A DNA stretch of 64,000 bases from the NCBI GenBank assembly GCA_001662655.1, contig KV460224.1; one strand, given 5' to 3'. Within the stretch, counting starts at the first letter, position 1, and each line of letters starts with the position of its first letter. A program made the translations under genes and the position numbers. The DNA is from Pseudogymnoascus verrucosus. Lineage: Eukaryota. The notes below the pieces were generated by a model. That model worked only from the letters and a program-made list of their open reading frames with translations, made no database searches and had not been told where the DNA came from. Shown piece by piece: positions 1 through 64,000 of the stretch.

Positions 1-2228
1 CGCGCTTTGATCTTTGCAATTGTCTTTCTCACACTGGAGTATTCTTGAGAAACCAACATCGTACAGCCGGCTATTAAGAAATAGACTCGTCACGCGAGTC
101 ACTACCCCCTCAACCTCAGTGAGGTAGTAATGCGCTTTCCGCTCCAGATTCTGCGCCAGCATCACGAACCGCTGGCGGTGGTAGTATCGCCATTTATCAT
201 TATTCGCGTAGCCCCCCGTCGTCGACCCAGCCCAGTAGAGGTTATTCCGCTTCGCCTCCCATTCCACATCTCCCGACTCATCGTAGCGGAAGCCCGGCTC
301 GATGTACGCAGCGGGGGGGTAGACGAAGTCGCTCATGGTGGATGGCACGCCGCATGAGAGGACGGGCACGAGGCCTTCGATTAGTTTGAAGGAGGTGGGG
401 CTGAGAGCGAGGCCGTTCAGGTCGCTGTACTCGGGGTGAGAGCAGAGATCTATGGTTGCGGTTAGGTTGTTGACGAAGGGGATGTCATAGCCTTCGACGG
501 GGTAGTCGGGCTCGGCGGGGCGTGTGCTTTGTTGGGTGGGACAGAATTTGGTGAGTTTATCCCAGACGGGTTGGCCGCCCCTGTGGTTGATGGTGAATTC
601 TGTCGAAGCATTGCTGGTTCTATTGAGTCCGCTATGGAAGTCTCCCACTGGCGATGGGGGGAATAGGACTCTCGGCTCGTCGAGGTGGTTGATGAGGAAT
701 TTGACCTCGGGAAGAACGCCACGCAAATTCTCGAACATCCCATTTAGGTAGTTTTGAATATTCCTATCGGCAGTACGATAGGGATGACTGCAGCTCGTTT
801 GAGCTTGGTCACTTGCGAAGGTACAGAACCACAGGTCGCTGTCTTTAGTTTCGTATACACGAGTAATTATTTCGTTAACCTCTCTACCGCTTAGTTTCCA
901 GAGCGGCGAGATGCTATGGAAAAGCTGGTCAAAGTCATCAATTATAGGTGACTGGTGCAACGTCGCATATTCATGCCAGGCTTTGAATCCAGGTGGGGGA
1001 TCAACGGCATATCGACGACGATACTCGTTATGAGCTGCTGTGTAGTTCATGGACTGGCGCTCAACCAAGCTTTCAAAGCCTGCCTTGGCATTGTGGATCA
1101 AACTTGCGATCGGATGTTCTTGGGAGCGTACAAGTATGGATTGTGCCGTTTGGATGGCAATGGTGTTGGCAATGAATGGAACAAGAGAGGCGAGAGAGAA
1201 TACCCAGAGAGCTGACTTGGCTGCCGCCTGCCTGGGGAGGATGTGGATGACCTGGCCAAGGACGAGGAAAGATACTATGACATGTGATACAGCTTGGGTA
1301 TCCAAAGTCTGTACGAAAGGATCTAAGGTGGATACAATGCTGAATGTTGCAGTCGTAGTGACGGTACGCCAGGAAGAGTTCCGAGCCTAGGGCAGTGAGT
1401 ATGATGAAAGACTCAAGATAAGGACTTTACTTACTGTCTGTATAATAAAATGCCAAGTGAATGATTTGGCCAAGCCCAGGGTTAAAGTCATTAAAGGTTC
1501 GCTAGTTGCAAAATCAAACGCCACCTTCTCGACGCCAAGTAGAATGGCTAACAAGATGACAACCCGGACTGCGAGAGGGAGGATGGCGTTTTCGATATCA
1601 AAAGGCTGAATAAATCGGGAGCCTTTGATATTTCCTGAGGTCAAAACGTCGAAGAGTACCAATAGACCAGCACCCGGGATAATCAACAGCGTATACCACC
1701 GGAAATCCCAATCCAGCATGGTGAGAATGACAAACAAAGCAGCCAGGGCTGTGCCCCATACCGTGTTCACGAACGGGGAGAAGAAGCGCGAATCAGCGGA
1801 TGTACGGACATCAGACCGAAGATACCTCTGGGCTGCCAGAAGTAATGGCGTTAATATAGGCTGGTGATGTTAGCTATGTGAACATGTGTCTGGCACGTGG
1901 GCTGTCTTACCAAAAATGCAATCATGAAGCTCTCCGCTCTAAAAATACAAAACGTGACAATGCTCAACGAAACGAGCCATAATGACGCCGCAGTCGCAGG
2001 CTGGGTTTCTGGGTTGCCAAGGGGCGCCTCTCCCCAGGTCTTGCTGTCATCTTGCTGCCGTCTTCGACCAACAACCCTGTACACTAATGGCAGGAATAAC
2101 CAGCCGATCGTCTCGGACCATAGTTCAGACTGCCTGGACGCCAGGCGCTGCGTGAAGATGCTGCATAGGAGAGCTGCGGCGGCGGAGATGGTAATGGGGT
2201 CGATGTTGCCGAAGGGCGATTGCCACAT
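1..2228 (-). CDS. Glycosyltransferase family 90 (CAP10/Cxt1-like beta-1,2-xylosyltransferase) with multi-TM N-terminus; 3' end runs off the window
   Basis: ATG at 2228 (MWQSPF), introns near 1830-1910 and 1387-1434 (GTAAGT...CCCTAG). The long final exon reads HPIASLI..YRRRYAVDPPPGFKAW..IIDDFD..INHLDEPRVL..DLCSHPEY..LYWAGSTTGG..HRQRFV, typical of fungal GT90. Confidence 0.85.
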
Positions 2229-3083
2229 CGTCGTCACTTATGGGGCCTTCTCCACAGCACACAGGATGTCACCTGTAGCTCAGTCTTCGTGGGTATGGCG
2301 GCTTTGTCAGACGGCTGTTTGTAGCTAGGCGCGCGGCATGGGTGGTAGCAGTTCAGTCCAGCCTCTGTACACATACTATGCAGTCGTAGTACTTCATATA
2401 GAAATAGTCTGAAGCGGCGCTAGGCGGTCAGATTAGACGCAGTAAGTAAGGATCGTGAAGATGCAGCATTCCCAATCCCAAAGGTGATCTTGTTCATATT
2501 TAGGCTGAAGGGGCTGGGCGCCCAGGGTGCCTAGAGAGCCAACGGCGGGGGGTGAAGCTGGGCGTGCTGGGCGGCAGGGGAGGCATAGACCGCCGAGCCC
2601 AATGAAGAGGCATCGCTAGACTTCAAATCCTTTCCCGGCCCAAACAGGCAGCCCTGTAACAACTGTGACAACCAACATGACAGCGCCGAGACGGTAGCCA
2701 AGGTACCAAATACAGCGATCTGTTCGATGCCAAATCCTTGGACTCAGCTTGTGAGTACTGGAGTAGGGCACTCTACTGTGGCGAGCACAGCCCTGACGAT
2801 GAAACAGAAATCACAAAAGCCACGATGGCCTCGGCCTCCGAAGCATCCGGGCCGTTCCATGTCAAACTGTGCTCGTATAGAGAAGCACTTTAATTTACCC
2901 CGGGATTGGATTGGTTACATGGCCCTAATATCGTGTAAGAAAATGGAATAAAGAACCACTTGATGCTGAATACTGATCTGATATACCACAGTGAACCTTT
3001 CTTACCCACCTCTTTGTGAGACAACTCACATATCTTATGGACAAGGCATATTATATGCACACATCCGCTGAGGCACAGCAGCA

Positions 3084-3102
3084 CAACAACAACAACAACA
3101 AC
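3084..3102 (+). repeat. (CAA)n microsatellite
   Basis: About 6 tandem CAA units in intergenic DNA. Confidence 0.8.
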
Positions 3103-3601
3103 AGCCGCCCCAATGGCATGCTGACACGCTGACTCTGCAAGTCATCTTTGTCCTCGGAGAATGGAAATAGCCAAGCAGCTAAAGTTGAAGCCAAGAAGCC
3201 AAGAAATGAGAAAAATCCGTTGGTTCGTTGATGTCCCACCTGGCCCCCCTTTGCTTTCCTTATTCGGCCAATACGACGCTGTCACAGCTGTCAACCCCTA
3301 AATTGCCTCATGGAGACAAGTTTTTCCGTATAAACGCCCCCCCGTATAGAAGCTGACATAAACTTAGGAAACCTAGGAAACTACGGATAAAAGTAGCTCC
3401 GCTGTGCGGAGTCGTGGCAGCAGCTATGATCCACCTTGACTCAAACGATAAGGGTTGAACTTATTTACTTTCATAACTCTCAAAACTCACAAAGCTCATA
3501 ACTCCTTGTACAAACCAGCCCCGACTTCAAAGGTCTGTTCGCGGAACTATATACAACCAGATCACCAAATCCAGAACCCAGATCAAGCTTCCTTTCATTT
3601 C

Positions 3602-4588
3602 ATGCCAGCAGTCATGGCCCCCAAATACAGAAATCACCTCCCCCACCTCGATCCAAACCGCAAACCCTTCCTCGCCGAGGGTGGTCTTGAAACTGACCTC
3701 ATTTTCCGCAAGGGCGTCACCCTCCCCCACTTCGCCGCCTTCACCCTGCTCGACACCCCGGAAGGCACCCAGACCTTACGCGACTGCTACACCCCCTACA
3801 TCCACCTCGCCCGCCGCCATCGCACCGGCCTCATCCTGCAGACCCCCACATGGCGCCTCTCTGAGCCCTGGGCAAGACGCCTTAACTACAACGAACCCGC
3901 GGAGAAAGTCATCTATGCCAGTCGTGAGTCCGTTGAGCTCCTAGAGTCTCTCCGCGATGAGTTCGAAACAGAAGAGACACCCATCGTCATCAGTGGTTCT
4001 CTCGGGTCCCTCGCAGACGCATACAAATCGACCCATGATACCTCATCCCTCAATGGCCCCGCCACAGCTCGGTCTCAGATCTCCGCCCTCGCCGCAGCAG
4101 GCGTAGACATGCTCGCACTGATGACGACATCCTCCCCTACCGAAGCAATCGCCATCATCGAGCTCGCCCGCGACGCCGGCCTCCCCATCACCGTCTCCTT
4201 CTCCCTCGAGGCCGACGGCACGCTCCTCGGCAACCGCGAATTCGGCATCGCCCTCTCACACGTCGACGGCGCGACAGATAAGTACGCCTCTTACTTCGGC
4301 ATCAACTGCGCGCATCCAAGTCACTTCCTGCCCGTACTCCGCACGATGCACCCCGATCAGCGCAAGCGCATTGGACTGATCCGCGCGAACGCGAGCGAGA
4401 AGAGCCACAAGGAGTTGGATAACAGCGCGGTGCTTGAGAGGGGGGATGTGGAGGCCTTGGCGGAGAGTTACAAGGAGATCTGTGAGCTCTTGCCCAGAGT
4501 GATGGTGGTCGGTGGATGCTGTGGAACGGATGAGGAGCATGTTGCTGCTATTGCGGAGAAGGTGCTGGGGAAGATTGAGGAAGATTAA
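3602..4588 (+). CDS. Homocysteine S-methyltransferase family protein, intronless, bacterial-like
   Basis: EGGLETDL start motif, GINCAHP and GGCCGT Zn-binding Cys motifs. ATG at 3602 or 3614. Confidence 0.9.
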   Translation: MPAVMAPKYRNHLPHLDPNRKPFLAEGGLETDLIFRKGVTLPHFAAFTLLDTPEGTQTLRDCYTPYIHLARRHRTGLILQTPTWRLSEPWARRLNYNEPAEKVIYASRESVELLESLRDEFETEETPIVISGSLGSLADAYKSTHDTSSLNGPATARSQISALAAAGVDMLALMTTSSPTEAIAIIELARDAGLPITVSFSLEADGTLLGNREFGIALSHVDGATDKYASYFGINCAHPSHFLPVLRTMHPDQRKRIGLIRANASEKSHKELDNSAVLERGDVEALAESYKEICELLPRVMVVGGCCGTDEEHVAAIAEKVLGKIEED

Positions 4589-5564
4589 GATATGCGTTTT
4601 GTCATCCGCCGTTTTATTGTCTGGTAACAAGCTGTTGCTAGTTGAAGAAGCGTAACTACGGGCCTGGATATGGCTAGGTCTTGATACCGCCTCTCGAGAT
4701 TTGACGATTTGGGTGAGAATCAAGCACAAATGGGACCCAGCGCCACCAGAATAGCTATTCCATCCACCAGTTCGGAAACAGCTGCCAACCTGCGGTCGTG
4801 TCGTTCGTCTCATTCCAGACCATATCGGCTGCGTAGTCGTCGTATCGCCCCATTCGGCGTACAGATCAGCACCTCTGTCTACGTTATATATTGCTGGGAA
4901 AAATTCTTGCGACGCTTCTTCACGCTCTGCGCTGTGTACACCCCGAGATGAGATAATCATGCCCCATCTATTGTCGCGGATGTCTTTACACTTCTAACGA
5001 TATGTCCCATATCTTCCCCCCTTTTTTAACATCCAAGATACCATCAGGATTGCAAGGTGCGGAATTTACAGCGGCTTGAGCTCGTTCTACCATGGCCATG
5101 GATCTGGGTACAGTTTTTCTCGATTATTGCGACTTCCTTCGTCGACAAAAAACCATTTCTAGGTTCCCACGAGCGACAAGAAGGCAACGTATACCATCCA
5201 TCTGCAACAATTCTGCGCGTTTTGTCTCTCGAGGTTATTCCGTCCGTCCCACCTAAGGTTTGTGGTATGGAGAGGTACGTAGGTAATAGTTCAGCATCAA
5301 TGGTATGGTATCACAAAATCGAACTTCACATGGCATTACGGTGAGACAAGTAAATAGTCATGTTCAAATCATGATATTTCTGTGGTTCAAGAGAGTGTCA
5401 TCGCCGCCGCATAAGGAGTGCGATATAAGGTATACTATGAATAGAGCGTGTTGAAACACCTTAATGGAGTGTTTTCCCTGGCTGTTGAAAGCAGGCGACC
5501 AGTAGAATTAAAAATCCAGCCAGCATCCACGTAGTCAATTTGAACCCTGACTTCTTATATCCCT

Positions 5565-7156
5565 TTAATAGTCATCTCCTCGGGAGATAATCTCCTTGCA
5601 ATTGGGTCGGAGGAGAACGGTCTATTTCAAAGATCTTGTCAGCATAGTTCAATCGTCAATTTTGAGGACTCTACTCACGTGCTCAAACTGCGCGACATAA
5701 GACCCAGGAATATCAACCAGTGGTCCATATTGGTCAACAATCCCATGCGAGATAAGCGTCCTCATACCAAGATGATAATTCTTCGCCCCCGCCCGCTCAA
5801 GCGAGCGCCGCGAGAACACAATAGTCCCAAAGTTCTCATCAATAGTCTTGAGCAGCGACCTGGCCGAGGCATGGTGCAAACCCGCAGCACTGGCGTGCTC
5901 ATTGCGTCCATACCCATAAACCCCCGTATCCTCCCTAGTCGACCCTCTCCCAGTGCTACCGAATGTTTCAATGGCGAAGATATCACCCTCTTCCATCCGC
6001 TGGTTGGTCCGCGTCTTCACGAAGGGGACTTGCTTGTCCCCGTGGATATGGTAGCGGAGGATGTTATGCCCGGTGATGCCGCGGACGGCTTTGATAGGGA
6101 GGGTCTTGCCGTTGAGCTCGATCTCGTAGCTTTGCATTACTTCTTGCATTACTGAGCTCATGTGGTCCATGCGGGCGTCGATGCCGGCTTCCTGGGGGGG
6201 TATTAGCTTTGTGGGCAATAAACAAGGTGGATAGTTTACCTTGAGCCCAGCATTCGTGGTTGCTTTGACGGCTGCGAGGAGGTTATCATAGACCGGGTTA
6301 GCAGCCACGGTAAATGCGCTGTCGACAATTCTGCCATTGACATGGACTCCGAAATCCACCTTCAGGACATCGTCGTACTGTAGGATAACCTCCTTGGCTC
6401 CAGGATTGGCGGTCCAGTGAGCAGCTATGTTGTTCAAGCACAGCCCAATCGGGAATCCTAGCCCCGCCTTGAGAGAATCTCCAGGCTCAAGACCTTGGTG
6501 GCCAGTCAGTGCCCGAACGCCTTCCTCAATCTCCTCGACGAGCTTGCTCATGGAGACGCCCGGCTTGGCGATAGTCTGCACATACTGGCGGACCTGACGA
6601 TGGATTTCAGCCGCTTTGCGATAGTCGATCAGAAAGTCATCATCCATGTCCTTCACGACGGATAGGTGACGAAGTTCTTCGGCCGTAGTCCGCTCAAGAT
6701 TGTCATTGCGATTGGCATACTCGGCAATCTCACCCTCTGGATAACGATGATCCTGGAAGAGGTCGGCGAGTGCAACTCTGGGAGGAGTTGTCTGCTGATC
6801 ATGCACTGCCTTTGTCTTCTTCTTCTTGTTTCTCTTTCGTTTTTTCTTCCCGCCTTCTGGGGGTTAGCCTCACGTGTGCATTAACATCAGGTTGGCTTAC
6901 TGGTGTCGGGCTCAGCATCAGTCTTTACGACGGCTCCAGTTTTCTCGTCATCGCCATCTCCGTCTTCATCTTCCCCTTCAAGTCCACCGTGAACCAGCCC
7001 GCTTGCTGCGGCCGGCTTGGGAGGATTGACGGCTTCAATGGAAGCACCTGACGAGGACTCTGTTCAAATTGTTAGAATAACTTGCAACGCAAAGCAACTT
7101 ATTTCATTCATACCATTTGGGCCCCGACGGTGCTCTTCTGGTGTCTTAGATCCCAT
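5565..7156 (-). CDS. Methionine aminopeptidase type 2 (MetAP2), extra-paralog type, 4 introns
   Basis: Starts [14 protein letters not shown], with acidic and Lys-rich N-terminal tracts. Motifs [42 protein letters not shown]; ends [18 protein letters not shown]. Confidence 0.95.
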
Positions 7157-7496
7157 GATTTTCTCCGATTTATACTCATAAAGCTATTTTGTCGTTCTTT
7201 ATGGTATGATTGATATCGTTGAAGCTTTCAAAGTCTTCTGTCCGAAGTGATAGAAAGGGCGTGCATCAGACCCCTGTATGTCTTGGCATGCGCTTTCCCG
7301 TTTTAGGATATTGACGATTGGCGGGCCACAACCTTGGTGGTCAGCACTAAATATCAACTGAACAAAACAAGAACACATAAACACAACGTCAATCCCTTAT
7401 TTCTGTAACGTATACCCAAAAGCAAAGGTAACGAAACTTCAATCTCCTACTTCGCAACTTATACTCTACAAAATTTATTCTTGAACTGTAACCACA

Positions 7497-8240
7497 ATGG
7501 CGGGAATCAAGCAACAAAAGACCATCCCGACAGTGTACAACATGTCCTCCTCAAAAGCGATCTCAGCACTGTGGCCGCTGGAGGAGCTTGCAGATGCCGG
7601 CATCAAGTACAAAGTCGTCAATCTTCCCCGGCGAGGCGCCGACACATACAAAGTGCTCAAATCTCACTTTCCACTCGGAAAATCCCCCACCGTGACACTA
7701 GAACACGTCGGCGGAGAAGCAGAAGTCACATACCAGATCATGCCCAACGTCCTCACCGAGACGCGGCTCATTCTCCAGTTCTTCTCTGACCACTACACGG
7801 ATGGAGTGTGGGTTCCGGAATCAGAGGAGGACAAGAGGCGAGACACTTTTTTTCAGGAGTTCGCGCATGGGTCTTTGATCACAAAAATCGACCACATCCT
7901 CACGTTCGAGGTCATCCCGACAATGCTGTTCTTCCCAATGCGCTATCTTACCCTATTGATGGTGCTGCCTATTCGGATGCACTTTATGAAAGACTTGACT
8001 GTCATCTATCAGATTATGGAAGACCCACTGTCTGAGGAGAAACCGTGGTTCTCAGGCAAGAACATCGGCTTGGCGGACTTTAACACCATCTTTGCCATGG
8101 ACATGGCGGTTCAGAGAGGTTACATCCAATTGGAGAAGTATCCCATGCTGGCTAAGTGGTACAATACGGTGCAAGATCGACCAGCGTATAAACGGGCGAA
8201 GGAAGTAGGAGAGGTGTATGATTGTGCAACATTTGCATAG
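7497..8240 (+). CDS. Glutathione S-transferase (Gtt1-like)
   Basis: LEEL..Y, FPLGKSP, LTETRLIL N-domain motifs; C-domain WFSG..IGLADF and WY..VQDRPAYKRA. Intronless. Confidence 0.85.
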   Translation: MAGIKQQKTIPTVYNMSSSKAISALWPLEELADAGIKYKVVNLPRRGADTYKVLKSHFPLGKSPTVTLEHVGGEAEVTYQIMPNVLTETRLILQFFSDHYTDGVWVPESEEDKRRDTFFQEFAHGSLITKIDHILTFEVIPTMLFFPMRYLTLLMVLPIRMHFMKDLTVIYQIMEDPLSEEKPWFSGKNIGLADFNTIFAMDMAVQRGYIQLEKYPMLAKWYNTVQDRPAYKRAKEVGEVYDCATFA

Positions 8241-9173
8241 GAGAAACACCTAAATGGGGTTGGAGAGAACGCATTCGCACGAGGCACAGAGACGTCGATG
8301 CGAGAGTGGGTGATTTTGCCAACGTCGGAATATCTACTTGCTCTTTTATTCCCGTGGATGCTTTGATATATTTAGCGCATCGAGGATATACCCTTTTTAT
8401 GAACTGCAAATTTTATGAGAGAAAATTGGACCATATAAAACTAGGAATGGTGGTTTATCAGGTGCTTTGTTTGAAATATGGGATGTTTGGTACTGAAAAC
8501 ACCACCTCACGGTGTCTTGCCTGTGGTTATTTACTACTGTGGAAAGAAAATTATCGTATGCAGATTAACACTGCAGAGTGAAGATGCCATCTAAGTCACT
8601 ACACATGGCGCTGTGTGATATGAGACGCTGTTGAAATCGTCCACGGCATTAGCCATCGTGCGAACGTATACTCCTTTAATCCCCTCGCACCAGCCTAATC
8701 TACGGAAATCTAGATTGACGGCAGACCTGCATCTCTAAGTTCGACCCGCCTCATTTACGGTTACTCTAGTCCGACCTAATTCTGGCCACGTCCTGCCCTG
8801 TCTTACATTTCACACATGTTTTGTTTCGGCTCTCTACAACCATCTGAGACCTACACGGATCACATATTTCACAAACCACATACTTTGCCTCTGCTGTCTA
8901 ACGTCGGAAGCAGAGCCGAAGATGTGATTGGGTAACATGAAACAGGAATCTAGATTTGAGCTGTTGTTTGTGCTATGTCGATGTGGTATCTGTCCGTTGG
9001 TGGCACTTGTACTTGAATCACTTGCCCCTCGACGGTAATGTCTATATAATCTAAGAGGCTGGCCCGTTAAACATGCTACATAACTTTGATACATTTCTCT
9101 ATTTCTTTGACCGTTTACCCATACATCTTGATATCAGACACATTTGTATTGATAGCCACTTATCACATACAAC

Positions 9174-9645
9174 ATGCATTTCTTCAAGTGCTTGGTGCTA
9201 CTAGCAACCCCCTTTACATTTGCAGCAGCCCAACACGTAATCGTAGGTTATTGCACCCTTTGGGATACTACGACTAATAGTACCAGGGCAATAGCCATGG
9301 AGATTCGAAATGTAGAACGAACAACATTAACCCTATCAAATCTGGGGAGTGTGTAGATACCTCAAAATTAGGGTATGGCTAGCTTTCAACTCTGCACGTT
9401 AACATTAGTAACCTGCTAACATGTTCATTAACAGGTCTATTAATATATATAGCGCTGCAACTTGCATCTTATATGCGTATGTTTGTCTGTATATTTATCT
9501 ACAGTCACTAGCTAAAATGTCACTATATAGCAAACCCGGATGTTCAGGTGAAGGAGTCGATACGGATGGATCGCCAGCTTGCTATCCTTTGGAGGACTGG
9601 GACAGCCCCGCTTCAATCAAATGTCATTGGGATCATGAAGAGTAG
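9174..9645 (+). CDS. Small secreted cysteine-rich protein (~103 aa, 4 exons), unknown function
   Basis: Exons 9174-9236, 9281-9372, 9435-9476 and 9531-9645 splice in frame via GT..AG introns. Signal peptide MHFFKCLVLLATPFTFAAA; 6 Cys in the mature part. Confidence 0.75.
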
Positions 9646-10427
9646 AGCGATGAATGAACACAATTGGATATTGGATGGGAAGATCTGAGCCCAGATGAGT
9701 CTCTGTTTGTGTGCACTCTCACTAAGAGCTAAGTAGGTGCAGCTGTGTCATCCTGGTCCTCGTGGCTACCACGTTGGGCGCATGATGTCGGTGGATTAAA
9801 AATTATTTGCTGCGTATACTAGTATACTACAATAGCCATATGGGAGCCATATTAGACAAGCAATCCCATATTAAACAAGCAATTAAATAAATTAAAGCCC
9901 GCAGTTGGTTGGCTCTAAGATCTACCATTTTCTCACCCAGGTTGCATGGATGATTGTGGATGATTGCGGGTGATTGTGGTGCTCACCCAATAAAATGCCA
10001 CAGACAGTCGGCAGTCGCTATAAAAACGCGCGCAATGAACCTCACACTCCTGTAAAACTTGCTCAATTCCTCTCTTACCCCATACTACTATCCCTTGAAA
10101 TACTGTATTAACCCTAGAGATTAATCTTGAGGCTAGAATAATGGTGCCGGTTTCCGTTTCTTTTGGGAACACTTGCCACATCATGGTAGCACGACAGTGC
10201 TTGTTGGTACAGATAAGTATGGCCACGCCCAACATCTACCAGCTTGGTGGAGGGTCCATTCGAGCTGGTGATAATCCTCATACACATGGACCGACAAGGA
10301 GCTGGCACTCTCATGTATATATTTGGAAGTTAAAACAGCGTGAACAACCGCTCCGGAAGCTCTTCGAAGGAGGTTGCGCGCACTTCATTTACTTTCTTCA
10401 GTCGAACGACGAACAAACTCGCCCACC

Positions 10428-12955
10428 ATGCATGCTGCTATCCCCTTCTTTGTGTTGTCTCTGTCTGGCATCATCCAGAATGGATGTTCAGCAGAGAGTG
10501 GTATCATGGGCTTTGGCCTGTCCTTGTACCAGGACCTCTGCTGCCAGACTTGTCACGACTCTCTCTCCGCCCTTTATCTGAATTGCACTACATTCCCCGA
10601 AGACGATAACATGGACATGGATATGTCAATGGATATGGGTATGGATATGTCCATGGACACGATGCCGATGACGAGCGAGGAGTGCTATGCTACCAATATC
10701 CCTTGGCTCCAGACGATGGCATACTGCATCCAACAGAACTGCAATGCCGACGGGTACAGCGCCGACAAACAGGCCAAATGCTTCAGCACTCAAGCAGTTG
10801 CGGGTGCGTCAGAGCCGACTTTCCAGGACAGTTTGCCTGCCAAGGCTCCGACGGTCGAGCTCTCAGAGGATGCAATGTGGCTCAATACCACTAGCTTGGT
10901 CAATGGGAACACCTACAGCGCCATACATGGCACCCTGAAGGAATTCACAAGACAGGAATATATGCACACGAGATATTCGTACGTTCTTCCACCCTGTGTT
11001 GTTAATTTATATATCTTCCCCGGGCGTGAAGCTCACATATAATTTTCAGGGTGATACTCCTATTCATAGTCCTTGGCATCTGCATAGGCGGAGGCATTCT
11101 GGCGCAGACCACGAGCGCATCCCTCGGATTTCAAACAAAGCTACATGCCTCCACTCTCTGGAGCAAGTTTCAGCAGCACATCTTCTTGCCGGCTTTATTC
11201 GGGTCTCGGCGCCTCGAACCTCTCCCGGGGAATGTGGGCTACGTGCCAAGCCGGACGCTCACCATATTTATCACCATCTTCGTGATTCTGAATATAATCC
11301 TCTCGTCCGTTTCTTACCGCACCTCTCAGCCAAATACCTGGTTCAAATCTGGTCAATTCGAACTATGCGAGTACGTCGGGAATCGCACGGGCACTCTGAG
11401 CTTGGTCAATATGTGTATTTCCATCTTGTTCGCGGGCCGAAATAATCTCTTGATTGCTTGGACCGGATGGAACCAGACGGCTTTCTTAACTTTGCATCGC
11501 TGGACGGCGAGGGTGGCTGCGCTGCAGGCGGTTGTCCATTCGATTGCATATACACTGGCATATTTCGAGCCGGGATATGGTGGAGCGGCGGAGTATGCTG
11601 TTGAAGCAGCGATGCCTTTCTATGTATGTTGTCCAACCTCTGTTTCATTGTACTCCCTTTGATCAACGATATTTGTACTTGGGGGATTTACTGACACGTT
11701 TTAGTTTTGGGGGATTATCGGAACAATAGCGCTTTGTCTCGCAGCAGGCTTTGCAATCCTGCCCATTCGCATCAGATCCTATGAATTCTTCCTCATAACT
11801 CACATCATCTTCGTCATTATCGCCCTGGTTGGATGCTGGTACCACCTTGTCCCCCACTTCGGATATGTCTTTGGCTATCAAACATGGCTTTACATCGCCT
11901 TTGCCTTTTGGGGTGCCGACCGATTCGCCAGACTTGCTCGCGTGGCCTACTACAATCGCCTCAGTGGTTCAACGGCGATCATTGAAGCAATCCCCGACTG
12001 CGATATCATGCAAGTCACTGTTTTCCCACGTGCTGCTTGGGACTTTGGTCCCGGACAGCACAGCTTTATTTACCTGGCTGGACTGGGTAAGTTCTGGGAA
12101 AGCCATCCATTCAGTATTGCGGCTTGGAAGGGACAGTCATCAACCACTATAACTTCGACTTCGAACCTTCTTTCTTCTCCCATCGCTCGTTCCGACACCG
12201 CCACCAGAGAAGAGGAGGCGAAAGATCCAGGCGTTATATCATTGGGTTCGAAACCGAACTCGACGACAACGCTTCCGGAAACCCACGCAGAGGGCAAAGC
12301 ATATATTCGATTCCTCATCCGTGTACATTCCGGTATGACTTCCACGCTGCAGCGCCGCCTATTATCCTCGCCTTCTCGCGCTAGCCTGGAAACATCTGTC
12401 TATACCGAGGGGCCCTATGCAGGCCACAAAGCAACCCTCCAGCCACTCTTTATCGCCGACACTGTTCTCTGTATTGTTGGCGGCATTGGTATCACGAACA
12501 TCCTTGGATTCGTCCAAGAATACTCAAGCGCGAACCGTCGCGGAGGTGAAACGTCGAAAAATGGTCAGAGGATCATGAAGAAGGCCAAGCGGTTTATACT
12601 CGCCTGGTCCGCGAGAGAAAAAGCTCTCATCAAACACGTGAAGCAGAACTTCCTTCTCCCGAAAGATGAGGTTGACGGGATCGAGTATTCGTTCTGGTGC
12701 ACGGCTGAGCCAAAGGTGGACGATGTACATGAGGAGAGCCAGAAAGACGATAGTGCAGCTCAGCTAACGTCGGCTATAATAGCAGGGAGAATGGATATCA
12801 GGACAGTGATGAGATCCCATGTGGAAACGGGTCAACAGACGACGGTGATGGTGTGTGGTCCTGGTAATATGGCGGATGAAGCCACGAGGCAGATTATCGA
12901 TTGCGTGAAGGACGGATTTAAGGTGAATTTACTTGAAGAGTCCTATACCTGGTAG
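10428..12955 (+). CDS. Ferric/cupric-chelate reductase (FRE family) with Cys-rich, Met-rich N-terminal ectodomain
   Basis: Signal peptide; introns 10979-11049 and 11624-11704. Heme His pairs (LHRW..VVHS; THI..WYH), HPFS FAD motif, EGPY, GGIGIT, CGP, and C-terminal EESYTW. Confidence 0.92.
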
Positions 12956-13417
12956 TTTCTGTCGTTTGTAACACCGAGTTTTGTTACTTTAGCTGGCGCG
13001 GGTTGTCAACGGGACTCATTTTGTAGGGAGCAACATTTTCCAATTGAGGAGGGATTAAGATTTGATACCATTTGAGATTATACGAATATATTTGCAAACA
13101 AACACAATTATCCTATCTTTTATCTAGAGACTATTTTCGATGCGAGCAATATTTGTGCTCTATCTGTCATGATCGGCATGTCGTGCATGATTCGAAAGGG
13201 AACGAGGCATATCGAGCACATTAAGTTACCCCACTTAAATAGTTTGCAGTCCAACCAGGTTACAACCCACCATATTTTTGATCAACACCCATAAACCCAG
13301 CCATTTAGTGAGCTGTTTATCTTTTTTGGTTGTGGAATGGCTTTTTACTTTCGCTGCCCGATACTTTACTCGTTGGGCTTTGCTGTGTTTGTCGAGACCT
13401 AGGGTGTAAAGTCTGAT

Positions 13418-15148
13418 ATGCCACCTCCACTTGACTCAAAGAATTCATCATGGGAGTCCACGCCTACCATCTTTCAGCAGGGCGATGCAGAGAAAGGGCA
13501 AGTTGAAGGAAGTTCCAATTCTTACGTTGATGGGAACAACGAAAAGGACGAAAATGATGGCGCAAATACTCCACCATTATCAAATTGGAAAAATGAGAGC
13601 GATGGCGACGTGCCAGCCGAGCTAGACTCTGGGTTCATTGTATGGTGGGATGGGCCAGACGATCCAGAAAACCCCATGAATTGGTCGTCGAGTTGGAAAT
13701 GGGTCAATATCTGTGTTATTTCTGTGATTAGTTTCATCGTGTGAGTGCAATTCGCGACAACTGATAAGTGGGTATACTCGAGCAACAACTAAACCCCAAC
13801 AGTCCCCTCGTCTCCTCCATGATGGCACCAGGCGTCCAGCTCGTAATGGAAGACTTCGAGACCAGTTCCCCCACATTCGCAACTTTCGTTGTATCTATAT
13901 TCGTGCTCGGCTTCGCCTGCGGACCACTCATCCTCGCCCCATTGAGCGAGCTTTATGGCCGGGTGGTCATCTACAATACCACTAATTTGTTCTTCCTCGC
14001 CTTCACCATTCTCTGCGCCGTTTCACAAAACCCGTCTATGCTCCTGGCGTTCCGTTTTCTATCGGGGTTTGCGGGTGTGGCTACCATCACGATCGGATCG
14101 GGGACTATTGCGGATATCATGCCGAGGGAGAAGAGGGGGAAAGCTATGTCGATTTGGTCCGTAGGACCGATTCTTGGACCGATGGTTGGGCCGATTATTG
14201 GGGGGAATGTGGCTGAGGTTGCTGGTTGGAGGTGGATGTTTTGGACTATTTCGATTGTTGTGAGTTCACCAGAGTAAAGTAGCCGGACGGGCGCTGTGTA
14301 CTGATCATTACTAGATTGCTGTTGTAACTATTGCCGCATTCCTCGTCCTCAAAGAGACCTACCCCGTGGTATTACTCGAGAGAAAAGCATCTAAACTCCG
14401 AAAGGTCACTGGAAACCCAAACCACAAATCCAGACTCGCCTCCGACCTCACCCCCAAGAAACTCTTCAAACACAGCATTATCCGCCCCCTAAAAATGCTC
14501 GTCCTCTGTCCCATAGTCACAGTAATGTGCATCTACGTCGCAATCCTCTATGGTATACTATACCTCCTCTTCGCGACCTACTCCTTCGTCTTCCGCCAAA
14601 TCTACGATTTCACAACCGCATCAACCGGCCTCGTCTTCCTCGCCGGCGGACTAGGGACCTTGATAGGTCTCTTCTACGTCGGTTACTTCAGCGATAGAAC
14701 ACTCGTCAAGCGTGCAGCCGCGGGAAAGACAATAGCCCCCGAAGACCGCCTCCCATTCATAATCACCATCCCAGGGTCCCTCACATTCCCCATCGGTCTA
14801 TTCATCTACGGCTGGACGGCTGAAGAACACGTCCACTGGATTGTCCCGCAGATTGGAACGGCGATCACGGGTTTTGGCTCCATCTTGATCTTTGTAGGCA
14901 TCCAAACGTACCTCGTTGATGCATTCGAAGAGTACGCCGCTAGCGTCATTGGTGCAAATGCGGTGCTGAGAGGGACTGCTGGGGCGTTGATTCCGCTTGC
15001 GGGGCTGAGAATGTATGATGGCCTCGGATGGGGGTGGGGGAATAGTTTGCTAGCATTCGTGGCTCTGGCATTTGCTCCGATGCCGTGGGTATTTGGGGTG
15101 TATGGAGCAAGGATAAGGGGTTGGAAAGGGAGCAAGGTCAAATTATGA
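13418..15148 (+). CDS. MFS transporter, drug:H+ antiporter DHA1 family
   Basis: [47 protein letters not shown] motifs. Introns 13741-13802 and 14260-14314. Confidence 0.93.
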
Positions 15149-15211
15149 TATTAGATTTATGTTTGACAAATAATAAAATGAAGTTTTTAAATATTTTTGT
15201 TGTTATTTTTT

Positions 15212-16285
15212 TTATTGTGTTTGAGGAACGCCAAATCTCTCAATAAGCTCGCTCCGCGAAAGATGTTCCAAATTCAACTTCTGCAAATTCCTTCCCGTCT
15301 TCATGTAATCAGCCCCCGATGCCATTTCCGCAAGTGTGATAACAGCCTTAATAGGCGAGGCATCTATCCCCAGCTTCTCCGCCAGACCACACCAGAACAC
15401 CAACAAATCTGGCACATCCTCTGAGATATTCCTATTGTCCATAGTTGGTGGAGCTTTCAACTTATTATGCGGTGGCGAATTCTGCGCCAGGTCCACTAGG
15501 TCGGTGAAAGTCTGATTGTAGCACTTATTCGACGTCTGTGTCACACCGTCGAGCTTGAACCCAAAAGCTTCCCCGATCTCGAGCCGCACCCTGTCAACAG
15601 CGAGCATTGCGTTGGCCACCGAACGTGTCAGCCCATCGTGGTATAATAAGAATTCCCCAGATGTGCTTTCGATCCGGCCAGCGTTCATCAACATCATCAG
15701 AGGGTGGAACACCCCGTTTATATTCGACAGGCAGACTTCAATGACGTTGTGACACCATTTTAGTTCCATAGGAAATATCCGTTGGATCTCGGCGGTAAAT
15801 GAGGGGTTGGAAGAGGTTTGTAAGGCGGCGATGAGGAAGAGATTCTTCTTTCCCATGACGGCTAGCTCCCCTTCCTTCATCCGGCATGAGTATGGTGATA
15901 GGTTTGTTTCGAGGATTGATCCAATCTTCATCTCGGCATCGGCGACGAGAGAGAATAAATTGCCTGGAACTGCAATAACAGTGTGCTGTCGGAGATCAAA
16001 CTGCTTAAACTCCCGCAATACAGTCTCCTGTCCTGTAGACGGCACAGTGAGGATGATGATTTTTGAGAACTCAATGACCTCGGCCATGTCGAATGTGACG
16101 CGAAGAGTAGTAGAACCTTCGATTTTTCCAGTAGCTCGAAGACATCCGTTTTCGACGACATAATTGGCGTGTCGTACATGTGTGGGATGTGAATATACCA
16201 ATACGTTTGTCCCGCGAGAGTCGAGGTCGGCGGCGAGTGCGAATCCAGCGGGGCCGGCGCCGACAATGGAGACCCTTAACTGCAT
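15212..16285 (-). CDS. Opine dehydrogenase family (NAD/NADP octopine/nopaline dehydrogenase-like), intronless
   Basis: Rossmann VSIVGAGPAG at the N-terminus (ATG 16285). SNINGVFHPLMMLMNAGRIE (catalytic His) and RNISEDVP (catalytic Asp) match the Arthrobacter CENDH/octopine dehydrogenase pattern; C-terminal TGRNL..L. Confidence 0.88.
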   Translation of the reverse strand: MQLRVSIVGAGPAGFALAADLDSRGTNVLVYSHPTHVRHANYVVENGCLRATGKIEGSTTLRVTFDMAEVIEFSKIIILTVPSTGQETVLREFKQFDLRQHTVIAVPGNLFSLVADAEMKIGSILETNLSPYSCRMKEGELAVMGKKNLFLIAALQTSSNPSFTAEIQRIFPMELKWCHNVIEVCLSNINGVFHPLMMLMNAGRIESTSGEFLLYHDGLTRSVANAMLAVDRVRLEIGEAFGFKLDGVTQTSNKCYNQTFTDLVDLAQNSPPHNKLKAPPTMDNRNISEDVPDLLVFWCGLAEKLGIDASPIKAVITLAEMASGADYMKTGRNLQKLNLEHLSRSELIERFGVPQTQ

Positions 16286-17012
16286 ATTTGTGAGTGTGTT
16301 GATGTGGTGCTCGAGTGTGTCTGTGAGATTGGTTTGTATATTGTTTATCTTGATGTTGTTATCTTTTAAACAGGGGTGATTCCGTTTATAAATGAGAATG
16401 GGCGATTCACTTTTCCAGGGAATGATATGTGAGTAAAGGCGTGATATGACATTTGCCCCTTCCATAGCTACTCACCCCAACTTTAATATATGTGAATACT
16501 TTACTTTCGGAGTGATTGTGTTGATCAATCTATGTTGGCGGATCACTTATGCGCCAGGAACGGGCAGGTTACTGGCCATAGGCTGCAAGCTTGAGCATGT
16601 TTGCTCCATTTAAATGTGGCTTTTCATGATGATCACCTGCGGAAAAGCGAATGCCGGCCACCCTGGAGGCTTCTCGGCATCAGGTCTAGCTAGCAAGGCA
16701 ACTCTACTTTGGTGTCATCAGCATCTTATTTATCTCACAAGGTAGCTGATACCTTGATGCTGTCCCTCTTATTTTCTCTTCGTATTGCGATAATTCACGG
16801 CTCGGCGCGACAAGGGAGCGGGAGTATGTTTGAGAGTACTGGAGCTGCACAATGCCACGTAGCGCGAGATGAGCATATTATACTGCTGGGCGTATTGCAC
16901 GTAGTGTAATTGCTTGGCTAGAGTTTTAAAAGGCCAATATTGTTATTTCTGGTGGCACAAATTAAAAACTCGGAGGGTGTTGTGGATTATTTTTATAAAT
17001 CTAATGACCCCC

Positions 17013-17789
17013 TTACTTCGTGGCCACCGTGACCAACAACTCCATATCCATCTTAATCCCCTCCTCCGTAGTAATCCTGGCCCATTCCACCTTCATCTCC
17101 TCCCTTGCTTGCGGCCTCAAGTCCAGAGGAATCCCTCCGTATGTCTTCCCCGACGAACTCGTATCCAACCATTCAATCATAGCAGCCCCATCCTTCGCCT
17201 CCTTGACAATAGTATTCACCACAATCTCCCTCTTCTCCAACCCCGCCGCATCAAGCAGACCCTCTATCTCACTTCTCTTCAGGAACTTCGGCCCGCTCGT
17301 TATGGGATACTTGCGGTACGGCTCTCGCGAGAGTACATCCGCCTTGATCTTTTCGTGCGCTGCCTCAAAATCGCCGGATCCCCCTGAAATCCCAACACGT
17401 CCCCCAGACTTCAGCACACGCGCGAATTCTTTCATTGCGGTCGCCTGGTCCTCCACCCAGTGGAACGTAGAGTTCACAAACACCACATCAATGCTGTTGG
17501 ACTCGAAACGTGAGAGGTCCTCGGCGCGGCCAACGTAGAATGAGAGATTTGGTGTGGCGATCTCGTTTGCGAGGGCGATGCGCTCTTTGCTTGGATCGAT
17601 GCCAACAACACTGCCGCTGGGGCCAACAATGCTAGCAATGTGTGCGGTGATATCGCCGGGGCCGCAGCCGACGTCAAGGATGTTGTTTCCGGTGGTGATG
17701 TTCAGTCTTTTGAGGAGGAATTTACCAGCGTCGTATTGGGTGCCGTTGAGAGCTGTGTAGCCTTTTGCTAATTCTTCGGTGTCGGCCAT
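17013..17789 (-). CDS. Class I SAM-dependent methyltransferase, intronless
   Basis: Motif I ILDVGCGPG, VGIDPS, DVVFVNSTFHWV, RVLKSGG. Confidence 0.9.
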   Translation of the reverse strand: MADTEELAKGYTALNGTQYDAGKFLLKRLNITTGNNILDVGCGPGDITAHIASIVGPSGSVVGIDPSKERIALANEIATPNLSFYVGRAEDLSRFESNSIDVVFVNSTFHWVEDQATAMKEFARVLKSGGRVGISGGSGDFEAAHEKIKADVLSREPYRKYPITSGPKFLKRSEIEGLLDAAGLEKREIVVNTIVKEAKDGAAMIEWLDTSSSGKTYGGIPLDLRPQAREEMKVEWARITTEEGIKMDMELLVTVATK

Positions 17790-17920
17790 AGCTGAATTGG
17801 TATGATGTGAGCGTGCTCTGGAGGTGATTTTCAGGTCTGCTTGGGCTGATTGCTCTTGGTATTATTTGGTCTCTGCGGGTGATAGTTACGGATATTATTT
17901 TGTGGTCTCCTGATAGAAAC

Positions 17921-17928
17921 TGAGCAAA
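17921..17928 (-). promoter_or_regulatory. Mac1-type copper-response element (TTTGCTCA)
   Basis: TGAGCAAA on + equals TTTGCTCA on -, an exact S. cerevisiae CuRE consensus, ~130 bp upstream of the methyltransferase ATG. Confidence 0.5.
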
Positions 17929-18077
17929 TACCTGAGCCCGCAGTCTTATACTTCTGCCATGGATTCACTCGAGAACTATTGAAGTGCATCGATTGTGAAT
18001 TAGTGATACCCCTGCCGCTATTCAAAAATTAAATACACCCCATGCCCTGGTACCTGCAGCCCCTGGAGTACCTTAAT

Positions 18078-18119
18078 TGTGCTCAAAGTCGCGCGGACAT
18101 GTGAGGTACTTTGAGCACA
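18078..18119. promoter_or_regulatory. 12-bp inverted repeat made of two Mac1-type CuREs (TGTGCTCA...TGAGCACA) in the divergent methyltransferase/P450 promoter
   Basis: TGTGCTCAAAGT-N18-ACTTTGAGCACA, perfect arms. TGTGCTCA is the motif reported for Aspergillus fumigatus Mac1. Confidence 0.62.
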
Positions 18120-18708
18120 TTGATTGATTATTCGCAATTCCTATCAGAGCTCGGATAAACGCCGATCGAATATGCTAAGCACGAACAATAACCTCAGTAG
18201 GGACAAATAGACCAAATACAGTACAAATTAATAAAGGGGACAGATTCATCTTTACAAACTCGGGATAATGCTCGTAATACCTTAAATTCACTGGCAATCT
18301 ACCTTGGTTGTTAGGGTCAACCTTGAGGGCATATTCTTACGATCTTTGCCTGCCAAGGTAAGCTTTGGATGTCGAGCATATCTACCCAGGTATATCGTCG
18401 TGGATCTTACTTGTAGCGCCAAGGTTACAGAGCACGTATTTTGTATGCATTGTGCAGTTTCAAGAAGAAGGTCAGCCAGTATAACTACCAAGGTGCTTTA
18501 TATAGACTCATAACTTGGTAGATATGCTTATACTGAACCCGTAAGGTTTGTCGAAGTCTCACAGCTTATTCCAACATTACCGGAGCCACGAGCTTAGCAG
18601 GTACAACATCATAATTAATCCCTGATTCAGAAAATCAATTGGAAGCGCACAAACTCACTTTATGGATAGTTGGATATTTCTGAAATTTGCTTCATATAAT
18701 CACTAGTG

Positions 18709-20396
18709 ATGATCAGTCAATTCTCTGTGGCGTCAATAGCCACGACAGCTGCTCTCCTCGTGAGTTAATCACTTAGATTTGAGAAATCTTGCTCATTATC
18801 ACTAGGTCGTTGCTGCCCTTCTGCTCCAGATCATCCAGAGGCTTTTCTTTCACCCTCTTCGCTCAGCCCCCGGACCATGGGCAAACAGAGTTTCTGATAT
18901 TCCTGCCACCATTGCTTTGGTCACGGGAAACCAGCACACATACTACAGGTCATTGCACGAAAAATATGGCCCAATCGTGCGAGTCTCCCCCGGAGAACTC
19001 AGCTTCGTCAGTGTTGAAGCACGGGAAGAAATTTACGGTCTACGAGTAAGTTAAGCCCCAAATAAACAAAATCCGAGCTAATCAACCCGTAGAAAGGTGG
19101 TCTGAACATGGAAAAGAGTGCTATCTTCCTCGGAGCCGTGGGCAGTGTCGAGGGTCAGACTGGAGTGAGTCTGGCTCTCAATGCAGAACACACTCGCCAG
19201 CGTAGGGCATTGGGTTACCTATTCACGAACACGGCGTTACTCCAGCATGAAAGCTTACTTCGACTCCATGTTAATAAGCTGGTTGCCGTACTCAAGAAAA
19301 AGGCAGCTGCAAACCAGCCCGTGGACGTCTCAAGTTGGTGTAAGCCACCCCCAATCATCACTTCCCACGATCACCTAACTAATAACATACAGTCACCTAC
19401 ATCTCCTTTGATGTAATGGGCGACCTCTGCTTCGCCGAACCCTTCGGCTGCCTCGACCAGGCCTCAGCAACAGAATGGTCCACTTCGGTCATCAACGTCT
19501 TCATAGCCGCCACCTGGACCCAAGGAATCCGCCGCCTCTGCGGCGTAGGCACCCTTCTCGAGTCCCTCGCAACCAAACTACTCGTCCCCGCCAAAGCCGC
19601 ACAATGGCGAAACACCCACCTCAACAACTCACGGGAGAAGACAGCAAAACGTCTCGCAGACGGAGACCGTGAACACACAGATTTCATCTACCAGATCCTC
19701 AAACACAATGAAGCCAAGAACTCCCTTTCAGACACAGAAATCAAACTCAACATGGCCCTCTTCATCAGTGCTGGCACGGACACAACAGCCACCACTCTAA
19801 CGGGGTGGACATACTACATCTGCACTCACCCCACCGTTTACGCACGTGTCGTATCTGAGATCCGCTCCGCCATCCCAGACGCAGAAGACATCAAGTGGGA
19901 AAACGTCCGAAACCTCCGCTATCTTGAAGCAACCATCCACGAAGCGCTCCGCCTCTTTCCGCCCTCGGGTGCGAGCCAGCAGCGCATCGTCCCCCGTGGC
20001 GGCGCGACGATCGATGGCTTCTACGTCCCAGCCGGCACGACCGTTGCTGTCTCCCCATGGGCATCAACGCGTTCAAAACTAAATTTCCATGACCCTGACG
20101 ATTTTAGGCCCGAGCGGTGGCTCAGCGAGGGAGAGGAATACGCGAATGACCGACTCGGTGCATCGTTACCATTCGGCACTGGACCGAGAGTGTGCATTGG
20201 GCGGAACCTGGCGTATATGGAGATGCGGCTTGTAGCGGCACATTTGCTGTGGAGTTTTGACATGGCGATTGATCGGGGGAGGTATGAGGGAGAGAATAGT
20301 GCCTGGGGGTTTGAGAGGAGGATGAAAACGCAGAAAGTGTTTCACTCTATGACGAAGCCGGAGTTGTGGGTGGGGTTGAAGGAGGTTGACCGGTGA
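18709..20396 (+). CDS. Cytochrome P450 (secondary-metabolism type, resembles the Tri11/CYP65-like group)
   Basis: N-terminal TM then HPLRSAPGP; I-helix AGTDTT, EALR, PERW, heme FGTGPRVCIG. Introns 18760-18805, ~19046-19092 and ~19339-19392. Confidence 0.93.
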
Positions 20397-21997
20397 GGTG
20401 GGTAGTTTGGGATAGAGTTGAGAAAAATTGAGAATCGTGGAGACTGTCCCGAACCTTCTATGGAGTGCCAAATACACTGGAAACAGCCTGGTCAATGTTA
20501 GGCTAGCTACTCAGCGCCGAGGTTGGAAGCTAAGCTTCTCATATCGAAACATTGGCAAGTTGGTGTATTCATCATCGCCGTACTTAAACCAGACTAAAAG
20601 TATATCCATCACATACGACCATAGACTCAAGATAATTGGGCATCCCATCCGCTCTGCCATACACAAGCTTGCGTATCCTAGATAAATAGTTTTAACCCTG
20701 CCAATAGGCATATCCCGGAATCTCGACCCTTGCCGCCTGAAGGGTGGGGGGGCGGGAGCAGGGTGAGCTGGGGAGGTAATCAAGGTGAGTGGGGTGAGGC
20801 GGAGCAACTTTTTCGTGCCAATTTGTGCCTTTCTCTTATTTTTCATGTGAGCCATAAGTCCCAAAAGTACAGAGGTGCCACGCAAACCACAAGAGACTAA
20901 ATTAATAGCAGGATATAAAGCGGTAACTCTATTTCTGAAGCTCGTGTGATTTTTGGCGTTGGTTCTATCTGTTAGAGGTTTGCTGTAGTATGGCGAGTAT
21001 TGAGTAACATTTGCATTCTCCTCGCCACGTGTGTAGAATAGTCAGCTATCAGTTGCAGTCCAGCTAATGTACGCCAGCCCTGCGTACAGGAACCCGCGGG
21101 GTTCCACGGGGATTCTAACCGCGTGATCTTTTAATGCCCCCCTATAGTAAAAGCTACAAGGCTAGGGTTATAGAAACTATACCTAATTAGGTCATGTTAT
21201 GGGCACCGCAATGTTCATTTCGCCGAAGACCTTCGGCGTTTCACTATCGGCATCCGAAAAGATAAGGGACGATTACATGTATCTCCTCCGCGTCTCCACG
21301 ATTTTTGGGCCAGAATCCAGGAGTTTCAGAGAATTTGTTCATTTATCCCGTGAGGTGTCTTTAACCCTAGAGGATCCGTTCAACTACTTGCAGGCAAACG
21401 TACCCTCCTCCCGCCCCCTCCCGTGTCTTTTTACAGAGTAGTACTATAACCCCGGCAAAATTCAGCGGCCTGGCGTCGATCTCCTCCTTCCCCTTTCACA
21501 GTTCCATACTATAGCCCCACTATGTGCCGCGTATTATGTCGCATCCTCAACTTAGATGCAAAAAATAATGGTTGGGTGTTAAAGAAAAGGTACTGTCACA
21601 AGCTATTTCTTTATTAATATGTCCTTCGATTATTCGTCGATTTACTCTGAACCTCTAGACATGTGCCCCTCGGCAGAACCTTAACGGCTTACTAGATATC
21701 CCTTAATTAGTAATTTTGTAGGGAACTATGCATTGTCTTCCTACCACCTCTGAGCCCAGTTATTACCCCAGGCGGGGAAAAGTGCGGAGAAAAGTATGCG
21801 GGGAGAAGTGTGCGGGGTTGATAGGAATACGATGTTGGGCACTGGAAACACACTATCACAAGCAATTTCTTCGATTGATAGTTGCATTGTTTCGTTGGCG
21901 CAATTTTTATATATTAATTCGCAATATCCTCGATATCGTCTTTGTTCGTTGATTGTCAATACCTTTAGATATCTCCATACTTCGGCGCATCTTCACA

Positions 21998-23374
21998 ATG
22001 GGATCCCTTCTTCAAGTTGGGTTCGGGTTTACAAGCCTGGTCTTTTTTCTTCAATTGGTCCTCGCTCGTTCCCTCCCTTTAACACCGCCTGTTTGGGACC
22101 GATCGGCACCGATTTATCCTAGTGACGACCCCTTCTACTTCCCACCTGACGGTTATGAGAGTTCGGCTCCTGGGACGATTCTGCGGTCAAGGACTGTTCC
22201 TAACTCTCTATCACTTTTCACCGTTCTTCCCATCAACATCCAAGGCGCATACCAGCTTCTTTACCGGACTACAGACAGTCTAGGAAATGCTCAAGCGTCA
22301 GTCACCACTGTCATTGTCCCACATAATGCAGATACAAGAAAGCTGCTATCCTACCAATTTGCTGAGGATGCCTCCTGGGTAAACTGCGCTCCTTCATACG
22401 CACTCCAGAACGGTGCCGAATTTTTAAATACCGGTAGTAGCGTCGCTGAGGTTCTCCTCGTCATTGCTGCTCTGGATCAGGGATGGATTGTCAATACGCC
22501 TGACTACGAAGGTCCTCAAGCCGCATTCACGTCCGGCATCCAAGCCGGTCAAGCGACTCTCGACTCTGTGCGCGCGGCCCTTGCCTCTGGTGATATAACT
22601 GGGGTTTCATCCTCAGCTACATACCAAATGTGGGGATACTCTGGCGGCTCCCTTGCTTCGGAATGGGCAGCAGAACTGCAACCCAGCTATGCTCCCGAGC
22701 TTAATTTCGCCGGCGTCGCTCTAAATAGCCTGGTTCCAAACATCTCATCGGTCTTAAGAACCATTAATAAAGGCCCATTCGCTGGCTTTGCCCCCGCTGG
22801 CATTCTTGGCCTTGCTTCAGCCTACCCCGATCTCGCTGTCCTACTCAACGATAGCCTCATCCCATCTAAAGCAGACAACTTTAATAGGGCCAAAACTCAG
22901 TGTTTGGATAAGGGTATACTTGACTATGCTGGCGACGATATATTTTCTTATTTTAAGGATGGAGATGCTTTCTTGTCAAGCTCTATCCCTCAAGCGATCC
23001 TCGCTGAAACTGGCTTAATGGGAACGCACGGAACCCCTCAAATGCCCATGTTCATTGTTAAAGCCATCGCGGACGAAGTTTCTGTGGTTGCTGACACCGA
23101 TGCCCTGGTGAAGAAGCTCTGCTCACAGGGAGCACAAATCGAATATGTCAGGGATGGACTTGGGGAACATGTCACCGAGCTTATCACCGGAGCAGGTGAT
23201 GCATTCGTGTTTTTGAAGAATAGATTTGACGGTGTTCCAGCACATGCGGGGTGCAGAACCAGAAACGTTTTGTCCGCTTCATTTAACTTAAAAGCTATCG
23301 AGGCATTAGGCTTAACTATAGTTGAGGCTTTGTTAGCTATTTTAGCTCTGCCAATTGGCAAAATAGGTTTATAA
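21998..23374 (+). CDS. Secretory lipase (LIP/CalA-like family)
   Basis: Signal peptide; PSDDPFY, YQLLYRTT, CAPSY, PDYEGP, nucleophile GYSGG, EH. Intronless. Confidence 0.92.
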   Translation: MGSLLQVGFGFTSLVFFLQLVLARSLPLTPPVWDRSAPIYPSDDPFYFPPDGYESSAPGTILRSRTVPNSLSLFTVLPINIQGAYQLLYRTTDSLGNAQASVTTVIVPHNADTRKLLSYQFAEDASWVNCAPSYALQNGAEFLNTGSSVAEVLLVIAALDQGWIVNTPDYEGPQAAFTSGIQAGQATLDSVRAALASGDITGVSSSATYQMWGYSGGSLASEWAAELQPSYAPELNFAGVALNSLVPNISSVLRTINKGPFAGFAPAGILGLASAYPDLAVLLNDSLIPSKADNFNRAKTQCLDKGILDYAGDDIFSYFKDGDAFLSSSIPQAILAETGLMGTHGTPQMPMFIVKAIADEVSVVADTDALVKKLCSQGAQIEYVRDGLGEHVTELITGAGDAFVFLKNRFDGVPAHAGCRTRNVLSASFNLKAIEALGLTIVEALLAILALPIGKIGL

Positions 23375-23803
23375 GATTATTTCAATATTATAAAAGTAAT
23401 CCGAGCCTTTTGTCGCCATAAAGATTATCTTCGGGTGAAGCGAGGCCTACCAACAAGAGGGTCAATTATCTCGGAAAGAAGTGAAGATTGTAGGTCTGGT
23501 TGCATTTTCAGTTTGGATGTGAGTATGAAGAAGATAATAGGCAGTGGTGGTCAGAAGAAGGACACTCCCCTCTCTGCAGTTTATATGGTTTCTCCGTGCC
23601 GCATACTCCAAGAGCTCTAGTAAGTCAGCGGGGGGGTGAGAGTGAATAAGTTACTTGGAGCCAGTGAGACTTTATTTTGATACTTCTTTCTTACTTCCTC
23701 TAAATTTCGATGGGGAACTCACTGCCCGCATCTGAGAACTCATCTCGCAGGAAGCAGCTTGTGGCTAATCAGTTTCTCAGTTGATATTCAACTCGCGACT
23801 GTA

Positions 23804-23888
23804 CCATTCAGCTCCTATGAGCCTCATAGGAGCTGAATGGCTACTCTTCGTACATGTCCTCATACTATGAGGACATGTACGAAGAGTA
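23804..23888. repeat. Two adjacent perfect palindromes (18-bp and 23-bp arms, 1-nt centres)
   Basis: CCATTCAGCTCCTATGAG-C-CTCATAGGAGCTGAATGG (23804-23840) and TACTCTTCGTACATGTCCTCATA-C-TATGAGGACATGTACGAAGAGTA (23842-23888). Confidence 0.95.
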
Positions 23889-24781
23889 TCCAACGGGCGG
23901 TTTACTTGTCATAAACCCAACAAGAAGTATGACGAGTACCTGCCTTGAACTTATCACAAGGCTAGCCTGCCTGGTCACAGATCTGCCGAGTAGCGGCTTG
24001 GCTTAACGCGCTCGGCTCATATCATTCGTCCCCGAATACTTCATACTCGGATAGATCAAAGCTACTCGGCAGCGCTAACCTTACATTGCTAGTGTCATCA
24101 GTAAACACTGTGCTGTCGCATGCGGAGGGCTAGTGACCTGGATGATCACAGTTTGGGTCAATTAGCAACATAACTATATACAAGATTCCTTGGGAGTGGC
24201 TGAAACCCTCAGTTCCTAACCGCTCTGTCGTTTAGCTGGTTATCAAACTAGTGAGCCAGTGGGATAGGCCCGGGAAACGCCAAAAATCAGGGCTATTTAC
24301 TATTTCTTGGCAAATACCAGATCATCCCTGGAATCTCCAACAAGATCGTCAAGGAATCGCTACTATTTGACTGGACAGGACTGGCATGCGATCCTACAGG
24401 ATTCAGCGAAACTCAGAAACACTGGCCTGACATCATATAGAATCTGGGGAGTGCTACATATGACGCCATGGGTCGACTAATATTGATCATCTCGTTCTAA
24501 CACTAACGTTGACAGGTCGCCTTCTATTTTCAGCTGACAATCATTCAGGGTTAATGCTTCTTGTAGAGAACAGGAAAGGTTACTTATTATATAGAGCAAT
24601 TGGGTGCCCTCATCTGATTGATTGACCCGTTAGCAGTAGTATTTAACCTCTCCTCATCGCCCGTAAGACATTAATTTCTTCTTAACATCTCAATAGAGAG
24701 TTTGCATTGCATCAAATACAAAGTTTCAACGCAACTACACGGACACGATTTACTTGCACTATTAATTCCCAATTGCAAAAC

Positions 24782-25543
24782 ATGATGCTGCTCAAACATT
24801 TCTTGCTTCTATCCCTTTGGCTAATCGGTGCATATGCGGAAAAGTAATAACCCCATATTTGGTATTATTTCTTTATCTCCAACCTCCTCCTGCTACAGCG
24901 CTGACATTCTTTTTCCACCCTCAAAAGACAAGGAAATGTCAACTTCACCGTATCCTTCTTCCCCACTCCCGAAGAAGCGATCTGTAAACAAGACAACATC
25001 GCCAACGCCATCTCCTTAACCACCAGCACCATCCCAACAGGTTACGTCTGCTTCAACCTCACAGACGTCTTCACCCAGCCTTCAGACAACGGCTCCCAAG
25101 ACGTCTCGAAAATCCTCGACGACGCACCTACCCAGGGAGTCGACTACTTATTAAGCAACCGCGCCTCCTACAATGCCAACACCAACTACACAAACATTTG
25201 GTACCAGCAAGTCAACCAAACCGGCGACATCAAGCACGACGCAGACGGTACATGGGTCCTCTACATCTACGCCTTCGAAGACTGTATCCAAAACCGCGAC
25301 GACGCCTTTGCTCCCAAAGACTTCCCCTGGTTCGAGACAAGCTGCCAGACGAAGGAAGGGGGAGAGTGCCAGCAGCTACCTCAGCCGGTGAAGAGCCTCG
25401 CGATCGGCCCGGCTGCCAAATACAATGCCGGCCACGGGAAATGCGAGGTCTGGGCTAAATTTGGAGGGACTGGGACATTAAACCGTCGAGGTTCAGCGCT
25501 GCTTGTTGTTGCTGTTACTATGGCGGGTTTCGTTATGCTGTAA
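24782..25543 (+). CDS. Secreted, probably GPI-anchored protein of unknown function (~225 aa), not in the ORF track
   Basis: Signal peptide MMLLKHFLLLSLWLIGAYA, one intron 24844-24927, then an open frame with 6 Cys, several N-glycosylation sequons and a hydrophobic tail SALLVVAVTMAGFVML*. Confidence 0.8.
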
Positions 25544-27419
25544 ATATAGGAAATAGGTGGCAAGATACCCTTTTATGCAATTTAATGTCACAAAGTGCAA
25601 AGCCGGGCCGTATTATGTATTATATCACCTGGGCTTCAGTGAAGCAGTGGTGCGGATCGACGTTTGCTATGAAGGCTGGATATTACTATGTGGTTAGGCG
25701 TGTTAATAAGCTATGACCCGTGGTCTGGTGTTTTCAGAATGTATCTCATAGTAGAACAGGAGCTTAATCTTGATGTTGAACTTGTGTCTGATGTGTTGTG
25801 TGTTGTTGAGTTGAAAAATTTCAAACATCCAGCACATTTCTTGTATATACTTCCAGGCCAAGAGCGGCTCATCAGCTTCCTCCCCTTGTTCTCAACGCCG
25901 CCGAGAATTCGACCGCCTAGTCCTGCCTAATTCTACTCCATTTCCAAGAGAGAATATCGAAACCAAGGTCCCAGCAAGCACACATTGAACCCCTCGCACC
26001 GAGGCTCCCAACCACCCTTCTTAAGACCTCAGTGATGACTGGAATAGATCATAACTTTGTTGCGTTGCCCCGCTATTGTACCCACCTTACTCACGGAGAT
26101 TTATACGCAGAACCTTGTCTGTTTCCTGGCAATCGTCTTCCCTAACTCTTTCAACGTACATCGACATAACTCCAAACCAACTCACCCATATTGCCGGCAT
26201 CCACTACACAGCCGCCATCACATCCATATTCCCCCATGGTCCGCCATACTACCCTTCCCCACAGCCTCCAAACCTCCAAACCTCCCATCCCAACCCTTCC
26301 ACAAATATCCCCCTCGCCCCCTCTTACCTCCCTTTCTCCCGAACGGCTACGTACCCCCCCACATGACACCAAAATAAGGTTTCCTGCATCTTCCCACAAG
26401 ACGCAAGGGGCCTTCTTCTTTCCGTCTCACGCAGCCTGTAATGCGGAGAAGCGTGATGACCACAACGTGCTCGCGCTGCATTATCTCATTTCCAGATACA
26501 ATAGCGAAGAAGCACGTGGACGAGCGATGCGGTATGGTAGGTAGCCGCGAGCCGCGGGTTTGTGCGTCTATCGCTACAGCGATATGATGTGTCCGATTAT
26601 TCCACTTAACGTAACTTCGAAGGAAGGGTGGGTGCAGAGGGAGATTTAAAATAGAGCGACTACAAAGGAAGACTTAAAACTTAAAATAGAAAAGCGGAAA
26701 TTTGAAATTGAACCTGCCTTTTTTTGAAGACCTGCTTGGTGGTATTAAGACCTATTCGTCGGCTTCTTTCAAGAAACGAAATAGGTGAGGTAAGGGGCCG
26801 GATAGGACGGTTGTAAGTATAAACACCTCAACGTCGACGGGATAAGCCCGCGTCCGCCATGTGTGTATTCTTCCCCAGCGTCGTACCAAAGGGCTGAACC
26901 ACAGGAAGCGACATTTCATGCACAGCCATGACTAACTCAATACCTCGATAATCTGTCTCAGAATGTCTTCGATGGCATCTTCGTACCTGTCTCAACCACC
27001 CACACAGCCGAGACATTGGGGGTACGCATATGGTATCACAACAGAAGAAGACGTCAAAAATTAATAAATGTTTGATTTCATTAAGGTAAAGTAGCCTCCA
27101 ACGCAGAAAAGCCGAGAAGAAGCGGCGGCGGCGACGATGTCCAAACTAGGTAGGCACCACCACCAAATCAGCACCCATCAACTGGGCGAACTATCCATCA
27201 ATCCGTCATCCAAACCACCTAACCAAATTATCCTCGAAAGGCTTCATATCCCCCTGTATAACTCTCTCTCTTTCTTCTCCACATTATTACTCTCTAAACC
27301 AGAAGAACGTCGCCAAGACGGATATACCAAGTAAAGTCGAGATGAGATGAGATGAGCTAGCCAAAACCAAAGGCCGCGATAAATCTCTCACTCTCTCCCA
27401 CTATTATCCAAAAAACCGC

Positions 27420-28998
27420 TTACTTCAGAAGAAGCTGCTTCTCCTTCTTCAACTTATCCACCACCTCCCTCGAGATCTTGAGGGTGCTGGCCACGATGTC
27501 AGGGGGAGTAAGAGCCAACCACTGCGTCAGCGAGATGTCAGCCACGCGCTCGGACTTGTACAGCTCAATCCACACCAGGTCCTCAGTAGGGGAGGTGTTG
27601 AGGACGTAGTGCCCGGAGTTGTCGGGGAAGACGGCGACGTCTCCGGCGACGAGGTCGATGGTGCGAGAGTTGCCGCCACCGATGAAGATGGTTGCCTGGG
27701 CCGTGCCCTTGTGGAAGTAGAGCCACTCCTCGGCCTGTGGGGTGTCAGTTAAATCCAGCAGAAAAAGATGACGTTTGGTCTCAGTGGTTTGGTTGGGGAG
27801 TTTCGTGGCAGGGGGGCTGGGGGTGGTTGGGACTGAGACTCACATTAGGATGCCAGTGGAGCTCACGAAGCGCACCAGGCTTGAGCGTAATAATGGCAGC
27901 AGCAATAGTAGTAGAGATGGGGAAGTTCCTCGAGTCGACAATCGAAATATGACCGCCACCACCTGGGATAGGAACACTGGCCTTAGTCGCCGAGTCGTGG
28001 AAGATGTAAGAGCTGGGGCCGGTGAGACCGCTCTCTGGTCCGCTATCTGGGGTGGTCGTCGAGGTGGCGTTGAAGATGTATGGGTCCTTGTCGGGGATGT
28101 CGTCAAAGACGGAGACGTCGACGCCGAAGTTCTTGGCGAGGATATCGCGAGGGGTGTGCGCGATCCAGTCGTCGACCATGAAGGTCGTTCCGGAGGCGTC
28201 AAAGTCGCCTAGGTTTGTCAGTTTGAGATTTCCTTGGTGAAGGGAGGTTGGGAGGTGCTCACCATTGTCGAAAGCGACGAGAGCCTCGTTCTCATCATCG
28301 AGACCCTGGATGGTGTGTGCAGATCCCTTGGGGAAGTACCAGATATCGCCCTCCTTGAGCGTATCGACGGTGTAGTTTCCGTGCTCATCAACGGCGGAAA
28401 TCAACATGCGGCCGGCGTAGACGTAACCCCACTCAGCCTGTAGAAACTCATCAGCACTCACAATCAAGACAGACAATGGGAAGGGGTGGGTGGGAGAGAA
28501 CATACAGTGGTGTGCCAGTGAAGCTCGCGGAGGGCGCCCTTCCTGAGATGAAGCTGGGCAGCAGCAATGTCGTGGCTCTGGGGCAGATCAGTGATGACCT
28601 GCTCGCGGATCCAACCACCATTGTAGATGTTGGTCTTGCCCTCACTGAAGCTCCACTTCAAGCTCTTGACGCGGCCTCCGTCGGTGGACTGACGGCCAAG
28701 GTTGTCGGGGTTCTGGAGGTCAATTGCGTGGTTGGTGCCACCTGGGTGTGTGTTAGTGATGTGACTTGGCGATGTTGCAAGTGGAGATGAAAGTGGTAGG
28801 GGGTAGTGAGGTTGTGAAAGTGGTGATGCACATGCTGTGAATCCAGATGGAATGGGGTTATCACGACTTACCCAAGATCGGACCGCCCTTCAGTTTGCCA
28901 TCGCTGGGCTGGCCGTGGGCGAAGTCGACATTCTTGACGGGGTTGGCAATTGCAAATGGCAAAGCCAGAACAACAGAAGACAACTTGAGGAACTTCAT
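27420..28998 (-). CDS. Secreted bicupin, oxalate decarboxylase/oxidase family (Mn-dependent)
   Basis: Signal peptide MKFLKLSS. Two RELHWH cupin motifs followed by AEW/EEW, WYFPKGSAHTIQG, FPDNSGHY, SLTQWLALTP. About 5 introns. Confidence 0.93.
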
Positions 28999-31735
28999 TT
29001 TGAAGCCGTTTGATTGTTGTGTGAACAAGCAAAGAAGGGAGTTGTTGGTTGAGCTAGCAAGCAAAGCAAAGTTTGTTGTTGTTGGATGAAGGTGGAAGAA
29101 GGATCGAGAGCAGCTACCCTTGCATTTATAGGATAGCCAGTGAGAGTGGAAGTAAGGGAGAGAGATGGGAAGATGGAAGGGGATAAAGATGTAGGAAGAG
29201 GCAAGAAGGTGGGGGGAGGGGAGACAATACTGATTTGTATTGTCTCAATGGTGGGGAGTTGGAAGAATATCGGACGAAAGTAGGCCGGAGATGGGAGATG
29301 TGAGATTTGAAATGCAAGACGACGGATGGAAGAGCAGCCTGACAGTTATCACCCCCACTCGCAACTCCGAATGCGGTGATCAGCAGGGCCAAGGTGGACG
29401 AGGGAAATTGAAATTCAGATATTGAAATTCCCAAGCTTTTGGGCTTAAGCCGTGGTGAAGAGGAGAGCGGGAAGGGGGACTTGAGGGAAAGCTTACTATG
29501 GACTGCCGGCGGTGCATACAATATGGGATAGCAAGCTCACAATGGCATCATGGCATCATAGGATGCACGCCATGACAGGCCGGCTAAAGTGAATAATGAG
29601 TAGTGCTAGGGTAGGGTAGGGGTATGATAGTGTGATAGTGGGGGTAGGTTGACTGGGGTAGATCAAAACGGGGGGGGGGAAGACAGGGGAGGGGGACTGG
29701 TGGAGATGAGATCCGAAGTGAGTTTTGGGTGTGGTCTGAAAGTGAAAATGCAGTGAATTTCTCATAAATGATCGACGTATTTGGCATGGTTGCGGTTGTC
29801 GACCGCCTTGGGGCCGCCATGGGTCCGGCAGAGGTAAGGGCCCGCTCTGTTAAGCACGCAAAGACGGGACGGAGCAGGATCAGATGGGGCAGATGGGCAA
29901 GACGGGTAAGATGGGGCAGGGTGGGGATGAGGATGAGGCAGGGGAAAGGAGGGCAGGGTAGTGGACCTGGCCAAGCTGACAATTGGGGAGGGAAGGGGGA
30001 TGGGGATAATGGGGCGATGGGCGCGAAGAAGGGGCTATGGAGTGGATGGGGACAGTGAGAACAACGGGGACCAAGAAGAGCTTGAATTCAACAATAGAGA
30101 CAGACAGAGGAATAACAGGGAAGGAGCAAAGGGCGAACTAACAAAAGAAAATATAAGTTACAATGGGCGGGCATGAGAATTACTAATATTCTGCAGTCTA
30201 GTACACGTAGTTGTAGTGTCAGTGTGTAATTATACGACAATTACTAGCAGGAAAGCGAGTAATGCAAGGTAAAAAATGATATTTATTAGCCTTGTTTATC
30301 ACTGTTTATTGTTATTCGTTGCTAGTGTTGATATTTGATGGGGTTGGAGTGTTTTTGGTGTTGATTTCAGCAATTATGACGCAAGGCGTGGCTGAAATTC
30401 GAAATCGCTGCCAAGCCATATAGCACCTTATAGCATCACAACTTCCAAATAAGCGCGTCCACTCTCCCTCCACTATACGCCCACTCGGACTATGCTAACT
30501 AAACTCAACCCCTAAACCGACCTTCATCTTTCGATTACAGGCCCTCCCTGGCTATGATCGTCCCTAATTGATGCCATCTTCAGATCCTCAATTCTGCATA
30601 CAGATGATGATGATCTTCCCAATCCAGCCCGGAGTGCACGGTTGGGATCATGGCAGCGCAGGACAGGACAGGACAGGGAAGCCCAGTCAGTCCGGCCTGG
30701 CGGTAGAACGGTAAGAACTCGGTGCTATGTAGGATGTAGAGGGTCGACAGGCTTCAACAGTCTTCGACACCCTTTAACCGCAAATCTTATGCCCCTTTCA
30801 CTCAGCCTTGCCCTGTCAATCGCCGCCTCTTCATTTTAACCTCATCGCATCCTCATTGGGGCATCATGGCATCTTTGCCTGACATCTCCGCGCATCTTGG
30901 AGCATCTTGCACATCTTCTCATCTCGGCGCATCTCTGCCCATCATCTCATCATCAGTCTCATCTCGTTTCTTCCACTCCAGGAGTGATCTTCAAGCCTTC
31001 TGCTCATCTTCCCTTCCTGCCCTGGCATTTCTGCCTAGCCAGCTGTCACGTCACCTGTTAGCTGCTGCAAATGTCTCAGCCAGTTCCTGAGTTGGCATCC
31101 TCGCCGTCTCCTCCGGGTCGCCACCCCGACGACGAGCTATCGATGCCATGCATCTGCTCAGTGCACATCCTTCATCTCCATCATCCATATTCCCCCATCC
31201 CCCCCCCCTGCCAGTTCTATCTTCTCCATTCCCATCATTTCCCCTCTCCCGGCTCCCCGTCACGCCGTCCCCAATCCATTCAGGGTCATCCGGCACTGAG
31301 ATCCTGCTCCTGCATCGTCGATCCTTACTCTAATCAAGCTTTCCTCCATCGTTCCCCACCGTTCCTTCTCCCCTCACCCTCGTCGTTTTTTTATATTCTC
31401 CTTTCCACCTCGATGGCGACATTGAGATAGCTTCACGGATACCCAGAAAAAATCCGGAAAACCCTCATTTTCCACCACAAAGCTCCGAAGCACGTCTTTT
31501 ATTGATTCTTGGCATCGGATTGCTGACCGAAGGAGCCCCCACGCTCGTGTCGGTGAGGTTGAAGAGAAAAGGGGCGAGGGCAGTTCTTGATCTTCTATAT
31601 AAGTCGAGGGAATTGGCTCAATCCTGCTCATCTCATCACTCACTCACATCAACTCGCTCAATACCTTCTCAATACCTTCTCAATACCTTCTCACCTTTCC
31701 ACTATCCACCCACACCACCAGCTGTCATCATTGTC

Positions 31736-33246
31736 ATGGCTCGCGCCGCTCTTGCTCTCGCCGCCTTGGCCTCCGTGGCCTTTGCCAACCCGGTCCCTGA
31801 CCTCAGCCTGCCACCTCTGATCCCCTACATCTCGGGCATCAGTGAGCTTCTGTACCAAGTTGTGCCACCAACCCCAATCCTGCAGGCACCCCTTCCTCCG
31901 ATCCCCGCAGCAAAGATCCCCAGCAGCAACCTCAAGCCCAAGAAGGTCGGCTACTTCTGGACTGGATCAGCTGATCAGAGATATGCGGATTTCCTGGCCA
32001 CCTACAGTTTGGATGATGTGAGTTTGATTTCAAGTTTCGCCACCCCCCTGCATCAGTACTAACATGTGACAAGGATACCTTTGGTGAATTCATCCACTTG
32101 ACTGAGGTGCCCAGCAGCGGCAACAGCCCTCATCACTTGGGCCCCAGCCTTGACGGCAAGACCATCGTTGGTGGTGGTCTCCTGTCGCTCTTGAAGACCC
32201 AAGACACGGCCTTCTACTTCGACACCACCGACCCTTACAGGCCCACCTTCAAGAAGAGCAACCGTGCTGTGCTCTCTTCCATCGCTGATGAGATCCGCGC
32301 CAAGCCAGATGGAGGATTCTTCATCACCTACATGGGCTGTAAGTACCATCGCTTCTATTGCCCATTTGACCAATTCTAACACCTCCCAGCCACCGTCGGT
32401 ACCTCCCCAGGTCGCCTCGTCGAGACCGACAAGGACTTCAACATCATCGCTGAACACCCGCAAGATTTGGCCAGCACCATCAACATCCTCGGCGAGACCT
32501 TTGCCCCCCACGGTCTCTCCATCGACTGGGATGCCAACCTGATCCTCACCTCTGACTTCGTCGTCCCCGTCACCATCCTCAAGCCCAGCGCAGGCATCAT
32601 CCACGCCAACACTCTCCGCCTGTGGAACCTCGAGAAGCGCTCCATCATCCGCACCCTGACCATCCCCAACGGTGGCGGTATCCAGGATGTCAAGTTCATC
32701 CCCGGCAACAAGGAGTCCGCCGCCATCGCCACCGCCGTCCACCTCGGACAAGTCTGGATCATCTACCCCTTCCGCACCGACAAGGACGGCAAGCAGGGCA
32801 CCATCGAGCTCCTCTATGACCTCGGCGAGAAGGCCCGCGACACCATCGCCATCTACTCCGATCTCACCCAGGACGGCCGCTTCGCCTACTTCACCCTCAC
32901 CACCGCTAACCACATCGCCGCCCTCGACATCTCCGACCTCGACAACGTCAAGCGCCTCGACGACCCCAACGTCACCCAGCCCACCATCGGCCCCCACTAC
33001 CTTAAGGTTTCCCCCGACCAGAAGCACCTCGTCGTTACCGACTACTTCGTCCAGACCGGCGAGATCGGCATCATCAACACCCCCGCCGACTTCAAGGCCC
33101 TCTACATCGATATCGAGGACAATGGCGCTCTGAACTTCAACCGCACCATCGACTTCACCGATTTCTACAAGACTCGTGGTGGAGCTAAACCCCACTCTGT
33201 CGTCATCTACGATTTCACCGACCCGGAGAAGCCAATCTACTACTAG
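31736..33246 (+). CDS. Secreted beta-propeller, selenium-binding protein (SBP56)/methanethiol-oxidase-like
   Basis: Signal peptide MARAALALAALASVAFA; DFLATYSLD..TFG, SGNSPHH, PHGLSID, LRLWNL, GPHYL, KPHS motifs. Two introns (~32018-32073, ~32340-32389). Strong C3 codon bias. Confidence 0.7.
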
Positions 33247-34290
33247 ATACTCTTACGCATCTTGGATAGATAGAGAGATAATTGGATGGACGGAGAGACG
33301 CGCAGCTGGAGAGGGGGAGTAGCTGCGCGCAGTTTTAGATAATGGGAGGGCTTGGTGGGATGGGAGGTGGTCTTTGGGGATGCGCTAATTCTAATTTTTT
33401 CATGTGCTTGGGTTCCCATCTGATGTGGACAGGGGCCTGGCCATGTATACATACAGACGTAATAAATATTCCCTATACTATTGGCTTCGTTCTTTTGGAT
33501 TGTGATTATTCTGCGTGATTGGGATTGTGAAATGTACTTTTGCTTCGTATCATCGATCTTTGTAGCTTGTTTCCTTGGGATAAATTATGTGCAAAGTCTG
33601 ACTATTGTTATGGTGAGAATTCAAGTTGTTGGTGAATGGCTGGCGTTGGTTGGTTGTTTTCTATCCGTAGATGTCCTGAGTCAAGGTACGACTCAGCGTG
33701 GCTTCCCATTTAGATAAGACCGCTCCTTCCTAAAATAGTAGTTGTGTGAATATAGAAATTTAAGAAAATAAGAATGAATGAGAATGTACATTGATCTACT
33801 GATATATTTTATGGTGTGGGATAAATTGTTAAAAACTAATACTTGTAGTTGATTCTTTACTTCAAATAAATTTCGGTAATAAATAAATTTATTAAAAATC
33901 TGAATATATACTTCGTATAGATGATATTTGTATACACTGAAAAGCCACTTAAATCAATAGAAGACAGTAAAAACTGTTTTACAATTGTTAACAACTACCT
34001 TAGTTTTGTTGTCGTGGGTTGCGACTGCCTCGTGCTGTAAGTTCATATGAGAAGTGTCAAGGAAGGAGCGTTAGAGATATTGTCCTATCTGCAACGCTCT
34101 TTCCGTTTTAGACAAACTTGGTTATTACTTCTTTACTGCGGGATATACTGCTCATATCCTGCGGAATTGAACATCAAGCACCAGGAATCAAGAGCCCACA
34201 GCCAAACACCTATCTCGTACACTTCAGAATATTGCATACCATCAATCATTCCCTTTTACTGTCAATTAAACTCCCCCATCCATCTTCACA

Positions 34291-34920
34291 ATGAACGACC
34301 CTCAAGATCCGCTTTTTGAAGACGGCATCGACCTCTTAAACACAGACCCACAAGCCACAACACATGCCGCTGAACCCTCAAACACAGACACAGGCGCCAT
34401 AATACATACCATCGAGCTATCAGACACAGACTCAGAAGCCACTATCCGCGCTTCCTCCCATGATCACCGAAAACCAGTTGGCGCCACCCCTCCCCCCGAA
34501 ACTCCGGCCACAGCCCAGCCCACAGAAACGACCCGCGTCGCCGGTTTCTACACAGAAACTCCTCCATACAGCCCGCCCAACCCTGTTATCACACAACAAC
34601 CAGTACCCCACCGCATCTTGACTGTCGGGACAAGCACTCCGCCACCCACGCCTCTAATTAATCCCTCAGATATTGTGCTACCGCCTATTAATAACGCCGC
34701 CGGACGTACGCGTGTATATTCGCGGGTAGAGAGAAACCTAGCCAGGATAAGGGAGAAGCTATACATAAGAGTGGCGCAAAATGCAGCGGTGGTGACGTGG
34801 AATCAACAGGAGAGATATGCGAAGGTGTGGATGTGCACGCTGGGGGTGTATTTGCTCGCGGGAGTTGCGTTGGTTATCCTTGCGGGGGTGCAATTTTGGA
34901 AAGCGAAAAACGCACGTTGA
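34291..34920 (+). CDS. Hypothetical Pro/Thr-rich protein with C-terminal TM helix (tail-anchored type)
   Basis: 209-aa ATG ORF; low-complexity N-part, hydrophobic VWMCTLGVYLLAGVALVILAGVQFW followed by a basic tail. Confidence 0.6.
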   Translation: MNDPQDPLFEDGIDLLNTDPQATTHAAEPSNTDTGAIIHTIELSDTDSEATIRASSHDHRKPVGATPPPETPATAQPTETTRVAGFYTETPPYSPPNPVITQQPVPHRILTVGTSTPPPTPLINPSDIVLPPINNAAGRTRVYSRVERNLARIREKLYIRVAQNAAVVTWNQQERYAKVWMCTLGVYLLAGVALVILAGVQFWKAKNAR

Positions 34921-35617
34921 GAGGCTGGCGGATCAGGAGGCGAATTGAGAGTCTGAAGTGGATGGGGTGTGGGCTGGTTGAGTGGCTGGAGACGTCGAGG
35001 ATATAGTATTCTTTGACCAGGAGAATCGACGCGGCTTTGGTGTTGGGGAGACTGGAAGGAGGGATGCCACTAGCGTTTGTTATTAGTTTTGAACCGTTTT
35101 GGGGATGCTGGGCCATTTTGTTTTGGCAGCGCTTTGGAAATACGATCTGGTCACATTGGAGATGATACCACACAGCGAGCGTGGAGCATGGTTATACATA
35201 GACGGACCTGCAGCGGATAGTTAGCATAATTCAGAATACAAAAGGTATTCCTTGCCCTCTCATAGTCCACCTAAACCCTTCAAATACTACTCAGTACTTT
35301 ATATTACCAACACGGAGTGAAGGTACGAAGTTAGGAATTGCTGGGTTGCATCGAAGCGCCGTAGGACTGAGAACAATGCTAGTGACCAGGTTGCATCCTC
35401 CCATTTTAAGTAATGGTTATAAACACAGATGGCTAGGAATAGGAGGGTCAGATCTATAAACGTGGCTGGAGATGCGATATCGTATCTTATTGGCTTATGC
35501 TATCTTAGACTCCTTTACATCTCAGCGTCTCCCTTATTAGAGTTGCACCTCGGAACAATCCTATCCCCTACTACCCAACATCCGAGGCATTAATCCATCG
35601 TTCTTCGGAGCCTTTAA

Positions 35618-36120
35618 TCAACATCTCATAGGTCCATTCTGGTTTGCAATATGGTTGTCTTTTAACCGCCGTTAGCAATTAAACTATAACTCTCAAGAAT
35701 AGAGACCTACTTAGAATAACTGAGCTCGTGACATCCTTTGAACCGTCCTTACAGGTTCCAGTCAACACACCGTTCTTCAATTTGCCATTACGACAGTGCG
35801 AGCTGAAGCCACCACTGTAGATACGTATTAGTTAATTATATTATTTTAACCAAATGACGTGGGACATCTCACTTCGCCTTAATGATGATTTTGCCTTTGG
35901 AAACACCGAAACACTTGTCAAGCGCGAGTTGTGTATCAACGTTGTAGACGGTGTTGGTTTGCTTGCAATTGGCCACAATTATCCATGATGACCCTCTGGT
36001 GGGATGGTCGGTAAATCGAATTGAATTGCAGGTCTTCGTGTAGCCGTTCGTTGCAGCTTCTCCAAGAGAGAGGTGGCCTAGGAGCAGAAGAGCAATGGTT
36101 GGAAAGGTATTGAACTGCAT
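35618..36120 (-). CDS. Small secreted cyanovirin-N-homology (CVNH)-like protein, 3 exons
   Basis: Signal peptide, GYTKTC..ANCK..LALDKCFG, then after introns NGGFSSHC..LTGTCKDG..SSVILNNHIANQNGPMRC*. This is the two-repeat CVNH pattern. Confidence 0.75.
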
Positions 36121-37533
36121 AATGTAGTATTCAGGCGGGTGCTTAGAAATTTTGATAGGATGATGGAACTAAACAGATATTGTACTCGAGGGAACTTGCG
36201 TCCTTTTATAAGCATTCTATATCATGGGGTAATTGTCTAGCTTTCCAAAATGTCGCTTTCGGTGGTTCTATTTCATCGTACGCACGTCTACACAAGATTG
36301 CGGTGCATGGAATGATCTACATCTTCAACTAAAGTAAAAATCAAAGCAACCAATTACGAGGTGTGATACATGGCTGGGGATGAGACATTTCAAGCCCAAG
36401 ATATCAATACGAAGAGGTGGATTAACTACATGATTGCACCCAAATGATAACCTTCTTGGGGGCGGACCGTAACTTGTATGCTGGCTGACCTGATCCTTCG
36501 CCGAAGGATCATTATAATGCTGATCTAATTCACACAAGAGCAGGGGTACACAGCTCAAACCAACTGGGTTAACCCAAAGGGGTAGCTGACGAACCTAGGT
36601 TGACATCTTGGCGTACAAACCTAACCTACTTTAGCAGAGGCTCCGAGTGAGCTGCCCCTACGTTAAGTTAATGTTCACCTAAAGCTCCACATCGGCTGAC
36701 CTAACCCCGGACGGGATTTGGCGTTTTTACCTTCTTCCACGCCTTACCGCCACATATGGCTCGAAACGGCCTTGCTAAGCATCTCTGCATTACCAAATGT
36801 ATGAGCACAGGCCCCTACATGCGAGGTATTTCATCTTATTTTATACGAGCACAAAGCGGTTTTCCCCTGTGGCCTCATAAACATTATGATTTATCTACAG
36901 GACTACTCGTGTTACTGCTCTCGGCGGACTATTTCCCCAAAATGATTTCAACGGTAGGACATAGAATGTAATACCAGAATATCTACGGCGCGAGATCTTC
37001 CTGGGTTTGACGATTGAGACGAGCTGGAGACCTCGGAGTTAGGGACATGAGTTACTCTGGTGCCCCACGGGTCGGAGGCCAGACAAGGGCAATGGAGCGG
37101 ATTGGCTTTGCCGGTTTTGCGGCCTTTTTGGTTTATAGTGCTCCATAGAGATAGTTGTCCATAATTGTGGGCCAGAAACCACGTATTAATCACTCCACTG
37201 GTCGAAATCTAGCATTTTGAGTTGGCAGAGACGCTGGGAACATAGATCCAGCGGAGAAAGAGCTGTCTAGGCATAATGGGAAGGTCGCTCTTGTGATATA
37301 TTGGAACCCACTCAATGATGTGAAAAATTATATCGTCAGGGATTTTGTTGATGGATTAAGTCTTTGGGAATACTAGCTGATCTTGAGACATCGCCAGGAA
37401 TTCTTCCCAAAACCGATGTTGATGAGAGCTTGTCGCCTAATTATAGTTTTAGTGCCAACCGGAAAATCATTTCGCCATTGCCCGACATCGGGTGTGTGTG
37501 GGGTATGGGGTTCAGATGAGGGGTAAAAAGGTA

Positions 37534-39373
37534 ACGTATTTCACATACGAGTGGCGCACACAAACGAGTGGCGCACCAAAACACCAAAATGTGACTATTA
37601 CTACTACTATACTACCACCACCCTACATAATGACCCTTATTCCATTGCAATTGATTCCTAGCGCCTCTCGCACGTACGAGCATTATGCCCCATATTACCA
37701 CATGTGCCACATCGCCGCTGTCGGCCTGTAGAACCCTCCTGCCGAGTAGTCTCACTTGCTACCTCCGTACGGACTTGAGCATCAACCTCAGCACTCTGAA
37801 GTATATCCTCTGCATCTCGTACGGAGAGACTGCCCCCTTGCATTATACGCCTCTTACGCTTCCTTTCCCTCCTCTTTTTCTGTTCATTTGCAGCCTGTAG
37901 AGCCTTAACTTCTGCCTTAAGTAGAATAGCAGAATGCATCATCATTTCCGCCCCTTTAACAAGGCAGCTAACAGCATCATTAATTGAGGTAGGAGAGCTG
38001 TTCTAATGTTGTACAATGCGGTTCTTAATGTGCTCTGTTTGAAAGTTAAGCTCCCTTATAGTTTGAGGAGTCTTTGAGGTCTAGTTGTTACTCTCAACTA
38101 TAGGAGGGGTTGGAGTCCTTAAGTGTAGATTCAAGTGAGAGAGGACATTCTGCGGCTCGTACGGAACTAGCCCTATAGCTCGGAATCCGCTCTTAATGTT
38201 CTGCTCTATAAATGTAGCTTTGAATGCTTCTTTAAATGCAGAGAGGAACTTAAGCTTTGTGATATGGTTTAGCCTATTCCGTACGAAGGTTTCAATCTAA
38301 CGTCCGTACGAAAGCTTTAGCGGAGTAAAGCAGCTAACGTCAAGTGGTTGAAGAATGTGCGAGGAGTGTAGTGGCATATAGAGGGTGATTATCTTCCGTT
38401 CTATACAGTAGTGTTGAAATTGAGCAGAGAGGTGGCTCTCATGTCCGTTAAGAATAAGAAGGCGATAGGTTCCAATCGTACGAGCATTTGTATGTTGATC
38501 GAAGTGTTGAATCCACTTGTACCCAATTGAATTTGAGGTCCACCCATTCTCACTTAGTGTAATCACCTAATTGTCTAGCAATCCCGAGTCCTCATACCAT
38601 GTAGAGAGGTGATTCTACGCCTTAAAAATAATGAACGGCGGGAGTGCCCATCTGTACGAATTGACACCTTAGATAATTGACACCCACTCTCTATTCCCTA
38701 GCTGTATAGTCTTTAGACGGCTCTTTGCTTCTAAGCTTGTGACTACCTTTGCAGTAGCAATAACTCCCATTGCGAAACCTGCTTCATTAAAGTTATAGAT
38801 ATCCTGCTCTAGAATTCCATATTTTGCAACTGTGTTTCGTACGAGGGAGAAGCACCCTTTAATTATCTTTAGATCTTCACATTTTGCTCGTTTATAATCG
38901 TACTTCTGACTAAACTTTGCTTTGATTTCCGTACGGCGCTTTATAAAGTTTGTAGTCTAGTTCTTCCCAACAGGGCCCTCGCCTCGTTTAGAGAGTAGAA
39001 GGTCAGCCATTTCTTGCACATCTTGCGGCTAGGGCGGAAATCCACGCGAATCTAGGTCGAGGATATACTGAACAAGAGCTGACTCTTCGTACGGAGTCAA
39101 TTTTTGTAAGTTAGGGGTAGAGTCGCGTCGAGAAATACCACCACGGGCGCGTCGTCTAAGTGTTGTTTCAGGGACATCGTACGACATTGCAGCAGCTCGA
39201 ACACTTTGAATATGGCCTTCTTTAATTGATTGAATAGCTAGAAGTATCCTACCCTCTTGATTAGAGGACTTAGGTTGAGTTGGTGGTGCCATTGTTTATG
39301 TAAGTAAGTTGACGCGTTTTTGGTGTTTTGGTGCGCCACTCGTTTGTATGCGCCACTCGTATGTGAAATACGT
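37534..39373 (-). mobile_element. Full-length Fot1/Pogo-type (Tc1-mariner) DNA transposon, 1840 bp, RIP-inactivated
   Basis: 56-bp TIRs (ACGTATTTCACATACGAGTGGCGCAC..., 37534-37589 and 39318-39373, one mismatch) with TA target duplications at 37532-37533 and 39374-39375. Confidence 0.95.
37658..39292 (-). pseudogene. Fot1-like DDE transposase pseudogene
   Basis: HTH start (SVRAAAMSYDVPETTLRRR), DDE core (SENGWT, RLLILNGHESH, SSHILQPLDV) and C-terminal CxxCxxxGHxxxxC knuckle. Multiple in-frame TAG/TAA stops. Confidence 0.92.
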
Positions 39374-39670
39374 TACCCCAAAAGCCCTTTAGAGATAATT
39401 TACAGAATTTATGGAATGATACTTATTATATAACCACATAAATAAATAACTGAATCCTAATGTATCGCTCGAATATTGAACAAATTAAGTAGAACGCCAC
39501 TGAAAGTGATTGTTAGGAACTCAAAATCATAATATAATTCCATTGCCAGTAACTGCCGATATATGGGGCTGACTGGTGCTAGTGAGTTGTCACAAATATG
39601 GGGAACGAATCCTCTATAAATACTAAAAGTTGACGACTTTATAGGCACAAACATACATCGCACTGTAAAT

Positions 39671-41019
39671 ATGGCAAAAATTAAGACTGTTGAGTACTTC
39701 CGCCTTCCGCCTCGGTGGCTATTCGTGAAAATAGTAGACGAAGATGGCAATGCGGGGTGGGGAGAAGCAAGCCTGGAGGGTCACACACAGGCGGTCGAGG
39801 GATGTCTCGACGCATACAGATCGAGAGTAATTGGCATGGAGGCAGAGTATGCACCAGCAACTAAACGCAGTATAGACTGAAGAGTGTTATTAACTATTTC
39901 TACAGTGACATCGAGCATATCTGGCAGCTTCTTTATCGCTTCGGCTTCTACAGAGGCGGCCCAGTCTTGATGAGCGCCCTATCTGGCATTGACATAGCGT
40001 TGTGGGACCTGAAGGCTAGAAAACTCAATGTCCCAATTTACCAATTGCTCGGGGGCAAGGTCCGAGACACTATCAAAGTGTATGCCTGGATCGGTGGCGA
40101 CCGTCCCGGCGACGTGGAAATCCAAGCGTAAGTATCTCCATCGTACCAATGGCCTCCCTCAGCGCTAACTACGAACAGCAAAGCCAGAAAGGCCCAGGGC
40201 TTTACAGCAGTCAAAATGAATGCCACCGAAGACCTCGGTTGGATGGACTCTCCATCCGCCCTCGCCAGCTGTGTTGAGCGTGTCAAGGCTGTGAAGGCGC
40301 TCGGCCTCGATGCTGGTGTCGACTTCCATGGCCGTGTGCACAAGCCGATGGCCAAGCAGCTCGCACGCCTTCTGGAGCCCCACCAGCCAATGTTCCTCGA
40401 GGAGCCACTGCTGTCGGAGAACATGGAGGGCATTAAGGAGATCAGCCGGCTGACGACGGCGCCGATTGCTCTGGGCGAAAGGTTGCATTCGAGGTGGGAT
40501 TTTAAGAGATTCCTCGAGGCGGGCGCTGTGGATATTGCGCAGCCGGATATCTCGCATTGTGGAGGGATTTCAGAAATGAGGCGAATTGCGACGATGTGTG
40601 AAGCTTATGGTGTGTAAATATCCCGTGCCGGCTCAGATCTCGACTCCGAATCCCCCAGTGTATGAAAGTCTCCGATGCTCGCATACTGACTACTTCACAT
40701 AGACGTGGCGCTGGCACCCCACTGCCCTCTTGGACCTATTGCTCTCGCAGCGAATATCCAAGTCGATGCGGTTTCTGCAAACTTTGCTATCCAGGAGATG
40801 AGTCTTGGGATCCACTACAACGCCGGGAGCCAGGACCTGTCTAGCTACACAACTAACCCGGAGGTTTGGGACGTCAAGGATGGATACATTGGGTTGCTGA
40901 AGGGCCCTGGGCTGGGGATCGAGATTGATGAGGACATGGTGAGACGTTTGAGCGTGGATGCCGAGGCATGGGTCAGTCCTGGGTTTGTGGGACCCGGGGG
41001 CGAGGTGAGAGAATGGTAG
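39671..41019 (+). CDS. Galactonate dehydratase-like enzyme (mandelate racemase/enolase superfamily, DgoD-like), 3 introns
   Basis: [71 protein letters not shown]. Confidence 0.9.
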
Positions 41020-41076
41020 ATATGCGAAACTGGGAAACTGCGGTATGCCTGGCAGCATGATATAGTAATTCATTGT

Positions 41077-41385
41077 CTATATCTTGAACGTGAAATCACA
41101 GGCCAAGTATGTCCCTCCATAATTGGAAGACAGAATAATCTGCCAAACTACAAGGAGCCCATTAGACTCGACCACAAAGTCGAGTCTAATGGGCTCCTTG
41201 AACGAAGGTGCAACTTTATTCGCTTTTATTAAGTGGTTTGGACAGTAGCTGCGGGAGGGGATTCGTTTTTCATCAGTGGTGCTACACTGAAGAACGGATT
41301 GGACCTCATATCTCTCGTCACATTGACGGAATTCGCCCTTCTGGACGTATCCGCACGTGTAGAGATATAAATCGCGAGAGCACAT
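41077..41385 (-). CDS. Small Cys-rich hypothetical protein (MC..Y.CG..C..C..C..H pattern); 3' end uncertain
   Basis: ATG ORF MCSRDLYLYTCGY...RQCD...QC...YCPNH, a spacing I associate with small fungal proteins; not confirmed. Confidence 0.4.
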   Translation of the reverse strand: MCSRDLYLYTCGYVQKGEFRQCDERYEVQSVLQCSTTDEKRIPSRSYCPNHLIKANKVAPSFKEPIRLDFVVESNGLLVVWQIILSSNYGGTYLACDFTFKI

Positions 41386-41691
41386 CTCTTCAGGATCCAG
41401 AATAAGGTGTCGGGGGGTCTAGAAGAAGAAAAAGATGGATAAATCTTCTTGCTCAAGTGTGAATACTTGACAGGTGTACAACGCGTTTGCTCACCCTGCG
41501 TTTACGCGTTACAGTGTCTGATTTAGGCCTGAGGCACTAATATAGAATCTGCGAGAAAGTTAGGCCAGGGAAAGGCCTCAGCTCAGAAGTAAAAGCGACA
41601 AAGCATCATCGTCGTATATGCACCTACCGACACTTTGATATAAAGGTTCTCATAATACCATCTCTACATATACGCGCATCTTTATATTCTA

Positions 41692-43836
41692 TCAGTCAAT
41701 CCGGATAACTACGGTGCCTTTCCCCCCTTTTACCCATTGGGGTCTCTTGCCAGGAAGCGCGACCCAGCCTTTGGTGCCATGCGGCGTATCCCACACAACT
41801 GTGACTTTTTTCTTTTCAACCTTGAATTTCGCGAAAAACTTGCCGAGGCTTGTGGTAAATCCGGCCTCAGCTGTCGAGAGATGGGTAAATGTGGCTGGTG
41901 TCAACTCCCATTCCTCCCCGCCAGGCTTGGTGACTGACAACCCAACTATATACTCCGTGAGCGCAGAGGTAGGGCCGCTGCTCCAGCCATGGGCGTGCGA
42001 TGTATAAGAGGGATCGTTGCGATATCCACGATCGCCGCGGTAACCAAACGTGCCATCCAACAGATAACCCTCGATAACAGTCGATTCTGTGCCATTCGGG
42101 TTGCCGAGGTACCAGCCCCAAAGCGTTCTCATCAACTCCAGTGCTCTATCTGGTCTCCCGGCTTGGAAATGGCCTTCTACTTCAATGCTAGATATAAATG
42201 GCGATACATTCTTGGGAAGCTCTGGGCAAATGGGACCGATTGGGGTCCAGTTATTCGCCAGGTAGTCCGAAACGCGTTTTGCGTAATTGCCCTTTGGTGG
42301 GACGACCGAAAACGCGATTGCCATGCTATTTGCATCTTGGGGGTATAGCGATATATTTGATGGGCTGTCTTTGAAAGCACCGCGCGTATCGTTCCAGAAT
42401 TGTTCCATGATTGCTACCTGCAGATTGTCTGCCTTCTCGGTGTATTCAGCTGTGATGTTGGTTTTCAGTAATTCAGGTGCCCAAGACGTCAGAGCGGCGC
42501 CAGTTCGTAGTGTTCGGTAAAGCCTTGATGTAAGGCATCAGCATTTTTCACGTGTACGGAAATCTAGAATACTACTTACAGCATACTTGCTGAGCTGGCT
42601 TCGGTATTATATGTCCATCTGCCCCAGTCACCCTGGCCTGTGGCGTTCATGATGCCTGCTGGTGTTACCTTGTCATAGACAAATTTCATGGCTTTTAGGT
42701 AGCGAGGCCAGTTCTGTGTGAGGAATTCATAGTCCTTGGTATACAAAATATAGTTATATGTACCAATCATAGTCCACATGTGGTAGGCTAACGAGAATTA
42801 TCAGCATTGACGAAACGAGGAACTGGGATCTGGAGTCCACATACTGTCACTATCTGAACTCAAATATGGGGGCCCTGCCTTGGGCAAGGCACCGCTTGTT
42901 AACTAAACCGTGTAAGTAAAACATATGTGTATAAGTAGGCATCTGCAGGATGCTCACCTGATTGCTCCAGATAACCTGGAGTGCATTTTTTGTGCTTTCC
43001 ATGTCGCCAGTGCTCACAAAAGAGCTCGGCACGGCAACCCCCATGTCTCCTATCCAGACCCATCTATCACGTTTTGCTCCATCAAGAAGAACAGTATCCC
43101 CTGGGCCACAGGTTACGTCGTTCAGCCAACCGCTTTTGAGGTTCGTAGTGTGGCGACAGGTATTAGCCGGTGCTGTATTACTCTGTAGTGTATAAGCGCC
43201 AGCGTACCATATCTTATTGAGAGGCTCATCATTGCTGTGAAAGTAGCCCTGGTAGGCTCTCAAGTCTGACCATGTCGGCTGGAAGCTGAGTTCAAGACTG
43301 ATACCATTTATCTCAATTGTAGTACCAGCTAAAGCATCAGAAAATACTGTTAAATATCGGAAGCCGCCACGTAAATGCGTATCATTCATAACGTACGATC
43401 CACGGCCAGCAGAGGTGATATTGGTGACTAAGGCACCATCTGCTCCAGAACCGCCATTGGAATTATCAGACTTTCGGCCAATCCACTGCTTCCCTTCTGT
43501 GAATGCGAGCCCCAGAGTTGCAGAAGGGCCATGGAGCGTGTAGTTAATTGTTATAATTCCTCCAACCTCGAGGCCAAAGTCAAAAACCACGCCTTGCCCA
43601 TCATTGGTCTGGAGGGAAATATTAGAACCGGCTATGTATTGCGAAACAATGTCTCCGAGCGGCAGCGAAAGAACAGACTTTGGAATGAGTGTCCGGGACG
43701 CTGGGGCAAATATGTTAGACTCCCACGGGCCCGGGAATGACGTGCGAGAAGGGCCTGCACATGGCGTATCCCTCCAGCATGAAGCAGCAAAGGCTGTGGC
43801 TGTGAGGATTTGCACAATGCACATAGACAGTAGCAT
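41692..43836 (-). CDS. Secreted alpha-L-rhamnosidase-like glycoside hydrolase (GH78-type six-hairpin)
   Basis: Signal peptide; FDFGLEVGG, LRGGFRY, LNKIWYAGAYT, DGAKRDRWVWIGD, YHMWTMIG, SPFIS, SHAHGWSSGPT. About 3 introns. Confidence 0.88.
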
Positions 43837-44369
43837 TCTGGCCAGAGCTGGGCGATTGAGATATGCGACTTTGAACTATGGGAGAAAGATCTGTCTTGCG
43901 TGTCAGCTACCGTCCCGAGGAAAAAAACATTCGCAGGCGCAGGATACCATTTTCATGAAATGCAACTGCCAAGTTTGAGTTCGGGCACCGGGATACCAGA
44001 ATCCGACCTTCGGTATAAGTGCTGTGTCATTGCAACAAAAAACACGGTCAGTTGTTCGGCTAAACCACATTCGCCGGGGCTACGATGCGGCACTTGGTAG
44101 AGCAACCAATTAATTTCCGCTGGCCCGATCATATCTTCCAGCAGAGCGGTGGTATGTATTTAGAGTTAATGGGCTTCTATGGCGAGCATAGTTACTCCTT
44201 TTCGTTGCTGGTGGTACCCCACATCCCCCACACCTCGCTACAATGCGGGGTTCATGTCAAGCTGCGGTACTCGGGTAACCTTAGATCTCCTCCGCAATCC
44301 AAGTCCCCTAGCGCCATTACAGAGCTAAAACCACTTTGACGCCAGGCGCAAATTTAGATGCCCATTTCT

Positions 44370-44378
44370 TCCTCCAAT
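44370..44378 (+). promoter_or_regulatory. GARE-like galacturonic-acid response element (TCCNCCAAT)
   Basis: TCCTCCAAT lies ~220 bp upstream of the GH28 ATG, in the divergent rhamnosidase/GH28 promoter. Confidence 0.5.
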
Positions 44379-44599
44379 TACATGGCCAATTACATGTTAG
44401 GGAGGCGCTATTCGGTGCTATAACCTGCTTGGTATTCTTGGAAATGTAGCCTTCGGCGCCACTGTCAGACTCGAATATCAAAGGTCGGCTGAACATGTAC
44501 CGAGTGTAGAATATAGGTGTCGAGCTTGGTACCCGCTGAGAATCTAATGTTAAGTGTTTATTGAACGGTGTCTATTGTGACTGCCCTCTTTTCAGTATT

Positions 44600-46118
44600 A
44601 TGCTCACTCCATTGCCTTTTCTCGCGTTGTGGGCGCTTGCAGCTCCCATAGTCACTGCTGCAGCCACTACCACGAGGGGACCTGGCGTTCATGTATCGAC
44701 TGTCCATGGCCATCATACTTGCACCGTCTTGCCTCGAGGTAATAAAAAAGATGATGCTCATAACATTCGTAAAGCATTCGAAAAGTGTGCTCGTGATTCA
44801 ACAATCGTCTTCCCAGACGATCAAGTTTACTGGATAGGGGAGAAGGTCCATGCAGCTCTGCACAATGTCAAAGTCGAATGGCGGGGCAAGTGGCTGGTTT
44901 GTTCCCCTTTCTCTTCATATCAATAGAAGCTGTTTTCGAATTATCAACACTACAGTTTTCCGATGATACTTCGTATTGGCGCCAGAATTCATACTACATC
45001 GCCTTTCAAAACCATCGGGCTGGCTTCATTCTGTCGGGGGATAATATCCACGTAGATGGATACAATAGCGGAGGCATCAATGGCAACGGAGATGTTTGGT
45101 ACGATGAAGACAAGGGCAAATCAACAGAAGGGCGTCCCATGGTATGTTTTGGAAGTACAGCACCTGATATGGCGAATTCATTCTAACGCCCCTATCACAG
45201 CCATTTGTGCTATGGAATATCACGGATTCTTCTGTGGACAATTTTTTTGTCAAGCAGCCACAGTTTTGGGCTATCAATATTATGAACGGCACCAACCTGT
45301 CGTTTGAAAACATCACCAGTAGCGCAGTCTCAAATAACGCACCAGCGGGATCTAATTGGGTTCAAAATGCTGATGGGTTTAGTAAGTACACAGTCTTCCT
45401 CATGTTTGCCAATTAGGCTGGTCATATCTAATATTATCACCTGTAGATACAATGGATGCACACAACATAACTCTGAAGAACTTCTTATACCAAGGCGGTG
45501 ACGACTGCGTCGCTATTAAACCGCGTTCTTTCGATATAACCATTGACGGCATTACCTGCGAAGGAGGCAATGGTATCGCAATAGGTAGTCTTGGTCAATA
45601 TCTTGAGGACAACTCGGTTGAAAACGTCACAATAAACAATGCTAAGGTGGGCCCCAAATACTTCTATCGCTGAGAACATATCATCTAATTAACTACAGAT
45701 GGTTCGGTCTGGCTTTCCTATGCGATGGTGTGTCTATATTAAGACCTGGATGGGCGACCTTGTTCCACAGACATCCTACGAAAGCGAAGGCCAACCACGC
45801 GGTGGCGGCTGGGGCAAAGTAAGAAACTTGCTTTTCTCCAACTTTGAACTCGTTGGTGTGGAGCGTGGTCCATACATTACCCAGGACAACGGCGGCAACG
45901 CCGAGAATAAAGGTACGAGCAAGATGGAAATATCCGACATTACGTTCCGTGGCTTCACGGGGACGCTTAGTAGCACGTCCGGACGTTTGGGCGAAATTAG
46001 CTGCAGCAAGAATCTCCCGTGTTATAATATCTATTTTGAGGATATAGACCTACAATCGGCCTCGGGTACTTGTCATTGGACAAAGAGCGGTACCATATTT
46101 GGCTTGCCGGGTTGCTAG
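44600..46118 (+). CDS. GH28 exo-(rhamno)galacturonase-like enzyme
   Basis: Signal peptide; KKDDAHNI, NADGF/DTMD, GDDCVAIKP, GNGIAIGSLGQY, YIKTW. 4 introns. Confidence 0.9.
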
Positions 46119-46694
46119 GAGACAATGCAAGAGAATGCATTGTTTATTTACCACGAGGCATTGGGATAATTTCAATATAGGAAGCTACAACCATGATGTT
46201 TACAACGACGAGGTTTTTTGTGTGATAACACCATGATTTCATTATCTAATAGGGTATATAACTATAACTAATATACTAGCATTGCTCCTGGCTACTACCA
46301 AGCTGCCATCGGTGCAGTTTGCGATGCATATGATCCATCCGAGATCAGCACGCGGCCAGAGCATTCAGCTCCATTCCCCATCCCAAGCATCTTTAAAGGG
46401 TATCCTAGACTACACATCTCAATCCAGAAGAAGACCTGAAAATACAGGCGTAACCTTCCAAGCAATTATCATTATAATTTAATAACACAAGGCAGATGCC
46501 AGAGACGGCCAGCCCTGGTCGCGAGCCACAATCGAATGTCTTTCATCAGTCGTATCCAGCTTGAAGTGGATTAACCGTCGCAAAAGCGATGCTAGCGGTG
46601 GCAGCATGTTCGGTGATTGGTGCAAAATAACTGCCTGCCTAGCAAACAGCTTGATTTCGTCGCACATTCCTTTCCCTCTACTTAAACTGAACAA

Positions 46695-47759
46695 TCAATT
46701 GCCGTGCTTCGAAAAGTAGCGCTGCATATTCCCCTTTTGTTCTCGCCACAACTTCCGCAGATCTTGTGGCCCAGTTTTCCAGAATTTTTCGTGCAGTGTT
46801 ACCACGTGCCCTTCAACATCTCCAGAATTTGGCCAAGTGGCGCTCCATTTGTAATGCATCTCTCTCCAAGGCATCGGGCCGTCTCGTCGGAAGGCGTAGT
46901 TGAGGAGGCTCTGCTCCATAGTATGGGGATCAAAGCGGCGATAATGTTTCAAAATTGACAGAAAATAGTCAAATAGCTCTTGAGAAGGTGCTGCTATCCA
47001 AAAGCCGGCGCTGAAGACTTCAGTGTTCAATGGCGGAAATGGATGGCGACGTTCGCCAGTGAATTGGTTGTCAGATCTCGCGGCGAACATATACTGCGCT
47101 GGTAACGGTGCTTCGTCTGCCCGTCGTACGCGATGAGAAAGCGTCTGCGCAGGCCTCTGAACTTCAAGCTCGTTGAATATCTCATCCAACTTTCCTCTAA
47201 TCAACGTGTCTGCATCAACGAACAATAGCCGATCATACTGAGTCATCTCAAACAATCGCAGCTTGAGAAATTGGTCTTTCCATCTTGTGACGCCAGTGCT
47301 GACCCACCAACTGAGAGGAATATCTTTTGCTTCAACCACCACAGCACCATCTGCGGTCAGCTGATCTCTGGTGTACTTGGGCACGTTTGGCGTGACCAGA
47401 ACGACAAAGTCGACAGAAGCGTTGCAGCGCGTCTCCTCAGCGTGCAGAAGTTGGTATGCAAGAACACGTGTGGCAATGTTGTAAGGGTTTGAGTCCAAAT
47501 CCTTGGCGTTGAGTGATTTTTTATTTCCCCCTGTGAGGAACGTGGCGATTGCATATTTCGACTCCGATGTAGTGTTTCTCACAAGGCCGAACTCAGGGTC
47601 AATCAATGGCGGTCTCCGACATGAAGATAAGAAAAGCCAAAGCAAAGTAAGGGTAACCACAGCAATAGTGGCTTTCCTGCGCAAATAGAATGCTCGAAAT
47701 ACCAGGCGCAGCGAAGCCTTCAACGCCAGAAAAGGTTGTGTCAGCATGGCTTTGGGCAT
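46695..47759 (-). CDS. Glycosyltransferase family 8 (Gnt1/glycogenin-like), type II membrane protein
   Basis: N-terminal TM; YAIATFL, KLRLFEMTQYDRLLFVDAD (DxD), FSAGF, EQSLLNY, LHEKFW. Confidence 0.88.
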   Translation of the reverse strand: MPKAMLTQPFLALKASLRLVFRAFYLRRKATIAVVTLTLLWLFLSSCRRPPLIDPEFGLVRNTTSESKYAIATFLTGGNKKSLNAKDLDSNPYNIATRVLAYQLLHAEETRCNASVDFVVLVTPNVPKYTRDQLTADGAVVVEAKDIPLSWWVSTGVTRWKDQFLKLRLFEMTQYDRLLFVDADTLIRGKLDEIFNELEVQRPAQTLSHRVRRADEAPLPAQYMFAARSDNQFTGERRHPFPPLNTEVFSAGFWIAAPSQELFDYFLSILKHYRRFDPHTMEQSLLNYAFRRDGPMPWREMHYKWSATWPNSGDVEGHVVTLHEKFWKTGPQDLRKLWREQKGNMQRYFSKHGN

Positions 47760-48273
47760 GCGCAAAACCCCTGCGCAGGGCTATAAAACAGCAAAAACGA
47801 TAAGAGCGCAGCTTTGTGAAATGATTCCAAAGGGACTGAGACAAACTTGGCGTATGGGTCTTATAGGGCTAAAAGCCAAGACCACCAAGATCAAACAAGC
47901 AATTTGTTTCCGTGTGGCATGTACAGATTTCGTGTCAGTCAAATGTTTAGCGCTGTCTTGGCCAAAACAGACTAGCGCCGCGGCACGCGGTTGCGCTCCT
48001 TCCTGCCCCGGAAATCCCACAAAAACCAGGAACAACGCTAACTTAGCTAGGGTCACCAAGCGAGACTACCCGTTTTAGTGGTTTTAGTTGTTTTAGTACG
48101 GTGTCAGGGGTTTACCATAGATCCGACGATTTTACAGCTCCATCATAAATCGACAGTTGTGTTAAATAGAATTGAATACTATAGTATATATCTTTTAAAC
48201 TATACTATAAACTATAGACTATAAACTCTATAGTGTGCTGTTACATATAAAACCTCTCCTATCATGGTCGCGC

Positions 48274-49878
48274 TTACTGCAGCTTGGCGCCAATTGGTAA
48301 CGCGTAGACCTGGCTGTTGGTCTCGAACTTGCAAGTTTCTGTGGTAATTTGTCCATTCCCACCTTCAGTAAGACATTTTCCGGTGCCCTCGTTCGTGAGA
48401 TCTCCAGAAAGAGCATACGACCAGTTCTGGTTTGGGTTACCCTTGCAAGGAGCAATGGTGATGGGGCCGTTTCCAGAGTCAGTGAGGCACTTGGACTGTT
48501 CCGCAAGGTTGCGAATGCTTCCATCAGACTTCACCTGCCAGACCTGGGAGCTTGGGAAATTGCAGCTTGCGGACGAAACCTCGCTACCCTTTGCAGCTCC
48601 TGCGGTCAGACAGGTCATCGAGAAGGTGTTCATGATGAGGCCAGTTGGGATGACAGTCTTGCACGAGTTCTTCGATGGTGTCAGGCGGTATACGACGGTT
48701 CCGTGGGATGGGACATTCTTAATCTTGAACTCGCCAGACACAAGACCAGTAGCGTCACCAGTCCAAAGATCCTTGACTGCAAAGTTGCAAGTCGACGAGA
48801 GTCCAAGCTGTGCAAGAGGGATTGAGGTGCTGGCAGCGGCAGGGGAGCGGTTCAGTACCGTTAGCAGGCGGTCTCCGCTGCCAAGGCTCTTTGTAAGTAC
48901 GTCCCAGGTGCTATCACGGCTGGCCAACGTAGCTTGCTGGCTGAGGGCGTCCTGGTCAACGTCGATGAGATCTTTGTTGGTAAGGAAGGCAAGCTCATCT
49001 TTGCCGAGGTCGGGAATGTGAGCGCTGATAATGAGCGGGGCGGAGAACGACGCCCACAGGGCAAACTGGGAACGCTTCTCATCGATGGTGAGCTCCGGGT
49101 AGTCTGAGACCAAGAAATCGGGGTCGTTGAAGAACCCAGGCGATTGGTACCGAGCTAGGCGAATCTGTTGGTCATAGTTGGACATGATGCTTGACCATGG
49201 GTTTGCGTCGCCCCAGGTAGCGACATCATATGAATGGCGCGCAAGCTCTCCGTTGTCTGCCAGCCAGTCCATTACTGTATACCAGTCCGTTAGGTTATCC
49301 GTACCACAGAAGTAGGCTGGTGCTGATTCGGAGAAGATGAGAGGGTTGGCTTGTTTGCTAAGGATCTCATGCCAGTGGGAATATATATCCTTGTAAGTCT
49401 CCACGTCAGTCCTCCCGGGAGCTGTGGGGACATTGCAGCCATCTAACTTAAGGTAGTCGATTCCCCAGTTGGTGAAAGTATCAGCATCAATCTGCTCGAA
49501 TCCAAGGGAACCCGGATAGCCGCCACACGTCTGTGTACCGGCATCCTGGTAGATACCAAGGTGGAATCCTTTCTCCTTGAGGTAGCGGCCTAACCATGGC
49601 AACCCCTGTGGGAACTTCTCTGTGTCCCACAAAAGAGTGCCGTTATCAGTCCTGCTCATCTGCATCCAGCAATCGTCAAGGTTGATGCGGTCGTATCCAG
49701 CAGCGAGCAGCCCACTGCTGGCCATGGCGTCTGCAGTTTGAGTGAAAAGCGTCTCGTTGAGGTTACACATGAACCGTGCCCAGTTGTTGAAGCCCATCGG
49801 AGGGGTAGCAAGCACCTCCTTGGAGGCTTTGGCAACCGCAATGGCGGCGGCTGCTGTGAGAAGTGTCTGGGAACGCAT
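48274..49878 (-). CDS. aglA: GH27 alpha-galactosidase A / alpha-N-acetylgalactosaminidase with C-terminal ricin-B (CBM13) lectin
   Basis: TPPMGFNNWARFMC, NLDDCW, DYLKLDGC, FNDPDFL; QxW repeats at the C-terminus. Intronless. Confidence 0.9.
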   Translation of the reverse strand: MRSQTLLTAAAAIAVAKASKEVLATPPMGFNNWARFMCNLNETLFTQTADAMASSGLLAAGYDRINLDDCWMQMSRTDNGTLLWDTEKFPQGLPWLGRYLKEKGFHLGIYQDAGTQTCGGYPGSLGFEQIDADTFTNWGIDYLKLDGCNVPTAPGRTDVETYKDIYSHWHEILSKQANPLIFSESAPAYFCGTDNLTDWYTVMDWLADNGELARHSYDVATWGDANPWSSIMSNYDQQIRLARYQSPGFFNDPDFLVSDYPELTIDEKRSQFALWASFSAPLIISAHIPDLGKDELAFLTNKDLIDVDQDALSQQATLASRDSTWDVLTKSLGSGDRLLTVLNRSPAAASTSIPLAQLGLSSTCNFAVKDLWTGDATGLVSGEFKIKNVPSHGTVVYRLTPSKNSCKTVIPTGLIMNTFSMTCLTAGAAKGSEVSSASCNFPSSQVWQVKSDGSIRNLAEQSKCLTDSGNGPITIAPCKGNPNQNWSYALSGDLTNEGTGKCLTEGGNGQITTETCKFETNSQVYALPIGAKLQ

Positions 49879-51782
49879 CTTGATAAAAGGCAAGGCTGAG
49901 TATAAAGTCCTAGTTGGATTGATTTCGCTTTATTTAAATTGACAAGTGGGCAAGCGCATCTTATGTAGTGGATTGAATAATTATGACCATAGTAAGTTGA
50001 GATGTCAACTTCGAGGTCTCCACAGTGTATGCTACCGGGTTCACCTACCTTCCCTACCGAAAGCTTCACGGCATATCAGCGATGCAACGTTTCCGCCATC
50101 TGGTCCTGGCAGTTGGATTTGGTTTGTATAATAGCAATAAGTGGTAGCTATGGTATGCTCTCTGGTGAGTGCCGGTCACGGCAACAACGATCTTCAACCA
50201 AGGTTCCCCGCAATTCAGGATATCGATACGAGCAGCGAGGCCAGTCGAGTGCAAAGTGGATACTGATCTCATCTCCCCGCTTTTGATTGTAACTGTAATT
50301 CAGCACAGTCTCCGCAATCTTCTCTGCGACTTGCCTAACGGGATTGGATTGAGGTTACACTTACAAGCCATGAGCTGCTGTCTGCGATAACCGCGGCACG
50401 TATGGTATGATGAGTTAAAATGCAGATAACGGCCAGAAAACTGCTATCAGGGTCTGCTCTTAAGCGTGTTCGGAGGGCCGAAATATGTTTATCTCTCACT
50501 ATACCACTTTCTCTCGTGGACCACAATATGGGATACCAGGTGTATCTAATGTCGTCTGTTCTCTTGCCTCATGCAGTAATAACACCATGAACCGCGGTAC
50601 CGATGTTTCCAGGTAGTCAGCAGCCCTGACAACATGAACTTTACAGTCCATGTGCCTCGACATACATTCGCCCTGGGAAAAAGTAGTGCATACTTGGCTT
50701 TGATGCGCGCCCTCGCTGGTAGAATGACATGCGGCTGGAGTTTGTAGACCGGATAATATAAATTTACCACCGTAAATTCAAAGTTCGGATCAATATCAAA
50801 ACCAACCCCAATGCAGTAATTTTGTACCTGTTGATTCCTAAATGGGAAGGATAGTATCACGTGTAGAAAAGCAAGGAATCGAAGCTTATTCGCGTGCGAA
50901 GTCGGGTCGCGCAAGAAACCTCTTTAGGAATTAATCAGCGACAAGAGTTGGCAGCAGAGACCGGCGAAGCATTATCGAGCTGCCAATATAGGATGAGTTC
51001 GGACTATCCAAAGATGGGGCAGCGCCGGTTAAACTGTTGGCGCTAAGCGATGTTTGGTTGGAGCTCCTCAGAAGGGTTCGAGAAGCCAACACAGAACTTC
51101 AGGGTGCAACAGCAAAACAAGCTGCATTCGCTGCGGTTTGGTGCTTCCGTAGGGTTATAGGGACGGTGATCGTTTTCCCCGCAGGTGATGTAACGTTATG
51201 GAAGAAGAGCCCTCTCGCCGTCCATGTAACCTCTCTATATAACTTGCCAAACGAAGTTGAAAGAGAGGAAGAGGCCGCACGGCAAGGTAGGAGTCGTCAC
51301 TTTAGAGTTCCTTGGCTTCTTGGCCCGACGGACGGCAGTGGCAACGCCCAGAAATTGGAATCTAACCAGTCACAAATACTACGACTACGAATTGGCAGCT
51401 CTCGAGCCCATGGCCACCGGAGTTACCCTCTTCAGCATTCCGTCGTCGCTGTCCTCGTAGATATGTCTGGTACAATCCACAACATGATATGCTATCACTC
51501 GGACGAGTGTTCGAATACCGAGTTTATCCGCACAGGGAAAAGGAAGGAAATGGCATGGCTATCATGAGAGGTACTAGAGTCACTGTTGATTCACATAATC
51601 CTCACCATTGTCAGGAAGAACACGTGCAGAAATATAAGGATATATGAAAAGCATAGATAAGAAGAAGAAGGAGGAAAATGGACGAAAAGCGAGTACGGCC
51701 AGTCTCCAATACAATCAAGATTCCGTGATATACACCACGAGGGCAATAAGTGAAACTCCCATGCTATTTATAGTACCATAAT

Positions 51783-51798
51783 TCACGTGATCACGTGA
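51783..51798. promoter_or_regulatory. Tandem E-box (TCACGTGA x2), possible bHLH site
   Basis: TCACGTGATCACGTGA, ~720 bp upstream of the aspartic protease. Confidence 0.3.
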
Positions 51799-52517
51799 TT
51801 GTGATATCTCCCCAACCACCGCCAAGCCACATAATTCCCCAAGATAATCTATAATTAGGTATAATTAGCTTCCACTTCCACTTCATGAGCTCCAATTCTT
51901 GCCGTCAGCATACCCAAGCTTGCTCCTACACAACAACTCTTCCGCCAATAACAAAGTCCCTGCGGTTAACTTTTCTATCTTGGGCGCTTACTTCGCTTCT
52001 ATCCGTTGCTGGGATGTGAATTGAACCCTTGACAAGGAAGGATCAAACCTGAACTTTCTGATTGTTGGCTTACAAGCTGACAAGTATGGAAACTCTATGG
52101 GCTGAGACGTGGACCACTAAAACAAAGCGCTTGTAGCCGTAGGATTCAAGCGGACTGTCTAAGCTGCGCCGATAGGTTCTTTCATTGGAATGCCTGAAAA
52201 TTGCCGTCTGGATAGGGCGGAAATGCTGACCCATTTCACAGCTCTCATATACCTGAACGCAGGGTAGAAGGGCGAAGGATGCGGCGAAGCATCGTGCACT
52301 ATTCCTCAACTGGATTTAAGGATAGCTTTCTTCGTCTCAGAAGCTTGTCCAGTACGTAAAAAGCTTCGCTCTGACCCCTTTGGCCCACGACAAGAAATAT
52401 CGAGTAGTATATAATAATCAAACCATATTCCCTTTCACTCCATCATATCCTCCATTATCCACACACTCCAAGAAACATAAGCTACGCCAAGTTGCACTTT
52501 CTCCGCCCCGTGTGACC

Positions 52518-54009
52518 ATGAAGTCTGCCACGATGAGACTCGTAGAGCTGAGCCTGCTGCTGGCATCTGCTGATGCTCTAACCCTCCGACCAGCACGAGC
52601 AAACCCCAAAGTCGTTGGTTATGGCATAAATCGCCGTGATACATCTCCATATTCTACTCCGATATACAATTACTTTGTAAGTCTACACTTGGAATTAAGT
52701 TGAATTAATTCTAACCAGAGCATAGGCAGGATTTGATTATACCATCAATATCACAATCGGAAGTCCTCCACAATCCGTTATGGTTGTGGTCGACACTGGA
52801 AGCTCAAACCTCATCGTCAACTCGCCGCAAAGCGATTTCTGTCAAGGCGGCAACTGCACCCAATATGGATCCTATGATCCTACAACTTCGGATACGTCAA
52901 AATGGTATAATAACCTCATGTACACCCAGTACGAAATTGAAACCCAGAAAGGAGCTTGGGTCACGGATGATGTTACCTTTGGAGGAAAGACATTGACTCA
53001 AATTCCGATTGGGTCAGGAAATGAGTCGTCGAACAGCGATATCAACATTTGGGGATTCGGCGGCAATGGCCAGTTAGGTGCAGCCCTTCCCGGGATCCCA
53101 TCAAACGATACGACTCTTAAGAGCATACACAAGTCCGGCGTCATAAACTCCGCCTCTGTTAGCATCTATCTCAACCAAACTGGCTCTGAGACTGGTTCAA
53201 TGTTGTTCGGCGGAGTGGATACTTCGCTTTACACTGGCACCCTGCAAACTCTGCCAGTCATTCCAAGGGATGGCTTCTACGATCGACTGACCGTCAACCT
53301 CACCACGATCTCGTACAATGATGGAAAGACGACCAAGTCCATAGAAACCCATCTCCCAACCAGAGTCATGCTCGACACTGGAAACTTCGATATCAAGCTC
53401 CCGCTTGAGATTGCAACAGCCATTCAAAAATCGTTTGGTATCACCCAGCAGTTCCACTTAAAGGAATATGATTTCGCCCTGACTGCATGCTCCATGGCCG
53501 ATAGCCCTGCAGTGGTTAGCTTTGGATTTGGAGGCGAACTTATTAATGTTCCAATGAGCTCCCTCGTTGTCAACCCACCGGAGAGTATCTTAGCCAGCTA
53601 TGGTCTGCCGCCAGGAACCCTTCCAGAGGGAGTCTGCCTATTCCTCATCAACGGCTTCAAAGATGAGTTAGTTGAGTCTGGACAATTGGTGTATATCCTC
53701 GGCGGCGCGTTCCTCGCCAACGCTTATTTTGTCTCCGACGAGGATTCTCAGGAAATCGGCCTTGCCCAGGCCAATTTCAACCCCGGCCCAAGCAACATTT
53801 TGGAGATTGCTCCAGCAAACGGTGGCATCGCGGGTATCAACAATAGCACAGCTGGCAGCGGCGCAAGCAAGCCAGGTGGAACCCCGACTCCAACTGGAGG
53901 TGCTGTGCCATCCGCCACTCAGACGGGCGATGCGATGAAGGCGTGGCATTCTCCAACGGGGTGGATCGTCGCGGCTGCAGGAGCCTTTGGTTTACTTCTC
54001 TCCTTTTAA
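52518..54009 (+). CDS. GPI-anchored aspartic protease (yapsin-like, A1 family)
   Basis: Signal/pro region with RR, one intron (~52676-52725), VVVDTGSS, LFGGVD, MLDTGN, ILGGAFL; Ser/Thr/Gly stalk and hydrophobic tail. Confidence 0.88.
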
Positions 54010-54419
54010 ATGTCTATGGTAGTGGGGAATCCAATAGGTAGTTTGGCGCAATTTGTTCGATTGAGGCATATCAATTCCTTGTCTTTGCAGCCGCTTGGTA
54101 AAAATGTAGTATAATGAATATTAAGAATCATAACAGGACAAACACTTAAGTGACTAGCATAAATTTCGCCAGACAGCAACAGGCCAAAACATTGGAGAAA
54201 AAAGAGAAATTCTATAAGACAACTCCAACCTCGAGTGATTTTCTAGATTTGAACCTCTTTTGGTTTAAGATGTTTTTTTTTAGGTATAATCAAAATGAGA
54301 ATTTTCATCATGACTTATATAATTAATGTTCTCAACACCACAAACACAACAACAAAGTTAGCTCTTAAATGCCTTCAGACCGATTTCAGTTTCCAAAGGT
54401 ATTTTCATACTATCTTGAT

Positions 54420-55590
54420 CTAGAAGGTAAATACAAGCTTCTCTGCGCTAACTTTCCCCTCACGCATATGCTGCAACCCCTGGACTACACCTTCTAGTCC
54501 CTTGCCAAACTTGTTTACAGATGGCTTATGCACCTTCACCTTCCCATCCGCTAGCAGCTTTGCCGACAGCTCCCAGAAGATCTTGCCGAACTCAAAATCC
54601 GCAGGCACAGCAGGGATCTCCGTCGACTTGTACTTGAATGACTCGCCTACAACGGTATACGCCAAAGTCATTTTAAGCTGAACATTCTTGTTGATGCTAG
54701 TCACTGTCTTTTCGTCAAGGGTTAGCAAGGTGCTATAGACACCGCCATCCGAGCTCATGGCTTCTACACAGATTTTGGTGCTGTTTCCCTCGGAAATGCA
54801 ATCGAAAACGTGCTCCAACTGGCCCTTAGTGTACTCTTTGATATCCTTGGAGCATGACGGGGAGTTGTAATCATATGCGGCGTCAGCGCCGAGGCTCTTG
54901 ACGTACGCGAAGTTCCGTGGCGAGCATGTCACGACGACGGTCAACCCGGAGAGCTTGGCATATTGGATCGCGAGGGATCCTGTGGCTGTACTTCCACCGT
55001 AGATCAAAAGTGGGGTCTTCACGGTTTGTGGCTTCCCTGGTAATGGAAGTTGGAGCGATTGGTAGAGTCCTTGGCCGACAGTGGTAATTCCGACACCCTA
55101 AATGAGCAATGTCAGTTTTTGATAGCGGATAAAGGTACTATCGTTTGACATATTCCATACCAAAGTCGACGCCTCTTCAAAGCTCAGGTTGTCCGGGATC
55201 TTAATCTGGACATCGCCTTTCGCAGTAAGAATTTCCTGGAAAGCGCCTATGATCTTCCGCGTTAGATTGCCCCACCCCAGTCCGGACGAAGCCCTGTCAC
55301 TCACCGTCTTCATGGTAAACTGCATTGGCGCCATGACAAAATCCTGCAACACGGTCTCCCTTCTTGAAGTCCTTGGTAACTTTAGAGCCAACTTCAAGAA
55401 CGGTGCCAGCATAGTCACAGCCCACGCGGGCGCCAGCGTCCGGGAGATAGTCGACGTGCTTCCAGTCTGTGGGATTAAGAGCTACGGCGTGGTTCTTGAC
55501 TAGAATATAATCATCACGGAGCTTTGGGACGGTGACCTCATTGATCTGCACCTCGCCCTTGGCGACAATGACAACAGCGCGGTTCGACAT
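54420..55590 (-). CDS. Trans-enoyl-reductase-like MDR oxidoreductase (ToxD/LovC-like)
   Basis: ALNPTDWK, GCDYAG, LLIYGGSTATG, CSPRNF..VKSLGA, VSAEKLV. 2 introns. Confidence 0.9.
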
Positions 55591-56674
55591 GGCAAGTAGG
55601 GTGAGAAAATGGAATTAGGGAAGGCGAAGGCAACTAATTTGAATTTGAATTTGAAATTTGAAAATGACGGAAGAGAGAGATAAGAGAGAGAGAGATTTGC
55701 AGAATATATAGCGGTAACAGCCTCGGAGTCCATTACCTCACCATTCCTGCTTGGTAAGTATAAAGCTTCCCGAGCCGTGCCACCCCGCAACGACCCACCT
55801 TAGCAGAAGTGACGACATTTAGTTGGCTAAACCTTTGGTTCATATCAGTAAATAAGTTATATTATTAGCAAGTGCGCCCAACGCCAAGCGGGGAATGTTT
55901 GAAAATAAAACCATAGATAGAAAAGATGGCTTTTCAGGAAGTAGAAGGTCTGCAAACAGCACAGTGTTTACTAGCCGGCTGGACGGGTAATGACGTCTTA
56001 AATTTAGCCCCGACTGAAACCAGCAACAGCTCGGAAGGAAGGCATGGGAAAGCACCTTGAAATAAAGATGCAGGTAATTAACTCTGGATAAAGACATGTA
56101 AACTGTAAAGAGCCGCCAGCCTACCGTACCTGATATGTTTTTAATTATAACCGCCGGGGGATGGGATAGGGATAGGATATGAAGTGTCGTATCCAACATC
56201 ATGCATCTCGAATCTAACCGACCGGGTACCGGCCTAAAGACGGCCCGGGCATGGGGTGGTTGTTGAACTGCCGAATCTCCGATAAGGAGTATTACATAAG
56301 CATAACAGACTAAGACTAATTGGCGTGAGGCGCGGCAGTTCGATTTAATTCAGGAACCATGGGGCGGTGAGACTAATTAGGTTAGTCAGAGCGGTGCACA
56401 GGGGACCCAGAAGACCCCTGTAATTGAAACTGGTGTATCCAGGTACATACGTACACTTAAACGCCAGCCGCCACTTCCACAGCATCCGAACCCCCCCAGG
56501 CTGCGCATATTCCATTAATTTTCTCTCCATTCTCTCCAACGTCGATAGTATCTCCCTCCTCAATCCAATTTACTATATCCCCGGACTTGCGCATCACTGT
56601 CTAGCCACCGCACACCAATCAGCCTAATGAACTGAACCCCCTCGAAGGGCGAAGCGCGCCCGATCACAGTCGCC

Positions 56675-58240
56675 ATGGCTGTAGAATACGACCTCATCCC
56701 CCTCTCTGACTTCGACGACATAGACTCCGCGCGCTATAAGTCCAAGCACTGGGCTCGACGTCGGCGATGTTCCCCCGCCCTCCACCTCTTCCGCAGAACC
56801 CCGCGCCTATTTAGGCCCGTCTACCTCATCATCGCATTCTTTGCCTTCCTCAACTGGCAGATCATCTTCAACGCCTCGTACCAAAGCCCTCCGCCATTCA
56901 CCATCCCCCGCGAAGGGAACGTATACATCGCCGCGAACATCATCAATGCGGACCTCATAACGGGTGCTTGGGGCGACTCACTCAACGACTTGGTGGATTT
57001 GATTGGGAAGGACAGGGTCTATGTGTCCATATACGGCGGCCCGTCCGCTGCGCTCAAGACCCTCGAGAGCAAGCTGGACTGCGACAACAGTCTCGTATCC
57101 GAAGAAGACGACCCTATAGACCTGGACACTCTCCCACACATTACCCTCTCGAACGGTAAACAAAAAACCAAGCGAATCACATTCTTGGCAGAAGTGAGGA
57201 ACAGGGCACTGGAGCCACTGAATACCCTGGACAAGAAGTTTGACAAGGTGCTGTTCATCAATGACGTATTCTTCTCAGCAGCCGGTGCAGCGAGGATCTT
57301 GTGGGGCACCAATGTCAACGCCCAGGGTGTGTCGGAATACAAAGCCGCATGCGCAATGGACTTCATCAACAGCTGGAAATACTACGACACCTTCGCGACG
57401 AGAGACTTCGAAGGCTATAGTATGGGACTGCCGATCTATCCGTGGTTCTCGAGTGAAGGAAATGCAGTCAGCAGGAGGGATGTGCTGGCGGGCCTCGACG
57501 CTGTCCGAGTCAAGAGTTGCTGGGGCGGCATGGTCGCGTTCGATGCGCGGTATCTTCAGCGCGACCTTTCGTCTACGACCAAGACCAGAGCGACGCGTGA
57601 GAAGCCCAAGAACTTGTCTTCAAGGAAAGTCGAGCCTCCGAAGCTGCCGATCCGCTTCCGCTCGGAGCCAGAACCTTTCTGGGACTCTAGCGAGTGTTGT
57701 CTCATCCACGCTGATATTATGGCTGCCACGCCGTTCCAAGCTCCGTCCAAAGAGCTTAGTAAGACATACGGCGATGGGATCTTTATGAATCCTTATGTGC
57801 GCGTGACATACGACGCGAGCACATATAATTATCTCTGGCTAGCGCAGCGCTTTGAGAGGCTATTCAGGGGACCCCAGTCGATCATCAACAGCATTGCGAA
57901 GCTGCCAAGATACAACTACAGGAGGGCAGAGGCAGAAGGTGATATAGTTGATGATAGGGAGTGGGTCCCGAATACAACATCTCGCACTCGAAGTGATGTC
58001 GGAGAGAGCTCTTGGCAATCCTCGGAGATGGCAAGTAGCAGAGTGAAGCGTGGCTCCACGGAGGCAGCGAAGGGAAAGGAGTATTGGGATAAAAAGGGGC
58101 ATTACGTCGACGTGAAGAGAGAGGCGACGCGGGGTGCGTACTGTGGGGTCAGATCACTATTGGTGCTGAAAGAGAGCAAAGGGGAAGGGGAAGGGAACTG
58201 GGACACCATGCTTGACGAGGTGCCACCCTTGGAGAACTGA
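56675..58240 (+). CDS. GT69 alpha-1,3-mannosyltransferase (CAP59/Cmt1-like)
   Basis: Type II TM; VYIAANI, RITFLAEVRNRALEPL, LFINDV, ACAMDF, YDTFATRD, VKSCWGGMVAF, SECCLIHAD. Confidence 0.9.
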   Translation: MAVEYDLIPLSDFDDIDSARYKSKHWARRRRCSPALHLFRRTPRLFRPVYLIIAFFAFLNWQIIFNASYQSPPPFTIPREGNVYIAANIINADLITGAWGDSLNDLVDLIGKDRVYVSIYGGPSAALKTLESKLDCDNSLVSEEDDPIDLDTLPHITLSNGKQKTKRITFLAEVRNRALEPLNTLDKKFDKVLFINDVFFSAAGAARILWGTNVNAQGVSEYKAACAMDFINSWKYYDTFATRDFEGYSMGLPIYPWFSSEGNAVSRRDVLAGLDAVRVKSCWGGMVAFDARYLQRDLSSTTKTRATREKPKNLSSRKVEPPKLPIRFRSEPEPFWDSSECCLIHADIMAATPFQAPSKELSKTYGDGIFMNPYVRVTYDASTYNYLWLAQRFERLFRGPQSIINSIAKLPRYNYRRAEAEGDIVDDREWVPNTTSRTRSDVGESSWQSSEMASSRVKRGSTEAAKGKEYWDKKGHYVDVKREATRGAYCGVRSLLVLKESKGEGEGNWDTMLDEVPPLEN

Positions 58241-58771
58241 TGTTAGTTTCCTGGGGATTTATTACGCGGACTCGGTCCCATCTGGGGATTGGGTTGTATT
58301 TGGACATGGCGTTAACCAGCGATATGTGGAATATTGTACATGATATATGGAGGAACTTGTAACTAAGTTGTTAATACAGGCCATGCGAACCATTTGCCGT
58401 GGTAGTTTTCGTCGTATATAATAATCAACCATTGTATATAGCTATGAATAGAGCCAAAAGACATTGTGCCTCGGAAAGAGGGTTATATTCTCAGATGGCA
58501 AGGGTAATTTTCTCTACAAAATATGTTTTTCGTATATCTCTTCCTTTAGGCACAAAGTGGGTAAATACAGTCAGTGGCTTGTTTTGTTGATATGTGCTTC
58601 ATACATAACAATGAGGGGAATAGGCTGTTTCCTAGATATCTGAACCCATCTCGTTAACACATCGTATAGTAAGTATGAAATGAAACTAACGCCAGCTAAT
58701 ACATTTTGCGGGACTTTTGGAGGTAGCATTGAGTTAGAACCACGAACACGGTTTCGTTGAGGTAAACCGGG

Positions 58772-61439
58772 TTAATTCAATCCAGAGTAATAGGGGTCCC
58801 AATTCATGCGGTTATTCGGTTCGCTCAGCGACTCAACCAACGAAACCTTGAAGGCCTTGGCGACCTCTTCTGCGATAGAATTAGCAAGCGCATCAACAGC
58901 ATAGCATGATGTGCAACGTACCTCTCATTCCATCTACAGCCTCAAAAGCACTCGCATAATTTTCCAGCCCGCTTAAAATACGCCCCAGACCGTGGCGAAG
59001 TGCACCCTCATAAGGCGAGAGCGCAAGGGTGATCTCTGAATTTGGGGACTCCAGCTGCCCGTTGCGCAGCTTGTATATGAGCAACGTAAGAGCATAAGCG
59101 CCCATGAGGGCGCAGCACATGAATGTGGGCATTGTGCGGGGCGGCAGGGCGCTCAGCGGGGTGCTTAGGAGGCCAGCGGGGTCAACCATACCAGAGGGGT
59201 TGGGATAGGGGAGTGCGTGTAGGGTTTCGGAGATGTCCAGGGCGGCTTTGCGGGCGATATTCGTCGAGTAAAGGGCGCTGAATGGAAGCTGCGAGTCACC
59301 TGGTGGCGACAGGATGGGTGGGGGACGACCTCCAGTGCTGGCATGGGTCAGGCTGCTGGATGACTGCCCGGGCTGTAATTGCCTGGAGGGATCGTGAGAT
59401 ATATCGACGCTCGGGCTGTTCGAGGCGAGGACGGGGGTGCTATTGGACGTAGTTGGTTGCAGCCCACAGTGTAGCTTTGTAAATATCGGAGTGTTCATAA
59501 ATGCAGGGTAGCGATGGATTTTGATCCGCGCACTATTGAGAAAAGTCAGACTCGAACAGATAAGACCAACCAGGAGATTGACCTATTTATCTTAACACGT
59601 CCCATTAATCGGAGAGACTTCGCCACAACCGCTTCGCTGGAAGTAACCGGCATGTTGCATGGTGTTTTATCGAACCAAGCGTCTGCTATCTGACTGAGAC
59701 TTTCCAGCCTTGCTTCCATATCGAGCGTGCGCATATACAGGACTGATAAGTCACCACCATTCTCAATAATCTTGCCGAGGTCGTTGGTATATTTTGACGC
59801 ATCTAAAATCGCGTACTGGCATTGGACGAAAAATGGAATGGCCTAATAATTTAGCATATGCACGTTTTTAGAGAGGTGTCAGCTATTACAAACCTCGGGG
59901 TCTGCAGCGAGGGTCGGATAAGGCAGAGAATATTTTGGGTCCCGGATATCAATTGCAGTTTCCTGGAGACAGCAAGTTAGCTAAGGTCGGTCTGCGGCAG
60001 TTTGGAGGGCTTACAGTGCCGCTTATAGTTGCGACCTCGCAAACGTTGATGTACTACACAATATTAGACCTATTTCATGGGTCAATAGGAGAGTCTTACA
60101 GTTGCCCACCAGACTCGGCGCCTTGCTTCGACAAACTGGTCCACTATTGGCGAGTATAGCTTGGCTTCCAATGCCAGCATCAATGACTGTCCGGAGCGAT
60201 TCAGCATCTTCTTCATGTTTCCTCGTTGGCCATATTCATAGATACTCAGTATCATTAGCGCCACATTGGATTCTAGGTCCAATGGTAGATCCTGATGGAA
60301 GGGTGCTCGATATGTGCGCGGACTTCCATTAGAAAGAGCATCCTTGGGGTTGATAATCGAGTCAACAAGCTCAGTCTCATTATCGAGCGCTTCAAAAGCC
60401 GCCTGTGCAAATTTATGGGCCTGGATCCTGCGGTTCCAAGTTGAGTTCTCGCCCTTTGGATCAGGGTCGTCGGGGAGAGGTATGAGAGCAAGCATTGCCG
60501 AGAGTGCGAGTGGAAGCGGTGTACTGGGTCCATAGCCACCTGTAAGACTTCCAAGCGCCACGGGCCGATCAACCGGTGGCCGGATTGGGGGTGGCAGAGC
60601 CGGGAAATAGGCGTGGCAGTAGACATAATACGCATCTAGTCTACAGTCGGTGGTATCAGCTTCCGGTGTCTGGAAGACAGTACTCAAGTAGCAATGCAAT
60701 GGATACAACTCACATATCAGCATCAGTCTCATAGGTTCGTACGTCACTCGTGTTCTCGTCAGATCCACTTGTAAGGGATGCACTGTTGAAGCTATCCCAG
60801 GCACTGCTTTCACTGTCCCCGAGTGGATCGAATTGCATGCCAGAGAAACCATGCACCTGGTTCAACTGATCTATGCCATATAATGGCGCGCCCGCATTGG
60901 TCTGGGCGTCGGAAAGCACGACGTCCTCCCCAGAGAATTCGTCGATCTGCCGGAGGCCAACGCCAGTGTCGGAGATGATAGACGCTTCTAAAAATTCTGC
61001 ATATAGCCATTAGAATGTGCAAAATAGACGGGGCGTAATGCTTACGCTCTGGGACTGATAGGGGAGACTCCTGCTTGAGGATGTCGGCGGTAGATATCCG
61101 CGGCTTTTCTTTTGAGCGCCGGCCATGTAGGGAAACACGGGGCCCGCCTCGTTTGCTTCGAGTATATAGACACTCCTTCCCCTTTTCCAAGCACTGGCCA
61201 TATGCCGTTAGTATGTTCATATTCCCATCGCGGGGATCTATGCATTCTCACCTTTGAACAATCTTGCTTCCCGTCACATCTTATGCGGGAGCTCCGACTA
61301 AAGTTAAAGATGGTGGATCAGCACTAGCAGCTTCATCTGCTACCTGGGGAGATAGTAACAAGGGGGATTGGCCATACCACGACAAGCAAGCGAGCTTCAC
61401 CGGCGGCTTTGCGAATTTTTTGCGTGTCTGGGAATCCAT
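58772..61439 (-). CDS. Zn2Cys6 (C6) transcription factor with fungal-specific TF domain, multi-intron
   Basis: MDSQTRKKFAKPPVKLACLS(C)R..RIRCD..CS(N)CLEKGKECLY..SKRGGPR across introns; YYVYCHAYFPALP and EARRRVWW middle region. Confidence 0.88.
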
Positions 61440-61979
61440 ATCATGTGATTGAATAGAGATGGGGCCGAACAACGTGGTTCTTGGCGGGCAGCGCGTGGGA
61501 ATGGGGCAGCGTATGCGCTACAGCTATGCAAGTCTACGCTTTAGCTAGCCCAGGCTCGGCGGGTAACACCAGCGGATGAAGTGGAATTGTGGATTTAGGA
61601 TGAATAGAACTACCCAGTAATATAGCTGCAACCGAGATATAAAAATAACGGCGGAGAGACAGGACGGCGGCAACAAGATGAGGCGGCAAAAATACCGAGA
61701 GTGTGGAAGTGGATGCGCATGGCATTGAGGGGGAGGGTCCACCGGAGACGTATTAATCCGGTAAAACCCCGCGCTGTTGTCACCATGTTGATTACCAAAT
61801 ATGCGTCCATACATAGGAGTACTCCATACATAGCCTCAGCCATTTTTGACTTTTTGGGATTTTCAAATCCACTCTCTTTGTCAGGAGCGGAAGCGGTCAA
61901 TAAAGCAATAAATAGCGTTCCATGAGACCTGAAACCATTGATTACCGTCGATCACGTGATGATATTCGGCATGTCTTAA

Positions 61980-63377
61980 CTAACTGCTGTGAATTATATT
62001 CCCCCTGACATACACGTTGACAATGTTTCTGTCGTCAGCCGTCATCATGAATTTTTCAAACACTGTTTTCATCCCGTCCCCAGCCTCTATCCCAGTGCTG
62101 GCTAAATTGAGTTTGTCTCCATCCACCGATGCCATCTGGACGTGCAACGCATCGAAGAGCTTGCCAATAGCGAAGTTACCAGACTCCTGCTCTATGCCAC
62201 ATACTCGCGCCCCTCCTAGTGTTGCCAAGTAGAAGCACTCTTCGAGGGAGAGGCTCTTGTCTTCGCCCTTGGTCATCATCTCCCTCGCGTTCGACACTAT
62301 GAACGCCTGCCGCATAGCGTCCAAGATGGAGCTTGAGAAACCACCGCCGCTATCGGTCCCAAGTCCGACCTTGATATCTCGGCGCAGGAACTCGCGGATC
62401 GGAGCTGCCATGAAGCCTCCACCCACCGTGGTGTTGGCGATGGGACAATGAGCGACTCCACAGTCCAGGGCCTTGAGGCGCTCCATCTCGTAAGGCGTCA
62501 TATGGCAGCAGTGTGCGAGGACGCTGCGGTTCGTGAGTAATCCGAAGTGGGCATATAGGTCTGCTTCATTGTCAAACTCGGGGAATAGCGTGAGTGTCGC
62601 TGCGATCTCAGACTCGGCTTCGTTAAAATGTGTCTGAATGGGAAGACCTGCGTTCTCTGCCGCTATCTTGCCGAGCCCCTTGAGAAGCTCTCGCGTGCAG
62701 GAGATGGCAAAACGGGGGGTGATAATGGGCGTAATCTGCGAAAAGGTTGGATCGCGGCTGCGGACGTGGGAGATGAAGTCCTCTGTCACTCTGAGCGACT
62801 CCTCGGCGCTGGCGTCGGTGTAGTAGGCTGGGCTATTCTTGTCCATGTTGCACTTCCCAATGAACGCGCGCTGGCCCTTCGCCAGACATATATCCGCTAG
62901 GATTTTCGTGGCTTCGCCGTGCAGTGATCCGTAGTAGCATGATGTGGTGATTCCCTGTTTGATGGACCCGTTGATACACGACTCATACACCTTTCTGGCA
63001 TAATCCTTGTCCTCAAATTTGGCTTCATTTGGAAATGTAACTGTGTCTAGCCACTCTAGAATCTGAAGACCTCGCCCAAGGCCTCTTTGGGCCCACTGAG
63101 GCGCATGGTTGTGCGTATCGACAAATCCGGGGATCATGAAACCAGGATTGATCTTATCCCTCGATATTACCGATATACGGTACTCGCCGGCTAGAATGTT
63201 AAGGCCGTCGAGAGCCGTCCGGGTTTCCTCCACCGGGATGTTATGAAGGAAGTGCACAATGCGCCCGTCAGGGCCTACCACGAGCATACCATCGTGAACA
63301 ATCTCAATAGAACCTGGCGACGTCGAATGTATGAACGTGCCATGAAACACCTGATAAATTCCCGTTCGATCAGACAT
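61980..63377 (-). CDS. Guanine deaminase (amidohydrolase family)
   Basis: PGFVDTHNHAPQ, ITPRFAISC, QTHFNE, LAHCCH, HCP, GLGTDSGGG, DDRNI. ATG at 63377. Confidence 0.93.
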   Translation of the reverse strand: MSDRTGIYQVFHGTFIHSTSPGSIEIVHDGMLVVGPDGRIVHFLHNIPVEETRTALDGLNILAGEYRISVISRDKINPGFMIPGFVDTHNHAPQWAQRGLGRGLQILEWLDTVTFPNEAKFEDKDYARKVYESCINGSIKQGITTSCYYGSLHGEATKILADICLAKGQRAFIGKCNMDKNSPAYYTDASAEESLRVTEDFISHVRSRDPTFSQITPIITPRFAISCTRELLKGLGKIAAENAGLPIQTHFNEAESEIAATLTLFPEFDNEADLYAHFGLLTNRSVLAHCCHMTPYEMERLKALDCGVAHCPIANTTVGGGFMAAPIREFLRRDIKVGLGTDSGGGFSSSILDAMRQAFIVSNAREMMTKGEDKSLSLEECFYLATLGGARVCGIEQESGNFAIGKLFDALHVQMASVDGDKLNLASTGIEAGDGMKTVFEKFMMTADDRNIVNVYVRGNIIHSS

Positions 63378-63630
63378 AGTGGCAGATGTTGTTGATGTTG
63401 ATGTCGGCAACTATATTGGTTAGTTGTGCTGGCGTGGTGAGGTTGTTGGTTGGTAATGTCGAGTGCTGATGCATCTGCATCCAACCTGGACAGACCAAAG
63501 ATCTAAACCTTGTTAACAACTGCGTACATGCCTCAGACGGAATAATACATCATGCCACAACACCAGAAATTCGTTAGGTGTTTATTCATACACTATAAAT
63601 ACATATAAGTTTATATAAAATACATAATTA

Positions 63631-64000
63631 TCATCCTTGTGTTGTTCCCAGTATTTTCTTCTCCAATTCGTCCTCCGTCCTGCGCATCGTTTGGATCGCG
63701 TTCAGGGTCAACGGACAATGTTGGTCTACATATTTCAGTACATGGTAAGCCTGTCCAGCTGCTGAATATGAGCCCTCCATATCCAGGTAGGCCCTCGATA
63801 ACATAAGAATGGTATGGTAGATGGGGCGGAGATAAGTTGGATCTCTCTTTCGGGCGCGGTCCTTGAGCGACAAGCGGTTCCGGCGTGGCTCTACTTGACG
63901 AATCATTGCCCATCCAAGCCACCCCGGCATGAGACGTTTCTCGCATACGCCGAATGCTTCCTGGTACTTGTATGCCTTGGTAAGGGCTTGGACGTACAGG
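63631..64000 (-). CDS. C-terminus of a probable mitochondrial PPR translation factor (Cya5/Pet309-like); start outside the window
   Basis: Open frame from the window edge: LYVQAL..EAFGVCEKRLMPGWLGW..YLRPIYHT..CPLTLNAI. Recognised by resemblance only. Confidence 0.55.
   Translation of the reverse strand, partial: LYVQALTKAYKYQEAFGVCEKRLMPGWLGWAMIRQVEPRRNRLSLKDRARKRDPTYLRPIYHTILMLSRAYLDMEGSYSAAGQAYHVLKYVDQHCPLTLNAIQTMRRTEDELEKKILGTTQG

Follow-up and report, generated by a model that had tools for sequence, protein, structure and literature searches.

A candidate Mac1-type copper-starvation element in the divergent promoter of a five-gene opine dehydrogenase module of Pseudogymnoascus verrucosus

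Copper-responsive gene clusters and their cis-elements

Among described systems, the CRC of P. destructans (VC83_01834-01838) offers the most direct comparison for the locus considered here: it consists of adjacent genes for a metalloreductase, an MFS transporter, an opine dehydrogenase, a SAM-utilising enzyme and a cytochrome P450, whose transcripts rise on treatment with the chelator BCS and fall with copper (PMC12113139). At the level of the proteome, copper withholding raises PdSAM more than 70-fold and PdOpDH 20-fold, with log2FC values of 2.83 for the reductase and 1.44 for the P450 (PMC13208438). The words “promoter” and “motif” are absent from both reports, indicating that the articles themselves do not describe cis-elements. 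“Mac1” has no occurrence in PMC13208438 and seven in PMC12113139, which are general or belong to the reference list in those parts of the text where their context is displayed. A literature search returned no description of a cis-element at this cluster, the P. destructans studies being the only relevant ones among the matches listed.

Two further types of cluster invite comparison on account of their regulation or their enzymes. The isocyanide cluster termed crm (copper-responsive metabolite), found in A. fumigatus and F. oxysporum, is, going by the excerpted reports, likewise a biosynthetic cluster that is switched on by copper starvation via Mac1/MacA sites in its promoters; however, its enzymes are unrelated, being of the isocyanide synthase-NRPS-like type as against the opine dehydrogenase and class-I methyltransferase of the present locus. 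To our knowledge, the copper carriers known from fungi are all isocyanides (the xan and crm clusters), and expression data from the bat pathogen P. destructans are the sole basis on which an opine-based copper-carrier route has been put forward to date. The bacterial cnt operons (staphylopine, pseudopaline, yersinopine) resemble the present locus in grouping an opine dehydrogenase with a SAM-using enzyme and an exporter, all controlled by metal starvation. In those operons, CntL is a nicotianamine-synthase-like aminobutyryl transferase, a type of enzyme that is not matched here, where the SAM enzyme is instead a class-I methyltransferase. Further, the bacterial cnt systems respond to zinc through Zur, whereas a response to copper through a copper-fist factor is proposed for the present locus. 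The analogy between the CRC and the bacterial opine metallophores has been drawn previously (PMC12113139).

With respect to the cis-elements themselves, the motif of A. fumigatus MacA is given as TGTGCTCA (review PMC6514546), and the ChIP-seq consensus of F. oxysporum Mac1 is DHNTGCTCANNN, with a TGCTCA core and a free 3' flank (PMC11563359). According to the same excerpted report, F. oxysporum Mac1 binds only without copper, and its sites include the shared promoters of divergent gene pairs as well as the crm biosynthetic cluster. In Histoplasma, full induction of CTR3 needs several elements, which lie on both strands between -273 and -176; however, TCTGCTC[A/G] is also found at copper-regulated genes that are independent of Mac1, for which the authors suspect the paralogue AceI (PMC9040751). 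Hence, sequence alone does not settle which copper-fist factor binds such a word. Taken together with TTTGCTCA of S. cerevisiae and C. albicans, these ascomycete Mac1/MacA CuREs share with the elements described below a GCTCA/TGCTCA core with an A/T-rich 5' flank, a position about 180-330 bp upstream of the ATG, the presence of several cores per promoter, and a location in the shared promoters of divergent pairs and beside FRE reductase genes. Additionally, yeast Mac1 follows a paired-site rule in the CTR1 and FRE1 promoters. The direct activation of the crm cluster by F. oxysporum Mac1, in the excerpted account, proceeds without a pathway-specific regulator, which is a further likeness; however, the opine dehydrogenase/methyltransferase/P450 module is not among the 16 targets which that excerpt lists.

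The gene module and the inverted pair in its divergent promoter

The window, i.e., the whole analysed stretch of 64,000 nucleotides from contig KV460224.1 of Pseudogymnoascus verrucosus, holds all five families of the P. destructans CRC in adjacent genes at 10428-20396, as established by Pfam matches. These are a FRE-type metalloreductase with several exons (10428-12955, plus strand), an MFS transporter (13418-15148, plus strand), an opine (octopine/nopaline-type) dehydrogenase (P0002; 15212-16465, minus strand; PF02317, 4.1e-49), a class-I SAM-dependent methyltransferase of 258 aa (P0001; 17013-17789, minus strand; Methyltransf_11, 2.9e-23) and a cytochrome P450 with several exons (18709-20396, plus strand). 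The first exon of the P450 gene spans 18709-18759, its ATG at 18709 having been assigned by eye from the sequence; exon 2 starts at 18806, and the exon at 19386-20396 matches PF00067 (1.3e-61). The composition is like that of the CRC, with the methyltransferase corresponding to PdSAM by family and position, and orthology to VC83_01834-01838 is understood here as shared family composition and adjacency rather than as the outcome of protein sequence comparison. Among the 120 matches listed of 346 methyltransferase homologues, none is a Pseudogymnoascus entry.

Inspection of the individual proteins shows that the methyltransferase matches only class-I methyltransferase families in Pfam and methyltransferase structures in the PDB, and that no ORF scanned in the window matches the nicotianamine-synthase family. 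The sole PDB relative of the opine dehydrogenase by sequence is the carboxyethyl-norvaline dehydrogenase 1bg6 (1.5e-25). Among the 34 large ORFs scanned, none has a transcription-factor domain, in keeping with the lack of a local transcription factor noted in the original prediction. Beyond the window, the reductase, MFS, opine dehydrogenase, methyltransferase and P450 families are linked in at least 20 metagenome loci, among which gene order and orientation vary between lineages and the P450 is in several cases (L008, L012, L016 and L030) missing on the upstream side of the methyltransferase. The closest methyltransferases to those of the loci come from both Leotiomycetes (Phialocephala, 94%; Cadophora, 92%) and Sordariomycetes (Staphylotrichum, 89-90%; Coniochaeta, 100%). 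Both Sordariomycete- and Leotiomycete-like fungi have thus conserved the five-gene module.

The methyltransferase and P450 genes diverge from an intergenic promoter region of 919 bp (17790-18708), orthologous regions being about 500-720 bp long by our own estimate. This region contains an inverted repeat with arms of 12 nt that are 100% complementary: the P450-facing arm, TGTGCTCAAAGT, lies on the plus strand at 18078-18089, and the methyltransferase-facing arm at 18108-18119 reads ACTTTGAGCACA on the plus strand and TGTGCTCAAAGT on the minus strand, or AATGTGCTCAAAGTACCTC with its flanks. The arms are separated by an 18-nt spacer (CGCGCGGACATGTGAGGT, 18090-18107), and their two TGCTCA cores (18080-18085 in the P450-facing arm and 18117-18112 in the methyltransferase-facing arm) start 32 bp apart. 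The methyltransferase-facing arm is placed at approximately -330 relative to the ATG of the methyltransferase, with some 590 bp between it and that of the P450. A third site at 17921-17928 (TGAGCAAA on the plus strand, TTTGCTCA on the minus strand) is directed toward the methyltransferase gene at about -139. It is preceded, on the minus strand, by a conserved TATAAGAC (17943-17950, about -160), which is a candidate TATA box of that gene and is identical in L001. Thus, the sequence bears out the three elements that had been reported, together with their placement in a bidirectional methyltransferase/P450 promoter.

The resemblance to the A. fumigatus Mac1 motif that had been claimed for the arms also holds, as both read TGTGCTCA; with their flanks they read ATGTGCTCAAAG and TTGTGCTCAAAG, which fit the F. 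oxysporum consensus DHNTGCTCANNN too. We consider it likely that the inverted repeat comprises two Mac1-type (copper-fist family) copper-response elements with the core TGCTCA in the shared upstream region of the divergent pair of the five-gene module, to which Mac1 would bind and of which both arms would act. This proposal takes the connection between motif and Mac1, and the copper response of P. destructans, from the papers cited above, and combines them with the sequence, conservation, strand bias and synteny established in the present analysis.

Conservation of the element across orthologous promoters

Within the window, the counts of these words are at expectation: TGTGCTCA occurs 3 times against 2.56 expected (3 being reached in 49 of 100 shuffles), TTTGCTCA twice against 2.57, and the hexamer TGCTCA 36 times against 40.8. 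This lack of window-wide enrichment led to the rejection of window-only statistics as a basis for the copper-element claim. Further, perfect inverted repeats with 12-nt arms and a spacer of up to 50 nt are expected 0.275 times per shuffled window, at least one being present in 18% of 200 shuffles, and the same window harbours three other perfect inverted repeats, all of them longer and without a known meaning. Hence, the inverted repeat taken alone is only mildly unusual. Such counts, along with the selection of the motif after the sequence had been seen, are what would be anticipated if all the sites were short promoter words that arose by chance and lacked regulatory meaning. That this is so seems exceedingly improbable, however, given that comparison across promoters contradicts it for the methyltransferase-facing arm on the counts of k-mer ranking, density and strand; it is conservation in orthologous promoters that takes the element beyond chance.

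For the comparison, 500 bp preceding the methyltransferase ATG were taken from each of 21 non-redundant promoters, namely that of the window and those of 20 of 32 metagenome loci, with the other 12 excluded as near-identical duplicates (8), as having less than 300 bp upstream (2) or as lacking the 5' end (2). In an unbiased scan of these promoters, the most over-represented 8-mer by a wide margin was TGCTCAAA, found on the gene strand in 16 of the 21 as against 0.27 expected and a maximum of 5 for any 8-mer over 150 dinucleotide shuffle sets, these k-mer statistics being inflated by relatedness among the promoters. By our own grouping, the motif is spread over 9 of 13 similarity groups of promoters. 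Its density points in the same direction, with 17 occurrences in 10,349 bp of promoter and 18 in the remaining 237,365 bp of these loci, a 21.7-fold enrichment (Poisson p 2e-17), and its orientation is strongly biased, with 16 of the 17 promoter occurrences lying on the gene strand.

The orthologous elements take the form AA[T/C]NTGCTCAAA at -170 to -358 in 16 of the 21 promoters; the conserved word extends in the 3' direction to TGCTCAAA and is followed by CTC 4-5 nt further on. The methyltransferase-facing arm has in common with them the flanking AA and T as well as the downstream CTC (alignment A2). The promoters are otherwise barely alignable, and the blastn islands between them are centred on the element. 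The methyltransferase-facing arm is the conserved orthologue of the TGCTCAAA element. Five promoters (L013, L020, L021, L022 and L032) lack TGCTCAAA, some of them carrying the variants AGCTCAAA or TCTGCTCA. Additionally, in several lineages the conserved element is accompanied by another GCTC-type core close by, in a geometry that varies between them. A lack of conservation in orthologous promoters had been named among the outcomes that would refute the original prediction, and the result differs between its sites: the methyltransferase-facing arm is represented in 16 of 21 promoters, whereas the P450-facing arm is found in one, that of the window, and the site at 17921 is not conserved.

Several features of the conserved word could be accommodated by a factor other than Mac1, be it AceA/AceI (its high-copper paralogue), CufA or some regulator unrelated to these, in which case the cluster would not be a direct target of Mac1. 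Apart from the Mac1-independent Histoplasma genes mentioned above, these include the variants AATCTGCTCA and AACCTGCTCA in several orthologues, a TGACTCA-like word after the element in some lineages, and the conserved 3' AAA and later CTC, which, like the extension to TGCTCAAA, lie outside the published Mac1 consensus sequences compared, as given in the excerpted reports. Nevertheless, such an assignment appears unlikely to us, since the matching cluster of P. destructans is raised without copper and lowered in excess, which is the pattern of Mac1 and not that of AceA (PMC12113139, PMC13208438), and since all elements fit the F. oxysporum Mac1 core TGCTCA with its free 3' flank (PMC11563359, as excerpted). 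The element is probably a Mac1-type copper-starvation element, a candidate recognised by its sequence at what would be a new target.

The second arm and the third site

In contrast to its partner, the P450-facing arm is the sole opposite-strand copy among the 17 occurrences of TGCTCAAA in the 21 promoters, indicating that it is lineage-specific, and it lacks the downstream CTC context of the orthologues, one coincident C aside. The inverted pair had been predicted as a unit, and as a conserved unit it is not borne out, orthologues being found only for the methyltransferase-facing arm. Being unique to the lineage of the window among these promoters, the second arm may be a neutral duplication. 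One could envisage that only the methyltransferase-facing arm is functional and that the inverted repeat reflects a recent and neutral local inverted duplication which left the P450-facing arm idle; this would be in line with the P450 showing the weakest copper response within the P. destructans cluster (PMC13208438) and with its lack upstream of the methyltransferase in the four loci named above.

We regard an idle second arm as a genuine but doubtful possibility in light of the closer relatives and of other promoters. Reads of four relatives (X2-X5) were compared, with complete substitution lists for X2 and X3, and the stretch 18068-18175 carries no substitution in either X2 (9 in total) or X3 (32 in total), which leaves the two arms intact; in a contig of X4, which is more divergent, 18024-18167 is still alignable while the flanks on both sides have been replaced. 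Further, the recurrence of a second core near the element in other geometries, and the multiple elements that full induction of Histoplasma CTR3 needs (PMC9040751), run counter to a single working arm. A block of five ZafA-type zinc-response cores (CAAGGT) was also observed on the P450 side of the promoter (18301-18494); this cluster is not conserved in the 20 orthologous promoters, and two of its cores are altered in close relatives.

An altogether different role for the inverted repeat would be structural, whether as a hairpin formed in RNA, within a non-coding transcript or a long 5' UTR, as a DNA cruciform or as the remnant of a small mobile element. Indeed, a 76-nt stretch folds to -24.7 kcal/mol (z = -3.2), and none of 200 shuffles folds as well. 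However, stable folding is to be expected of every perfect inverted repeat with arms of 12 nt, and the fold energy therefore adds no independent evidence. Moreover, the orthologues keep only one arm, meaning that a hairpin is not conserved; 17700-18800 has no Rfam match at E values up to 1, and the arm has no further copy in the window. A structural role is accordingly judged very improbable, and two copper-response elements continue to be the favoured interpretation of the repeat.

As for the 17921 site, the supporting TTTGCTCA of the original prediction reads TTTATCCA in L001, the closest relative outside the species group, with the flanks kept, and the stretch 17789-17940 is replaced in X4. 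This pattern makes a conserved function of the site improbable.

Related blocks and the proposed copper regulon

TGCTCA-containing blocks that had been overlooked previously are present in two other promoters of the cluster. The opine dehydrogenase promoter has a conserved near-palindromic block, GGAGCAAACATGCTCAAGC, on the minus strand at 16589-16607; of the 13 orthologous promoters, 8 carry AAA[C/T][T/A]TGCTCA and L032 has a further, degenerate copy, and the top 8-mers are GAGCAAAC (7 of 13) and CTTGCTCA (6 of 13). The reductase promoter has the 13-mer AAACTTGCTCAAT on the plus strand at 10055-10067, -373 from the ATG at 10428, which is shared by all three reductase promoters compared (the window, L002 and L006), along with an additional GTGCTCA at 9979-9985. 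As TATAAAAA occurs 35 nt upstream of the reductase-promoter element, the latter may be located close to where transcription begins. By our own arithmetic, 7 of the 36 TGCTCA sites in the window fall within 4.1 kb of cluster promoters as compared with about 2.3 expected, and all seven are oriented toward the gene they precede.

Extrapolating from published Mac1 behaviour, scarce copper would leave Mac1 free to bind the TGCTCA elements and turn transcription on, whereas there would be no Mac1 binding when copper is sufficient. The methyltransferase-facing arm at 18108-18119, in its extended form AATGTGCTCAAAGTACCTC, would represent the ancestral element, and the P450-facing arm a young inverted duplicate of this lineage that supplies a second core. 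Elsewhere, this second core could be provided by GAGCTC or TGCTCA about 10 nt downstream, or by CTTGCTCA about 50 nt downstream. The TGCTCA blocks upstream of the opine dehydrogenase and the reductase could extend this control to the other genes, with no need for a cluster-specific regulator. The locus may thereby offer a case of binding-site turnover, with one anchor long conserved and its partner variously replaced, here by inverted duplication.

The spread of the module, the putative Mac1-type element that is deeply conserved at a fixed position upstream of its most strongly induced gene and the related blocks elsewhere make the proposal of an opine route testable, and they offer a regulatory hypothesis of direct control by Mac1 without a pathway regulator. 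Copper chelation or a promoter-reporter could serve as an inexpensive means of activating the cluster in the search for its product. The element had been regarded as independent regulatory support for the idea of a metallophore; it does support copper regulation, but it is silent on metallophore chemistry, the methyltransferase being an ordinary class-I enzyme. A broader conjecture, which we put forward tentatively and hold to be rather improbable as a whole, is that the module is an ancient and widely retained copper-starvation regulon of filamentous ascomycetes that makes and recycles an opine-type copper carrier. It would be wired directly to Mac1 by a composite of AAYNTGCTCAAA and a second core, with turnover of the second core between lineages, in this case by inverted duplication, and the gain of the five ZafA-type cores would have brought joint control by copper and zinc. 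The order of induction in P. destructans parallels the strength of element conservation seen here.

An inverted repeat in the methyltransferase/P450 promoter

The three elements of the original prediction, an inverted pair and a further site, all lie inside the 919-bp intergenic region of the divergent methyltransferase and P450 genes, and their sequences and coordinates are borne out. The P450-facing arm, read from the sequence, is TGTGCTCAAAGT (18078-18089, plus strand), and the methyltransferase-facing arm is its exact reverse complement (18108-18119, minus strand), with the two 12-nt arms of this inverted repeat (I4) separated by an 18-nt spacer. The third site, recovered by an octamer search, is TGAGCAAA, i.e., TTTGCTCA on the minus strand (17921-17928, minus strand). 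The methyltransferase (P0001; 17013-17789, minus strand) is a class-I SAM enzyme of 258 aa matching Methyltransf_11 at 2.9e-23, and the P450 gene (18709-20396, plus strand) has its ATG, as read from the sequence, at 18709, an intron at 18760-18805 and a main exon matching PF00067 at 1.3e-61.

Judged from window statistics alone, this finding is weak. The window contains 3 copies of TGTGCTCA (2.56 expected), 2 of TTTGCTCA (2.57 expected) and 36 of TGCTCA (40.8 expected), and shuffled windows yield 0.275 perfect inverted repeats each, with 12-nt arms and a spacer of up to 50 nt. These counts agree with the reading under which everything is chance, whereas the orthologous promoters considered below speak against it. 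A structural role for the repeat is an unlikely alternative: Rfam gives no match, and the fold of -24.7 kcal/mol is trivial for a perfect repeat. The window also contains three other, longer perfect inverted repeats (23804-23840, 23842-23888 and 41151-41200), whose arms measure about 18-23 nt and whose loops are short; the first two adjoin each other downstream of a lipase gene.

Conservation of the element in orthologous promoters

Proteins with 69-78% identity to the methyltransferase occur in Diaporthe, Colletotrichum, Phialocephala, Cadophora, Lophiostoma, Sticta and others (among the 120 listed of 346 matches). A search with an alignment of 34 of these homologues (A1) recovered 32 metagenome loci (L001-L032), which by nearest named methyltransferase include Leotiomycete-like and Sordariomycete-like genomes. 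Eight near-identical duplicates (L004, L005, L007, L014, L017, L023, L025, L031), two loci with less than 300 bp upstream (L001, L010) and two without the 5' end (L027, L029) were left out, giving 21 promoters with the window counted in. These are barely alignable with one another, and the few blastn islands are centred on the element.

Every 6-, 7- and 8-mer in the 500 bp preceding the ATG was ranked against 150 dinucleotide-preserving shuffle sets. The top 8-mer, TGCTCAAA, occurs on the gene strand in 16 of the 21 promoters as against 0.27 expected, with the maximum for any 8-mer in the 150 shuffle sets being 5. Hence, phylogenetic footprinting, put forward with the original prediction as a check, finds the motif conserved and ranked first. 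The 10,349 bp of promoters hold 17 copies, 16 of them on the gene strand, versus 18 in the remaining 237,365 bp of the same loci (21.7-fold, Poisson p 2e-17). In the orthologous promoters the element lies at -170 to -358 and has the extended form AA[T/C]N-TGCTCAAA, often with CTC after 4-5 nt. In the alignment of promoter elements (A2) the GCTCAAA columns are invariant by selection, and the informative conserved columns are two A's, the T preceding GCTC and the downstream C. The 8-mer is missing from five promoters (L013, L020, L021, L022, L032): L022 has AGCTCAAA at a similar place in lieu of it, L020 has TCTGCTCA and CTTGCTCA, and in L013/14 it is the opine dehydrogenase promoter that carries an element, TGTGCTCAAAG.

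The methyltransferase-facing arm, AATGTGCTCAAAGTACCTC on the minus strand, shares its flanks with the orthologues in A2 and, judging from this comparison, is the ancestral element. The P450-facing arm is the sole opposite-strand TGCTCAAA in the 21 promoters and is thus specific to the lineage of the window. What is conserved is therefore the methyltransferase-facing arm and not the predicted inverted pair as a unit. Yeast CTR1 and FRE1 carry paired elements. Other lineages have a second core in different arrangements: TGCTCAAAAGAGCTC in L002, L006 and L009, TGCTCAAAAATGCTCA in L008, CTTGCTCA 50-57 nt downstream in L011, L012, L026, L028 and L020, and a divergent pair in L015. The P450-facing arm could be a neutral duplicate. 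Four close relatives (X2-X5) were compared over 17400-19000, with differences listed in full for X2 and X3 and in smaller part for X4 and X5. X2 differs by 9 substitutions and X3 by 32, none falling in 18068-18175 in either, and in a more divergent X4 contig 18024-18167 is alignable with 13 differences, the flanks on both sides being replaced.

The third site, predicted as a further element, is probably not functional. In L001, whose methyltransferase is 93% identical to that of the window, it is altered to TTTATCCA while the adjacent TATAAGAC and TTTCTATCAG are unchanged; it also lies between the TATA-like word kept there and the methyltransferase ATG. The first ~50 contig bases of this locus (L001:1-55) are unalignable to the window and resemble a sequencing adapter that was retained during assembly. 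The 5' flank of the core shows natural variation between L006 and L007, whose promoters are 99.7% identical: at -262, inside the element, they carry TTTGCTCA and TTCGCTCA, respectively.

The gene module and a candidate copper-responsive factor

Pfam scans of 34 large ORFs, with further searches, add a FRE-type metalloreductase (10428-12955, plus strand), an MFS transporter (13418-15148, plus strand) and an opine dehydrogenase (15212-16465, minus strand; PF02317, 4.1e-49); Pfam matched no transcription-factor domain among the 34 large ORFs. By tblastn, the five-gene module is linked in most of the 32 loci but rearranged between lineages. The methyltransferase and P450 genes are divergent in L002, L003, L006, L009, L014, L018, L020 and L028, an MFS gene takes the place of the P450 in L016 and L030/31, and neither lies within 6 kb at that place in L008 and L012. 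In most loci the reductase and opine dehydrogenase genes are arranged in tandem. L011, L012, L015, L018, L019 and L024 have a further element, GCTCAAAT, on the opposite strand upstream of the MFS gene, 130-290 bp past the end of the methyltransferase reading frame.

Related elements occur at other promoters of the cluster. AAA[C/T][T/A]TGCTCA is present on the gene strand in 8 of 13 opine dehydrogenase promoters, with a degenerate copy in L032, usually within a near-palindrome GAGCAAAC-TTGCTCA. The block GAGCAAAC[T/A]TGCTCA, common to the window (GGAGCAAACATGCTCAAGC, 16607-16589, minus strand), L008, L012, L014, L016, L020 and L024, comprises two TTGCTC half-sites that abut, one on each strand; it is a conserved inverted pair such as had been predicted, but in another promoter. 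All three available reductase promoters contain AAACTTGCTCAAT (window copy 10055-10067); since it is preceded at 35 nt by TATAAAAA (10019-10067), the role of this element is less clear, and it may sit near the transcription start rather than upstream of it. The cluster promoters, 4.1 kb in total, contain seven of the 36 TGCTCA sites of the window, each oriented to the downstream gene.

The A. fumigatus motif invoked in the original prediction agrees with a review, which gives MacA as binding TGTGCTCA in copper transporter gene promoters (PMC6514546). In a F. oxysporum study, Mac1 binds only without copper, with the ChIP-seq consensus DHNTGCTCANNN, at 12 sites for 16 genes, mainly in clusters and shared divergent promoters and including the crm biosynthetic cluster (PMC11563359). 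All elements found here match this consensus. Less probably, a different copper-fist or an unrelated factor binds the element instead. A Histoplasma study cautions that TCTGCTC[A/G] is found at Mac1-independent copper-regulated genes, and reports that full induction of CTR3 requires several elements on both strands between -273 and -176 (PMC9040751).

The five families match the composition of the P. destructans cluster VC83_01834-01838, from which we infer orthology. The chelator BCS induces the P. destructans cluster and copper represses it (PMC12113139), behavior that fits Mac1 and not AceA. At the protein level, copper withholding gives increases of >70-fold for the SAM enzyme PdSAM and 20-fold for the opine dehydrogenase PdOpDH, with log2FC of 2.83 for the reductase and 1.44 for the P450 (PMC13208438). 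Under low copper, a Mac1 orthologue would bind the conserved element, ~170 bp upstream of the putative methyltransferase TATA, and also the duplicated arm, whose core starts 32 bp from the first core, thereby activating both divergent genes; related elements would drive the genes for the opine dehydrogenase and the reductase, and copper-loaded Mac1 would leave the element, a step taken from the cited papers.

As support for a metallophore, the use to which the original prediction put it, the element supports copper control but not the chemistry of a metallophore. Pfam and PDB relatives place the SAM enzyme among ordinary class-I methyltransferases, and the sole PDB sequence relative of the opine dehydrogenase is carboxyethyl-norvaline dehydrogenase, so that the analogy with bacterial cnt operons is loose. 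Both the motif family and the response of this module to copper have been published; conserved cis-elements at the module were not found in print in a literature search and both P. destructans papers (PMC12113139 and PMC13208438), from whose main texts the words "promoter" and "motif" are absent.

Zinc-type cores on the P450 side

On its P450 side the promoter has five CAAGGT/ACCTTG cores in a stretch of 190 bp (18301, 18320, 18354, 18420 and 18489; block 18297-18528), which belong to a repeated unit CTACCWWGGT. The zinc-response motif of A. fumigatus ZafA is DYYVYCARGGTVYYY, with the essential core CAAGGT (PMC6070888), and ACTACCAAGGTGCTT at 18484-18498 matches it at 15 of 15 positions. The block is not conserved, with 0-3 cores per promoter in 20 orthologous promoters, and may represent a lineage-specific zinc input, or chance. 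The opine dehydrogenase promoter has two further CAAGGT-type cores (16738-16756). Among the close relatives, G18358 is replaced by A in all four and T18324 by C in X3.
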